Source: Patescibacteria group bacterium (GTDB taxonomy: Bacteria; Patescibacteriota; Minisyncoccia; Moranbacterales; UBA2206). From it: a stretch of DNA of 64,000 nucleotides. The notes beneath the pieces were generated by a model. That model was not told the DNA's origin. It searched no databases and saw only the letters and a list, made by a program, of their open reading frames with translations. Numbering within the stretch: position 1 is the stretch's first letter; each line of letters starts with the position of its first letter. Shown one piece after another: positions 1 through 64,000 of the stretch. Location: contig JAUPKF010000004.1 of assembly GCA_030837625.1 (NCBI GenBank), positions 1,075-65,074 of the forward strand, written 5' to 3'. The translations under genes were made by a program, and so were the position numbers.

Positions 1-753
1 CTGCGCGGCCAGAAGCTTGATATTGAAAGCCTTGTATTGAACAATCAAGTACGCGAGAAAACCCATGAAAACTGTCATGCCAAAAAGACCATATAACTCA
101 TATCTAAAATCGCCAACATAAGTGGCATAATACCCAGCGGCAAAAAAAGAAATAAGAAACAAGCTTATCCCTATCAAAAGCAATTTTATTTGTTTTCTCA
201 TTGTATCATCTGCCTTCAAATATCTTTGCACAGAAAAAATTATTATCCAGGCTGAAACTAAAATTTCAAAAAAAAGTAAGTAATTTAAAAACATGTCCAT
301 CTCAATGGCCTCACAGGCATCCATAGTAAAGCCTGCTAGATTAATATCCAGTGGCGTAGAAATAACAATTGGCAATAAAAGCAACCCCAGTATGACTTTT
401 TTAAAAAAAGAAATATCTTTTTTGTCAATAAAAACATACACAAAATATAGACTACAGGCGAAAAATAATGCGTTTAACATGCCCAACGGCGCCCAAGAAA
501 CCATCGTCAGCGCGCTGTTGTAATTTGCAACCCACACCACAAGACTCAACATTAGCCACATAGAGAAGGTCAGTGAAAGTCCCAACAATAATTTACTTAT
601 AAGAGATTTGCGATTTTTAAAAAAAACAAAGAAACCAACAAGCAAAGAAACTACTGCGGTTGGTATATGAGAATAGTACACCAATCCCAGTGGAACAGTC
701 TCCGCTATCATTTGATGACACCATTGAATGTTAGTCACTAGGTTGTAGTTCAT
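1..753 (-). CDS. Partial CDS (3' end beyond window edge): polytopic membrane protein with N-terminal multi-TM sensor-like domain
   Basis: Reverse-strand ATG at 751-753 opens a frame with no stop down to position 1. Translation MNYNLVTNIQWCHQMIAETVPLGLVYY... shows about seven hydrophobic helices. Absent from the ORF track because it has no in-window stop. Abuts the stop of the SET gene at 758. Confidence 0.5.
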   Translation of the reverse strand, partial: MNYNLVTNIQWCHQMIAETVPLGLVYYSHIPTAVVSLLVGFFVFFKNRKSLISKLLLGLSLTFSMWLMLSLVVWVANYNSALTMVSWAPLGMLNALFFACSLYFVYVFIDKKDISFFKKVILGLLLLPIVISTPLDINLAGFTMDACEAIEMDMFLNYLLFFEILVSAWIIIFSVQRYLKADDTMRKQIKLLLIGISLFLISFFAAGYYATYVGDFRYELYGLFGMTVFMGFLAYLIVQYKAFNIKLLAAQ

Positions 754-757
754 ATTT

Positions 758-1291
758 TTATTTTTTATTTTTTATTTTATCCTCCAAATACTGTTGAAAG
801 TAACCCCTATACTTTTTTTGTAGCTTTCTTATTTTCCAATCATTATTAGAGACAATCTTTCTGCAATTTTTTTCTCCGCAAGAACATTCAAACTCATAAT
901 CTATCCCCTTCGATGATTGAAACAACACCATCCCATAATCAAAGGTAACCTGTTCGTTTTTTTTGATGTCTCGCATAGCCACTAAGAAAGTTTGCCCTTT
1001 AAACCCTGTATTCGGATTGCAACTATGATTAAAATAGCATGCAACTTCAATATCTGTCTTTCTTTTTATTCCTAAGACTAGATCATCATCAATTTGGACA
1101 GCGTTATCTCTTATGGATTCATGTAACTTCTGTTCTTCCCTGACACTCATAACATAACCGCCAAAAACCGCTACTGATACCCCCTTTTTTATATCATTCT
1201 TTGCAAAGACACCTTTTTCTTTTTTCGCTACCGCTCTAACTTCTACATCTGGGTTAGTCCAAGAAAACGTATTAGAAATTTTATTTGCCAT
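758..1291 (-). CDS. SET-domain protein (putative protein-lysine methyltransferase)
   Basis: 177-aa ORF with the SET signature NHSCNPN followed by Y/F and a Cys-rich post-SET stretch (ECSCGEKNC). Confidence 0.7.
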   Translation of the reverse strand: MANKISNTFSWTNPDVEVRAVAKKEKGVFAKNDIKKGVSVAVFGGYVMSVREEQKLHESIRDNAVQIDDDLVLGIKRKTDIEVACYFNHSCNPNTGFKGQTFLVAMRDIKKNEQVTFDYGMVLFQSSKGIDYEFECSCGEKNCRKIVSNNDWKIRKLQKKYRGYFQQYLEDKIKNKK

Positions 1292-1299
1292 AAAAAAAC

Positions 1300-2070
1300 C
1301 TAATGAATATACTCCTTAATTTTTTCAGGATAATATTGCCAAAAAATACTTCCGTCTTCATCAGTATCGAGCAGTGAAACTATTAATGGTCGAAAACCAA
1401 ACTTTTTCTCTATATCAGAAAATGCTGGAATTATTATTTCTTCCGTAAATTCTCTTTCACCCTTGTCTGACTTAACTAAAAAATTCTCCAAAAGAATCGC
1501 TGAATAAGAACAAATACTAAAAATTTTTAAATATATCTCATGCGGATTGAATCCTGCCTTCTTATAAACTGAAGCATCAAAAGTGCGAAATTTTGGAAAG
1601 TCGCTACTATCAAAAATTCTATGATGGAAAGAAACTAGACCCTCTCCCCATAAAGTTTTAATCTCATTGAGACATTTATTGTCAACCTCTTTAATGGAAA
1701 CTATTTTCTTCTTTGAAACAATTCGAAGATTGTCATCATTATTGAAAAACATCATTTTTCCCAAGTGCAATTTGTCGCGATTCCTGGTACAAAACTTATC
1801 CGCTGTATATTCTATAATGACCAAGTCTAAGCCCATCATACACGCATATTCGTAGGCAATCCCCATTTCAAAATTTGGTGTTGCGATATTTCGAAAAATT
1901 ACCGCTTTGGGCTTATCTTTGAAAATGTCAGGCACATCCCCTCCCAAAAAATTTTCTACCTTTTTCCGAAGCGCCTTGTCATTCCATCTTCGCCAGATTT
2001 CTTTCTTGGCAACAGATAAGGGAGTATACAGCTCCAAAACTTTCTTGCTGATTTCCTCATTGCTTCCCAT
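1300..2070 (-). CDS. Hypothetical protein (256 aa), co-oriented and tightly spaced with the SET gene
   Basis: Long ORF with no recognisable motif. 8-nt gap to the next gene suggests co-transcription. Confidence 0.5.
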   Translation of the reverse strand: MGSNEEISKKVLELYTPLSVAKKEIWRRWNDKALRKKVENFLGGDVPDIFKDKPKAVIFRNIATPNFEMGIAYEYACMMGLDLVIIEYTADKFCTRNRDKLHLGKMMFFNNDDNLRIVSKKKIVSIKEVDNKCLNEIKTLWGEGLVSFHHRIFDSSDFPKFRTFDASVYKKAGFNPHEIYLKIFSICSYSAILLENFLVKSDKGEREFTEEIIIPAFSDIEKKFGFRPLIVSLLDTDEDGSIFWQYYPEKIKEYIH

Positions 2071-2139
2071 AAATTATACCATAAAAAATTAAAATCGCAT
2101 AAAACAACCTAAAAAAAGAACGGCTCCAGCCGCCCCCCT

Positions 2140-2670
2140 TTATTGAATCTGATCAAATATTTTCAAAAATATTTCCACTCCCGAAAACGAGAGCGCCGTC
2201 CAATAGGCATTTGACACAAAGACGCTTCCGATGAAAATCCGCCATTCTTCTTTTTTGAAACCATTAAACTTTTTTACCCCATTTCGCAGATACACCGTCG
2301 TCACAAATGGGTCAAATTTCAAAGACAAGAAAAGAAATTCCGCCCAACGCCCTTTTCTCAAAAACCAAGCCAGCATCTTGCGAATTTTTTTTCTTTCATA
2401 CTTCCCGATATTTTTAATTTCCTCCCTGATTTCTTTTATCGCTTCAATCCCCAGCCAATCTTTTTTCACCAAATCATATATCAAAACGCTGACAAGACAA
2501 GACGCCGCCGAAAGGAGCATCATGACAATCCCGCCCCAAAGAGGACCGCGCTGGTATATAACATAAGGATAGAGCACATAATCAAAAGCCTGGTTGGTAC
2601 CGACAAAAAAAAGATACCCCACTCCCATCGCCTTAAAATCGAATTTTTTGAGAAGTTCAGCTGTAACCAT
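2140..2670 (-). CDS. Hypothetical integral membrane protein
   Basis: 176-aa ORF with several hydrophobic helices (GGIVMMLLSAASCLVSVLIY...). Confidence 0.5.
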   Translation of the reverse strand: MVTAELLKKFDFKAMGVGYLFFVGTNQAFDYVLYPYVIYQRGPLWGGIVMMLLSAASCLVSVLIYDLVKKDWLGIEAIKEIREEIKNIGKYERKKIRKMLAWFLRKGRWAEFLFLSLKFDPFVTTVYLRNGVKKFNGFKKEEWRIFIGSVFVSNAYWTALSFSGVEIFLKIFDQIQ

Positions 2671-2715
2671 AACTGTCTGTTTTAGCAGGTTTCCCGCCTT
2701 TTGTCAAGCATTTTC

Positions 2716-2885
2716 CCCCGACAAAAAAACCGCCCAATGGACGGTTTCGAGAAACGCTAAAGATGAGTCATTACATTTTCCAAACTAAAAAACTCCCCCC
2801 GCTCTGTTTTTGTTTCTCCGGGATCCCCCCGGAATGTTTTTTCGCGCATAAGCATAGAACCAAGTTGCTTATCCCCTATGGCTGT
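2716..2885. repeat. Copy A of a roughly 165-bp structured intergenic repeat (second copy at 7086..7256, about 90% identical)
   Basis: Two near-identical blocks match copy B, 52 nt and 39 nt long: cccccgacaaaaaaaccgcccaatggacggtttcgagaaacgctaaagatga and ttttttcgcgcataagcatagaaccaagttgcttatccc. Overlapping ORFs in the two copies (2757..2951 and 7028..7327) are not conserved at protein level. Confidence 0.85.
2723..2747 (-). terminator. Intrinsic terminator downstream of ispG (inside repeat copy A)
   Basis: Minus strand reads aaaccgtccattgggcggttt followed by a T7 run (stem AAACCG/CGGTTT). Confidence 0.6.
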
Positions 2886-3007
2886 ATTGTAGCATAAAAG
2901 GGGAAAATGAAAAAACCGGCTCATTGAACCGGCAGTTGTAACGTTATACATTTTTACTCAGAGATAGAGCGAAGCGCTTTTTAGAAAGCGGATACGAAGA
3001 CGATAGA

Positions 3008-4060
3008 TCAGCTTTCTTCCGCGAGTCTCTTGATTTCGGAAAAGAAGACCTTTATCATATCCTCCTCATTGCCGGATTGCAGCTTTTCCCCGTATTTAAA
3101 GACTACAGTAGCACCCTTTCCTCCGGCAATGCCAATGTCAGCTTGTTTAGCCTCTCCTGGTCCGTTCACGGAACATCCCATAACAGCGATTTTGAAAGTA
3201 GAGCTTATCGTACTTGTCATTTCCTCCACCATCGAAGCGTACCTTTCAACGTCAAGCTGTTTTCGGGCGCAAGTTGGACAGGATATTAATTCCGGGCCGC
3301 GCTTTCTGATTCCAAGAGCATTAAGAATTCCCCAGCCGACTTTCACTTCTTGCTCGGGAGGGGCAGTGAGGGAAACACGCATAGTAGATCCGATGCCCTC
3401 ACGGAGAAGCACGCCGATGCCAAGGACGTTCTTGATAGTTCCCATGAAGCTAGTTCCGGCATGGGTTACGCCAAGATGAAGAGGGTATCGCACTTTCTCT
3501 GCCAAAAGTCTGTACGCAAGAATCATTTCTTCGACATCGCTGAATTTCACTGATATGGCGATGTTCGAGAAATTCAAGTCTTCCAAGATGCGAACGTGTT
3601 CAAGGCATGATTCCACGGCTGCTTCGGGTGTTGGTCCGTATTTGTTAAGCAGTTCTTTGGCGATTGAACCTGCGTTTACTCCGATACGGATAGGGACATC
3701 CTTATCTCGACACGCGTCAACTACCACTCGTACTTTCTTTTTGCTCCCGATGTTTCCAGGGTTGATTCGCACTTTGTCGACCCCCTGCTTTATGGCCTCG
3801 AGCGCGAGTTTATAATCGAAGTGAATGTCTGCCACCAATGGAATATGGATGCGCTCTTTGATTTTTCCCAGAGCCGTAGCCGCATCCATGTCGGGAATCC
3901 CCGCGCGGACAATTTCACATCCGACTTGTTCCAGGCGTTGAATTTGCTTTATGGTAGAACGCCAGTCGCGAGTGTCTGTGTTGGTCATGGATTGAATTGT
4001 AATGGGCGAGTTTCCGCCCATTATGACATTGCCAACTCGAATACTGAGAGTCTCTTCCAT
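3008..4060 (-). CDS. ispG: 4-hydroxy-3-methylbut-2-enyl diphosphate synthase IspG/GcpE
   Basis: 350 aa with N-terminal VGNVxxGGxSPITIQSMTNT, internal GTSFMG, and a C-terminal CPTCAR...GCSVNGPGE Fe-S Cys triad. Typical bacterial IspG. Confidence 0.9.
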   Translation of the reverse strand: MEETLSIRVGNVIMGGNSPITIQSMTNTDTRDWRSTIKQIQRLEQVGCEIVRAGIPDMDAATALGKIKERIHIPLVADIHFDYKLALEAIKQGVDKVRINPGNIGSKKKVRVVVDACRDKDVPIRIGVNAGSIAKELLNKYGPTPEAAVESCLEHVRILEDLNFSNIAISVKFSDVEEMILAYRLLAEKVRYPLHLGVTHAGTSFMGTIKNVLGIGVLLREGIGSTMRVSLTAPPEQEVKVGWGILNALGIRKRGPELISCPTCARKQLDVERYASMVEEMTSTISSTFKIAVMGCSVNGPGEAKQADIGIAGGKGATVVFKYGEKLQSGNEEDMIKVFFSEIKRLAEES

Positions 4061-4233
4061 AGCATTTCCTTCCGATTGTCGGGATTAATAGTTGATAAAG
4101 AGCGGATACGCAGTAAAAGAGTATCAAGCGGTTCTCTCTGTGTCAATCGCTTATTGTAAATTCATTATAGGGTTGTACATATACGCAATTTTGCTATTTT
4201 TGGCTTTTTCTTGTATATTTTAGTGGAAATATT

Positions 4234-5040
4234 ATGAAACCTATATACATCTTGAAAATTGGGGGAAGTGTGGCCACGTATAAGAATCGACTGGGCATGT
4301 CGACAAGAAAGACGCTCTTAAAAGAGATTGGCCGTTCGATCAAAAAAGCTTTGAGAAAAGACAGTTTTGGTTTGATCTTGATTCACGGCGCCGGAGCCAT
4401 GGGACATCAACTGGCTAAAAAATATAATCTAGCTGAGGGAACCGGCATAAATCCGAAAAAATGGCGCGGAGCATTGATTTCTCGTTTAGTTAATAATAAA
4501 TTGAACGTGGATATCACGGAGATACTAGTAAGTCAGGGACTTCGAATAGCGCCAGTTCATACGGCTACGGCGATTATTCAAAAAAATAAAAAAATAGACC
4601 ACTGCGATTTAGAAATAATCAAAGAAGCCTTGTGCCAAGGATGCATCCCTCTGCTTTATGGCGAAATGGTTTTCGATGTGGAGCTGGGGATGTCGATTTG
4701 TTCTGGCGATGCCATCGCGCCATATTTGGCGGAAAAATTGGGAGCGCAAAAGATTTTTTTTGCTTCTGATATTGACGGGGTGTTTACAAAAGATCCGCAT
4801 GTCTACAAGGGCGCAAGGTTGGTAAAAAAAATTAACCTGAAGGATGTTTCTCGAAAAGCAAGCCTGACTGATTCGCACAACATTGATACTACTGGCGGTC
4901 TTTTGGGAAAAATTCAGAAACTGGATGCTAAATTTGGAAATCGTCTGAAATCGATAGAAATTTTTAATGGATTCCAAAAAGATAATTACGAGAAAATTTT
5001 TGCCGGCAAAGATTTTTCTCATACTGTAATAATTCCATAA
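4234..5040 (+). CDS. Amino-acid-kinase-family protein, most consistent with isopentenyl phosphate kinase
   Basis: 268 aa. Gly-rich N-terminus KIGGSV and HGAGAMGH motif. Size and motifs fit IPK rather than aspartokinase or UMP kinase. Immediately adjacent to ispG. Confidence 0.55.
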   Translation: MKPIYILKIGGSVATYKNRLGMSTRKTLLKEIGRSIKKALRKDSFGLILIHGAGAMGHQLAKKYNLAEGTGINPKKWRGALISRLVNNKLNVDITEILVSQGLRIAPVHTATAIIQKNKKIDHCDLEIIKEALCQGCIPLLYGEMVFDVELGMSICSGDAIAPYLAEKLGAQKIFFASDIDGVFTKDPHVYKGARLVKKINLKDVSRKASLTDSHNIDTTGGLLGKIQKLDAKFGNRLKSIEIFNGFQKDNYEKIFAGKDFSHTVIIP

Positions 5041-5051
5041 AAAAACGGCCG

Positions 5052-5537
5052 CTAGGCCGTTGCGGAAAGCTCGTTGAGCAATTCCGCTAGATGATTGTCG
5101 GTGAAGTGCTTAAGAATGGGCGCAACTTCAACGCGAATGTATTGTTGAAGAAGCTCGTCTATGGTTTTCCAGCCAGCGAACCGAATGTCAACGTCATTAG
5201 GAACGAAAGTTTCATTTGAATTACCAAGATACAAGCCGTATCCGTAAACAGTATAGATGTCGTTTCTACCGGGAATCAATTGGAAGTACGGCGCGGCAAT
5301 GTTAATGATTTTGGCTTCGCTCTTTTTAATGCCGACTTCTTCTGTAAGAAGACGCAGGATTGTTTCTTTGAAACTGCCGTCTTTTTCTTCGAATGTTTCC
5401 AGCGGAAAAGACTTCATTCCTTGAAATTTGTGGTACCGGGGTTTACTCCCAAGCTCTTCTACCGTAAAAAGCTTTAGAGAATCGTTTGCTGTTTTACTAA
5501 ACAGCAAAAAACCGACGCCAAAAATTCTTTCGCCCAT
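5052..5537 (-). CDS. NUDIX hydrolase
   Basis: Nudix box GMKSFPLETFEEKDGSFKETILRLLTEEVGI. Preferred start is the ATG at 5537 (MGERIFG), preceded by GAAGGAG. The ORF track extends the frame to 5600. Confidence 0.7.
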   Translation of the reverse strand: MGERIFGVGFLLFSKTANDSLKLFTVEELGSKPRYHKFQGMKSFPLETFEEKDGSFKETILRLLTEEVGIKKSEAKIINIAAPYFQLIPGRNDIYTVYGYGLYLGNSNETFVPNDVDIRFAGWKTIDELLQQYIRVEVAPILKHFTDNHLAELLNELSATA

Positions 5538-5676
5538 ATCAATCTCCTTCGGAGTACTAGTTGTGAATGTGCTATGTGCCGACAATAATGAGATTATCAC
5601 GACATATGTTTTAGAGCAAGTCTTGTATACTTGTTACCCATAAATACAGTCAGAGTAACATAATAAAATCATTACG

Positions 5677-6156
5677 ATGGAAAAAATCATAATCAAAGTA
5701 GCTTCCTTGGTGGTCAACAAAAAAAATCCAGAAGAAATTCTTCTTATCAAAGAAAAGACCGAAAAAAATGATCTTGCTAAGTGGAACGTATTAAAGGGGA
5801 CGTGCCTCCTCGATAAAGAAACAGTTTTTCAGGCCGCCGAAAGAGAGTGCTTTGAAGAAGCTTCCATAAAAATAAAACTGACGAAATCACTTGGATGCTA
5901 CTTAATAAAAAAACACACTGACGGTTTCAGAATACAATTTAACTTTATAGCCGAAATTGTTTCAGGCGTTCCGCGCGTTCAGGACAAAAAATATCAAGAT
6001 AAACTCAATGAAAACATAACGGAATTACGCTGGTTCAACAAATCTCAAATAAAGAAAATGGGAACGGAAGAATTTGTATCAAAAAGGACAAAGATGGTCT
6101 TAATGGATTGGATAGGAGGAAAGACCTATCCGCTGGAAATGCTCCAACAAATGTAA
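5677..6156 (+). CDS. NUDIX hydrolase
   Basis: Nudix box GTCLLDKETVFQAAERECFEEASI (RExxEE). Confidence 0.7.
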   Translation: MEKIIIKVASLVVNKKNPEEILLIKEKTEKNDLAKWNVLKGTCLLDKETVFQAAERECFEEASIKIKLTKSLGCYLIKKHTDGFRIQFNFIAEIVSGVPRVQDKKYQDKLNENITELRWFNKSQIKKMGTEEFVSKRTKMVLMDWIGGKTYPLEMLQQM

Positions 6157-6230
6157 ACTTAAAAAAAGAAGGAGATCGACCAAGTTTTTGGCCAATCTCC
6201 TTTTTTCTTTCGGCAAAGTTTTGCCGAGTT

Positions 6231-6779
6231 TTATTCTTCCGCTCTCCCCCACTCCTCTTTGAGAAGCCCCAGAACAATTTCGTCCGCGTAGCGGTTGTTT
6301 TTGAAAATCGCTTGTCGCCGCCGGCCTTCGATTTCGAAACCGAGCTTTTTGTGCATCGCGAGGCTTCGCTCGTTGAAATCATACACCGAGGAGCTGATCC
6401 GGCGGAGATTCAACTGGCAGAAAGCGTACTCCATGAGAAGTTTGGCCGCTTCGGTGCCATAGCCTCCGCCCCAAAAGTCTTTTTCCCCGATCGCGATGCC
6501 GAAAGTGGACACGCGGTCTTTCCAATTGATTTGGTGCAAACCGCAATTTCCAATAGGTTTCGATTCATTTTCGCCCGCCTTGATTTCGATCGAAAAAACA
6601 ATGTCATGTTCCGAGAGACTTACTCGCTCAAACCATTTTTCTTCCGCCAATTCCGTAATGGGAAGATAGACCTGTAAGAACTGAATAACTTCTGGATCGT
6701 TGAACCATTTGAGAGCAAGCTGAATATCCTTTTTCTCAATGGCTCGCAACATCACTTTCTCTCCCTGTAACGTAGGCAT
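6231..6779 (-). CDS. GNAT family N-acetyltransferase (RimJ/RimL-like)
   Basis: 182 aa. Acetyl-CoA-binding segment IAIGEKDFWGGGYGTEA and overall RimL-like layout. AAGGAGAG RBS 7 nt upstream. Confidence 0.8.
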   Translation of the reverse strand: MPTLQGEKVMLRAIEKKDIQLALKWFNDPEVIQFLQVYLPITELAEEKWFERVSLSEHDIVFSIEIKAGENESKPIGNCGLHQINWKDRVSTFGIAIGEKDFWGGGYGTEAAKLLMEYAFCQLNLRRISSSVYDFNERSLAMHKKLGFEIEGRRRQAIFKNNRYADEIVLGLLKEEWGRAEE

Positions 6780-6821
6780 AATTTCTCTCCTTCTTCGGAT
6801 AGTTGCGTAAGAACAAACGCT

Positions 6822-6853
6822 GAAAACAAAAGCCCGGCTTTTGTCCAGCCGGG
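6822..6853 (-). terminator. Terminator-like hairpin immediately upstream of the GNAT RBS (possible attenuator)
   Basis: Minus strand reads aagcccggctggacaaaagccgggc followed by TTTTGTTTTC (8-bp stem plus U-run), 40 nt before the GNAT start. Confidence 0.45.
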
Positions 6854-7085
6854 CTTATCCAAAAAAGGTTTGCGCTAAAAATCAGGTCCTATGTGAAGTT
6901 ATGCGCTTTGGGTAATTCCGGCTGAATAAAATGTTTTCGGCCATCGGGGACGCGAAAACACGGCCATTTCCATAAATGGCATTATCAGTCTTATTCAGCT
7001 GGCAATTACGATTACGCATAGTGTTTACTACAAAATCATCCTTGGCATATTTCTAACACCAACCAAGGCATTTGTCAAATTCAAA

Positions 7086-7256
7086 TTCCCCCCGACAAAA
7101 AAACCGCCCAATGGACGGTTTCGAGAAACGCTAAAGATGATTTGTCGTATTTTCCAAACTAAAAAGCTCCCCCCGTTTTGTTTTTGTTTCTCCGGGATCT
7201 CCCCGGAATGTTTTTTCGCGCATAAGCATAGAACCAAGTTGCTTATCCCTCTCATA
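7086..7256. repeat. Copy B of the roughly 165-bp structured intergenic repeat
   Basis: See copy A. Contains the same minus-strand terminator (7096..7121), here downstream of the M23 peptidase gene. Confidence 0.85.
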
Positions 7257-7343
7257 ACTCTACTATAGCATAGAAATAAAAAACGCCAACTTCTCCAAGT
7301 TTGGCGCATGATAGATTCCCCAAACACACAATCAGGCGTTATT

Positions 7344-9026
7344 TTAATCGACCCTCAGCCCTTGCGGAGGAAACAAGACAGATTCCGGCGGGTCAACCAG
7401 AGAAAAAACCATCTCTCGGCAATTATCAGACTGATCCTGATCTTTGGAAAAATCGGCGCAAGCCCTAAGAGTGTGATTGCCAAGAGCCAGGTCAGCGGTC
7501 AAAACATACAAGCTTTCGTGTTTTACCTCGTTATGTTCCAAATTATAAGCGCGCATATTTCCTTCGCCAATGAAACTTCCATTTAGATAAAACTTCATCT
7601 TGACATCTTCGTACGGTTCCCCTCCGGAATTGGTAGCTGTCCCCTCCGCGTAAGGATTTTCGCCTCTGGTGAATTGCGTCCGCCCTCCATCCAAAGTCAA
7701 ATTGATCATATTGAGATTGGGGCGCTTTCGCACCCGGCAGATAATGTTTCCCAGGCAATTGTTATTCTCATTGGATTCAGAAACGTCGCCATTTTTGTCT
7801 GTGCAGGCGTAGAATTGATATTTTTTCGATTCGCTTGGATCGGGATCGGGGGCACCGATTATGAAATGTTCGGTGGCGCTTTCCCCTCTTTCCAATTCTT
7901 CCCCTCGCATATATTCCGACCAATCTTTCAGATCATCGTTGACATGATCCCCTTCAAAACGGTAGAGCTTGACTCTGATTCGGTCAAGACTTGAATCAAC
8001 ATCTTCTCCGGCGTTTTTGGTTTTGGCGATTATATGGAAGTCTTCGTCATGGTAATAGTGAACCTTGTCATTTTCAAATTCAAGGGATTTGACGAAAAGG
8101 TCGGGTTTGTAAGTGAAAGGTTGGTCAGGAGATGTCACATTGCCAACCCCATCGTTGCTTCCTCCGCCATAACCGATGCCTGCTGGAGCTTCTCCGGCAA
8201 TTTCGACGATTTCGGCTTTCGAGTTCACCCTAAACCAAATGTCTTTCATTCCCCAATAGTCCATAAAGCCCTCGGTCACATAATGGGAAACGACGTATTG
8301 GTCGGGATAAATATACACAGCGTCCTGGCAACTGAAAATTTCCATTTGCCGGAAGACATCCGGATATTTGTTTCTCAGTTTCTCGCAACTCACGTCCGAA
8401 TTGGCCGGAAAGTTGTCGTCCAGAAAATTCATTGGATGTGTCCAGCCACATTCACCTCCAGAACCACAAACTCCACGAAACCGATCATCAGTATTAGCGG
8501 CAGGTTCAACGTCTGGCTTCATGCCAAAATGAAGATGTGGCCAGGCATCAGTACAGACACCGTCTCCATTGCCATCGCCGTAATATTGATGAACATTGCC
8601 AATAACCTCCCCCTGTTCAACTATATCTCCGATTTCCAAACCGGATTTTTTGTACATGTGTCCATAAACGGCATAAAAACTTCGGAAATATCCATCATGT
8701 CCTTTGGCAACATGATGCACGAGCATTGCGCCTCCAGTGCTACCGCAGGCACTCCCGTAGTAATTCCGGTCTGGCTTATAATCCACAATAAGCCCATGTG
8801 CCACTGCTTGGACTGAGTAGCCAACTGGTCTCATGTAATCGATGCCAACGTGCCCGGGATAACCGCCATCAGTAACGTAATTTCCCTCTGATGTTGAAGC
8901 ATTACGGTCGCAAGATCCTGCCGGACATTGCCAACCGGTCGAGCATTCTTCGGCAACGGCCATTCCGACAATAATGAACAGAGCAGCCAAGCAAGCCAAT
9001 GATTTCAGCAAACACAGTTTTTTCAT
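7344..9026 (-). CDS. Secreted M23 (LytM-type) metallopeptidase with C-terminal beta-rich domains
   Basis: Signal peptide MKKLCLLKSLACLAALFIIVGMAVA. M23 motifs HVGIDY (HxxxD) and HLHFG (HxH). AAGGAG RBS. Confidence 0.8.
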   Translation of the reverse strand: MKKLCLLKSLACLAALFIIVGMAVAEECSTGWQCPAGSCDRNASTSEGNYVTDGGYPGHVGIDYMRPVGYSVQAVAHGLIVDYKPDRNYYGSACGSTGGAMLVHHVAKGHDGYFRSFYAVYGHMYKKSGLEIGDIVEQGEVIGNVHQYYGDGNGDGVCTDAWPHLHFGMKPDVEPAANTDDRFRGVCGSGGECGWTHPMNFLDDNFPANSDVSCEKLRNKYPDVFRQMEIFSCQDAVYIYPDQYVVSHYVTEGFMDYWGMKDIWFRVNSKAEIVEIAGEAPAGIGYGGGSNDGVGNVTSPDQPFTYKPDLFVKSLEFENDKVHYYHDEDFHIIAKTKNAGEDVDSSLDRIRVKLYRFEGDHVNDDLKDWSEYMRGEELERGESATEHFIIGAPDPDPSESKKYQFYACTDKNGDVSESNENNNCLGNIICRVRKRPNLNMINLTLDGGRTQFTRGENPYAEGTATNSGGEPYEDVKMKFYLNGSFIGEGNMRAYNLEHNEVKHESLYVLTADLALGNHTLRACADFSKDQDQSDNCREMVFSLVDPPESVLFPPQGLRVD

Positions 9027-9141
9027 AGTTAGTCTCCTTAGTCGGTCTAATCTGAAAGTTTTCTTAAATTCAAACCACGGAAAAAACCGCCTGCTTTTAT
9101 AACCTCCTTTCTATTCAGTTTTCAAAGAACAATCACTTACA

Positions 9142-9864
9142 CTAATCTATTATTTTAAAACTCTCCATCATTTTTTTAAAAAAATTGTCTCCGTCATTCA
9201 TTTTCAAATTTAATCCCCGAACATAAAATTTAACAATCTTGCCTTTTAAATCAAAGTAAACATCCTCGTCATCAACAATTGAGGGTTCATCAACAGCTAA
9301 AACTTCTTGTCCGTTTATGATCAAAGTTTCCATTTTGTTAAAAGAGCACCCATTTTTACATTCCCTATTTGGACTATTTTCAGAACAATTGATACAACTT
9401 TCATTATTATGTTTCACCCAATCAATCAACGAAAATCTATCTTTGTTTTTATAAACTGAGATCTCAACAAGGTTTAGTTCTGGCACATCATGAATTCCAC
9501 CTCTTTCTTTTCTATATCTAACTGTATCTGAGTGCCTAATATACACAGAATTATTATTTCCAAATTCTGTATCGACAAAATGGCTATCCGGGTATTTTAT
9601 CTCAAACCCGTTTTTTTCATCCCTGTATACTTTCCATTCCGCGGTTCTCCAATCTTCTGAATTTGGTGGAACTGGTCTATTTGAATTGTTTTCAGTTTCG
9701 TTTTGATGGTCGCTTGCTTCACTAGTAGAGCTTTTTTCAATTTCCTCATTTTGTGAGATTTGGTTATCTGCCTTTTTTTCATTTCTTTCCCAAGCCCAAA
9801 AACCGCCAGCAGCAAGAACCGCTGAAACTAAAACAACTGAGCCAAATATCACTTTTCTATTCAT
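9142..9864 (-). CDS. Hypothetical secreted or membrane-anchored protein
   Basis: 240 aa. N-terminal hydrophobic segment VIFGSVVLVSAVLAAGGFWAW, then a polar region with several Cys. Confidence 0.5.
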   Translation of the reverse strand: MNRKVIFGSVVLVSAVLAAGGFWAWERNEKKADNQISQNEEIEKSSTSEASDHQNETENNSNRPVPPNSEDWRTAEWKVYRDEKNGFEIKYPDSHFVDTEFGNNNSVYIRHSDTVRYRKERGGIHDVPELNLVEISVYKNKDRFSLIDWVKHNNESCINCSENSPNRECKNGCSFNKMETLIINGQEVLAVDEPSIVDDEDVYFDLKGKIVKFYVRGLNLKMNDGDNFFKKMMESFKIID

Positions 9865-9968
9865 CGATTTTTGTTTACTTTTATTTCCTTAGAGCTTACA
9901 TCAGCTGCAATCAAAAGTCAATTTGCCCGCATCCAGCGACACCAGCCCCGAAACAATCTTACTCACCC

Positions 9969-10493
9969 CTATTTCCCCTCCGCTTCCCTGCCATACCATT
10001 CCCTCAATTCCCCAAAAACATCTTCCTCGGCTCCCTCCGGCGTATGTTTGAAAATCGCTTTCGCGTTTTTGCGGCAATATTCGAGTTCGGGAAGATTTTT
10101 GGTTTTTGTATAGTGTTTGAAACTGTCGAGCGTATCCGCCGCTTTCACAATCAGCGTGTCTTTCCCGTTTTGCGCCGAACGCCGGACGAGTTCTTCGATC
10201 CGCTCGTCCGGATCTTCAATCGAGCGATCTTTGGAACAAGCTTTCACCATTTTCAGAATATCTTCACCGAATTCGCTTCGGATCGTTTCTTCGCTCATAT
10301 CGCTGAACTCCAAAGCGTCGTGAAGGACTCCGGCTAGCACGATATCTCGGGAGTGGTTTTTTTCGTAAAGATAAACGCCCACGCGAATATCATGGAACAA
10401 AACCGGCTTTCTCGACCCGATTTCAGAAACGGGAAAGTGTTCCGCCAACAGCCTCATCGCTTTTTCAAATTCAATATCAAGTGGTTTTTGCAT
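9969..10493 (-). CDS. HD-domain phosphohydrolase
   Basis: H...HD...D pattern: LFHDIRVG, AGVLHDALE, VKAADTLDS. Confidence 0.6.
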   Translation of the reverse strand: MQKPLDIEFEKAMRLLAEHFPVSEIGSRKPVLFHDIRVGVYLYEKNHSRDIVLAGVLHDALEFSDMSEETIRSEFGEDILKMVKACSKDRSIEDPDERIEELVRRSAQNGKDTLIVKAADTLDSFKHYTKTKNLPELEYCRKNAKAIFKHTPEGAEEDVFGELREWYGREAEGK

Positions 10494-10547
10494 AAGTTTT
10501 TTCCAATCTTTAATTTTTCAACTTCAGTCATAATATTTTTCACAAAA

Positions 10548-11201
10548 TCACATTTCTCCGTTCCATTCCTTGAAAAATCTGTTCAAATATTGCTCCAAAA
10601 ATTTATGCCTGCCTCTTGCCATCTTCTTGCCGGTTTTGGTATTCATCAAGTTTTTAAGTAAGAGCAATTTTTCATAAAAGTGATTGATGCTTGTGCTGTC
10701 AGCGTTTTTGTATTCCTCAAATGATTTGTGTTTCGTAACTTTGATTACAGGGTTATACATTTCTCTCCCCTTGGCTCCGCCATAAGCGAAAACTCTAGCT
10801 ATTCCGATCGCTCCGATAGCGTCCAATCGATCGGCATCCTGAACCACCATACCCTCCAAAGTTTTTATTTCCGACTTTACTCCCGCGCCCTTAAAGGACA
10901 CGCCTTTAACAATATCGCATACATCCTTAATAATTTCTTCGTCCACTCCTTGCTTTTCTAACCAAACCCTCGAGACTTTTGCTCCAATAGTGTCATCCCC
11001 GTTATGAAATTTAAAATCAGCGATATCATGAAGCAATGCTCCAAGCTCCACAATAAACATATCCGCTTTTTCTTTTTTCCCTATATGCACGGCATTTTTC
11101 CAAACACGATAAACATGCCACCAATCATGGCCTGAGCCTTCACCAGCCATTTTTTCTTTCACAAATTTTTCAGTATCCTTAATTATTTGTTTCTTGTTCA
11201 T
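10548..11201 (-). CDS. HD-superfamily metal-dependent phosphohydrolase
   Basis: GHDWWHVYRV, LLHDIAD, QDADRLDAIGAIGIAR are classic HD hydrolase motifs. Confidence 0.75.
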   Translation of the reverse strand: MNKKQIIKDTEKFVKEKMAGEGSGHDWWHVYRVWKNAVHIGKKEKADMFIVELGALLHDIADFKFHNGDDTIGAKVSRVWLEKQGVDEEIIKDVCDIVKGVSFKGAGVKSEIKTLEGMVVQDADRLDAIGAIGIARVFAYGGAKGREMYNPVIKVTKHKSFEEYKNADSTSINHFYEKLLLLKNLMNTKTGKKMARGRHKFLEQYLNRFFKEWNGEM

Positions 11202-11725
11202 AACAATTTTTGGGCGTCTTTAATAATTTTTACGTTATCTGCTGAATTGTAAAACCGTATATTTTTGATATCCTCCAGACTTATCCACTCTGGCATACCG
11301 GCATACTTTTTCTCGTGCTCATCAAAATTTTCAGTCGACAGCTCGCCGCCGATTCTTTCGCATAAATGGTAAATTAAAATAGAATGGACGAATTTATCTT
11401 TGCTAAAGGGCAATTTAAAAAATGAATTCTCGCAAGACGCCACTTTGCCAATTTTTACTTCCAATCCGGTTTCTTCTTTAACTTCTCTTTTCAGGGCATC
11501 TTCTATGGTTTCTCCCAAATCCACGCCTCCACCAGGAAAATCATATCCGTCCCATTGTTTGGATAATAAAATTTTCCCTTTTTCAATAATAATCCCGTAA
11601 ACTGAAGGACGAAAAGTCAACTTGTCCACTGGCACCTTGAATTCTTTTCCGTTTATATCTGTGCAAATTACTTCTTTTTTTGACATATTCCGCATAATAA
11701 TATCATACCAGCTAAACCGCCACAT
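11198..11725 (-). CDS. NUDIX hydrolase
   Basis: Nudix box GGGVDLGETIEDALKREVKEETGL. Overlaps the downstream HD gene by ATGA, consistent with translational coupling. Confidence 0.75.
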   Translation of the reverse strand: MWRFSWYDIIMRNMSKKEVICTDINGKEFKVPVDKLTFRPSVYGIIIEKGKILLSKQWDGYDFPGGGVDLGETIEDALKREVKEETGLEVKIGKVASCENSFFKLPFSKDKFVHSILIYHLCERIGGELSTENFDEHEKKYAGMPEWISLEDIKNIRFYNSADNVKIIKDAQKLL

Positions 11726-11809
11726 TTCAAATCTCGAATAACTGACAAAAAAACCGCCTCCGGGCGGTTTTGGGAAAAAAAACTATTGGATATTCTCGGC
11801 CGGATCGGG

Positions 11810-12016
11810 TTATTGGCCTTCCCGCCGGAAAAAACTTTTGGTGGTGGCCGCGATCCAGCGCCAGTGAAGAAGCAGATGGATAAAAACCAGCGCCGCGAAC
11901 AAATATCCAGTCACTTCGTGAATATCCCGCTGGCGGTTCAAAATCGAAAAGATGTTCACTACCAGCACAACCAACATCAGAAAATCGATGAAATAATTCA
12001 GCTTTTGTTTGTTCAT
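11810..12016 (-). CDS. Small membrane protein (68 aa)
   Basis: Two hydrophobic helices. 15 nt downstream of the acidic protein gene, same strand. The overlapping plus-strand ORF 11786..12034 looks less protein-like. Confidence 0.4.
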   Translation of the reverse strand: MNKQKLNYFIDFLMLVVLVVNIFSILNRQRDIHEVTGYLFAALVFIHLLLHWRWIAATTKSFFRREGQ

Positions 12017-12030
12017 CTTATTGGAAATAT

Positions 12031-12675
12031 TTAGAGAAATAATTGACTCCTATCCACTGCGCCGTCAAGCCCGGAAGAATCAGTTCCTTCATCATCGCTT
12101 GTATCTTCCAACGTTTCTTCGCCGCTCGCGTTTTCAGCCGTTTCTCCGCTGTCCTCGCTATCCTCCGCGCCGGCACCGGCTTCGCAATCTTCCTCTTCAC
12201 TGTCGCATTCTTCCTCATCCTCCGCTTCGTCGTCGCCCAAAGTATTTTCCTCCAAAACATACTCCGCCGGATCGTTGCACACTATCCCTTCCTCTTCATT
12301 GTCTTCCTCGCAAAGCGTTTCCTCGCAATCTTCGCCAGCCTGGCAGGCAAGCGCCGGGCAATTTTCGCCGGCCGGATCACACAGAGGAATCGCGTAGGCT
12401 TTCTTTTTAATTAATTTGTAGTAACTAATTCTCTCCGCCTCATCCTCCGGGCAATCTTCCCCGTCCTCTTCCGGGTCGCATTCATAAATGAAACATCGCT
12501 CCGCGCTCGGATCGCATTCAGCTTCCGCTTGGATATAGTAATCTTTTAATATGAAATATTTGATGAAAGTCGCCGCCACCGTCAGCGCGATCAGCCCGAA
12601 AAACACCGCGAAAAATATTCTGGATTTTTTGTCTATCTCGCCGGAAATTTTTTCGTTGTTTTTTGCGGTTTCCAT
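12031..12675 (-). CDS. Membrane-anchored, extremely acidic, Cys-rich protein
   Basis: 214 aa. N-terminal TM FFAVFFGLIALTVAATFIKYFIL, then a D/E-rich region with about 16 Cys in CxxxC/CDP/CPED patterns. Confidence 0.6.
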   Translation of the reverse strand: METAKNNEKISGEIDKKSRIFFAVFFGLIALTVAATFIKYFILKDYYIQAEAECDPSAERCFIYECDPEEDGEDCPEDEAERISYYKLIKKKAYAIPLCDPAGENCPALACQAGEDCEETLCEEDNEEEGIVCNDPAEYVLEENTLGDDEAEDEEECDSEEEDCEAGAGAEDSEDSGETAENASGEETLEDTSDDEGTDSSGLDGAVDRSQLFL

Positions 12676-12763
12676 AACCCGTTTGCTTTTATTTTTTTAT
12701 TTTCAGGACTTTTTCCTTACGCCCCAATTATGCCAGAAAAACAAAAACGAAGCAACCCGTCGC

Positions 12764-13198
12764 TTAATCTTCCACCAGATCTTCCGCCGGAAATCTGGTT
12801 CCCCGCTGGATGAAGTTTGTTTCCACGTCGGAAAGCTCGAAAGCTTCCGTGAAGTATTTAATAATATAATCCTTGTTCATTTCGTCGCCGCAGGTATAAA
12901 CGTCGATGCTGACAAATTTTCGGTAAGGAAAAGTGTGGCAGCTTATATGGGACTCGGCAATCATCACGAAGCCGGAATATCCGCCAGAATCTTTGGGGTT
13001 GGCCGCTTCCGCCTTCAAGACTTCCGGACCAAAAATTTTGTGCATTCCGATTTGGTCCGGCAGTTCGAAAAGGCACTTGCGCACCAATTCGCCGTCATTA
13101 AGTTTTTCCGGGTTTCCGCCGTAACCGTCCAATGTTAAGTGCAAGCCGAAGTTGATAGTGTTCATTTCTTCGGCCAAAGGCACGCCTTTTTCGCGCAT
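12764..13198 (-). CDS. speH: S-adenosylmethionine decarboxylase proenzyme (pyruvoyl-dependent, SpeH type)
   Basis: 144 aa with FVMIAESHISCHTFP, matching the AdoMetDC self-cleavage/active-site region (ESH). Confidence 0.8.
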   Translation of the reverse strand: MREKGVPLAEEMNTINFGLHLTLDGYGGNPEKLNDGELVRKCLFELPDQIGMHKIFGPEVLKAEAANPKDSGGYSGFVMIAESHISCHTFPYRKFVSIDVYTCGDEMNKDYIIKYFTEAFELSDVETNFIQRGTRFPAEDLVED

Positions 13199-13549
13199 CT
13201 CTTTTTTCGCTTTCTGTCCCGCCGCGCTTTTTTGGAGAAAAAACGATTCGGGATTTTGTGGGAAATTAACAATTATACGTTTTTTGCTCCCCCGCTAAGG
13301 CGGGGTCGCAAACCGGCGCTACGAATGCCGGACATACGAATACTTAGAAAATCAAAAACCACACCCAACGGAATGTGGCCTATATTCACTAAAAACTTTA
13401 CTGCTAATTTTTCAGAAACTTTGTTAACACTATCCTTTTTCAACGCCTTAACTCTATCTGGCAGAGGTTAGAAAAAGACTAAACACCTCCGCTGATCGGA
13501 AAAATCGATTTCCAATATAATATACACTATCCGCGAAAAAACGCAAGGG

Positions 13550-15052
13550 TCAGTAAGCCTTGGCAAAGATTACTCTTTTCTTGGAAGCGCCTCCGCACAA
13601 GACGCATTTTCCCTCCTCTCCCGGCTGGTCAAAAGGAACACAACGAATCGTCGCCTTGGTACGTTTTTTTATTTCCGCTTCGCATTCCGCCTTGCCGCAC
13701 CAATGCGCCAATAAAAACCCGCCCCGCCCGGTTTTCGCATCCTCCGCCTCTCCTCTTTTCGCTTCCGGAATATGGCTGACAAATTCTTCCCAGGAATTGA
13801 CTGCGTGAGTATTTTCTTTTCTGAATTCCAAAGCTTTTTCAAAAAGATTTTTTTGAATCGCTTCCAATAGCTCCGGAATTCTTTTTTCCGCGTCCGCCAT
13901 AGCGACAGTTTCCTTTTCTCCCGTATCTCGCCTTACCGCGATTATTGAATTCGCTTCCAAATCTTTCGGCCCGATTTCAATCCGCACCGGCACGCCTTTT
14001 TTCTCCCATTCAAAAAACTTCGCTCCGGGACGCGCATCCCGCTTATCCATCTCAACACTCAGCCCGATTTTTTTCAATTCTTCCGCTATTTTATCCGCCG
14101 CTTCAAAAATATTGTTCCTCTCTTCTTCCTTCTCTCCCCAAATAGGCACGATTACTGTCTGAATAGGGGCGATTTTTGGAGGAAGCACCAAGCCTTTGTC
14201 GTCGCTGTGCGCCATAATGAGCGCGCCGATTATCCGGGTGCTTAGCCCCCAACTGGTCTGCCAAGCGTATTGTGATTCCCCTTTCTCATCCAAAAATTTC
14301 ACTTCAAAACTTTTGGCGAAATTTTGCCCCAGCATATGCGAAGTGCCCGCTTGCAAAGCCTTGGTATCTTGCATCATCGCCTCGATACAAGTGGTATAAT
14401 CCGCCCCAGCGAATTTTTCCGATTCGGTCTTGTAACCAACAGCCACCGGAACCGCCAAATATTCTTCCGTGAATTTACGGTATATCTCCAGCATGGCCAA
14501 AGTTTCTTCATCCGCTTCCTTTTTGGTCGCGTGAACGGTATGCCCTTCCTGCCAAAGAAATTCCATCGTTCTTAAGAATGGACGAGTTCGCAATTCCCAA
14601 CGGACCACGTTGCACCATTGATTGATAAGCAAAGGCAAGTCCCGATAAGATTGAATCCATCTGGAAAAAGTGTCGTACATAATCGTTTCCGAAGTTGGCC
14701 GGACAATCAGCGGCTCTTCCAAGGGAGCGTCGGGAATCAATTTCCCGTTTTCTCCCAGCTTCAGCCGATGATGCGTGACAATCGCCACTTCTTTGGCAAA
14801 ACCCTCGGCGTGTTTGGCTTCTTTTTCCAAAAAACTTTTCGGAATGAAAAGCGGAAAGTAAGCGTTCTTCACTCCGGTTTCCTTGAACATCCTGTCCAGT
14901 TCTTTTTGGATATTTTCCCAAATGGCGTACCCATGAGGCCGGATAATCATACAGCCTCTCACCGGCGAACTGTCCGCCAACTGCGCCGCCTCAATCACAT
15001 CCAAATACCACTGCGAATAATTTTCTTCCCTGGAAGTTATTTTTTTAGCCAT
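13550..15052 (-). CDS. proS: Prolyl-tRNA synthetase (archaeal/eukaryotic-type class II)
   Basis: 500 aa. N-terminus [13 protein letters not shown]...[15 protein letters not shown] and a C-terminal Zn-binding Cys cluster CVLCGG are typical of this ProRS subtype. Confidence 0.9.
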
Positions 15053-15228
15053 AAATCCGTAATCTTACCAAATTATTATTTTCTTTATTATACTATAGTT
15101 TCCTTTTCTTCCAAATACCTCTCTTTTCCCCCTCTTTATGGTTTGGATTTTTTAATTTTTAGCGAATTCCTGTTTGAAAATCCCCTCTTTACCCTTCCTT
15201 CCCTTCTCTTTAAGCTTGGATTTTATTT

Positions 15229-15340
15229 TTCAAAGAAACTCTTGTTTGAGAACCTGAATTTTATCCAAAATTTTCGTGCCCAGCCGTCGACCACGAAAAT
15301 TTTGGCGATAAAATTCAGGTTCGAGTTAGTTTCTTTGAAA
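15229..15340. repeat. 112-bp near-perfect inverted repeat (long hairpin) between the ABC exporter stop and the proS start
   Basis: Arms aacctgaattttatccaaaattttcgtg and cacgaaaattttggcgataaaattcaggtt, plus outer ttcaaagaaact/agtttctttgaa. Loop cccagccgtcgacc. Confidence 0.7.
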
Positions 15341-15354
15341 AATAAAACCAAGCT

Positions 15355-17154
15355 CTACTCCACCTCTCCCATCTCCTGCAATTTTATCAGCTTTTGATAT
15401 AGTCCGCCTTTGACCCGCGCCAGTTCGAAATGACTGCCTTCTTCCGCCACTTGGCCTTTTTCCAAAACGATAATTTTATCGGCTTTTTTTATCGTGCTCA
15501 GGCGATGAGCAATGATGATAACCGTGCGGTTTTTGGAAATTTTGTCCATCGCGTCCTGGATAAGCTTTTCGGAATATGAATCCAGACTGGACGTGGCTTC
15601 GTCAAAAATCAAAATCCGGGGGTTGGCCAAAATCGACCGGGCGATTCCCAGCCGTTGTCTTTGCCCGCCGGAAAGCTTGATTCCCCTCTCGCCCACCAGC
15701 GTGTCATAGCCGTCTTTCAATTGGCTGATGAATTCTTCAGCGTTGGCGATGCGCGCCGCCGCCTTGATTTCCGCCAGACTCGCCCCGGGCTTGGCGTAAG
15801 CGATGTTTTCCCGGACGCTAGTGTTGAAAACTTCTACTTCCTGCGGAACGATAGCAATGAAGCGCCGGAAAGAATACAGGTCATATTCTTTGAGATTTTT
15901 TCCGTCCAAAAATATCTCTCCCTTATTCGGATCATAATGCCGGTACACCATCCGGGCCACCGTTGTTTTTCCTCCGCCCGAAGGACCGACCAGCGCCGTC
16001 ACGCATCCGGAATTGATGCGAAAATTGACGCCGTCCAGCGCCTTCACCCGGCTTTCGTTGTAAACAAAATCAACGTTTCGAAACTCAATTTCCCCTTCCA
16101 AAGATTTCGGCTTTATGCCACTGGCGGAATTCTTTATGTCCGATTTCTCCTGCGACAGCTCATACATCTTTTCCACCGCCTCACCTGATTCCATTATCTT
16201 GTCATAAAGCCGGGAAATGCGATAAAGAGAAATTAACGCTTTTTCGGAAATAGTGAATACAAAAACCAGCGTTCCAATGGTCATAGATCCTTTCCAAACT
16301 AAAAATATTCCAAAAAGAAGAATAAAGACGCGGCCGGAATCTATGATAAAGTTTCTTTTTAAATCATACTCGAAAATCCTCCGGAATTCGCGGATAGTGT
16401 CTTCCTTTATGCTTCGAGTAATCTTTTCCAAACCCTTCGTTTCCGCCTTCTCCTGAGTAAACGATTTTACCGTGTTGATGTTTATTATCGACTGCGCCAT
16501 TATTCCCGTAGCCTTGTCTTGATTATCAAACCGTTTTTTTCTGAAAGGATATATCAGTTTGTTTATCCGGAAAGTAAGCGCCACAAAAATAGGCACGAAA
16601 ACGCAGATAATCGCCGCAAAGCGGAAATCGATCCAAAACAGGACTATGCCGGTAAAAATTATCTGAAAAACAGTCGGCACCACCTCCCAAAAAAAGTTCC
16701 CCAGCAGATCTTCCACTTTGAATATTCCCCTTTGCACTTTGGAAATTTTGCTGCCGGTATTTTCTCTTTCGTGATAACTCAAACCGAGAGACATCATCTT
16801 CCCGTGAGAGCTGTTAAAAAGATATTCTTCCACTTCCGCAAGAATCCTAAGAATCCTTTTATTGCCAAGATACCCTAAAAAAGAAAAGGACTGATTGGCT
16901 AAAAACATCAAAGCTATGAGTTGCAACAATTTTCCCAGGTCCTCAATCTTGAAGCTGGTTAGGGTATCGATCATCAACTTCAAAATATACGGCCCGATCA
17001 AGCGGACCATTTGCTCAAACACGATTAACCCCACCAGAAATTTGATCTGTTTGTGCTGGATTGAAATCAAATCCCAAAGTCTCCTCCAAAATCTCCCCGT
17101 ATCAAATCCTTTTTCAATATTCTCTTTTCCCTCCAAGTCTTTTTTCATAAACAC
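15355..17154 (-). CDS. ABC exporter, fused permease/ATPase (MsbA-like)
   Basis: 599 aa. Six-TM N-terminal half, then Walker A GPSGGGKTT, signature LSGGQRQRLGIAR, Walker B ILIFDEATSSLD. Confidence 0.9.
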   Translation of the reverse strand: MFMKKDLEGKENIEKGFDTGRFWRRLWDLISIQHKQIKFLVGLIVFEQMVRLIGPYILKLMIDTLTSFKIEDLGKLLQLIALMFLANQSFSFLGYLGNKRILRILAEVEEYLFNSSHGKMMSLGLSYHERENTGSKISKVQRGIFKVEDLLGNFFWEVVPTVFQIIFTGIVLFWIDFRFAAIICVFVPIFVALTFRINKLIYPFRKKRFDNQDKATGIMAQSIININTVKSFTQEKAETKGLEKITRSIKEDTIREFRRIFEYDLKRNFIIDSGRVFILLFGIFLVWKGSMTIGTLVFVFTISEKALISLYRISRLYDKIMESGEAVEKMYELSQEKSDIKNSASGIKPKSLEGEIEFRNVDFVYNESRVKALDGVNFRINSGCVTALVGPSGGGKTTVARMVYRHYDPNKGEIFLDGKNLKEYDLYSFRRFIAIVPQEVEVFNTSVRENIAYAKPGASLAEIKAAARIANAEEFISQLKDGYDTLVGERGIKLSGGQRQRLGIARSILANPRILIFDEATSSLDSYSEKLIQDAMDKISKNRTVIIIAHRLSTIKKADKIIVLEKGQVAEEGSHFELARVKGGLYQKLIKLQEMGEVE

Positions 17155-17372
17155 ATTCTTAACACAAAAACAAAAGGGCTTTCCCTTTTCCGGTTATGCT
17201 TTTTCTATCATGCACCCGCCCGCCGCATTTACCTTTGATATTAGACATAATACCCTATCGACAGATAATCTGCAATCGGAAAGCAACCGCTTTGTGTATC
17301 GTTAGAAAATGCCGCGAGCGTACCGCAATATCTCCGTAAAAAAAATAAGCAAGCCGACTTTTAACCAGCAGG

Positions 17373-19280
17373 CTAACTGGCCGTCAGACCGGTTGGCGCG
17401 GCTGGCGTAGCAAGATCCAAACCTGACGCGTATGTTTCAGAATGGGCATTATTCGAAAAAACTTTGAAATAGCCCGGATTCAAGGCGTCTTTAGCATACA
17501 CAATGAGCGGGCGGCTTGATTGAGACGCCTTGGGCACAGAAAACGATCTCGTCGAGATTGGCAAAACGTTCTTGGTGTTGTCGTAAGAAATATTCCAATA
17601 AAGAGCGTGATAATTGTCCGGATTAACAGTATAGTCATAAAGCCTTTTTGACGAAATATTATAATCATGTGGAGCAACCAGATTAAAACGCCGATCATCA
17701 ACGCTCCCGCTTAAATAACCTTCATAATACATAAAGTTGGCGTCGTCATGCCTTGACCTCAATCCCATAGCCATTTCTTCCAAAGGACTCAACTCCGGAT
17801 CGCGATTTCCGAAATTCTGTTTTTTGACGAAAGACCGGGCCAAAGAGAGAATAGAATACGCTTCGTAATATCCATCTGTTCCAGTAGGGGAATCCGCGGC
17901 GCCATAAGGATCACAATCCATAAGGCTGGTTTCTTCGTCGCAAGAAGACTGGATCCCTGAAAATCCAGCCGGGTGACTGAGCCAAAAATATTTATCGTCT
18001 CCAGGAGGAAAATTGACATTATTCGGCAGCATAGCAAAGCAATGTGCCAATTCGTGTTGCATAACATTGCTGATTATTTCATAGGGACTGCTGTATCCAG
18101 TCATACTGGTGTCATTAAACAAACCGAAATGCACTTCTGCCAAAACCCTTTTTTCAGCCGATCCAACCGGACTGGCAAATGTCCGATTAAAATATGGTTC
18201 AGGGTAAAGAAAGACATAAATCGCCGGAAAATTCAAACTGCCTGAGTTGTCAGTCTCGAATTGGTCTATGGTCTTAGTGACATAATTGAACCAATCATTT
18301 TCGTTTCTAGAATACGCGCTAACCGTAAAAGGAGCCAAGAAATTTAATTTCAGCGGCAGCCTGTTTTCGGTCAATCGATCCCAATCATTGGCAAAGTTAG
18401 CAGCCAGATAATTGTACCTCTCCTGCTCCATAGCGGAAAGCACGGGATTGTCTCCATTGGCAAAGGGCAAAAGAAAGTAAATATTAGGTTTTTCTCCCCA
18501 AGCGTAGGCTACTTCAGAAAGCTCGTCTGAATCAGAGATACTAACTGAGTAAGCGGTGGGATTTTCAGCGACTGCAACAGCGGGAAAATTTTGGCTGACT
18601 GGAATATTATAGCTGACTGTAATCGTATCCTCTCCTTCATTGCCAGCGCCATCCACAGCTTTCACGGTAATTACATTTTCTCCCGGCTCCAAATTGACAA
18701 AGTTAATCATCCAATTGTCAGTGCCGGAAGCTGTTCCGGATCCACCCACAAAACTGTCATTGCGGTTGTTAAACCACTCCACTCTTGAAACGGTCGTGTT
18801 GTCAAAAGCCGTTCCTTCCAGAGCGATAGGCGAAACAGAAGAAGCAAAAGAAGGCAGATTCGTTGGCGATGTAATCGTGACGGAAGGCAACTGAGTATCA
18901 GCTCCCCCGCAACCATTGTCATTACAAGCAGACAAATCTTGCCCTCCATAGGTGCACAAGGCACACGGATTTTGGTCTACGCAAAGACAGACTTGTCCAG
19001 GACCACAAGATCCTTGCTGCTGTGTGTCATGGCAATGGTTCCGACAAACGTATCCGGGTAACCAACCGATATAATTGCATCTTGGGAAATCCGAACAATC
19101 CGCCATCACGGAAGTACTGCACAAAGCCGAATTGGAAATGCCAACGCACAAACCGCCTGGCGCGCTGGCAGAGCAAGTCGCCGTTTGAGCGCTGGCAACT
19201 GAAGAAAATGCCCAGACAATAAATAGACCGGAAAAAGAAAAAACCATTCCGGATTTTATCCCGCTTGGAAAAAGACGCAT
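17373..19280 (-). CDS. Secreted multidomain protein with HExxH zinc-metallopeptidase motif and Ig-like domain
   Basis: Signal peptide, then a Cys-rich N-terminal module, a bacterial Ig-like segment (VITVKAVDGAGNEGEDTITVSY) and VMQHELAHCF (HExxH). Confidence 0.6.
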   Translation of the reverse strand: MRLFPSGIKSGMVFSFSGLFIVWAFSSVASAQTATCSASAPGGLCVGISNSALCSTSVMADCSDFPRCNYIGWLPGYVCRNHCHDTQQQGSCGPGQVCLCVDQNPCALCTYGGQDLSACNDNGCGGADTQLPSVTITSPTNLPSFASSVSPIALEGTAFDNTTVSRVEWFNNRNDSFVGGSGTASGTDNWMINFVNLEPGENVITVKAVDGAGNEGEDTITVSYNIPVSQNFPAVAVAENPTAYSVSISDSDELSEVAYAWGEKPNIYFLLPFANGDNPVLSAMEQERYNYLAANFANDWDRLTENRLPLKLNFLAPFTVSAYSRNENDWFNYVTKTIDQFETDNSGSLNFPAIYVFLYPEPYFNRTFASPVGSAEKRVLAEVHFGLFNDTSMTGYSSPYEIISNVMQHELAHCFAMLPNNVNFPPGDDKYFWLSHPAGFSGIQSSCDEETSLMDCDPYGAADSPTGTDGYYEAYSILSLARSFVKKQNFGNRDPELSPLEEMAMGLRSRHDDANFMYYEGYLSGSVDDRRFNLVAPHDYNISSKRLYDYTVNPDNYHALYWNISYDNTKNVLPISTRSFSVPKASQSSRPLIVYAKDALNPGYFKVFSNNAHSETYASGLDLATPAAPTGLTAS

Positions 19281-19384
19281 AATTTTATATCAGGTACCGC
19301 TCGACCAATTCCAGCACTGTCGTCATATTTCGTTGGTCCATGTTCCTATGTTATTGAATGAAACTGACTTTGGTTTTTTATTCC

Positions 19385-20194
19385 CTATTGCTGCCTCTTG
19401 TCCTTAATCTTGCCGTCATAATAGTTATAGTTGTTATCGTACGCCTCCCGAGCATTGGCGGCAATAAAGGAAAGCGTTTCGGCCTTGGCTATTTTCCCAC
19501 CATTGTAATACACCGCTTTTGCATCCTTGGCATAGTAGCCATTCAAATGGACAAAAGTGCCAACATCAGCCGAAAGAATTTTCACGTTTTCAAAATACGC
19601 GTAATCTTCATCCTTGGCGTAATTCATTCCCAAGTTCAAAAACGTTTCGGCATCCATACCGGATATCTTTTTCCCGTAATAATACACATTCCGGCTGTCT
19701 TTAGAATAGGGATAAACCGCTGATTGGAAAGTTTTCGGGTCGGCCCCGGCCACTACTCCGATCTTATAAACAGTTTGAAAAGATTTTGCCGTCCCCTGAG
19801 AAGATATTTCCACAAAATAAGCATTGTTTTTATCTCTGGCGTAAAATTCGTCCACCGCCTGGAACGTGGCGGGATCGTAACTATTAGGATGCGATGCCCC
19901 AATTTGGTAGCGTTCCAACCAAATTTTTTTTTGCTCTTCGACTTGGCGCTTTTCTTCGGCTTCCGCTATTTCTGCTGGAGACGGAGCGACAACATCGGGA
20001 ACAATATTCTGAACTGGCATGTTTTCTGCCGGAGCATTTTCAATATTAGCCGGCAAACTTTCTTGAAAAACCAATTCAGCTTTCCCGTCCTTACCCATAA
20101 CCCAATAAATTCCCCCGGCCAAAGTAGTCAGTGACAAGATGACAATAAAGACATTCTTCATCATTTTTGTTTTTGTAATGTTGCCCTGACTCAT
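19385..20194 (-). CDS. Membrane-anchored DKNYY-repeat protein
   Basis: N-terminal TM, then repeated DKNNAYF/DSRNVYYYGKKI/DEDYAYF/DAKAVYYNGGKI units typical of DKNYY repeats. Confidence 0.55.
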   Translation of the reverse strand: MSQGNITKTKMMKNVFIVILSLTTLAGGIYWVMGKDGKAELVFQESLPANIENAPAENMPVQNIVPDVVAPSPAEIAEAEEKRQVEEQKKIWLERYQIGASHPNSYDPATFQAVDEFYARDKNNAYFVEISSQGTAKSFQTVYKIGVVAGADPKTFQSAVYPYSKDSRNVYYYGKKISGMDAETFLNLGMNYAKDEDYAYFENVKILSADVGTFVHLNGYYAKDAKAVYYNGGKIAKAETLSFIAANAREAYDNNYNYYDGKIKDKRQQ

Positions 20195-20321
20195 ACAATT
20201 TTCTCGAATTTTTTTGTCTTACAGAACAACCTACTACATAATAATTTACACCTCTATTCTACCTCAAAAAATGACTTCTGACAAAAATTTTTCCATCCCC
20301 CAGATTGAATCCCAAAAAACG

Positions 20322-20354
20322 CGTCAAATCAAAAACGACTCCTTATGAGTCGTT
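20322..20354 (-). terminator. Bidirectional intrinsic terminator downstream of dnaK
   Basis: aaaaacgactccttatgagtcgttttt: perfect 9-bp stem flanked by an A-run and a T-run. Confidence 0.75.
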
Positions 20355-20372
20355 TTTGATTTACTCCAAGAT

Positions 20373-22304
20373 TTATTTTTTATCTCCATCTTCAGACTTT
20401 TTCGTCTCGGCGTCTTTCACGTCCCCTTCTTTCGGTTGCCCATCCGCCGATGAGGCTTTTTGAAACTCGTCCAATGGATTTGTTCCTTTGCTATCGCTCG
20501 CCGCTTTATATAACTTCTCCCCGATCTTTTGCGCCGCTTGCGACATCTCCTCTGTAGCCTTTTTTATCTCCTCGACCGAATCGCCGTCTTTTACTTTTTT
20601 GAGTTTCTCAATAGCTTCTTCGACCGGCTTCTTTTCTTCGGCCGTAATTTTGTCACCGGCGTCGCGAATGGCTTTTTCCGTGGTAAAGACCAAAGTATCG
20701 GCCATGTTGCGGGTTTCCACCAGTTCTTTTTTCTTTTTGTCTTCCTCTGCGTGCAACTCGGCATCTTTTTTCATCTTTTCCACTTCTTCCTTGGAAAGAC
20801 CGGTGGACGCTTCAATGCGAATGGATTGTTCCTTGCCGGTCGCCTTGTCCTTGGCTTTCACCGACAAAATTCCGTTAGCGTCAATATCAAAAGTCACTTC
20901 CACTTGCGGAATGCCGCGCGGACTTGGCGGAATGCCGTCCAAGATAAATCTTCCCAATGTCTTGTTGTCCGCGGCCATTTCCCGCTCACCTTGCAAAACG
21001 TGAATTTCTACCGACGGCTGGTTGTCGGCGGCGGTAGAAAATATTTGGGATTTTGCCGTCGGCACGGTCGTATTTCTTTCAATAAGAGGAGTGCGCACAC
21101 CGCCCATTGTTTCAATGCCAAGCGTCAGCGGAGTAACATCCAGAAGCAAAACGTCTTTCACATCCCCTTGCAAAACTCCTCCCTGGATCGCCGCCCCAAG
21201 CGCCACCACTTCGTCCGGGTTGACGCTAAGATTAACTTTCTTTCCAAAAAAATCTTCCACGGTTTTCACCACCAGCGGCATCCTTGTCATTCCTCCGACC
21301 ATCACGATTTCATTAATATCTTTAGTTTCCAATTTCGCGTCCGCCAAAGATTTTTTCACCGGCTCAAGAGTCTTAGCAATCAAACCCCCAACCAACTCTT
21401 CCAATTTGGCGCGAGTCAACTTCATTACCAAATGCTTCGGCCCGTTGGCGTCAGTCGTGATGAAGGGCTGATTGATTTCCGTTTCCATAGCCGTGGAAAG
21501 TTCAATCTTGGCTTTTTCCGCCGCTTCTTTGATACGCTGCAACGCCAAAGGATCATTGCCCAAATCCATTCCTTCCTGTTTTTTGAATTCGTCAATTATC
21601 CAACGGATGATCACTTGATCAAAATCATCCCCTCCCAAATGCGTATCGCCGTTGGTAGATTTTACCTCCACCGTATCATCGCCCACTTCCAAAATGGAAA
21701 TATCAAAAGTTCCGCCGCCCAAATCGTAAACAGCTATTTTTTCGTCTTTTTTCTTATTAAACCCGTACGCCAAAGCCGCCGCCGTCGGTTCGTTAATAAT
21801 TCTCTTAACAGTAAGTCCCGCAATCTCGCCGGCTTCCTTGGTAGCTTTTCGCTGGGCGTCGTCAAAATAGGCCGGGACGGTGATAACCGCTTCGGTTATT
21901 TTTTCGCCTAGTTTTTCTTCCGCGTCCGCCTTGAGTTTTCCTAGAATCATCGCTGAAATTTCCTGCGGCGTGTAATCCTTATCCCCCATTTTCACCTTCA
22001 CGCCGCCATTTGATTTTTCAATTTTGTACGGCATCAACTTCAAATCCCTTTGCACTTCCTCATCCTCGAAAGCGCGTCCGATAAGGCGCTTGATGGAATA
22101 CAAAGTATTGCCCGGGTTGGTCACCGCCTGCCTTTTCGCTAAAAGGCCGACCAGTCTTTCACCGGATTTTGCGATCGCCGCCATCGAAGGCGTCGTGCGG
22201 TTGCCTTCCTTGTTTTCGATAATTGACGGACTGCCTCCCTCCACCACCGCCATCGCGGAATTGGTCGTCCCCAAGTCGATGCCTAATATTTTCGCCATAA
22301 TCAT
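20373..22304 (-). CDS. dnaK: Chaperone DnaK (Hsp70)
   Basis: [31 protein letters not shown] and the Hsp70 C-terminal lid. Real start taken at [16 protein letters not shown] (ATG at 22304), since the ORF-track upstream extension reads the intergenic region. Confidence 0.95.
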
Positions 22305-22316
22305 TTTAGTTCTCAA

Positions 22317-22339
22317 GTTTAGACTTTTTAAGTCTAAAC
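22317..22339. promoter_or_regulatory. 10-bp inverted repeat 13 nt upstream of the dnaK start codon (not CIRCE)
   Basis: gtttagactt-ttt-aagtctaaac. Confidence 0.5.
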
Positions 22340-22504
22340 CCAAAACTTTATTAACATTTTTTAAATCTGTCTTAAATCCCAAATTACAAGCACCAAATTC
22401 CAAATAAATCCAAAGTTCCTAATTTTCAAAATTCAAAACCGTTTTGAATTTTGGTTATTGTAACTTATTTGGAATTTGTAATTTTGGATTTGTAATTTTT
22501 TAAA

Positions 22505-23368
22505 TCACTCCACCGTCACTCTCGCCGCCCTAATTACCCTCTCATCAATCCTATACCCTTTCTGCAGTACCTTCTTTACTCTGTTTTCTTTTGTTTCATG
22601 TTTTATGTTTCGTGCTTCATGACTGACCGCTTCCATAACCGACGGATCAAAATCATCCCCCGTCTTTACTACAATTTCCTTCACTCCGTTATCTTCCAAA
22701 ACTTTCTCCAGCTGTTTTTGAATATGCATTATCCCCGTCACCCACGGACTTGATTTCTCGCTTTCCGGAACGTGGCCAGTAGAAGCATAAAAGTTATCCA
22801 ACACCGGCAGAATTTCCAAAATCAAATTCATATTGCCGAACGCGACCAGCTCTTTCTGTGAATCCGCTTGCCGTTTTTTGTAGTTTTCAAAGTCCGCTTG
22901 GCATCTTTTCCAGCCTTCCAAATATTTTTCCGCGTTCATATGCCACACCGCTTTGGCAATGGACTTTTTCATCCAGGATTTATATTCGGCATTTTTTTCA
23001 ATATTTTCCGCCGCTTCCCACGTGTAACCATTATGTTCTTTACTAAGAATGATTTTCCCGCCTGAATATTTCACCAGATAATCGATATATACCGCCTGGT
23101 CATTGGCCGAACTGGCTTTCACAGTGTTAAGCGGCGCCACAATTTCAAACCCGACTTCGCCAAGTTCTTCGCGAATTTCCCTACCCAACGCTTCTTTCAA
23201 ACTTTCCTCCGGATCCAGTTTCCCTCCCGGAAAACTCCACTGCCCGTAATTTTTCACGAAATAGCTGCCCTTGTCTTTCATCTCCAACAGCAAAAACTTG
23301 TCCTGTTTTTCGTCATACATCACCGCCTTTACGACCGCCGACAGTTTGTATTTTTCTTTATTTTCCAT
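22505..23368 (-). CDS. grpE: NUDIX-GrpE fusion protein (nucleotide exchange factor with N-terminal Nudix domain)
   Basis: Residues 1 to about 130 carry Nudix box GGKLDPEESLKEALGREIREELGE. The C-terminal 150 aa carry GrpE motifs ADFENYKKR, LPVLDNF, GDDFDPSVMEAV. Single uninterrupted frame between hrcA and dnaK. Confidence 0.8.
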   Translation of the reverse strand: MENKEKYKLSAVVKAVMYDEKQDKFLLLEMKDKGSYFVKNYGQWSFPGGKLDPEESLKEALGREIREELGEVGFEIVAPLNTVKASSANDQAVYIDYLVKYSGGKIILSKEHNGYTWEAAENIEKNAEYKSWMKKSIAKAVWHMNAEKYLEGWKRCQADFENYKKRQADSQKELVAFGNMNLILEILPVLDNFYASTGHVPESEKSSPWVTGIMHIQKQLEKVLEDNGVKEIVVKTGDDFDPSVMEAVSHEARNIKHETKENRVKKVLQKGYRIDERVIRAARVTVE

Positions 23369-23376
23369 AGGCGTAT

Positions 23377-24114
23377 TTAAAAAATCATAATTATTAGCGC
23401 GACCGTTCCGGTTCCGGCTATCAAAGTTTTTACATAATCCAAAAGCGATTTGTTGCGGGCGTATTTCATTCTTTTTGGCCCGATAATCGCCAAAAGTCCG
23501 CGCTCGCCCTCTTTCGTCCGATACGGCGAGACCACCATGGAGCAGTTAGGTATTTCCTTGATGGGATTTTCTTTCCCGATAAAAATTTTCGTTTCCCCGT
23601 CCCTGACTTTTCCGAGAATCGTTTCCACGTTTTCATCGATATAGTCCAAAATTTCCGCCACTTTACAAAACTCGTCAATCTCGCGAAACTCGGGGTTTTC
23701 CAAAAGTTCCGAAATGCCAAAATCATAGTAATCTTTGTTCGCGCCGGAGATGGCCAAGCCCCCGGAGATGGACGACAACAGCTTGGCGGTGGTTCGGGAG
23801 AGTTTCGTATTTTGCGCTTTGAGCTTGAGAAGTTCAGTTTGCAGTTTTTTTTGATCGCTCAAACTCAATTTTTGATCCGGCATTATTTTCTCCACGAAAA
23901 ACCGGTAGCCTTTGTCGGTGGGAATGCGGCCGGCGGAAGTGTGCGGCTGGTGGAGATACCCCGCTTTTTCCAACTCGTTCATATCGTTCCTAACAGTGGC
24001 CGGACTTATTTTCAAGCCGTATTTTTCCGCCAAAACTTTCGACCCGACCGGAACAGCCGTGTTGGTATATTCTTCAATAACCGCGGATAATATTTTCTTA
24101 TGCCTGGATTCCAT
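23377..24114 (-). CDS. hrcA: Heat-inducible transcription repressor HrcA
   Basis: 245 aa. N-terminal winged helix ILSAVIEEYTNTAVPVGSKVLAEKYGLKISPATVRNDMNELE. CIRCE lies immediately upstream. Confidence 0.9.
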   Translation of the reverse strand: MESRHKKILSAVIEEYTNTAVPVGSKVLAEKYGLKISPATVRNDMNELEKAGYLHQPHTSAGRIPTDKGYRFFVEKIMPDQKLSLSDQKKLQTELLKLKAQNTKLSRTTAKLLSSISGGLAISGANKDYYDFGISELLENPEFREIDEFCKVAEILDYIDENVETILGKVRDGETKIFIGKENPIKEIPNCSMVVSPYRTKEGERGLLAIIGPKRMKYARNKSLLDYVKTLIAGTGTVALIIMIF

Positions 24115-24135
24115 ATTGGCATTATATATCCCCCG

Positions 24136-24162
24136 TTAGCACTCGTCAAGTCCGAGTGCTAA
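24136..24162. promoter_or_regulatory. CIRCE operator (HrcA binding site)
   Basis: TTAGCACTC-gtcaagtcc-GAGTGCTAA, a perfect match to the TTAGCACTC-N9-GAGTGCTAA consensus, 22 nt upstream of the hrcA start. Confidence 0.9.
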
Positions 24163-24260
24163 TTATCATTTTATACTACATTTTTAAGTTGTCAATATTG
24201 TGCATAAAAAAAGCGGCGATGATTCGCCGCGAAAATAGTTTACATTTGAAAAGCAAAGGG

Positions 24261-24689
24261 CTACCCGCGACCGATATGCATGGGACAAGCGTGGTCAGAC
24301 AGTATTTCTTTCGCCTCCCCTACCTGACAACAGTCAGGGCAACACGCTTGACCATTGCTCAGTATTCGCTCGACATCCTCTCTCCTGGGACTTCTATATC
24401 CGGATAAGGGATTGTTGAAGTCAAAATGGTTAACAGCCATCGCGGTCGTACCCCTATGAAGTTCGTCTTCAAGAATACGATACCACCGGTCATCTTCACC
24501 AACAGCAAAGAGGGTTATATATTCCAACCCATTGGTTTCTCGAAGGGGTACAGAAACTATTTCATACTCCTTGCCCTCTATAAATACCCAGAGTCCAGCT
24601 TTGCCTTTGAAAAATTCCTCGTCCAAGAGAAACCCATCGTATCCGGGATCCTGATGCCAGTACAACGACTCCGTGCATTTAACCCTCAT
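24261..24689 (-). CDS. Hypothetical protein with C-terminal Cys cluster
   Basis: 142 aa, ending ...GQACCPDCCQVGEAKEILSDHACPMH. Confidence 0.5.
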   Translation of the reverse strand: MRVKCTESLYWHQDPGYDGFLLDEEFFKGKAGLWVFIEGKEYEIVSVPLRETNGLEYITLFAVGEDDRWYRILEDELHRGTTAMAVNHFDFNNPLSGYRSPRREDVERILSNGQACCPDCCQVGEAKEILSDHACPMHIGRG

Positions 24690-24835
24690 CTTTCACTCCT
24701 TTCCGCGGTTTCTCCGCATTCATCACAATAGTATCTCAAAGCTCCTTCGACATCACCAAGACACTTCATAGCAATGCCGCATTCCGGACACATAACTACT
24801 ACCACCGAAGTATGGGTGCGCTTTTCTATTTCCAT
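24686..24835 (-). CDS. Small zinc-ribbon protein (49 aa), translationally coupled to the downstream gene
   Basis: MEIEKRTHTSVVVVMCPECGIAMKCLGDVEGALRYYCDECGETAERSER with two CxxC pairs. Its TGA stop overlaps the ATG of 24261..24689 (ATGA). Below the ORF-track size cutoff. Confidence 0.4.
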   Translation of the reverse strand: MEIEKRTHTSVVVVMCPECGIAMKCLGDVEGALRYYCDECGETAERSER

Positions 24836-25130
24836 CCCAATTCTCCCCTATTTTTAAACAAGCGAAAGCAATCATTGTTGCCGCCAAAAAAACTGCCTAA
24901 ATCTTATTATCTTATCCCCAAAAAGTCAACCTCCAGCTTGGTTTTATAAAGAAAGTGTCATCCCGAGCGGAGTTTTGATGTAATCATCGAAACGCAGCCG
25001 AGGGATCTGGTAACGATAATCGAAAACTTTACGATTTATAGTAAAATAAACAACAGTCGTTAGCAGATTCCTCGACTTCGCTACGCTTCGCTCGGAATGA
25101 CATTCTAGAAAAAGCTGTTTTAATTTGATA

Positions 25131-25667
25131 TTATTTCACAGTTCGTAAAGCTAAAATTCTCCAAGCTTCTTTTTTACGCGGAACAGAAAGACCTATGGAT
25201 TCCCCGAAAACCCGCTGGATTTTTTCCACCAGCTCCAGAGGGTGTCTTCTAATGAAATTGCCGTAAACGCACATTTTCAAAAGATCGCAAGATTTGTTGG
25301 GCAGGTATTTCAAAACCATCCCGGCCATATAATCCGGCGCGAAAAGGTAGATGGCCTCGACTTTTTTTTCTTTCAAAAAATCACCGACTTTCTTTTGAAG
25401 TTTTTTCAAAAACTTGTTTTCCACGTAAAGCTTCAAGTCCCGATAAACCTCGCCAGAACCGAAAACCCGCCCATGCCCGGATTTCATAAAAAATCCCTCC
25501 CGATCAAGATATCTGGGCTTGGGAATTTTAAACCCGTCCCTTTTCTCTATTCGTCCGTTTTCCGCCAGATAAAATTCCGCCTCCCGAGCTGAAGAAACTA
25601 TAAACAGCGCTTTCTCATTTCTAAATTGTACCAATGGGTATCCTATTTCCATACACTCATAGTACAA
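25131..25667 (-). CDS. Hypothetical protein (178 aa)
   Basis: ORF with no diagnostic motif recognised. Confidence 0.45.
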   Translation of the reverse strand: MYYECMEIGYPLVQFRNEKALFIVSSAREAEFYLAENGRIEKRDGFKIPKPRYLDREGFFMKSGHGRVFGSGEVYRDLKLYVENKFLKKLQKKVGDFLKEKKVEAIYLFAPDYMAGMVLKYLPNKSCDLLKMCVYGNFIRRHPLELVEKIQRVFGESIGLSVPRKKEAWRILALRTVK

Positions 25668-25685
25668 AACAATTCCCGCTTCGTT

Positions 25686-27674
25686 TCAATCTTTGTCTTT
25701 CTTCTTCTTTTTCTTTTTCATTTCCCCGGTTTCTTCGTCAAAAATATATTTGTCCGGATCGATTTTTCCGGTAATGGCAAATTCGTCCACTTTGACTTTC
25801 TGATAAGCCGTGAATTTTTCTTTTGGATAAAGCTCCGCCGCCTTTTCCATAAAAGCGTGCCAGATAGGAGCGGCACTGTAAACTCCGTCCGAACCGGATT
25901 TCATCGGCCGACTGTCGTTGTTTCCCGCCCAGACGCCCGCCGCAATGTCGTTCGTATAGCCGACCGTCCAACCATCTTTATATTCCTGGGTGGTTCCCGT
26001 CTTGGCCGCTACTGGCCGCCCCGACAGCCTCAAGTTTCCGGCATTTCCAAATATGGGTTTTCTGGCTTCGGTATCGGAAAGAATCGAATTTATTCTTCTG
26101 GCAATCTCAACGTCCAGCACCTGCTCATAGCGATTTTTATTTTCAAAAACAATTTGTCCGCCGCCATCAACAATCTTTGCCACCGCCAAAAGAGCGGCTT
26201 TTTTACCGTCATTGGCAAAAACTCCATAAGCGCCGGTCATTTCCAAAAGCTTCACATCTCCCCCGCCCAAAACCAGAGAAAGCCCGAAACGATTTTTGTC
26301 AGTCAGCGTCGTTATTCCCAAGCGTTCGGCCAGCTCGATTGTTTCCGGCACTCCCGCCAGCGACAATGTTTTCACGGCTGGAATGTTGAGCGACATCGAA
26401 AGGGCGCTTCGCATCGTAACCAAGCCGTGAAATTTCCCGTCGTAGTTTTTGGGAATATAGTTTTTGCCCGAACCGTCCCGACCAAAATCGGTGGGAATAT
26501 CCAAGATATATGTTTCCGGCTGGTAACCTTTCTCGAAAGCTTTAGCGTAAGCGAAAGGTTTGAAAGAAGAACCGGGCTGGCGCAAACTGGTCGCCACGTT
26601 CACTTGTCCGTCGATCTTGCCGTCAAAAAAGTCGCGGCTGCCGGCCATCGCCAAAATTTCTCCGGTTTTGGGGTTGACCGCTGCGAGCGACGCGTTTTCG
26701 GCGCCATAAGTTTTTTCGTTATACTCAGCTCCTTTTTTCACGGTTTCCTCCGCCAGCTTTTGCAATTCCCAATCCAACGTCGTAATGATCCTGAGCCCAC
26801 CAGCTTCCAACATTTCCTGGCCGTACTCTTTTTCCAACTGTTCAATAACATAAAAAACAAAGTGTGGAGCGGAAATTTCGATTTTTAACGGTTTTATTTT
26901 GGCAAGAGTTTCCGCTTCCATGGCCGAGCGCGCTTCTTCTTCGCCGGCCAATCCCAATTCCGCCATCCTTCTCAGAACATATTCCTTCCGAGCGATGAGA
27001 TCTTCCTTGTGATTCCCGTGCGGAGAATAATAGGTAGTAGCTTTGGGCAGAGCGGCCAAAAGCGCCGCTTCATCCAGCGTCAAATCCAGAGCTTTTTTTC
27101 CGAAAAACCATTCCGAAGCTTGTCCGATTCCGCAAACGTTGGAACCGTAAGAAATATTATTAAGATAGGCGTCCAAAATTTCATCTTTGGAAAAATTGTT
27201 TTCAATTTTGACCGCCATCAAAACTTCTTTTATTTTCCGCTCAAAAGTTTTCTCCCGGGTGAAAAAAACATTCCGAGCGAGTTGTTGGGTGATAGTCGAA
27301 CCGCCTTGCTCTATTTTTCCGCTCTCGACGTTCGCCCGAGCCGCCCGGACCATAGACGCCGCGTCAAATCCGTTATGATTGTAAAAGTTATCATCCTCCG
27401 CGGCAATGGCCGCCAAGCGAGCGATGTCCGGAATTTGGTCATGCGGCAAAATTTTCCGATTTTCGTTGCCGTGAATTTCATAAAGAATATGCTCCCCGGT
27501 CCGGTCGTATATCGTCGAAGTCTCCGGAAAATCCATCTCTCCGAGAACTTTGGCGTCGGGCGTATCGGCATAAAGAAAAGTCAGTACGCCCAAAAGCGCC
27601 CCGATTGCGATAACAATCGAAGCCGCCAAGACAAGTCCGAAAGATTCCAAGGTTGTAACGACTATTTTTCGCAT
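25686..27674 (-). CDS. Class A penicillin-binding protein (bifunctional transglycosylase/transpeptidase)
   Basis: N-terminal TM. Glycosyltransferase motifs EDDNFYNHNG and GGSTITQQLARN. Transpeptidase SxxK-like region and KTGTT. Confidence 0.9.
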   Translation of the reverse strand: MRKIVVTTLESFGLVLAASIVIAIGALLGVLTFLYADTPDAKVLGEMDFPETSTIYDRTGEHILYEIHGNENRKILPHDQIPDIARLAAIAAEDDNFYNHNGFDAASMVRAARANVESGKIEQGGSTITQQLARNVFFTREKTFERKIKEVLMAVKIENNFSKDEILDAYLNNISYGSNVCGIGQASEWFFGKKALDLTLDEAALLAALPKATTYYSPHGNHKEDLIARKEYVLRRMAELGLAGEEEARSAMEAETLAKIKPLKIEISAPHFVFYVIEQLEKEYGQEMLEAGGLRIITTLDWELQKLAEETVKKGAEYNEKTYGAENASLAAVNPKTGEILAMAGSRDFFDGKIDGQVNVATSLRQPGSSFKPFAYAKAFEKGYQPETYILDIPTDFGRDGSGKNYIPKNYDGKFHGLVTMRSALSMSLNIPAVKTLSLAGVPETIELAERLGITTLTDKNRFGLSLVLGGGDVKLLEMTGAYGVFANDGKKAALLAVAKIVDGGGQIVFENKNRYEQVLDVEIARRINSILSDTEARKPIFGNAGNLRLSGRPVAAKTGTTQEYKDGWTVGYTNDIAAGVWAGNNDSRPMKSGSDGVYSAAPIWHAFMEKAAELYPKEKFTAYQKVKVDEFAITGKIDPDKYIFDEETGEMKKKKKKKDKD

Positions 27675-27821
27675 TTATTCAGACCTCCGAGGTCTGCGGC
27701 CGCAGACCTCGGAGGTCAATTTGATTCGTCTATACTAGTTATAGCAGGTATTGCCGTATTCGTAAAAAATACGCATAAAAAAACAGCTCCGAACTGTTTT
27801 TATTACAAAACATCAATCGCT

Positions 27822-29501
27822 TCATTTCAAAACGCCGGCGTTGGAAAGAGCCATGGAAGCGTGAATGGCGAAAACTTCATAGAATTCCAACTCGTGCGAT
27901 TCCATGCCGGATTTATCCTTAAAACCCAAGAATATAAAACCTTTTAGTTTTTTCTCGGATTTGAGCGGCAAAGCCAGAAAGTATCTCAGTTTTTTATCCG
28001 GATTCGCCCAAGTCAGATCATTTTTTTTGAAATATCCTTTAGTAACCGATTTTTCTCTTATCAAAGTTTTCATCATCTGACATTTTTTTGAAGAAATCTT
28101 GCCCATATTTTTTTTGTTTTTGGCGCTTGCTCCTTCCGCGCACAAGAGCCGAAATTCGCCGCTCTTGTCCCGAAGATAAATCAAACCAATGTCCGCTTCG
28201 GAGAAGCTCATAGCCGAATACAGAATATAAAAAGCCAGCTCTTTTTTCTTTTTTCTTCTCACGTGACGCTCCAGATCCAGAAGGAAGGATATCTTCCTAT
28301 TGATCGTTCCCACATGCCGGTACGACTCAATCAGCCGATCTTCCGATTTTTTTTGACTCTCCCTCATCCGAGTCATGCCGACTCCGAAAGCCAAGTCATT
28401 CGCCAGCTCTTCAAGAAGCTTCACCTCGTCCTTATCAAAAGAATTTATTTCCGCCGAGTAAATTGTCAGCGAGCCGAAAACTTTACCGGAAGATTTCAAC
28501 GGAAGCGCGATGGAACAGCGGTAGCCGCGTTTCAGAGCCTGATCCCTCCAAGGAAGCAAATCCTCGTCCGTTAGAAAGTCTTTCCCTAGAATAGTGCGGC
28601 CTGTCCGGATGGATGTGCCGGTCGGTCCCCGGCCTTTGACGGTTTCATCCGACCAAGAAACGTTGGCGGTTTTGAGATAGCCGTCTTCAAACCCCTTTTG
28701 CGCTATGGCCTTAACGCTTTTATACTCATCCTCTTCGGCGCTTCCCACCCAAGCCATGCGGTATCCCCCCGTTTCCACGATAATCTTGCAAATGCTGTCC
28801 AGAAGTTCCTTTTCATTCTCAATGTGGATAAGCGTATGGTTGCACTGACTCAGCATTTTCAAAGCGCGATTGGCTCTTTCCAGTCCGTCTTGATGACTGA
28901 ATTTGTTGATAGCCGCGCCGATAAGCGGAGTCATTTCCTCCAAAAATTCCACCGTTTCCAGGGGAACTTTGTTTTTTCTCTTGTCGGCGATATGGATCGC
29001 CCCCAGAATTTTTTGATGGTAACGGATGGGAATTATGGAAATCGACATGAAACCGCGGCAAACGCAAACGCCACGGAACCGCTCTTTCTGTTCTTCGGAA
29101 AGGCCTTGCAAAAATTTCAAGGTATTGCCAGAAGAAAACGAGCCGGCTCGCGTCATCGCGACCATATCCTGCGGCTCCGGTTTTCCCGTCACCACCCGAA
29201 TGCAGGCGCAATGGTCTTTTCTCACCGACAGCCAGTTTTCCGATTCCCAAAATTCTTTGTCAAAACCGACGTAGGCTTCGTAAGGAATGCGCCCGTCCTT
29301 GTCCAAAATCCGCAAGCCGACATATTTCGCGCCGGTCCAGGATTGGATAAGTTTCACGACTTCGTCCAAATAGGTTTTTCTGGAAATTTCTTCTCCCAGA
29401 AGCTCCAAAAGACGGTTCTTGGCGCTCACCATCTTCAAAGGCTCATCCGCGCTTTTTTCCTGGTCGCTATTATTTTTTTCCGCTTCCCTCCTCCCAGCCA
29501 T
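27822..29501 (-). CDS. Multi-GAF-domain protein without a recognisable output domain
   Basis: 559 aa with three successive GAF-like modules. No kinase, GGDEF or HTH segment detected. Confidence 0.6.
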   Translation of the reverse strand: MAGRREAEKNNSDQEKSADEPLKMVSAKNRLLELLGEEISRKTYLDEVVKLIQSWTGAKYVGLRILDKDGRIPYEAYVGFDKEFWESENWLSVRKDHCACIRVVTGKPEPQDMVAMTRAGSFSSGNTLKFLQGLSEEQKERFRGVCVCRGFMSISIIPIRYHQKILGAIHIADKRKNKVPLETVEFLEEMTPLIGAAINKFSHQDGLERANRALKMLSQCNHTLIHIENEKELLDSICKIIVETGGYRMAWVGSAEEDEYKSVKAIAQKGFEDGYLKTANVSWSDETVKGRGPTGTSIRTGRTILGKDFLTDEDLLPWRDQALKRGYRCSIALPLKSSGKVFGSLTIYSAEINSFDKDEVKLLEELANDLAFGVGMTRMRESQKKSEDRLIESYRHVGTINRKISFLLDLERHVRRKKKKELAFYILYSAMSFSEADIGLIYLRDKSGEFRLLCAEGASAKNKKNMGKISSKKCQMMKTLIREKSVTKGYFKKNDLTWANPDKKLRYFLALPLKSEKKLKGFIFLGFKDKSGMESHELEFYEVFAIHASMALSNAGVLK

Positions 29502-29862
29502 TGTTTTATATCTTCTAAATTTCTAGTTTAGCTAATACTACCAGTGCCCCCAAATAATGTCAACAAGCATTGACATTTTAAAAAACAGGCTGCCCGCGCC
29601 TGCTTTGAAAAAAGATACCCGATAAATTTGATTATTTTTTCAACTTCTTCACCGTCTTAGGCATCGCTATCGTTTTCGTGACGTCAGCAAAATGATCAGG
29701 AGCCTTTTATTCAGCTTTTTATAGATGAAAACAGAGTTTGACAAATAGCTAAAGTCATTATACCATAGCACTTCAGTTCTTTTCGTTTTAAATAGGCAAC
29801 AACTGGCCAAAAACCATCTGAAATATAACAGAACTTTCACTTGAATTCAGAAGGAGAAAAGC

Positions 29863-30645
29863 ATGGAAGATTGGAAAGAGTTTCCGTTGGGTTATGTCAT
29901 GGAGCCGAAAAAAAAATTCGATCATCTCGGCGTTCACAAGAAATCTTTGAACATTCCTGATATAACGTCGGGACTTTTCGAGGGTGCGCCAAGCGTACGC
30001 TGGGTTACCAACAAGTATGGCCTGGCGCATCAAGTCGGTCAATATTACCCGTCCAACGTTATTGAGGTTTTCGTCTGCCTCAAGGGCTGGGCGCAAATCG
30101 ACATGCATTCCAAGGAGCGCTGTGGCACAATCGTCCTCAACTCCGATGAGAAAATGGGTCTTATCGTTAACTGGGAGATTCACCGTGCCATAACGCTTTC
30201 TTCTGATGGTATGCTGATGATTCTGGCTTCTGATAAGGCTGACCATGACCTGGTCAAAATGCTTCCATTGCCTGTTTCCTGTCGGTGCAAGGAAGTAGGA
30301 CCTGACGGGAAGCCGAGTTCTGACAAAGTCCAGATGATTATGACTGAACTCAAGCAGTCTATCAAGGACTGCTACGGCGATAGAGCGCTCAGCGATTGGA
30401 TATACCGTCTGAAAATCGACGGCGTCACAATCCCCGAAACCTGGCGAGAGCGTTGGGGTAGCTACTTTCACGGCGTGGGCATGGCTCTCTGCAATTTCCC
30501 TGAGTGTAACGACTTCGACGGCAAAACTCATCAGGGATATATCCTCAAAGAGCTGAAAGAGTGCTTGCTTTCCGGAGTTTTCCCCAGCGAAACGCTCCGC
30601 ATCGACGGAAGTTGGTACGTCTTTGCCGACGATAGCCACTGCTAA
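29863..30645 (+). CDS. Hypothetical protein, possibly cupin-like
   Basis: 260 aa. One of only four plus-strand genes. Noticeably higher GC than its neighbours. Own sigma70-like promoter (TTGACA around 29735) and own terminator. Confidence 0.55.
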   Translation: MEDWKEFPLGYVMEPKKKFDHLGVHKKSLNIPDITSGLFEGAPSVRWVTNKYGLAHQVGQYYPSNVIEVFVCLKGWAQIDMHSKERCGTIVLNSDEKMGLIVNWEIHRAITLSSDGMLMILASDKADHDLVKMLPLPVSCRCKEVGPDGKPSSDKVQMIMTELKQSIKDCYGDRALSDWIYRLKIDGVTIPETWRERWGSYFHGVGMALCNFPECNDFDGKTHQGYILKELKECLLSGVFPSETLRIDGSWYVFADDSHC

Positions 30646-30682
30646 ATCAGTTTCAAGAGATAGCAATCCTGCGAAACAAAAA

Positions 30683-30722
30683 CGCCCCGCGCTTCGAAAG
30701 AAGTCGCGGGGCATTTTTATTT
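30683..30722 (+). terminator. Intrinsic terminator of the 29863..30645 gene
   Basis: gccccgcgcttcgaaagaagtcgcggggc followed by atttttatttc. Confidence 0.7.
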
Positions 30723-30775
30723 CTGGAAATTTTTTATGCGGCGAGGTAAGAAATCGATTACTTACCTGGAAATTG

Positions 30776-30847
30776 TTGGGGAGGAGGGATTCGAACCCCC
30801 GCATGATAGGACCAGAACCTATTGCCTTACCGCTTGGCTACTCCCCA
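30776..30847 (-). tRNA. tRNA-Gln (anticodon CTG)
   Basis: Minus strand folds as TGGGGAG-TA-GCC-AAGCGGTAA-GGC-A-ATAGG-TTCTGGT-CCTAT-CATGC-GGGGG-TTCGAAT-CCCTC-CTCCCCA-A. The D-loop GCCAAGCGGTAAGGC is typical of tRNA-Gln. Confidence 0.85.
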
Positions 30848-30968
30848 GGGCAGTATTCGGTATATAGTATATAGTATTTGGCATTTAACATCAAGTTGCC
30901 CATTAAAATACAAAAAAGCACCTTAAATGCTTTCTAAATACTAAATACTAAATACTAGATACAAGCTA

Positions 30969-31877
30969 CTAAATCCTCAAATACTTTCTCATCGCGATGA
31001 TACTACTGAAGATTCCCAAGAATGTTCCGATTGCCAATTGCATGCCAAGAAGCAGGGCGAAATTTTTGAGATAAAAACTAAATAAGTTCTCCGGCAATAC
31101 CACCGACGGAAAATATTGGGCGGTAAAGCGGACGGAAAGAAACAGAAGCCCCATTGAGATAACGGAAGCAATCGCGCCGTAAATAATCCCTTCGAAGATA
31201 AACGGCAGACGGATGAAAGTATTGGAAGCGCCAACCAGACGCATCACTTCTATTTCCTGGCGATGAGTGTAGATGGTGATTCGGATGGTATTGAAAATAA
31301 TCAAGATGGAGATTCCCGCCAAAAGCACCGCCAATATCGATCCTATTTTTTTGATTTCCGCCACTATCCGGTTCAACTTTTCAATTATCTCCTTGTTCTT
31401 CCCATAATTCACCCGGCTAATATCTTCCTTGAAAGACGCCTCCGCCAAATAGGCAGACACGGATTCATATTGGTCCGGGCTTTTAGCTTTCACCACTAAA
31501 GAAGCCAGAAGCGGGTTTTCACCCAATTCCTCCAAAGATTTGACGATTGCCGGCTCATTAACGTTGTTGCTTTTGAAATCCTCCAGGGCTTTTTCTTTGG
31601 AAACATATTCAACCGACGCCACTTCCGAATAACTCTCCAGATCGATCTTCGCTTTCGAAATATTTTCCTCGGAAACATCGGATTTGAAATATATGCTGAC
31701 ATTGACTCTCTCCTGGACGTTTCTCAAAATGTTACTGCCGGTTTCGGTGATCACAAAGAGAACGCTGATGGTAAACAGCGAAAAAATCATCACGCTCACC
31801 GCCGCGACAGAAAGCCAGCCATTCCGCCAAAAATTTCTAAAACTCTCCCTAATTGTCCTGCCTAAAACTAAAAACAT
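30969..31877 (-). CDS. ftsX: Cell-division ABC transporter permease FtsX
   Basis: 302 aa. N-terminal TM, large periplasmic loop, three C-terminal TMs. Follows ftsE. Confidence 0.85.
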   Translation of the reverse strand: MFLVLGRTIRESFRNFWRNGWLSVAAVSVMIFSLFTISVLFVITETGSNILRNVQERVNVSIYFKSDVSEENISKAKIDLESYSEVASVEYVSKEKALEDFKSNNVNEPAIVKSLEELGENPLLASLVVKAKSPDQYESVSAYLAEASFKEDISRVNYGKNKEIIEKLNRIVAEIKKIGSILAVLLAGISILIIFNTIRITIYTHRQEIEVMRLVGASNTFIRLPFIFEGIIYGAIASVISMGLLFLSVRFTAQYFPSVVLPENLFSFYLKNFALLLGMQLAIGTFLGIFSSIIAMRKYLRI

Positions 31878-31894
31878 AAATATTCCCGATGCGA

Positions 31895-32010
31895 ATCAAC
31901 GAATTATATCCGAATCTACAAATAGCGCTCGCTCGTACCTTCCTTCGGAAACTGCCTCAATATTATTCGTAAATTCGCATTCATTCGTTGATTCGAATCG
32001 GTTTTTTAAC
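31895..32010. repeat. ATTCG-type palindromic intergenic element (ftsE-ftsX spacer)
   Basis: Terminal inverted repeats gatgcgaatcaacgaatta and attcgttgattcgaatcg. Inner atccgaatctacaaata and attattcgtaaattcgc match other copies. Confidence 0.6.
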
Positions 32011-32803
32011 ACATTTTATATTTCCCTCTGGCGTCGTCGCAAACGACGCGTCCGCGCTCCAAAACAATCACCCTTTTGGCCGCCTTATTGACAACTTCCC
32101 GGTCATGACTAGCTAAAATAACGGTTGTTCCCAATTTATTGATCTTGAGAAGCAGTTTCACAATTTCAAGCGACGCTACTGGATCCAAATTCCCCGTCGG
32201 TTCGTCCGCGATAATCACGATGGGCTTGTGGATGAGCGCCCGCGCCATAACCACTTTCTGTTGTTCCCCGCCGGAAAGTTCATGCGGATATTTTTCCATC
32301 TTGTCGGAAAGGCCGACGATGTCCAAAATTTGCGGCACGTCTTCCATAATTTCATCCGTCGGCGCGCCGGAAACTTCCATAGCGTAAGCCACGTTCTCAA
32401 AAGCGGTTTTTTTCGGCAAAAGTTTGAAATCCTGAAAAACCGTTCCAATTCTTCTTCGATGAAACGGCAACTTCCTCCGACTGATGCCGGAAAGCGGCTT
32501 ACCTTCGAAATACACTTCCCCTCCAGTCGGCATTTCTTCGGCATAGATAAGCTTGAGAAAGGTTGATTTTCCCGCTCCGCTGGCTCCGACAATCGACACG
32601 AACTCGCCTTCCTGAATTTCCAGACTGATATCTTCCAGCGCCGCAAAATCGCTGCCGAAAACCTTTTTGACATTGTCAAACTTGATAATCACTCCGTCAT
32701 CTATCTTTCTCTCTTCCATTTCCGCCGCCTCGACCATTTCGTCCGTTCCTGATTCCATTTGATTAATATTTTCTTCGTCTAATATTTCTTCTCGCTTTTC
32801 CAT
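32006..32803 (-). CDS. ftsE: Cell-division ATP-binding protein FtsE, with acidic N-terminal extension
   Basis: Walker A GASGAGKST, signature LSGGEQQKVVMARAL, Walker B IIADEPTGNLD. Adjacent to ftsX. Confidence 0.9.
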   Translation of the reverse strand: MEKREEILDEENINQMESGTDEMVEAAEMEERKIDDGVIIKFDNVKKVFGSDFAALEDISLEIQEGEFVSIVGASGAGKSTFLKLIYAEEMPTGGEVYFEGKPLSGISRRKLPFHRRRIGTVFQDFKLLPKKTAFENVAYAMEVSGAPTDEIMEDVPQILDIVGLSDKMEKYPHELSGGEQQKVVMARALIHKPIVIIADEPTGNLDPVASLEIVKLLLKINKLGTTVILASHDREVVNKAAKRVIVLERGRVVCDDARGKYKMC

Positions 32804-32847
32804 GAAAAAATTTGTTTTCTAAAATATCGCACTGTTTAAATTATACA

Positions 32848-33949
32848 CTATTTCTTAATATACCTCAAGTAGCTTTCCGCAAAACTATTAATATCTCCAT
32901 TCAAAACTCCTTCCGTGTCGGATGTTTCGTATTTCGTCCGATGGTCTTTCACCATTTTATATGGATGAATAACATACGACCTTATTTGACTGCCCCATTC
33001 GGCGCTAACCGCCTCCCCGCGCAACTTTTTCTTTTCCGCTTCCTGCTCTTCCAAATATTTCCGGTGCAGTTTGGCTTTCAAAATTTTCATCGCCTGTTCC
33101 TTGTTTTGCATCTGACTCCGCTCGTTTTGGCAGCTGGCGACTGTGTTGGTCGGGATATGAGTTATCCGCACGGCGCTGTCGGTCGTGTTAACGCTTTGTC
33201 CGCCGGCGCCCGATGAACGGAAAACGTCCACCCGGATATCCTGCGGCCGAATCTCCACTTCTTTCAAGTCTTCTATGACCGGCAAAACTTCCACTAAAGC
33301 AAAAGATGTCTGGCGAAGATTGTCGGAATTGAATGGGGAAAGCCGCACTAGCCGATGCACCCCTGCTTCACTTTTTAAGTTTCCATAAGAATACGCGCCA
33401 GACACTTCCATTGTCACGTTCTTTATCCCAGCTTCCTGCCCCCGCGACTCGTCCACCACTCGCGCTTTGAAATTATTTTTTTCCGCGAAGCGCAAATACA
33501 TCCGCATCAGCATCTCCGCCCAATCCTGCGCGTCCGCTCCTCCGGCTCCCGAATAAATGGAAAGGATAACATCATTGCGGTCATACTCGCCGTCGAAAAG
33601 AGTCTTGAATTCCAAGTCATTCACAACCTTTTCTATAATGCCAACTTCTTTTTCAAGCTCGCCCGCCGAAGCCTTGGCGAAGGCAGGGTCGCCCTCCGCC
33701 ATCTCCGCCATTTCCGCCGCGTCCGCCAATTTTTTTTCGATATCTTTGATTTCCGCGATTTCCTTTTTGAGCTCTTCCATTTCTTGCATTACTCCGCCGG
33801 CCTTTTTTGGATCATCCCAAAAATCAGCTTCCGCGGCTTCCCGCGTCAAGTCCGCAATTTTCCGCGCCTTACTAGGAAAGTCAAAGATAGTCCCGAATGG
33901 TCGGGATTTTAGATTTCAATTCTCTTATCTTTTCTTGAAGCTCTTTCAT
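32848..33949 (-). CDS. prfB: Peptide chain release factor 2, with programmed +1 ribosomal frameshift
   Basis: GGQ motif (GAGGQSVNTT) and RF2-specific SPF (SPFNSDN). The upstream frame MKELQEKIRELKSKIPTIRDYL ends at the canonical CTT TGA C shift site (plus 33880..33886). A +1 shift joins the 333-aa ORF. Confidence 0.85.
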
Positions 33950-34104
33950 AATAAATAAACCGATTGCTTTAAAACAAAATTAAAATCAAAATGTAAATTT
34001 CAAAAATCAAAATGACAAATCAAAATATAAAATGTTTTTATAATTTTAAATTTTACATTGTCATTTTTATTTTTGATTTTTGATTTTTTCATTGATAAAA
34101 ACAG

Positions 34105-34854
34105 CTATTCTAAAACCAAAAGGCTCGCCATCACTCCCACTCCCGCGACAAACGCCAGAATCTGCCCGATGGTTTTTTTGATGGCCGTGTGTTTGTGAAG
34201 TTCAGGAATGAGGTCGGTACCGGCGATGTAGATAAAACCTCCGGCCGCGAAAGGCACGAGAATTTTGGCCATATTTTCCGAATTGAAACTCAAAAGCAAA
34301 ACCAGCATCGCGCCCAAAACCGCCGAAAGAGCCGTCAAGAAATTATACAGCAAAGCTTTGGATCTGGAAAATCCGCCGTAAATCAAAGAGCTGAAATCTC
34401 CGATCTCCTGGGGAATTTCGTGGAAAACCACCGCCACGGTCGTGGCCACGCCGACGGGAAAAGAAATGATGTAGCCGGCGGCAATAATCAGTCCGTCGAT
34501 AAAATTATGAATAACGTCGCCGAAAAGTATCACGTAGGAAAAGGGATGTGGATGGTCTTCGCACGGCTCCTCGTGGCAATGCCGCCAACGAATGGCTTTT
34601 TCCAAGATGAAGAACAGGAGAATTCCGCTAATAAGCAAGAAGGAAACCGTCGTAGGATTATTTTCCTCATAAGCTTCCGGGATGAGATGCAAAAAAGCGT
34701 CCCCCATCAGCGTCCCGGCCGCGAAACTCACCAGATAAATCAGCCAGCGGAAAAGTTTTTTCTGGTCGAAAGACAGCGTAAAAACTCCGACCAAGGAAAT
34801 CAGACTGACTGCGACAACAGAGACAATTGTATAAAACCAGACGCTTGCCATCAT
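34105..34854 (-). CDS. ZIP-family zinc/iron permease (ZupT-like)
   Basis: 249 aa, eight TMs, His-rich loop HCHEEPCEDHPHP, motifs HNFIDGLIIAAGY and HEIPQEIGDF. Confidence 0.85.
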   Translation of the reverse strand: MMASVWFYTIVSVVAVSLISLVGVFTLSFDQKKLFRWLIYLVSFAAGTLMGDAFLHLIPEAYEENNPTTVSFLLISGILLFFILEKAIRWRHCHEEPCEDHPHPFSYVILFGDVIHNFIDGLIIAAGYIISFPVGVATTVAVVFHEIPQEIGDFSSLIYGGFSRSKALLYNFLTALSAVLGAMLVLLLSFNSENMAKILVPFAAGGFIYIAGTDLIPELHKHTAIKKTIGQILAFVAGVGVMASLLVLE

Positions 34855-34875
34855 CTTCTTCGTTAAAACATTGTT

Positions 34876-35859
34876 TTATCCTACAAGACCACTGACTACT
34901 TTTTCCAAGGCTTGGGATGAATATTGAGGATACTCTCTTTCAATCTTGTCCAATCCATTCCTGGAAAGTAAGAGAATATTTTTCAATTCAGGACTCGCCA
35001 CAGAAAGGACGCGAGAGTCTCGATAGCGAAAGAAAGAAACTATGTATGGTTTAAGTTCAGCTGATTCTTGAAAAATATTTTCCGCTTGGGAATGGGTAAA
35101 GTTGGCAGCATATTTCTCCACTTCTGAAAGCGCCTGAATAAACACATCCTCAAATCCTGCATCCTCTCCTTTTCTACTGCTATGTTTTTCAAAAGATACA
35201 CTGTCCTTTTTGCTCTTACTCTTTCTTTTGAAACCAATATCGAAAGTAAACAATCTTCCAAAAATAACCACCAAAGCCAGCGCCACAAGAATCGCCGCTG
35301 CCGCATATGTCCAGGGAGCATAAAATTTCCAAAGATATATTATTTTATAGTAAAACGCCTGCCAGATATTGGCTGGGATAACGGTGAAATATAGTTTGGC
35401 GGCGGCGGCAATTCCGATTACCGCTCCTTCGGAGTTTTCACTTGTCTTGGCCGGACTGGCTTCCACATAAGCAAAATATTTCCCTGGTTCCAGCTTAACC
35501 GGAAGACGGAGCGTAACTTGAACGACTTGAGTTTCTCCGGGGCCCAAATCAAATTCCCGCGGGCCAAATTCGAACCATTCCTTTTGCGGACGATGTTCCG
35601 GCACTCCCTCATGATATTGAATGCCAACTGAATAGGCGGAAGCCTCGTCCCCCGTATTCCGGACGGTGAGAGATGGCATAGAATATATTCCTCCGGGTTT
35701 TAAATCTTCATTGAGTTCAATCTTAGCCGTTCCCACCCCCACTCCGATCTTAGCGAAAGAAATTTTAGCAAAAAAAATTCCCCAAACAAAAAAAGCGGCA
35801 AAAACAACGAAAGAAATTAATGACCGCTTGTTCATAAATTTTCCATTTCTCAAAATCAA
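34876..35859 (-). CDS. Bitopic membrane protein: signal/anchor, beta-sandwich-like ectodomain, TM, cytoplasmic tail
   Basis: 327 aa. N-terminal hydrophobic segment, beta-rich 150-aa domain, central TM YAAAAILVALALVVIFG, then a 130-aa polar tail. Confidence 0.5.
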   Translation of the reverse strand: MILRNGKFMNKRSLISFVVFAAFFVWGIFFAKISFAKIGVGVGTAKIELNEDLKPGGIYSMPSLTVRNTGDEASAYSVGIQYHEGVPEHRPQKEWFEFGPREFDLGPGETQVVQVTLRLPVKLEPGKYFAYVEASPAKTSENSEGAVIGIAAAAKLYFTVIPANIWQAFYYKIIYLWKFYAPWTYAAAAILVALALVVIFGRLFTFDIGFKRKSKSKKDSVSFEKHSSRKGEDAGFEDVFIQALSEVEKYAANFTHSQAENIFQESAELKPYIVSFFRYRDSRVLSVASPELKNILLLSRNGLDKIEREYPQYSSQALEKVVSGLVG

Positions 35860-35861
35860 AT

Positions 35862-36452
35862 CTATTGATAGTAAACCGCCTGAACAGTAACTGTGGCCGT
35901 TTGTTGGGTATAGGTGGCGGTTGTTGTCGGAGTTCCGATTTCCAAATCAAAAACTTGGTTTCCAGTATCAGCCACGTCGTTGGATAATTGTTGGTAGTTG
36001 GTTGTAAGCGCCGTCCAGCTCGGCGTAGTATCGCAAGTAGTGGTGCAAAATTTATGGGTATAATTTTCCGCTCCGGCCGTTCCGGCAAGTGTCCACGCGG
36101 CTGTGTTGAAGCCGCGGACATTGAAGTCCTCCGTTACGTTTCCATCATTGTCAGCCGTTTGAGAGTCGTTCACTCCGGAAGAAGTTGTGTCTTCCGTAGT
36201 GCTCGTCGCAATTGTTCCATAGGAAACCGCTCCATCGGTAACCGCCACGGAAATACTTTGCGCCGTTACTGTCGCCGTCACATCCCCTGTCTGCGCCGCC
36301 CTTACTGAAACAGCCATAAAAATGGCCGCCACGACACAAACGCCGATCTTTAGAAAATAATTTTTCATTATTTTGCTTTTTGTTTTCCCTTGAATAAATC
36401 CCTTTTTGTATAATTCTATCATATTAGAAATAATACACAAGGCAACAAGCAA
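35862..36452 (-). CDS. Small secreted protein sharing a C-terminal domain with the 983-aa surface protein
   Basis: Signal peptide with AxA site (SVRA-AQ). The last 130 aa are colinear with the C-terminus of 36479..39430 through NDGNVTEDFNV / NDGNVAENFNI, GTAG, QVFDLEIGTP / QDFDLKIGTP, TATVTVQAV. Confidence 0.6.
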   Translation of the reverse strand: MLVALCIISNMIELYKKGFIQGKTKSKIMKNYFLKIGVCVVAAIFMAVSVRAAQTGDVTATVTAQSISVAVTDGAVSYGTIATSTTEDTTSSGVNDSQTADNDGNVTEDFNVRGFNTAAWTLAGTAGAENYTHKFCTTTCDTTPSWTALTTNYQQLSNDVADTGNQVFDLEIGTPTTTATYTQQTATVTVQAVYYQ

Positions 36453-36478
36453 ATAAATTATCCACAGTCAGGAAATAT

Positions 36479-45865: not shown

Positions 45866-46966
45866 CTATTCAGCCAGTTCTTTTTCAACCATTTCCTTCA
45901 GCTTATCCGCGTCAACCGCGCCGGACTCGAAGTTTTCTCCCGCGAAAATCGCCGGGGTGCCGGAAATTCCGAAATCAGCCGCTTCTTTTTTGTCCGCGTC
46001 GATTTTAGCCTGGTATTTCTTGCCGTCGAGACACTCGTTGAATTTTCCGGTTTCCAGCCGCAAATTTCCGGCATAAGTTTTAAAAAGGGAAGTATTCGTC
46101 GCCTTACTCCAATCATTCTGTTTGTCATAAAGAATATCGGCGTATTCCCAAAATTTCCCTTGTTCCTGGGCGCAAGCCGCCGCCAAGGCCGCTCCGTTAG
46201 CTTGCGGATGGATGCTGTCCAAAGGAAATTCCTTAAAAGCGAACTGGGCTTTTTCGGAATACTGATTCATCACGTCGCGCAGGGATTTGTAGAAAACTTT
46301 GCAATAAGGGCACTGAAAGTCAGAGAAAACCACAATTTTCGCCTTGGCGTCTTTATTCCCGAAAACCGCGTCTCCCTCTCTAATTTCCGGAACAGCCAAG
46401 TATTTTCCGGTCGGAATACCTAACTCCTGCGTTTTCAAAACAAACTTTCCGTCTTTTTCTTCAAAAAGAGGTTGGGCTTGGGCATAGAAATCTGTTTTGG
46501 CAATATCATCCGAAAAAACAAAAGCTGGCAAAGATTTCAAGCCGAATTTTTCTTCCAACATCTTGCCCTCTTCGGAATCAAACGCCACCTTTTCTGCCGC
46601 CACGGTCGGAAGCACCCGCCGCATCCAAACCAAAACCTCGCTCACATCGCACTTCTCGCAAGCGTCATCATTGATGATTTTCACCGAAACAGCCGGCTCG
46701 CTATAAGCCACCCAAGTCTTTCCGTCAGCTTCAAAAACATCCGACTTGTTGAGATTCTTGGCGGAATATCCGCTGCCTTTTATAAGTTGCGCGACATCGA
46801 CAAACAAGCTGCCGATAAAAAGACCGGCCAAAAGTATGGCGACCGATGTTAAGTTTTTGATTTTTTTATTGTCAGATTCGCAATTGCAGTCACTTCCGCA
46901 TTCGCAATCCTCATCATGCTTTGGCGCCCCACTTTCATTTTGCTCGACTTTGTTGGTTTCTTCCAT
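45866..46966 (-). CDS. Membrane-anchored DsbA-like thiol:disulfide oxidoreductase
   Basis: N-terminal Cys-rich tail plus TM, then a thioredoxin fold with active site CPYC (FSDFQCPYCKVF). Confidence 0.75.
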   Translation of the reverse strand: MEETNKVEQNESGAPKHDEDCECGSDCNCESDNKKIKNLTSVAILLAGLFIGSLFVDVAQLIKGSGYSAKNLNKSDVFEADGKTWVAYSEPAVSVKIINDDACEKCDVSEVLVWMRRVLPTVAAEKVAFDSEEGKMLEEKFGLKSLPAFVFSDDIAKTDFYAQAQPLFEEKDGKFVLKTQELGIPTGKYLAVPEIREGDAVFGNKDAKAKIVVFSDFQCPYCKVFYKSLRDVMNQYSEKAQFAFKEFPLDSIHPQANGAALAAACAQEQGKFWEYADILYDKQNDWSKATNTSLFKTYAGNLRLETGKFNECLDGKKYQAKIDADKKEAADFGISGTPAIFAGENFESGAVDADKLKEMVEKELAE

Positions 46967-47189
46967 AAAAGTTATCGGTTCTTTTGCCCCTCCGCAAAAT
47001 TTCCGAAAAAAATATTTATATGTTTATAAGGACTTACGCGTTTGCCTCGGAACGTCGAGTCCATGAAGGCTCAAGATAAGATAGATATTTCTAGAACTGC
47101 GCAATATTGGAGTATGCGACTGTAGAAAACAAACCTTCGGCCGGAATCACGAGACGAGACGAGACAGACGCGTAAGTCCGCTAAAAAAA

Positions 47190-47564
47190 TTATTCTTGTA
47201 CGGCTGGCGCTTCTTCATTCAAATCTTCGACATTCTCTTCGCTTTGCTTTTGCGCTTCGGCGTTCTTTTCGATCACCTCCGCTTGCAATTTATTAATATC
47301 ATAATCCTGCCGCGCGATTTTCATTTTATAATCGTCATATCCGATCACCAAACGCTTGGCGGCTTCGTTTTTAACAGCCACTCCGATCAAAATTCCCAAA
47401 ATCAAAAACAAAACCAACTCAACATAAAAATCCATCTTTCTTTTTTTTCGAGGAGCCTTTTCGGTTTCCTCGACAACTTCAAAAGTTTCCCCCTCCAGAA
47501 TTTTATTCTCCTCGTCCATAGTTATTATATATGCTAAAAAATTTTTAAAAGCATTGATTCGCAT
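47190..47564 (-). CDS. Small membrane/coiled-coil protein
   Basis: 124-aa ORF. TM FYVELVLFLILGILIGVAV. Possible alternative start at MDEENK (47519). Confidence 0.45.
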   Translation of the reverse strand: MRINAFKNFLAYIITMDEENKILEGETFEVVEETEKAPRKKRKMDFYVELVLFLILGILIGVAVKNEAAKRLVIGYDDYKMKIARQDYDINKLQAEVIEKNAEAQKQSEENVEDLNEEAPAVQE

Positions 47565-47639
47565 GTCCCGCGTTCGTAGTACGGGTTCGCGATCCGCCTT
47601 AGGCGGAAAGCGAATAACTGGATTCTACCACACTAAAAA

Positions 47640-47668
47640 AACCCGCACAACTTGCGGGATTTGGGAAA
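47640..47668 (-). terminator. Intrinsic terminator (second of a tandem pair) downstream of the 47840..48259 gene
   Basis: Minus strand cccgcaagttgtgcggg followed by TTTTTTTAG. Confidence 0.7.
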
Positions 47669-47697
47669 TGTGGGGTAATAAAAAAAGGCACGGAAGC

Positions 47698-47725
47698 CTG
47701 TGAAGGCAAAAGTTTTATTCCTGCG
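47698..47725 (-). terminator. Intrinsic terminator (first of a tandem pair)
   Basis: Minus strand cacaggcttccgtg followed by CCTTTTTTTTATT. Confidence 0.55.
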
Positions 47726-47839
47726 CCAGAACGAGCTCATTCTGAACGCAAGAATTCAACTTTTCCGTACCTGTAGGTCTCGAAGCGGGCGCGCCTACGC
47801 GTCAACCCTTGCGCTCCACTCGACCGAGGAGTTGGCGAA

Positions 47840-48259
47840 CTAATACTCATCCCCGCAATGCGGACACTCCTCGAATCCACAGGAGCATTTCTGTCCAGTA
47901 TTTATGGATTTCACACTCTCTCCGCAACGTTCCTTGTCCAGCCCCAGTATGCGAATCTCCTCCGCAGTGAGTTTCTTCAGCGCCCTTTCTCGAACACTCT
48001 CGATGGTCTTTGCTTCATCGTCAAGTCGGATTTCTTTGCCAATAAGGTAGCCGGTTTTCCCATCTCGAGTAAGAACGAAAACGGGCTCCACATAGCCATC
48101 TGCCCCAAAGAAGCCTTTGCCGCGACCCTTTTCTGTAGCAAGATCCTTATCCGTAAAGTATCCAGCTACCTCTGATCCGGTTTCTCCTGTGGACAAAGAA
48201 AGCTCAAACCACATTTCAACACGACATCCTGCCAAATCTTCGCTGAGCATTATTTCCAT
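47840..48259 (-). CDS. Hypothetical protein with C-terminal zinc ribbon
   Basis: 139 aa ending CSCGFEECPHCGDEY. AAAGGAGAA RBS. Higher GC than neighbours. Confidence 0.55.
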   Translation of the reverse strand: MEIMLSEDLAGCRVEMWFELSLSTGETGSEVAGYFTDKDLATEKGRGKGFFGADGYVEPVFVLTRDGKTGYLIGKEIRLDDEAKTIESVRERALKKLTAEEIRILGLDKERCGESVKSINTGQKCSCGFEECPHCGDEY

Positions 48260-48263
48260 TTTT

Positions 48264-48464
48264 TCATTCTCCTTTTAGATGTTTCAGCATTTTATCCGTA
48301 TCGATACGGACAGTTCTACCTTTAGGCTCCTCGCTTTTGGCAACGACCCCCTCGCATTCATTAAACGCCTGGCGAAGCCGCGAAGGATCCGTCACGCCAA
48401 AGCAAGACCCTTTGTTTCCGACTAGTTTCCTCAAACAGCGTATAATATCTTCCAAAGTAAGCAT
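48264..48464 (-). CDS. Small Cys-rich protein (66 aa; ORF-track frame extends to 48620)
   Basis: Preferred start MLTLEDIIRCL..., preceded by AAGGGGGC. CxGxTD...NECEG pattern. 4 nt upstream of the next gene. Confidence 0.4.
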   Translation of the reverse strand: MLTLEDIIRCLRKLVGNKGSCFGVTDPSRLRQAFNECEGVVAKSEEPKGRTVRIDTDKMLKHLKGE

Positions 48465-48642
48465 ATTGCCCCCTTCTCTGCAACATCTTAGTAAATATTC
48501 AAAATAAAAAGAGCAGCCCTCCTTATCGCAAAGGCTCCTCCCGCCCATACGTGATGCTACTTTACAGACATCCGCCTCAAAAATCAAGTCTTTTAAGAAA
48601 CACCTGCAAACACAATCCAATCAAAAACCGTCTTTGATTCAT

Positions 48643-49173
48643 TTACTTCGCCTTCTTATCTTTCTCTATAATGTCTTTTAATTTGAAAGGGGACATTGTC
48701 AGCACGAAAAGATCGGCAAATATATTGGCTGAATTCAGAATTTTTTTATCCCTCGGAATAACTTGCCAATGGATATGTCTGACTGAAGCTCCCGCGTTTT
48801 TGCCTAGGTTAAGTCCGACATTGAAATCATTGGTGTTAAACATTTCTCCAAGCTTTTTAAGCGTTCCTTCCAGCACTTCAAAAAATTCTCCTCTTTCCTC
48901 TAGATTCAAATCGCGTACGGATTCCACGTGTCTTCGGGTAATAATCATAAGATTGCCATCCATATATGGATATCTATTTACAATCACCGCCCAATTCTTT
49001 CCTCCCAACGATTTACATTCTTGGGATTTCAAATTCGACAAGTCGCAAAACGGACATTTTTTCGTTTGAGTGATTTTTTTCCTATAGGACAACCGCCCCG
49101 TTTCCAAAACTTTAATTTTCATGTTTTTAAAAGTCAGCCCCGCGGAATGTGTTTCTTTTTTAGCGAGTCGCAA
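48643..49173 (-). CDS. HIT-family (histidine triad) nucleotide hydrolase/transferase
   Basis: Histidine triad HIHWQVIP. N-terminal CPFC. Confidence 0.7.
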   Translation of the reverse strand: MRLAKKETHSAGLTFKNMKIKVLETGRLSYRKKITQTKKCPFCDLSNLKSQECKSLGGKNWAVIVNRYPYMDGNLMIITRRHVESVRDLNLEERGEFFEVLEGTLKKLGEMFNTNDFNVGLNLGKNAGASVRHIHWQVIPRDKKILNSANIFADLFVLTMSPFKLKDIIEKDKKAK

Positions 49174-49282
49174 TACCCTGCGCCATTTACCGAGATGGTT
49201 TTAATCTTAGAGGTACGTAATCAATTACGTAATCGGTTACTTACCCCTCCATCCTACCCCAAAACCGTCCGTTTGACAAAAA

Positions 49283-49310
49283 ACAGCCCGCCTCGGACTG
49301 TTTCTTCGCA
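49283..49310 (-). terminator. Intrinsic terminator of the Fic gene
   Basis: Minus strand acagtccgaggcgggctgt followed by TTTTTTG. Confidence 0.65.
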
Positions 49311-49411
49311 CGGGGCTATGGATACGACCCGTAACAATATTTTGGAAAATTGGGATAGGGTTGAGGTGAGATTAGAGCGTGCAAGGGTATTGATAAAAAT
49401 TCCATAGCTTT

Positions 49412-50401
49412 TTATTTCCGCATTCTTTTGCGACTATCTAGATATCTTTTTAATGCATCTTTGGAAGAAAGCCAATTGCGCCCTTCTTTATGCGCCTCCA
49501 ACCTTCCAATGCGTGCCAATTTATTCAAATATTTTTCTGTAAATTTTGATTCCTTAGCCAAATCAGCGAGCGGAATAAATTTTTCATTGCCCTTCTTGCT
49601 TGGCATTAAAATTTTCAGATAGATATCCAGCGTTCTTTCCACTGCTCGGGCAATGAAATTCACAAAATCAGCATACTCGCCTTTATCAGCTGCTGACAAT
49701 GTTTGGTAATATCTTTTGCGATCATTTTTTAGAACAATCACCAACGGAAATCCTGCCTGCATCAGGATTATATTCATAACCAAGCGCGATGTTCTACCGT
49801 TGCCATCGAAAAATGGATGGATGTATACTAATTTGTGATGCAAAATGCCAGCCAGCTCAACTGGATGCATTTTTTTCTTATTATCCCCCACCCAATCAAT
49901 CAGGTTTCGCATAAGCCTCGGGATTTCTAGCGCTTCCGGCGGCTTGTTATCCGCGCCGCCAATAATCACACCGCTATTTCTATATCTTCCCGCCCACTCC
50001 TTATCAATATTCTGTTGCACTATTTGATTAAGTGATCGGATCAAGCTTTCCGAAAAAGTATTTTTTTTATCCTTTTCAATTAAGTCATAAAGATATTCCA
50101 AGGCTTCCTGGTGATTCTTAGCCTCTAGATGATCTTTGAGCGGTTTGCCCTTGATAGTCATTCCCTCATTTATTACCAGATAGGTTTCCTTAAGTGTCAA
50201 ACTATTACCCTCAATTGCATTGGAGTTATAGGTCATTTCAATTTCAAATTGCTCCTTGAGTTTGGCAACTGCCGACACTGGCAATGGACGAAAAGAATTG
50301 AGCAAGGCCAATTTATCATCGATCCTTTTTTGAATGTTTTTGTCTAAATATTGCATATATTTCTTAAGGTGGTTTAGGTTGATATTTACAGTATACCGCA
50401 T
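49412..50401 (-). CDS. Fic/Doc family protein (putative AMPylase)
   Basis: Canonical Fic motif HPFFDGNGRTSRL. 329 aa with a C-terminal winged-helix-like tail. Confidence 0.85.
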   Translation of the reverse strand: MRYTVNINLNHLKKYMQYLDKNIQKRIDDKLALLNSFRPLPVSAVAKLKEQFEIEMTYNSNAIEGNSLTLKETYLVINEGMTIKGKPLKDHLEAKNHQEALEYLYDLIEKDKKNTFSESLIRSLNQIVQQNIDKEWAGRYRNSGVIIGGADNKPPEALEIPRLMRNLIDWVGDNKKKMHPVELAGILHHKLVYIHPFFDGNGRTSRLVMNIILMQAGFPLVIVLKNDRKRYYQTLSAADKGEYADFVNFIARAVERTLDIYLKILMPSKKGNEKFIPLADLAKESKFTEKYLNKLARIGRLEAHKEGRNWLSSKDALKRYLDSRKRMRK

Positions 50402-50484
50402 TAAGAAAATCTGTCAATCGAACACGCGATTTTGCTTTAGCAGAAAGCAAAACAGCCTCCGTCGAGGAGACTGCTTCAAGTATG

Positions 50485-50556
50485 CACGGGATGCAGGAAT
50501 CGAACCTGCGTCGCCGGTTTTGGAGACCGGCATAATAGCCACTATACGAATCCCGC
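50485..50556 (-). tRNA. tRNA-Trp (anticodon CCA)
   Basis: Minus strand GCGGGAT...CCGGT-CTCCAAA-ACCGG...GCAGG-TTCGATT-CCTGC-ATCCCGT. The D-stem is weak (3 bp). Confidence 0.75.
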
Positions 50557-50733
50557 CCGCCGCATTTCCTTTTGATATTAAATCAATAATACTTTGTCGA
50601 TAGATAATCCATAATCGGGGAGTAATAACTTCATATATCGTTAGGAAATGCCGCGGGCACGCCCATATTATCAAAAATGCAGGCACGCCCGAAATCCATA
50701 AATTAGGCAAACTTTTTTGCCTTATGAACTTTC

Positions 50734-50889
50734 CTACTTCACCTCTTTATGATTTACATGCTTTTTGCATTTCTTGCAAAACTTTTTCATTTCCAGCTTT
50801 TCCTTGAGCTTTTTCTTATTTCTGGATGTGAAATAATTGGTAGTCTTGCAAACTTCGCACCTCATTTTGACTAGATTTTCTCGCGCCAT
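50734..50889 (-). CDS. rpmG: 50S ribosomal protein L33
   Basis: 51 aa [51 protein letters not shown] with the CxxC...CxxC zinc ribbon. Below the ORF-track size cutoff. The tRNA-Trp then rpmG arrangement is conserved. Confidence 0.8.
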
Positions 50890-50904
50890 AACAAAATAGT
50901 ATCA

Positions 50905-51004
50905 GGTATTATGTATAAAGTATAAAGTATCGCTCAAAAGCAATCTCCATACAACTCCATACATTATACTTTCTACATTATACTTTATACTTTATACTTT
51001 ATAC
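50905..51004. repeat. AT-rich heptamer-array inverted repeat between rpmG and tRNA-Thr(GGT)
   Basis: Left arm tgtataaagtataaagtat, right arm atactttatactttatactttatact (four copies of atacttt). The arms are reverse complements. Confidence 0.7.
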
Positions 51005-51011
51005 TTGCCTG

Positions 51012-51084
51012 AGCCGTTGTCCGGAATCGAACCGGAGACCTACTCCTTACCATGGAGTTGCTCTACCAGCTGAGCTACAACGGC
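51012..51084 (-). tRNA. tRNA-Thr (anticodon GGT)
   Basis: GCCGTTG-TA-GCTC-AGCTGGTA-GAGC-A-ACTCC-ATGGTAA-GGAGT-AGGTC-TCCGG-TTCGATT-CCGGA-CAACGGC-T. Confidence 0.85.
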
Positions 51085-51187
51085 CTGCCAGATTTGCTCA
51101 CTTCATTATCTAGTTCCAACCATTCGAATTAAATAAACCCGAATTATTGGTTAATACTGTTTAAAAAAAATAAGCAAATCATGCAGG

Positions 51188-51270
51188 TGGGCCGGGCAGG
51201 ATTCGAACCTGCGAAGCCTTACGACGGCTGATTTACAGTCAGCTGCGATTGACCACTCCGCCACCGACCC
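51188..51270 (-). tRNA. tRNA-Tyr (anticodon GTA)
   Basis: GGGTCGG...GCTGA-CTGTAAA-TCAGC plus a 14-nt variable arm, T-arm GCAGG-TTCGAAT-CCTGC, acceptor CCGGCCC. Confidence 0.85.
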
Positions 51271-51381
51271 AACTTCATGCAACATAAAGCATGAAACATA
51301 AAACACAATTCCGATTCTATATTAACATTCTTCTTACAAAAAAACACTCCAGCGTTTCCACATCGCATGATTAACAAATCC

Positions 51382-51581
51382 GAGCCGGCTGTCAGACTTG
51401 AACTGACGACCTTCATTCACCCCGCACCACTTGCCGATGAGCCGAAGATCGGACTTGAACCGATAACCTTCACTTTACAAAAGTGTTGCTCTACCATTGA
51501 GCTACTTCGGCAAATGGTGCGGGGCAAGCAAAAGTGTTGCTCCCTGCCTGCCGGCAGGCAGGTACCACTGAGCTAAGCCGG
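51382..51581 (-). other. Split or interrupted tRNA-Thr-like gene enclosing tRNA-Thr(TGT)
   Basis: Minus strand 51581 to 51511 reads GCCGGCT-TA-GCTC-AGTGGTA-[cctgcctgccggcaggcagg]-GAGC-A-ACACT-TTTG..., a tRNA 5' half with a 20-nt perfect palindrome in the D-loop. Minus strand 51411 to 51382 reads AGGTC-GTCAG-TTCAAGT-CTGAC-AGCCGGC-T, a matching T-arm and 3' acceptor. A 10-bp helix CCCCGCACCA/TGGTGCGGGG flanks the embedded tRNA. Confidence 0.45.
51439..51510 (-). tRNA. tRNA-Thr (anticodon TGT), nested inside a split tRNA-like locus
   Basis: GCCGAAG-TA-GCTC-AATGGTA-GAGC-A-ACACT-TTTGTAA-AGTGA-AGGTT-ATCGG-TTCAAGT-CCGAT-CTTCGGC-T, with one A-A mismatch at the base of the anticodon stem. Confidence 0.75.
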
Positions 51582-51595
51582 CAGCATGAGAAATA

Positions 51596-52294
51596 TTATC
51601 TCCCCAACATCCTCTCCAGCTTTCGCATCCGGCTTCTCGCCCCGATGTTTCCGGGAGAAAGTTTCATCACCTGCTTGTAACATTCCTTGGAATGATCGTA
51701 ATTGCCGATTTCAAAATAATATTCCCCCAGCCTCTCATAAGCTTCCACGTCTTTCGGATTGGCCGCAATTCTTTCGATAAGAATTTTCTCCAATTGGCCT
51801 TTCATTTCCGCTTTTGGCATAACAACTTCTTCGCTTAATGTCGGCCGTATAAACCTTCCCTCTAAATCCATTTCCGAACCTTTGTTCCTGTCCTCCGTTT
51901 CGTCATTTGCTTTCTCCAGTCCATAATTTCTGACTTTTTCCAAAAGATTATCTTCTTGGCTGCTTCCTTCTTTTTTAGCTGTTTCTTCCGCGATTTCTTT
52001 TCTTCTTTTTTTTCTTAATACTTCATTCCAAGCGGAAAAAATGTTTCCCAATCCTACAAACCCCGATCGCAATTTTCCAATTATTTTTTCTAAAACAGCC
52101 AGCATTTTTCGCTTAAATCCAATCCGACCTAAAAATGAAACGCGTCCTCCAGCCGACTGGCGGGATGTTTCATTTTCAAAAGTTTCCGTTCTTTCAACTA
52201 TCCGCGCCACATCCGGAGCCTTTTTTATCAAAAACAATATTATTCCAACAAGACTGAGAACTACTAAAACCGGTGGTATTAATGAGTACGCCAT
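51596..52294 (-). CDS. Membrane-anchored TPR-repeat protein
   Basis: N-terminal TM. C-terminal TPR-like helices (AYERLGEYYFEIGNYDHSKECYKQVMKLSP). Confidence 0.55.
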   Translation of the reverse strand: MAYSLIPPVLVVLSLVGIILFLIKKAPDVARIVERTETFENETSRQSAGGRVSFLGRIGFKRKMLAVLEKIIGKLRSGFVGLGNIFSAWNEVLRKKRRKEIAEETAKKEGSSQEDNLLEKVRNYGLEKANDETEDRNKGSEMDLEGRFIRPTLSEEVVMPKAEMKGQLEKILIERIAANPKDVEAYERLGEYYFEIGNYDHSKECYKQVMKLSPGNIGARSRMRKLERMLGR

Positions 52295-52300
52295 AGCTTA

Positions 52301-53074
52301 TTATCTGATATCCTCTTTTTTTATAATTATGTATTCTCCCTTTTCAGTCTTGATTTTTATAGTCTGGCTGACCGCGTTAATTTCTACTACCGTCCCTCTG
52401 CCTTCCCGAGTCCCGACTACGCTATACATCTCCGGCATTCCCTCCATCATCTGTTTATACTGTTGGGCTTCATAAGCCAAACAACACATCAGTCTCCCAC
52501 ACAGCCCCGATATTCTCTCCGTCCCCCGGTGAGCGATTTGCTGAACTCTTGCCATATCGGTGGTAATGCTTTGGAGACTTCCACTAAAGTTGCTGCAGCA
52601 AAGAGACCTTCCGCAAACTCCATATCCGCCCAATTTTCTCGCCTCGTCTCGCGAACCAATTTGCTGCATACGAACCGCTTTTTTCAAATCACGGGAAAGA
52701 TCCTTTACCAATTCCCGGAAATCAATCCGCCCGTCAGCTGTGAATGTAAAAATTACCTGTTTACCATCAAGACTGATTCTGGCATCCACCATTTTCATTT
52801 CAAGATCATGTTTCTTAACAGCTTCTTTGCATTTTTCAATCAACTCTTCTTTATATTTTTCATTCTCAAAAAACACTTCCTTATCTTTGGTTGTAGCCAC
52901 TCTCAAAATTTCTCCGGAGATATCATCCTTTGAAGAAACTCTGGTTTCTTCTACCACTCCCAATTCGCTGGCATACGGCGTAACCGCAACCACCTTATCT
53001 CCCTTACCGACTTCCAAATTGCTGGAATAAATTCCAGGATCTTCCCAAGAATATAACCTAACTAAAACTTTCAT
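52301..53074 (-). CDS. PSP1 C-terminal domain protein (RicT/YaaT-like)
   Basis: Conserved Cys pattern GVCGRSLCC...CGRLMCCL characteristic of RicT/YaaT. Confidence 0.8.
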   Translation of the reverse strand: MKVLVRLYSWEDPGIYSSNLEVGKGDKVVAVTPYASELGVVEETRVSSKDDISGEILRVATTKDKEVFFENEKYKEELIEKCKEAVKKHDLEMKMVDARISLDGKQVIFTFTADGRIDFRELVKDLSRDLKKAVRMQQIGSRDEARKLGGYGVCGRSLCCSNFSGSLQSITTDMARVQQIAHRGTERISGLCGRLMCCLAYEAQQYKQMMEGMPEMYSVVGTREGRGTVVEINAVSQTIKIKTEKGEYIIIKKEDIR

Positions 53075-53179
53075 AAATAATTACTCGCTAAAGTAGAACT
53101 AATTTAAGCGAATAGAAGCGAATTTGCTAAAAATAATTAGCTCGCATTCGCTTTCGTTCGCTCGGCTTTCGCGAGTCTG

Positions 53180-53761
53180 TTACAGTTCCATTCTTGAAAA
53201 TCCTCCAACCTGGATATTCTCTCCAATCTTGGCAATTTTTTCCGCGATCAAGTCGGCAATCGTTTGGTCGGGATTTTTCACATAAGCCTGCGTCATAAGA
53301 GAAACTTCCGCCCTATATTTCCTCTCTTTCCCTTCCATTATTTTTGCTATAATTTCTTTCGGCTTTTCTCCCTCCTGGGACACTTGCGCCATCCAAATTT
53401 CCCTTTCCTTTTCCAATTCTTTTTCGGAAACATCTTCCGGTTTTAGATACTTCGGATTCATAGCGGTAATATGCATGGCAATATCTCGCGCCAATGACTT
53501 GAACTCTTCGTTCCTAGCCACAAAATCCGTCTCACAAAGAAGTTTCACCATCGCCCCCACCCTTTCATTGGAATGAACATATGCCGTCACCATTCCTTCA
53601 CTGGCAGTTCTTTCAGACTTTTTAATAGCTTTTTCTTTGCCTCTTTTTCTCAGTATTTCAATGGCTTTGGCCTCATCGCCGGAAGCCTCTTCCAACGCTT
53701 TTTTCACCTCCACGATACCCGCTCCGGTTTGCTCTCTTATTTTTTTTATCTTATCTAACAT
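53180..53761 (-). CDS. tsf: Elongation factor Ts (short form)
   Basis: N-terminal UBA-like KIKKIREQTGAGIVEVKKALEE, then the dimerisation core. Confidence 0.9.
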   Translation of the reverse strand: MLDKIKKIREQTGAGIVEVKKALEEASGDEAKAIEILRKRGKEKAIKKSERTASEGMVTAYVHSNERVGAMVKLLCETDFVARNEEFKSLARDIAMHITAMNPKYLKPEDVSEKELEKEREIWMAQVSQEGEKPKEIIAKIMEGKERKYRAEVSLMTQAYVKNPDQTIADLIAEKIAKIGENIQVGGFSRMEL

Positions 53762-53779
53762 AGGGTTAAATCAAAAAGT

Positions 53780-54646
53780 TTATTTTTCTTTATTTGTTTC
53801 CGGTTTTGCCGTTTCGGCCGCAACTCTGCTTTTTCCTTCCAATACCGCTTTTGCTATATACGACAACATTATCTTCAAAGAAGAAACGGCATCATCATTG
53901 GCCGGAATCGGATAATCTACGCCTTTGAGATCAGCGTTAGAATCAACCAAGGCGACCACCGGTATCCCCCGGCTGGCGGCCTCCTTTATAGCCAACGAAT
54001 CTTCGATTGTTCCGGCTACGAATACCGCGCCCGGAAGCTTTCTCATTTCCTTGATTCCTCCCATTTTCTTTTCCAGTCTTTCCAGTTCCTGAGCTATCTT
54101 CATTTTCTCAAACTTGGTATATTTGGCAAACTCTCCCTTTTCCATCTTCTCCTGACTCTCCCGCAAAAATCTTGCTCTCTCTGAAAGAACTTTGAAATTG
54201 GTAAACGTTCCTCCCAGCCATCTCTCCTTCACATAGGGCTCCTTGCAAACTTTAGCTGCCGCTTCCACTAAATCTTTAGCTTGCTTTTTCGTCCCCACAA
54301 AAAGGATCTCCTCGCCCCCAGCCGCTTTCTCCGAAATAAATTCCATCGCTTCCTTCAGTTTCTCTACGGTCTTTTGAAGATCGATTATGCTGATGTTCTT
54401 TCTGACAGCGTAGATATATTCGTCCATCCGGGGATTTTTTCGAGACTTGCTGTGTCCGAAATGGACCCCGCTTTTAAACATATCCTCGATATTAACTGCC
54501 AACTTTGAAAAATCAAGATTGGCAAAATAGTCCTCGTGAACCGTCACGGAACTCTTCACGGAATTGCTTTCCGCCTGTGTCTTCTTTTCTTCCATTGTTT
54601 TTCCTTTAATTATTATTTCGCCTTTTTCCGCCTTACCAGCGGACAA
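53780..54646 (-). CDS. rpsB: 30S ribosomal protein S2 (with N-terminal extension)
   Basis: GVHFGH, DLQKT, IPVVALVDSN motifs. 45-aa N-terminal extension. Confidence 0.9.
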   Translation of the reverse strand: MSAGKAEKGEIIIKGKTMEEKKTQAESNSVKSSVTVHEDYFANLDFSKLAVNIEDMFKSGVHFGHSKSRKNPRMDEYIYAVRKNISIIDLQKTVEKLKEAMEFISEKAAGGEEILFVGTKKQAKDLVEAAAKVCKEPYVKERWLGGTFTNFKVLSERARFLRESQEKMEKGEFAKYTKFEKMKIAQELERLEKKMGGIKEMRKLPGAVFVAGTIEDSLAIKEAASRGIPVVALVDSNADLKGVDYPIPANDDAVSSLKIMLSYIAKAVLEGKSRVAAETAKPETNKEK

Positions 54647-54817
54647 GCGGCGAACCGCTACTTCTCATTTCCGGCTTTTTGATCCCTTTTTTCGAAAGGA
54701 CAGGACAAAGCCTGAAAAGTATGTGTTTTTCGTACCTGTTCAATATATCAATCTTTCCGCCCCTTGTCAATTTCCCTTCTCTATGCTAGATTGGTTTAGT
54801 ATACAAGCCATAAATTA

Positions 54818-54868
54818 AAGAATTCGTAATTCGTACATTCGTACCAATTCGTAATTCGTAAGAGAATT
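54818..54868. repeat. ATTCG-type short repeat array (aattcgta x4) between rpsB and rpmE
   Basis: aattcgtaattcgtacattcgtaccaattcgtaattcgtaa. Confidence 0.6.
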
Positions 54869-54870
54869 CC

Positions 54871-55167
54871 ATGAAAAAAAATACCCATCCCAAATATTAT
54901 TCCACCGCTAAGATAGCCTGCGCTTGCGGGAACGTCATTGAGGCTGGTTCAACCGTGCCGGAAATGAAAGTGGAAATCTGCTCGTCTTGCCATCCATTCT
55001 ACACCGGCAAGAAGAAACTTTTGGATGTCACCGGAAGAGTTGACCGATTCAAGAAAATGGCCGAGAAAGCTACCGAGAAGAAAACCGCCGTTTCCAAGAA
55101 GAAAGCGCGCGTCAGAAAGCCCAAGGCTGAAACGAAGAAAGTTGTTTCCAAGAAAAAGAAAAAGTGA
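54871..55167 (+). CDS. rpmE: 50S ribosomal protein L31 (with Lys-rich C-terminal tail)
   Basis: [21 protein letters not shown]...[10 protein letters not shown] zinc ribbon. C-terminal K-rich extension. Confidence 0.85.
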
Positions 55168-55227
55168 CGACGAAGTCGTCATCCTGAGGATGTTTCGCTT
55201 TTGCGAAACAGACGAAGGATCTATCGT

Positions 55228-55258
55228 CGACATAAAAAAGACAGGCCTATAGCCTGTC
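55228..55258. terminator. Bidirectional intrinsic terminator after rpmE
   Basis: aaaaaagacaggctatagcctgtcttttttg. Confidence 0.8.
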
Positions 55259-55308
55259 TTTTTTGTCATAATCAGTATCGTGTATGATATTCCTCCACTT
55301 CTGAAAAT

Positions 55309-55764
55309 TTATCGCTTCGCCCACTGCGGCGCTCGGCGGGCTTTTAGAAGTCCGGGTTTTTTGCGTTCCACCACTCTGGCGTCTCGCGTCAGAAATCCCC
55401 GATCACGAAGAGCTTTACGCAAAGTTTCATCGAATTTAACCAGGGCTCGCGCGATCCCTAATCGGATGGCTTCCGCCTGGGCATTAATTCCGCCTCCCGC
55501 AACGTGGACCGAAACATCAAACTTTCCTTCTTGCCCGGCAGAAACAATCGGCGACTTTACCGCGTCGCGCAACCGAAACAACGGGAAGTATTCGTCCATC
55601 TTTTTATCATTTACCAAAATTCCCTTGTCCAGCTTCTCGACCGGGTATATCCTCACCTGCGCCACGGCAGTTTTTCTCCGCCCGACAGCGCAGTAATATT
55701 TTTCGGCTTTTACTGTTTCTTCAGCAGTTTCTTTTGGTTCAGGCTTGATTTTCTTTGTAACCAT
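55309..55764 (-). CDS. rpsI: 30S ribosomal protein S9
   Basis: GGGINAQAEAIRLGIARAL...KARRAPQWAKR C-terminus. Confidence 0.9.
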   Translation of the reverse strand: MVTKKIKPEPKETAEETVKAEKYYCAVGRRKTAVAQVRIYPVEKLDKGILVNDKKMDEYFPLFRLRDAVKSPIVSAGQEGKFDVSVHVAGGGINAQAEAIRLGIARALVKFDETLRKALRDRGFLTRDARVVERKKPGLLKARRAPQWAKR

Positions 55765-55774
55765 ACGTATAAAT

Positions 55775-55950
55775 TTCTAATTCACCTAATTTCTAATTCA
55801 CCTAATAAAATTCAATAATTTCTAATAGCAAAATAAAATGTTAAATACCCAATTAAACTTTTTTGAATTTGGCATTAAAAATTTTATTTGACCTTGCTTA
55901 TTTTGGAATTTTATTAGGTGAATTAGGTAATTAGACAATTAGGTGAATTT
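55775..55950. repeat. Long-range inverted repeat in the rplM-rpsI spacer
   Basis: Two direct copies of tttctaattcacctaat at 55775..55815 and two inverted copies (attaggtgaatt) at 55905..55950, enclosing about 90 AT-rich nt. Confidence 0.65.
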
Positions 55951-56355
55951 TCAATGCGTCACTTCTATCTTATGTTGATGATTATTATCCTTATATATCA
56001 GTAGCCTTTTGATCATTCTGTCCCGTAGCTTGTTTTTAGGAAGCATCCCCCAAACCGCGTCGCGAATAACTTTCTCCGACTCGCTTTCCATTCTGTCTCC
56101 CAGTTTTTTGGTGCTTATCCCGCCGGGATATCCGCTAAACTTGTGGTAAAGTTTTCCCTCCATTTTATTGCCAGTTATTCGAAACTTGTCAGAATTGATA
56201 ACTACCGCGAAATCACCGCCGTCGATATGCGGCGCGAAGTCCACCTTATTTTTCCCGCGAAGAACCGAGGCGATTTCCGTCGCCAGTCTTCCCGGGGATT
56301 TGTCCTCGGCGTCAAACAAATGATATTTTCTATTAATTTGGTTTACTTTAGACAT
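55951..56355 (-). CDS. rplM: 50S ribosomal protein L13
   Basis: 134 aa, typical L13 sequence (PGRLATEIASVLRGK...). Confidence 0.9.
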   Translation of the reverse strand: MSKVNQINRKYHLFDAEDKSPGRLATEIASVLRGKNKVDFAPHIDGGDFAVVINSDKFRITGNKMEGKLYHKFSGYPGGISTKKLGDRMESESEKVIRDAVWGMLPKNKLRDRMIKRLLIYKDNNHQHKIEVTH

Positions 56356-56511
56356 ATCGTAGTTATTAAGGGTTTTCGTATTTCGCTTTTTTCGCCCGCC
56401 TGCTTCGAAATGACAATTGGTTGCTTAGTGCCGACACGATTAGCTAATTCAGCTCGTGAGTTATTATTAACACCAGTTAGTATCGAAGCATTTCGGGCAG
56501 GTATTTCGTAA

Positions 56512-56874
56512 CTATACGAATTCAATTACCGCTTTCTTCGCGCCATCGCTTTTGCGAGGCGCCAGTTTTATTATTCTGGCGTAGCCGCTACCCCTCTTTT
56601 CAAACTTAGCCAAAAACTCTCCAGTTATTTTCTTGACAGCCATAGCAGGAATGAACGTCCGCAAATTCCTGACAATCGCCAGCTTCTTTTTTTCATCTCC
56701 GGTCTTTTTAGCCTTATTTATGATTCTATCAATCTTCCTTCTTAGTTCCTTGGCTTTTGCCTCCGTGGTCTCTATCTTTTCGTGCATAATCAAACTGCCC
56801 AGCATTGTCCGGAATAAAGCCTTCCTTTGGTCCTTGTCTCGACTCAATTTTCTGTCGCTTCGTAAGTGTTTCAT
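56512..56874 (-). CDS. rplQ: 50S ribosomal protein L17
   Basis: MKHLRSDRKLSRDKDQRKALFRTM..., an L17 N-terminus. Confidence 0.9.
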   Translation of the reverse strand: MKHLRSDRKLSRDKDQRKALFRTMLGSLIMHEKIETTEAKAKELRRKIDRIINKAKKTGDEKKKLAIVRNLRTFIPAMAVKKITGEFLAKFEKRGSGYARIIKLAPRKSDGAKKAVIEFV

Positions 56875-56884
56875 TTCTTTTTGG

Positions 56885-57889
56885 TTACTCCGCTTTCTTC
56901 AAATTAACGCCAAAGTCACCGATTGCCTTCTTAATTTCTTTAATGCCCTTAGCTCCCATTCCTTCCAATCCGCCCAACTGTTCTTCAGTCAGCTTCAGGA
57001 TGTCTCCGACCTTGGAAATATTGCCTTTCTCTAAAACATTCAATGTCCTGGTAGACAAGCTCTTCAGTTCAGCTATTTCAACTTTCTTTGGATCCATCTC
57101 GACTTTCTTACCTTCTTCTTTCTCTTCAACTTTATCCTCGACAATTTCCTCCTTAAGCGCTTTTTCCTTTCCAGCCGCCTGGACATCCTTCAAAACGGAA
57201 AATTGATCCACCAAAATACCGACTGCCTTCGAAAAAGCTTCCTCTGGATCTATGCTTCCATCAGTCATAATTTCTAAATTTATCTTTTCAAAATCAGTCC
57301 TTTTCCCCACGCGCATATTGGAAATAGCATAGTTGACTCTTTTTATGGGAGTATAAATCGCATCCATTGCAATCACGCCAACTTCTTTTTTCTCCCTGTT
57401 TTGCTGTTCCACAGGAACATAACCGATACCTCCCGCCACTTCCATTTCCATCTCAATCTCTCCCTTGGCGCCAGTGATAGTAGCAATGTGGGCTTCTTTA
57501 TTAACCACTTCGACATCTGAAGAGCATTCGATCATTCCCGCATTAATTTTCTTCTCTCCTTTAATCTTAAGCTGAACCCTTACCGATTCATCCTTATGAA
57601 GACGAAATCGAACCTGCTTCAAATTCAAAATTATCTGGATCACGTCTTCTAGAACATTAGGGATGGTAGAAAACTCATGCTTAACACCCTTGATGCTCAC
57701 TGACGTTATAGCCGCTCCGGAAAGCGAAGAAAGCAACACCCTTCTTAGCGCATTTCCCAATGTTGTCCCGTATCCAGGATAACACCCTTCTATCTCAAAG
57801 TTTCCCGTTTTATCATCAATCATCTTAAACTTTGGTTTTTGAGGAAGTGTAATTTGCATAAATTTCACGTAACACGTATCACGTAACAT
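56885..57889 (-). CDS. rpoA: DNA-directed RNA polymerase alpha subunit
   Basis: 334 aa. N-terminal dimerisation domain. C-terminal alpha-CTD (LEELELSVRS-like ELKSLSTRTLNVLEKGNI). Confidence 0.9.
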   Translation of the reverse strand: MLRDTCYVKFMQITLPQKPKFKMIDDKTGNFEIEGCYPGYGTTLGNALRRVLLSSLSGAAITSVSIKGVKHEFSTIPNVLEDVIQIILNLKQVRFRLHKDESVRVQLKIKGEKKINAGMIECSSDVEVVNKEAHIATITGAKGEIEMEMEVAGGIGYVPVEQQNREKKEVGVIAMDAIYTPIKRVNYAISNMRVGKRTDFEKINLEIMTDGSIDPEEAFSKAVGILVDQFSVLKDVQAAGKEKALKEEIVEDKVEEKEEGKKVEMDPKKVEIAELKSLSTRTLNVLEKGNISKVGDILKLTEEQLGGLEGMGAKGIKEIKKAIGDFGVNLKKAE

Positions 57890-57950
57890 GGAACAAGAAA
57901 TCCCGTGTTATGTGTTATGTGCTGTGTGTTATGTGTTATGTATTTACCTA
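57862..57950. repeat. Heptamer-array hairpin element (rpoA-rpsD spacer); paralog at 59205..59282
   Basis: cacgtaacacgtatcacgtaacatggaacaa ... tgttatgtgttatgtgctgtgtgttatgtgttatgt. The 5' arm pairs with the tgttatg x5 arm using G-U wobbles. Confidence 0.7.
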
Positions 57951-58576
57951 GAATAATATTCCACTACGATTTGCGGATCAGCATTAACACCCATCTGCGC
58001 CCTTTCGGGGCGGTTATTTATAGTCGCTTCCAAACTCTTTGCGTCAAAACCGATCCAAGCCGGAAAATCTTTCTTATTCCTAAGAGCCTGGGCTGTATTT
58101 TTAAAATAGTTTTTCTCTTTTTTGTAAGAGTCTTGGGAAATTTTCTGTCCAATTTTTACTTCGTATGAAGGAATGGTCACTTTTTTCCCGTTGACGCTTA
58201 TCAGACCGTGATTCACTAGCTGTCTGGCTTGAGAGCGAGAACTGGCAAATCCAATCCGGTACACCACGTTGTCCAATCGCATCTCCAGTCTCTCTAAAAG
58301 AAGATCTCCGGTAATTCCCTTTTTCTTTTTTACTTCATCAAAATGCCTTCGAAACTGGGCTTCCAAAACGCCATAAATCCTCTTAATTTTTTGTTTGACA
58401 GAAAGTTGCGTCCCGTATTCGCTAAGACCGCGCTTCATTTTTTTTCCGTGGACTCCCGGAGCATAAGCACGCTTAACTACTCCGCATTTTGGAGTATAGC
58501 AACGGTCGCCTTTGAGAAAAAGCTTTTCTCCGGCTCTCCGGCATTTTCTACATTTTGGATCAATATCTCGTGCCAT
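57944..58576 (-). CDS. rpsD: 30S ribosomal protein S4
   Basis: MARDIDPKCRKCRRAGEKLFLKGDRCYTPKC zinc-finger N-terminus. ATG at 58576. The ORF-track extension to 58588 begins on a non-ATG codon. Confidence 0.9.
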   Translation of the reverse strand: MARDIDPKCRKCRRAGEKLFLKGDRCYTPKCGVVKRAYAPGVHGKKMKRGLSEYGTQLSVKQKIKRIYGVLEAQFRRHFDEVKKKKGITGDLLLERLEMRLDNVVYRIGFASSRSQARQLVNHGLISVNGKKVTIPSYEVKIGQKISQDSYKKEKNYFKNTAQALRNKKDFPAWIGFDAKSLEATINNRPERAQMGVNADPQIVVEYYSR

Positions 58577-58588
58577 AATTATATACAC

Positions 58589-58685
58589 CGATCCGAATCT
58601 ACGAATATATCCGAATTCACGAATTTCTTATTCGCGTAATTCGTAGATTCGTAGATTCGAATGTCATTCGTAGATTCGCATCGCG
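58589..58685. repeat. ATTCG-type palindromic intergenic element (rpsK-rpsD spacer)
   Basis: ccgatccgaatctacgaatatatccgaattcacgaatttcttattcgcgtaattcgtagattcgtagattcgaatgtcattcgtagattcgc. Its ends are inverted copies of each other. Confidence 0.65.
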
Positions 58686-59210
58686 TTATACTCTTCGGGG
58701 TTTTTTGGGCCGGCATCCATTATGTGGAATCGGCGTTATGTCTTTTATCAAATTTAAATCAAAACCATTATTGGCTAGGGCCCTAATGGAAGCCTCTCTG
58801 CCGGAACCGACTCCTTTCACAAAAACATCCAACTCCCGCACTCCATATTTCCTAACTTTTTCACTCACATTCGCCACTACCTGAGTCGCGGCATAAGGAG
58901 TAGCCTTTTTAGCTCCCTTAAATCCAAGCAACCCCGAAGTAGCCCACCCCAAAACTCCACCGCTCAAGTCCGTTATACTGACAGAGGTGTTATTGTAAGT
59001 GCATTTTACCATCGCTTTTCCCTTAAGCACTTGCCTCTTAGCTTTCTTTATTTTTTTAATTTTCTCGGCTTCCACTTCGGTTTTTTCTTTCAAATCAACA
59101 GCGATGTCTCCCTTTCCCACTTCCACTTTCAAATCCCCAGCCTTCTCCGCCGTCTTCTGCTTTTCTTCTATTTTAATCTTCTTATCTTCCTCCATGTCAT
59201 CACGCAACAC
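58686..59210 (-). CDS. rpsK: 30S ribosomal protein S11 (with K/E-rich N-terminal extension)
   Basis: Conserved core ...GLLGFKGAKKATPYAAT... ending in the C-terminal RRV. 45-aa extension. Confidence 0.9.
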   Translation of the reverse strand: MLRDDMEEDKKIKIEEKQKTAEKAGDLKVEVGKGDIAVDLKEKTEVEAEKIKKIKKAKRQVLKGKAMVKCTYNNTSVSITDLSGGVLGWATSGLLGFKGAKKATPYAATQVVANVSEKVRKYGVRELDVFVKGVGSGREASIRALANNGFDLNLIKDITPIPHNGCRPKKPRRV

Positions 59211-59282
59211 GTATCACGTAACATGGAACAAAATACGAATCCGATGTTATGTGTTATGTGTTATGTGTTATGTGATTTAGGT
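59205..59282. repeat. Heptamer-array hairpin element (rpsM-rpsK spacer), copy 2
   Basis: catcacgcaacacgtatcacgtaacatggaacaa ... tgttatgtgttatgtgttatgtgttatgtga. Confidence 0.7.
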
Positions 59283-59663
59283 TTTTTCCGTCTTGACTCT
59301 TCCCGAACCCATCGTTCGCCTGACATTTCCCCGAACAGTCCGGTTGTTTGTCTTGGTCCTTTGTCCTCTCGTCGGAAGACCCCTTTGATGCCGAACTCCG
59401 CGATAGCAGCCAATTTCTTTCAGCCGCTTCACATTATCTCTGACGATATGTTTGAGTTCGCCTTCAACCTTCACTGTTTTTTCTATATAACTTCTAATTT
59501 CATTTTGTTCTTCTTCGGACAAATCTTTGGTTCTTTTGAGTTTGGAAATCTTCAATTCGTCCAAAATTTTGGACGCGGTTGTCTGCCCTATGCCATAAAT
59601 ATAGGTCAAAGATATTTCTATTCTTTTTTCGTCCGGAATATTAACTCCTGATATTCTTAACAT
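59277..59663 (-). CDS. rpsM: 30S ribosomal protein S13
   Basis: [26 protein letters not shown]... Confidence 0.9.
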
Positions 59664-59752
59664 ATTTTACCGATTCGAATCTTCGAATACATTCGAATTC
59701 ACGAATCTACAAATTATTCGTATGGGCGCATTCGTAGCGCGCTATTCGCATG
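59664..59752. repeat. ATTCG-type palindromic intergenic element (rpmJ-rpsM spacer)
   Basis: ccgattcgaatcttcgaatacattcgaattcacgaatctacaaattattcgtatgggcgcattcgtagcgcgctattcgcatgc. Shares gaattcacgaat and ctacaaat...ttattcgta with other copies. Confidence 0.65.
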
Positions 59753-59866
59753 CTATCCTTGGCGTTGCTTGTGCTTTGGATTGGAACAAATCACGTAAAG
59801 TTTTCCTTTACGCTTGACTGTCTTGCACTTATCACAAATCTTTTTCACTGACGCTCTCACTTTCAT
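59753..59866 (-). CDS. rpmJ: 50S ribosomal protein L36
   Basis: [37 protein letters not shown], 37 aa, below the ORF-track size cutoff. Confidence 0.85.
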
Positions 59867-59870
59867 ATTT

Positions 59871-60107
59871 TTATAGTCTTTTGGTTATTCTTCCCTTAGT
59901 CAAATCATACGGACTCATTTCTACCAAAACTTTGTCGCCTGGAATTAGTCTTATATAATTAACCCTCATTCTGCCGGAAATATGAGCTAAAATCTCATGT
60001 CCATTGCTTAACTTAACCTTAAAAGTCGTGCTTGGCAAGGTTTCCATCACTTCGCCTTCTAATTTTACCAGCTCTTTATCGTTAGCCATAGGCGGATTTT
60101 TTTCCAA
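59871..60107 (-). CDS. infA: Translation initiation factor IF-1
   Basis: S1-like OB fold ...[57 protein letters not shown]... Confidence 0.9.
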
Positions 60108-60285
60108 ACTAAAACGCTGAGAGAAATAAGTCCAAATTCCGGAAAAACTTTCCCTCTACTAAAAGCTTTATTGTGTTTTTCAATGTCTTAGACTATCTTA
60201 ACTCGTATGTCATTCTCTGTCAACCCCGTTAGAGATATTCTCGCTAGGAGCCCTCTCTTCAGAGACACCAAGCGCAACATTATCA

Positions 60286-62322
60286 TCAATCTCTAACGGG
60301 GTCAAGCACCACTTCTACCCGCCTCTCATAAGACGGAATTCTATTAGAAAAGAAGTTTGGCCAGTACATAACCTCGACTTTCTCAATATCTGGATAAGTG
60401 CTCAGATACTCTTCCAAATCAGCGTTGTTTTTGCCAAGGATATTTTTTTTCAAATTATTCAGATCTATGCTAGCGGAAATTTCTCCAGTGCCACCCACTT
60501 TTATGTCTAAGGAACCAGTCTTGAAATCGGGACTGGATTTGCCGTATGTCAGCCTAATAGAGCCTATATCAATCTTCGACTCCCCATTTCCTGATTTTTC
60601 GATCAAACGATTGACCATATTCTTCAAATCGCTTTCCTTGAAAATAATTATTTGAGCTTTCGACTGGATTGAAATTTCGAAATTATCGGTTACCTCTCCC
60701 ACTGAATTAGAGATTTTGTAAGTTGGCTCTTCGACGAACAAAGCGTCGTCCAAGATAACCGCATCCTGCCCGACATCTTCTTTGATTTTTTGCTTCAACG
60801 CCCCGTTGAACTCCGCCAAAATTTTTTTCTTGGCAGTGTCGATATCCTCTTGAGAAACCGAGCTGGCTTCCTGTCCGTCACCGCCTCCTCCGGACATAGC
60901 CTTAGCCGAAACGGCGTAAAATTTGACATACTTGTCTGCCCCGCTATCTTTGAACCCGGGAATAGAAAACTTCCCCGGACCGATATTATAGGATTGACCC
61001 GCTTCGTCCGCAACCACGTCAGCCTCGATAACTCCCGGCTTTGTTTCCTCTCCGACTTTGGTTGTTCCTGGAACCGTTACTCCCGCCGCCAAACGGAACA
61101 ATTTCCCGTCCTCACTGACGAATCTCGTGGTAGCCACAAGCGGCTGGGGACTTGAGCCAAATTCATTGTAAATAGTTATTGTCCCTCTGGCTTTTTGTCC
61201 GGAAACAGAACTCTTTCCGCTAGAGCCATACTTCTTTGAAACTTCATGTTCAATTGCCAACAACTTTGAAGGAATGGCTTCTTTCTCATAATCAACTTCC
61301 GAATAACTTGGATCGCCTTTTATGAGAGTATCTATCGACTTTGTCTTCTCCTTGACCGATATAGACACTGTGGCCTTTGGAATGAAAAGATAGCCAGCCA
61401 CAGCCAGAAGCGCTACAACAAACATCGCCCCAAAAGCCAAAAACAAGCGGTTAAAACTGCCGGAAATTTTTTCGCTGCCAAAAACATTTTTTTCTTTTTT
61501 CTGGATTGGCGCCGACTTTCCCTCTGAATTTCCGAAAACTCCATCATACAAGGTGGGATATCCGCCGGCAGCAGAGTCTGCACTATTGCGCGATTTAGTT
61601 CCGCTAAAAAAGTTTTCTATCTTCTTGTCTTCCGGTAAAGAAGCGGCCTCTCTTCCTGCTGATATTTGGTTGCCTACTGATAGTCGCTGAGTTCCGCCAC
61701 CGCCGAAAACATCCATAGCCGTAACTCTTTTAAGCATCCCTCCCGAAGATTTTTCACCTCTCCCGAGTCCAAGCGTCCGGGGTGTCCTATTGACATCACT
61801 GTCCGTCCCCAATACTAGCTCCCGGTTAACTATCCTCTCCTGACCCCTTTCATTTTCAGTTTTGTCAATGGGAGATTTGTCCGACTCTCTACCTATCTCA
61901 GGAGTCTCCGATTCTCCGGTAAAATAGTTATCAGATCCCATTTTCTCTATCCTTTCTTTTATTCCCTTTTTGTCTTCAATGTTTTCGGAAATATCCGAAA
62001 CGTTTTTTTTCAATTCTGATCCCGTTTCAACTCCCTCCTTGCCGGGAAGCATCTCTTCATCAGAAATATCATCAAGTTTTTGCTGGACCAAAATTCCGGC
62101 TTTTTCAATAAGAAGCTTGCCTAACTTGTCTTGCGTCACGATCATAAGCTGAAGTCCGAGGATTTCCGCCTCTTTCTTGAGAACTCGCAAATTTATTATA
62201 CTCTGAATAAGCAACGCTCGCTTAGGCACTACCATGATTATCTCCTCTGCTCGGGATTTCCTCAACCGCTCCACAATAGAAGTTATCTCCTCGTCAATGT
62301 CGATGTAAAATGTTTGATGCAT
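60286..62322 (-). CDS. Large bitopic hypothetical protein (cytoplasmic N-domain, one TM, Gly/Ser-rich extracytoplasmic C-domain)
   Basis: Preferred start MHQTFYIDIDEEITSIVERLRKS (ATG 62322). The ORF-track extension to 62370 starts on GTG within the repeat element. TM LFLAFGAMFVVALLAVAGYLFI. Sits between ftsA and infA. Confidence 0.55.
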   Translation of the reverse strand: MHQTFYIDIDEEITSIVERLRKSRAEEIIMVVPKRALLIQSIINLRVLKKEAEILGLQLMIVTQDKLGKLLIEKAGILVQQKLDDISDEEMLPGKEGVETGSELKKNVSDISENIEDKKGIKERIEKMGSDNYFTGESETPEIGRESDKSPIDKTENERGQERIVNRELVLGTDSDVNRTPRTLGLGRGEKSSGGMLKRVTAMDVFGGGGTQRLSVGNQISAGREAASLPEDKKIENFFSGTKSRNSADSAAGGYPTLYDGVFGNSEGKSAPIQKKEKNVFGSEKISGSFNRLFLAFGAMFVVALLAVAGYLFIPKATVSISVKEKTKSIDTLIKGDPSYSEVDYEKEAIPSKLLAIEHEVSKKYGSSGKSSVSGQKARGTITIYNEFGSSPQPLVATTRFVSEDGKLFRLAAGVTVPGTTKVGEETKPGVIEADVVADEAGQSYNIGPGKFSIPGFKDSGADKYVKFYAVSAKAMSGGGGDGQEASSVSQEDIDTAKKKILAEFNGALKQKIKEDVGQDAVILDDALFVEEPTYKISNSVGEVTDNFEISIQSKAQIIIFKESDLKNMVNRLIEKSGNGESKIDIGSIRLTYGKSSPDFKTGSLDIKVGGTGEISASIDLNNLKKNILGKNNADLEEYLSTYPDIEKVEVMYWPNFFSNRIPSYERRVEVVLDPVRD

Positions 62323-62334
62323 AAATTTAAACGA

Positions 62335-62420
62335 ATTTTTACGAATTATAAACGAATTTGCGCGAATCACGAATTCGTGCTTCGTGAAAATTCGTTTCCT
62401 ATTCGTATTTATTCGTCTAT
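62335..62420. repeat. ATTCG-type palindromic element centred on CACGAATTCGTG (ftsA to downstream gene spacer)
   Basis: aaacgaatttttacgaattataaacgaatttgcgcgaatcacgaattcgtgcttcgtgaaaattcgtttcctattcgtatttattcgtc. The left arm has acgaatt repeats and the right arm has aattcgt repeats. Confidence 0.65.
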
Positions 62421-62421
62421 C

Positions 62422-63690
62422 TCATTTCTGTATCATCTTCACCGCTCTTCGCAAAATTCCAGCCATAACTTTTTCTTCGCCCACAAAATCCAAAGCCAGA
62501 TTGGCCAATCCCATCGGGGTAATATCCTGTGGATCGCGGAGATTCTTAGTTTCATCGATAATATTAGCCACATCCCGCGGTTGAAGAAAACTAACCTCCG
62601 GTTCTTTGGCAAAAGGCAAATTTTTTCTCCAAGACTGCCCCAACAAAGATTTTTTTATTCCCGGAAGGCCCGAGCCTCCGCCACAAAGAAAAAATCGATA
62701 GGGAAGCAAATCCGTTTCGGCAAACTCAGCCAGAGAAAGCTCCACGGCCGAAAGCCAAACTCCGCAATCGTCCGCCAGCATTCCTTCGATTTTCATAGCG
62801 ACATCCCTGCCCAATTTGCCTTCGGAATATTTTATTTTCAAAATCTCCGCTTCTTCAAAACTTATCCCCAGTTCCCGCGCCAATCTTTTAGTGAAAGCTC
62901 TTCCTCCCAGCGCGAACATCTTCGTTCCTTCTAGCCCTCCATTTCTTACCACTGCAATGTCAGTTGTTCCCCCGCCAATATCAATAAACACTGCGCTGAA
63001 ATCAGCGATATCATCGACTCCCATCGACCGTGCCACCGCATACGGTTCCGCGGCAATATTCAAAAGTTCCAGCCCCAATTCCTTGGCAATCGTTTCCAGC
63101 GCCCCCAAATGGACTAGAGGCGCGTAAGCGTTGAAAATGGAAATGGAAACATCTCGCCCTTGGAATCCGACCGGATTATTAACTTTATATCCGTCAATCC
63201 GCACATCCACAATGGCGGCATTGATAAGTTTCACTTCAATCTCGCTGTGTCCCGTTTCCCAAGCCAGCTGCTGGCGAATCCGGTCGAAGGCTTTCCACTG
63301 AACCTTTTGGATTATGTTTTTAAGTTCCGGCAAATCAATCCTAATTTCCGGCTTGATTCTTTCGTAATGCACTGTGGTAGTGGTCCCCTTAACCAATTCT
63401 CCCGCTATCCCCACCACCGCTTTCTCCGCTTTCTTCGCTCCGGCCATCGCTTTAGCTTTCTCAATCGCCAACCGACAATTTTTAATTACACCGGAAATAT
63501 CAGAAACAGCGCCGCTGTGCATGTCAGACAAGCTCTGTCGCGCCCTGCCAACCCCTTTCACTACCCCCACTCCTGCTTCCGCGTCAATCCGAAAAACCAA
63601 AGCCTTGACCACTTCGGTTCCAATATCCAACGACAAAATATAGTCATTGGAAATATTCCTCGCGCCTAAAATTTTGGAAAGAAATCCCAT
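62422..63690 (-). CDS. ftsA: Cell division protein FtsA
   Basis: Actin-like ATPase motifs LSLDIGTEVVKALVF, VFIDIGGGTTDIAVV. 422 aa. Confidence 0.9.
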   Translation of the reverse strand: MGFLSKILGARNISNDYILSLDIGTEVVKALVFRIDAEAGVGVVKGVGRARQSLSDMHSGAVSDISGVIKNCRLAIEKAKAMAGAKKAEKAVVGIAGELVKGTTTTVHYERIKPEIRIDLPELKNIIQKVQWKAFDRIRQQLAWETGHSEIEVKLINAAIVDVRIDGYKVNNPVGFQGRDVSISIFNAYAPLVHLGALETIAKELGLELLNIAAEPYAVARSMGVDDIADFSAVFIDIGGGTTDIAVVRNGGLEGTKMFALGGRAFTKRLARELGISFEEAEILKIKYSEGKLGRDVAMKIEGMLADDCGVWLSAVELSLAEFAETDLLPYRFFLCGGGSGLPGIKKSLLGQSWRKNLPFAKEPEVSFLQPRDVANIIDETKNLRDPQDITPMGLANLALDFVGEEKVMAGILRRAVKMIQK

Positions 63691-63783
63691 CGAGTTTTAT
63701 TTAATTATACCATAAAAATAAAAAGAAGCCACGGCGCGATATTGCCATGACTAGTCGCAGTTTCATATTATACATTTCGTGTT

Positions 63784-64000
63784 TTACGGCGCCACTTCTT
63801 TCCACTGGCAATTGTTTGAACCGGGGCATACGGCATTGCCGCAACTGTCATTATAGTTTTCACCCTGACAATGATTTCCCGCCGACGACAAGTCACATAG
63901 GCAAGTGGACGAATCAGCAACATTGACCGTAAAACTATCCGACAAGCCCAAATATTCAGCGCTAACGGTTTCCTCTCCTTCCGCCACAGCTGTCATTGTT
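63784..64000 (-). CDS. Partial CDS (5' end beyond window): Cys-rich C-terminal fragment
   Basis: The frame is open to the window edge. Cys-rich tail ...CLCDLSSAGNHCQGENYNDSCGNAVCPGSNNCQWKEVAP. Confidence 0.4.
   Translation of the reverse strand, partial: TMTAVAEGEETVSAEYLGLSDSFTVNVADSSTCLCDLSSAGNHCQGENYNDSCGNAVCPGSNNCQWKEVAP

Follow-up and report, generated by a model that had tools for sequence, protein, structure and literature searches.

Two spacers of the core ribosomal operon in this Patescibacteria genome, those between rpsD and rpoA and between rpsM and rpsK, each consist of one palindrome built from tandem heptamers; we call them E1 and E2. Our preferred reading, which we rate at about an even chance, is that they are copies of a dispersed, REP-like family of palindromic heptamer arrays, prone to slippage, copied locally and passively transcribed with the operon. 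CPR genomes are very small and their noncoding DNA is almost unstudied, and our search of the literature on CPR intergenic repeats found no description of such elements.

Two Palindromes Built from Heptamers

The stretch of DNA analyzed, hereafter the window, is 64,000 nucleotides long. The genes and elements at issue are the following.

56885-57859, minus strand: rpoA; start ATG at 57859, 6 nt (AAATTT) from the E1 stem base
57860-57943, no strand assigned: E1, the whole rpsD-rpoA spacer; heptamer-array palindrome with its main stem at 57866-57935 on the plus strand
57866-57891, plus strand: E1 arm A, units CACGTAA, CACGTAT and CACGTAA followed by CATGG, read on the plus strand as CACGTAACACGTATCACGTAACATGG
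57903-57941, plus strand: E1 arm B, CCG(TGTTATG)n, five units including a mutated one (TGCTGTG)
57944-58576, minus strand: rpsD (S4); stop 8 nt from the E1 stem base
58577-58685, no strand assigned: F1, in the rpsK-rpsD spacer; palindrome of a second family with arms CGAATCTACGAAT and ATTCGTAGATTCG
58686-59195, minus strand: rpsK (S11); start ATG at 59195, 3 nt from the E2 stem base
59196-59276, no strand assigned: E2, the whole rpsM-rpsK spacer; paralogue of E1 with its stem at 59199-59276 on the plus strand
59201-59226, plus strand: E2 arm A, units CACGCAA, CACGTAT and CACGTAA followed by CATGG, CACGCAACACGTATCACGTAACATGG
59241-59276, plus strand: E2 arm B, CCGA, four TGTTATG units, then TGAT
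59277-59663, minus strand: rpsM (S13); its TAA stop adjoins E2
59664-59752, no strand assigned: F2, in the rpmJ-rpsM spacer; a paralogue sharing 89% identity with F1 over 38 nt

The genes lie on the minus strand, and both elements extend from the preceding stop codon almost to the next start, the arrays ending 3-6 nt short of the start codons of rpsK and rpoA. The initial annotation had described paralogous hairpins made of heptamers in these two spacers, and this description is borne out. Identity between E1 and E2 is 97% across 32 nt of the 5' arm and 89% across 37 nt of the 3' arm, and TRF reports a period of 7 (GTGTTAT/TGTTATG, 5.3 copies at 57905-57941 in E1; TGTTATG, 4.3 copies with 100% matches at 59245-59274 in E2). 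The sites it gave are also right, but the spacer bounds have to be corrected to 57860-57943 and 59196-59276, as set by the ATG codons at 57859 and 59195. E1 and E2 share the layout (CACGTAN)3 plus (TGTTATG)4-5, and within the 64 kb both arm patterns are confined to them, with a chance expectation of 0. The simplest account is that E2 was recently copied from E1.

Gene calls have run into these repeats: the annotated starts of rpoA, of rpsK and of a 694-aa ORF are over-extended into them. Both rpoA and rpsK can be extended in frame at the N terminus (MLRD...) through the 3' arm, but we rejected these extensions as ORF-caller artefacts. The orthologues start with MQ(I/S)ITLPQ and M(A/E)E(D/E), and the corresponding stretch in the relative L094 is out of frame.

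E1 and E2 do not stand alone, since most intercistronic spacers of this operon hold palindromes of 7-base arrays. F1 folds equally well on both strands (-40.5 and -39.1 kcal/mol), and the rpmJ-proximal 29 nt of F2 are conserved in L094. Related heptamer arrays elsewhere in the window had also been proposed, and we recovered them: ATACTTT (6.9 copies at 50959-51006), which pairs with AGTATAA (4.7 copies at 50898-50930), and TACATAATACATTC (2.2 copies at 44834-44864). A period of 7 was found in 17 of the 32 tandem arrays in the window, compared with 18 of 83 in non-CPR control loci. Several unrelated units coexist in the one genome, namely CACGTAA, ATTCGTAG, AGTATAA, AAATCCA and CTAATTCAC.

Strand Asymmetry of the Stems

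Folded as RNA, both strands of E1 and E2 are more stable than shuffled sequences. E1 reaches -30.4 kcal/mol on the plus strand (z -4.2) and -20.4 on the minus strand (z -3.4); the values for E2 are -29.6 (z -3.7) and -21.4 (z -2.1). As DNA, the plus strands of E1 and E2 gave -14.3 and -14.7 and the minus strands -9.6 and -9.5. The proposal that G-U pairing in these stems is possible on the plus strand only, which is antisense to the genes, was correct, and as RNA that strand folds 9-10 kcal/mol better.

All the periodic wobbles in E1 and E2 come down to a single G/A difference, which recurs at position 4 of each unit. Because of this repetition, and with E2 copied from E1, they count as one or two events and not as independent covariations. 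The asymmetry thus appears to come from a single unit-level transition, G versus A at position 4, present along the whole arm, and presumably spread along it by array dynamics. At unit position 7, T is unpaired 14 times and compensated twice. We also examined covariation in an alignment of 14 family members, which is biased in that the search pattern fixed two units per arm: the RNAalifold term was +0.58 and only 1 of 20 pairs carried a double change. The folding and covariation check on homologues that had been suggested speaks against an RNA stem conserved on the antisense strand: the arms do not covary.

The asymmetry had been read as pointing either to antisense transcripts or to function at the DNA level. 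On the first of these readings, a plus-strand transcript would form the G-U hairpin and target the ribosomal operon in the manner of an antisense RNA or a small RNA. The energy difference in E1 and E2 would fit such an RNA, as would the element at the same site in L094, whose antisense fold (-38.6 to -41.7 kcal/mol) is some 25-28 kcal/mol better than its sense fold (-13.4) and in which a second unit position is likewise G-T on the same strand. However, when the wider family described below was compared with its flanking genes, verified by Pfam and GC skew, the G-U-competent strand proved to be the antisense one in 7 contexts and the sense one in 5. Nor is the asymmetry a family trait, since additional copies on these contigs lack it and mix CACGTAN and CACATAN units inside one arm. 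A consensus scan found no promoter-like or terminator-like site inside E1 or E2, no sigma-70-like site on the plus strand in or beside them, and no adjacent terminator. The promoter-like motif TATGGTATAAT occurs six times in the window and 0 times inside the rpmJ-rplQ block. At the gathering threshold, Rfam matched only 6 tRNAs, and an E-value scan of 55100-60400 returned sub-threshold matches only (miRNA-precursor-like and others), none near the gathering score. Finally, the element is missing from the closest relative, and homogenized wobbles that go back to one or two events shared by descent would fall this way by chance about one time in four. We therefore regard an antisense RNA as very improbable. 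The one-strand pairing is, judging from these comparisons, a local accident and not evidence for antisense RNA; it seems to reflect the mutational history of the element and not selection for a plus-strand transcript. The other half of the earlier proposal fares better, in that an origin at the DNA level is compatible with all the findings. More generally, periodic G-U wobbles in a stem built from repeats should not be taken as independent evidence for an RNA.

Other explanations were considered and set aside. The contrast between CG and TG arms is not readily ascribed to CpG deamination or to methylation of ACGT, as the CpG odds ratio is 1.24 and the ACGT observed/expected ratio 0.87, neither of which indicates depletion. 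A replication-strand cause is not indicated by GC skew, which merely follows the coding strand, and orientation is mixed. Intrinsic (Rho-independent) terminators were rejected for want of a terminator-like site on either strand of 57860-57943 or 59196-59276, the sense-strand sequences after the stems being GAAATTTATG and GACATG. A ribosomal-protein autoregulatory leader, or another Rfam family, was rejected because no curated covariance model matched.

Turnover between Relatives and the Wider Family

In the closest relative, L002, S4 and RpoA are both 95% identical to those of the window. All four spacers of this genome nevertheless hold unrelated hairpins, in alternation: two near-identical copies of a CGAAT type and two of an ACAGAA type. 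L094, whose S4 is 75% identical, has an E-type element in rpsD-rpoA and a CGAA-type element in rpsM-rpsK. Other Moranbacteria have spacers of 2-45 nt, or yet other heptamer hairpins. Conservation of the arms in relatives, on which the initial annotation had staked its interpretation, is thus found in the more distant genome but not in the closest one. Within each genome, near-identical copies occupy every second spacer of one operon, at distances of 1.0-1.3 kb. These comparisons show elements that have been gained, lost and replaced wholesale between close relatives, with palindromes exchanged even where two species have ribosomal proteins that are 95% identical, and they point to a strong, lineage-typical process that generates or spreads repeats. 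Unit number was constant across eight near-clonal contigs of the L002 species, which carry no information on strain-level variation.

A metagenome scan recovered the pattern 5'-(CACRTAN)n-loop-(NTAYGTG)m-3' in 18 contigs, representing about 13 distinct contexts, all of them intergenic. This shows that the family inhabits short intergenic spacers of Candidatus Moranbacteria and allied CPR bacteria, and that one unit family recurs in many groundwater genomes; viral contigs yielded no copy. Arms contain 2 to 30 units, and a higher-order periodicity of 14 nt is seen. On one contig of 13.6 kb (L088), 4-5 spacers contain arrays; on another (L087), an array of 30 units lies between ftsA and ftsZ; and on a third (L086), at least 18 units show the 14-nt superperiod. 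Units of the form CACGTAG were seen in L094, L088 and L089, whereas E1 and E2 have GTAA or GTAT. Single, nonpalindromic arrays of direct CACRTAN repeats also exist.

Two features of the family count against the preferred reading. All inverted pairs share one polarity, with CACRTAN first, and the unit is constant across contigs of 36-47% GC even as the spacers turn over fast. Retention of the unit despite this turnover is hard to account for by purely neutral slippage and suggests mobility or a sequence-specific partner.

One such possibility is that the hairpin is mobilized as single-stranded DNA by a strand-specific enzyme, through a REP/RAYT-like Y1 transposase or attC-like recombination. 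The enzyme would recognize the G-T-folded strand, and the step from E1 to E2, like the L002 copies, would be a transposition event. In its favor, the family is dispersed and multicopy, with conserved termini (TCACGTA...TACGTGA) and fixed polarity, and one strand forms the more stable DNA hairpin. Close relatives have entire spacers taken over by another family, the ancestral spacers that received insertions were very short, and some units in L094 and L088 carry GTAG. Against this, no transposase domain was found among the 10 ORFs of the multicopy 13.6-kb contig L088, and by eye the flanks have no consistent target-site duplication. Copies lie preferentially 1.0-1.3 kb away in one operon, which template switching fits better, and orientation is mixed relative to both coding strand and GC skew. 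Integron attC sites were rejected in their own right: by eye, the units ACGTAAC and GTTATGT depart from the core consensus RYYYAAC / GTTRRRY, and the flanks are essential ribosomal and RNA polymerase genes. We consider mobilization unlikely.

A broader form of this idea, which we hold to be distinctly unlikely, makes the elements CPR-wide, self-propagating spacer modules for compact coupled operons, moving as strand-specific single-stranded hairpins, with the G-T-tolerant strand active and a putative enzyme. Either strand reads (CACRTAA)n first, with TAA stops in three frames, and (TTAYGTG)m second, with no stops, so insertion in either orientation would be harmless; in E1, arm B in the mRNA sense is (CACATAA)n and has TAA stops in all three frames. 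If the idea were true, it would add a REP/RAYT-like system to bacteria with few known mobile elements.

Known Repeat Systems and a Proposed Origin

REP/BIME and REPIN-RAYT elements of proteobacteria are short, imperfect intergenic palindromes, multicopy and lineage specific, found in both orientations and co-transcribed as stem-loops. REP/BIME elements often lie between co-transcribed genes, number tens to hundreds per genome, and include a RAYT (Y1 transposase) gene flanked by repeats; a GTAG-type head adjoins the REP stem. E1 and E2 resemble them as short, imperfect palindromes that are exclusively extragenic, as are the approximately 13 contexts of the family, and likewise in being multicopy, lineage specific and present in both orientations, and in lying between co-transcribed genes, with which the stem-loops would be transcribed. 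They differ in that their arms are tandem 7-nt arrays of 2-30 copies. No RAYT was seen (the 10 ORFs of L088 have no transposase domain), and a GTAG head occurs in some unit variants only. The 64-kb window contains 2 copies, a low number, whereas in L088 a stretch of 13.6 kb has elements in 4-5 spacers.

Correia, ERIC and RUP elements are co-transcribed, MITE-like families of hairpin repeats in intergenic regions. Sponge mitochondria also contain repetitive hairpin-forming elements (PMC2800124). The E family resembles these, and the MITE-like ones, as hairpin repeats that invade the spacers of compact genomes and are patchy among relatives. However, its termini TCACGTA/TACGTGA are merely the repeat unit, no consistent target duplication is visible by eye, no related autonomous element or IS was seen in L088, and the arms are tandem arrays.

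TAACTGA arrays of Beggiatoaceae, Cyanobacteria and Bacteroidetes are intergenic heptanucleotide direct repeats (MacGregor 2015, PMC4679880), with a single indirect set among 170 in BOGUAY (PMC4679880). Like them, E1 and E2 consist of 7-nt, stop-bearing units, lie in intergenic DNA just before starts without a visible Shine-Dalgarno (SD) site, and sit within ribosomal-protein operons, for example before S4; in both cases the unit is common to unrelated genomes. Here, though, the unit is CACRTAN, typically in inverted pairs instead of direct repeats, and many unit families share a genome. The arrays could be platforms for a single-strand nucleic-acid binding protein (Csp/S1-like), one unit per monomer, with the palindrome secondary. 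The unit is conserved over diverse contigs, direct arrays occur, and such a role has been proposed for TAACTGA arrays before SD-less S4, L3 and S1 genes (PMC4679880). However, one genome has many unrelated units, the unit families are swapped at the same site in the closest relatives, and both array orientations occur, so that the mRNA would show different sequences. This makes a protein platform highly doubtful.

The remaining alternative is a selected RNA function in the operon mRNA, either coupling, by bringing stop and start together, or a stabilizing or processing stem-loop that tunes stoichiometry. Coupling would then be preserved across spacers of 80-110 nt without SD sites; none is visible upstream of rpoA, rpsK or rpsM. 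In every family the stems span nearly the whole spacer, with 0-16 nt separating the stop from the 5' base and 2-12 nt between the 3' base and the start, and relatives without an element have coupling spacers of 2-20 nt. The sense fold is the better one in 16 hairpin spacers, compared with 6 plus E1 and E2 in which it is not. However, this geometry arises automatically on insertion into a short spacer, many relatives have no element at all, the arms do not covary, and nonpalindromic single arrays of the unit exist. Sense folds are also poor (-20, -21 and -13 kcal/mol in E1, E2 and L094), and that of L094 is weak enough that a sense-RNA role cannot be general. Operons with selective RNA processing and stabilization have intercistronic stem-loops after stop codons, in genes for subunits of a complex (PMC4423207, PMC8219983). 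E1 and E2 share the placement right after stop codons inside operons; the stem-loops of those operons are conserved and energy-tuned in the sense strand, whereas E1 and E2 are weaker in sense, turn over fast and do not covary. A selected function in the mRNA is, in our estimate, quite unlikely.

On the preferred reading, that of a slippage-prone, locally copied family, heptamer units would grow and shrink by replication slippage, and the inverted arm and the local copies would arise by template switching or other short-range copying. Both steps are inferred. Among slippage-prone repeats in bacteria, those with seven-base units are the most frequent class, and they form intergenic arrays (PMC4679880); a general excess of 7-nt simple repeats is attributed to Mrazek et al. 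2007 as cited there. Template switching during replication can create and maintain hairpins, a mechanism put forward for functional stems, those of rRNA among them (Monttinen and Loytynoja 2022, PMC8794818). It offers a DNA-level route to perfect inverted repeats and to arm-to-arm copy changes that needs no RNA-level selection (PMC8794818), although for the E family it is deduced only, and arm-to-arm correction is evidently incomplete. Since the modules bring in no terminator and have stops on their 5' side whichever strand is read, they would be tolerated between genes that are tightly coupled. They would be transcribed passively within the rpsM-rpsK-rpsD-rpoA-rplQ mRNA, where each would form a mismatched, moderately stable stem-loop of about -20 kcal/mol, with at most the role of a REP-type intercistronic stem-loop. 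The elements bear on translational coupling in SD-poor genomes and, as variable-number arrays, on assembly and strain typing. One pair of contigs, L082 and L084, shows 100% identity over the element and 60 nt of flank but 86% over the adjacent gene, which could reflect constraint or recent exchange.

Alternating palindromes in the operon spacers

In this Candidatus Moranbacteria genome, infA, rpmJ, rpsM, rpsK, rpsD, rpoA and rplQ form one block on the minus strand; SRR24011159 holds an identical 2.2-kb contig. Four of the spacers contain palindromes of two families, E and F, in alternate positions (F2-E2-F1-E1 along the operon).

Genes and palindromes of the block
59664-59752, F2, rpmJ-rpsM spacer, paralogue of F1 with the same arm types
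59663-59277, minus strand, rpsM
59196-59276, E2, occupying the rpsM-rpsK spacer end to end
59195-58686, minus strand, rpsK
58577-58685, F1, rpsK-rpsD spacer, arms CGAATCTACGAAT / ATTCGTAGATTCG (units also given as ATTCGTAG / CGAATCTACGAAT)
58576-57944, minus strand, rpsD
57860-57943, E1, occupying the rpsD-rpoA spacer end to end
57859-56885, minus strand, rpoA

On the plus strand, E1 and E2 read (CACGTAN)3-CATGG, a loop of 12-18 nt, and (TGTTATG)4-5. Their arms are 97% and 89% identical, and a pattern search of the 64 kb found both arm patterns at no further site (chance expectation 0). The initial annotation had described them as hairpins pairing well on the plus strand only, and folding confirms both hairpins and asymmetry. 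As RNA, E1 gives -30.4 kcal/mol (z -4.2) on the plus strand and -20.4 (z -3.4) on the minus strand, which is the mRNA sense; E2 gives -29.6 (z -3.7) and -21.4 (z -2.1). DNA folding agrees (plus and minus strands: E1, -14.3 and -9.6; E2, -14.7 and -9.5). Because the arms differ by a single repeat-unit change, CACGTAA in one and the complement of CACATAA in the other, every unit presents G-T on the plus strand and A-C on the minus strand. F1 and F2 fold equally on both strands.

In many further spacers of the window there are hairpins with arms made of 7-9 nt tandem arrays.

Tandem-array hairpins and related arrays
22374/22467, hairpin
30852/30942, hairpin
31892-31995 and 54829, ATTCG arrays
33976/34043, hairpin
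45143-45226 (also given as 45143-45225), hairpin, 41-nt AT-rich palindrome
50898/50959, hairpin
53083-53176, hairpin
55777/55875, hairpin
62328-62419, hairpin, CGAAT-type

The window has 32 non-redundant tandem arrays, 17 of them with period 7. Non-CPR control loci totalling 430 kb give 18 of 83, at an array density 2.6 times lower.

Turnover of the palindromes among relatives

In the closest relative, L002 (RIFOXYA12_FULL_44_15), S4 and RpoA are each 95% identical to those of the window, and all four spacers hold hairpins of unrelated sequence. Its rpsM-rpsK and rpsD-rpoA spacers contain two near-identical CGAAT/ATTTG-type copies, which fold better in the sense orientation (-29.8 vs -20.3; -26.3 vs -14.1), and its rpmJ-rpsM and rpsK-rpsD spacers two ACAGAA-type copies. 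Here, too, two families alternate, with copies 1.0-1.3 kb apart. A second, syntenic relative, L094 (S4 75%, RpoA 81% identity), has an E-type element, (CACGTAG)3 / (TGTTATG)4, in rpsD-rpoA and a CGAA-type hairpin in rpsM-rpsK. The E-type element forms a 25-bp helix on the antisense strand (-38.6) and folds hardly at all in sense (-13.4).

The simplest history is that an E-type element in rpsD-rpoA was ancestral and was copied to rpsM-rpsK in the window lineage, and that in the L002 lineage a copy of the element in its own rpsM-rpsK spacer overwrote it. From this comparison and history we therefore conclude that replacement of spacer palindromes outpaces ribosomal-protein divergence. The palindromes are copied across 1.0-1.3 kb inside a single operon.

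Other Moranbacteria (S4 63-76%) have element-free spacers of 2-45 nt or different heptamer hairpins; arms are ATAGCTT/AAGCTAA in L108 and ATGTTATAG/TTACAACAA in L004, and L113 carries an F-type element at a position other than the window's. The first 29 nt of F2 are common to the window and L094: this stretch directly after rpmJ (59724-59752, CATGCGAATAGCGCGCTACGAATGCGCCC), a small GC-rich hairpin, matches at 28 of 29 positions, the rest of the spacer differs, and it may be a truly conserved element. In the more distant L003 and L005, a non-palindromic motif, TTAGGGATTTATAAT / ATTAGAGATTTAT, recurs directly upstream of several start codons of the same operon (for example, L003 2868-2994) and could serve as an internal promoter or translation signal.

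Strand orientation across the E family

A metagenome scan for (CACGTAN)2 ... (TGTTATG)2 returned 18 contigs with about 13 distinct contexts, at 36-47% GC. Flanking genes, checked with Pfam, include FtsA/FtsZ, PBP, LeuRS, LysRS, AtpF, GroEL, LytR, T4SS pilins and SBP; strand assignments agree with GC skew. The strand on which arm mismatches become G-U is antisense to the genes in seven contexts (window/L094, L082, L087, L091, L093, L097, L098), sense in five (L083, L086, L088, L089, L099) and ambiguous in two (L090, L096). Arm covariation was absent across the family: T at unit position 7 was unpaired 14 times and compensated twice, and a G at this position faced T in 9 cases and C in 3. RNAalifold on 14 members gave a covariation term of +0.58, with a double change in only 1 of 20 pairs. 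A consensus scan found no plus-strand promoter or terminator, and an Rfam search gave no match.

The asymmetry had initially been taken to point to antisense transcripts or a DNA-level function. These data do not support the antisense-RNA reading. The one-strand wobble pairing in E1 and E2 is not a family trait; it comes from a single transition (two in L094) present in all units of an arm and shared through descent or copying. For one or two changes of this kind, the probability of favouring a common strand is one half to one quarter; the wobbles are too weak a basis for inferring antisense RNA.

An extended -10-like motif, TATGGTATAAT, occurs at six sites on the gene strand (0.7 expected) and nowhere within the E1/E2 operon block.

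Sites of TATGGTATAAT
2073-2083, minus strand
15087-15097, minus strand
29757-29767, minus strand
41213-41223, minus strand
45223-45233, minus strand
63704-63714, minus strand

Some lie just 3-20 nt upstream of an annotated start codon, which suggests very short leaders, leaderless mRNAs or mis-called starts.

An unbiased search of the same contigs for (CAYRTAN) arrays of at least two units found further copies, including arrays in 4-5 spacers of L088 and, in L086, 18 or more units showing a 14-nt superperiod. Between ftsA and ftsZ of L087, an uncultured CPR-like contig, lies a 30-unit (210 nt) CACRTAA array (4953-5194), whose 14-nt and 7-nt sub-blocks indicate growth by stepwise block duplication. 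Some arrays are single or direct, with no inverted partner; CG-type and CA-type units occur together within arms, and all inverted pairs are CACRTAN-first. No copies were found in the viral contigs searched.

L082 4810-4936 is 100% identical to L084 over 127 nt, spanning a DUF2283-like gene start, an E-type palindrome and a DUF4258-like gene end; identity falls to 86% in the gene next to this stretch. This pattern may reflect local recombination or constraint.

Origin of the repeats and annotation of nearby genes

In every family, stems end 0-16 nt from the stop codon and 2-12 nt from the start codon. This is the expected residue of insertion into coupling spacers of 2-45 nt, such as those of relatives, and we therefore favor origin and spread at the DNA level. 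The data show a repeat class, REP-like in location and behavior, with slippage-prone heptamer arrays as arms. Slippage would act within arms, and template switching or other short-range copying between arms and between neighboring spacers; transcription would be passive, yielding a moderately stable stem-loop. We infer this scheme, with no selected function, from the data. The recurrence of one unit with fixed polarity across diverse genomes, the L082/L084 identity that includes the element, and the near-unfoldable sense strand in L094 leave room for a strand-specific system mobilizing ssDNA hairpins, for a sequence-specific binding partner and, less likely, for a selected RNA role.

The closest described things include REP/BIME palindromes, intercistronic stabilizing stem-loops, hairpin-forming repeats of compact genomes, and intergenic heptamer direct-repeat arrays (for example, TAACTGA). 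The last share with E-type elements a position directly upstream of SD-less start codons within ribosomal-protein operons (PMC4679880). Inverted arrays of 7-nt units are the standard form in none of the four, and our search of the CPR literature found no description of such repeats.

In the region 62322-62421, the CGAAT-type palindrome 62328-62419 fills the spacer upstream of a 694-aa ORF. The called GTG start (62370) falls within the repeat; since the L094 orthologue begins at MHQTFYIDIDEE, the true start is probably an ATG near 62322. The same kind of over-extension affects rpoA and rpsK, whose listed starts are 57889 and 59210. E-like heptamer arrays (gene sense CATGAAA / CACGAAA / CATAAAA) also lie within predicted ORFs: 22592-22621 at the C-terminal end of ORF 22505-23368, and 44970-44997 inside a doubtful 115-aa ORF (44861-45208), a region that also holds the 45143-45225 palindrome and may be non-coding.

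In the minus-strand tRNA cluster 50485-51511, heptamer-array hairpins part the genes.

Arrays within the tRNA cluster
50898-50930, AGTATAA x4.7
50959-51006, ATACTTT x6.9

L083 has an E-type palindrome directly upstream of its orthologue of the tRNA gene 51012-51084. Two other palindromes are unlike the AT-rich heptamer hairpins in kind: a perfect 36-nt G+C-rich one (27682-27717, GACCTCCGAGGTCTGCGGCCGCAGACCTCGGAGGTC) immediately upstream of where gene 25686-27674 starts, and TCCGCCATAGGCGGA/TCCGCCTATGGCGGA (42309-42364) adjoining a tRNA.
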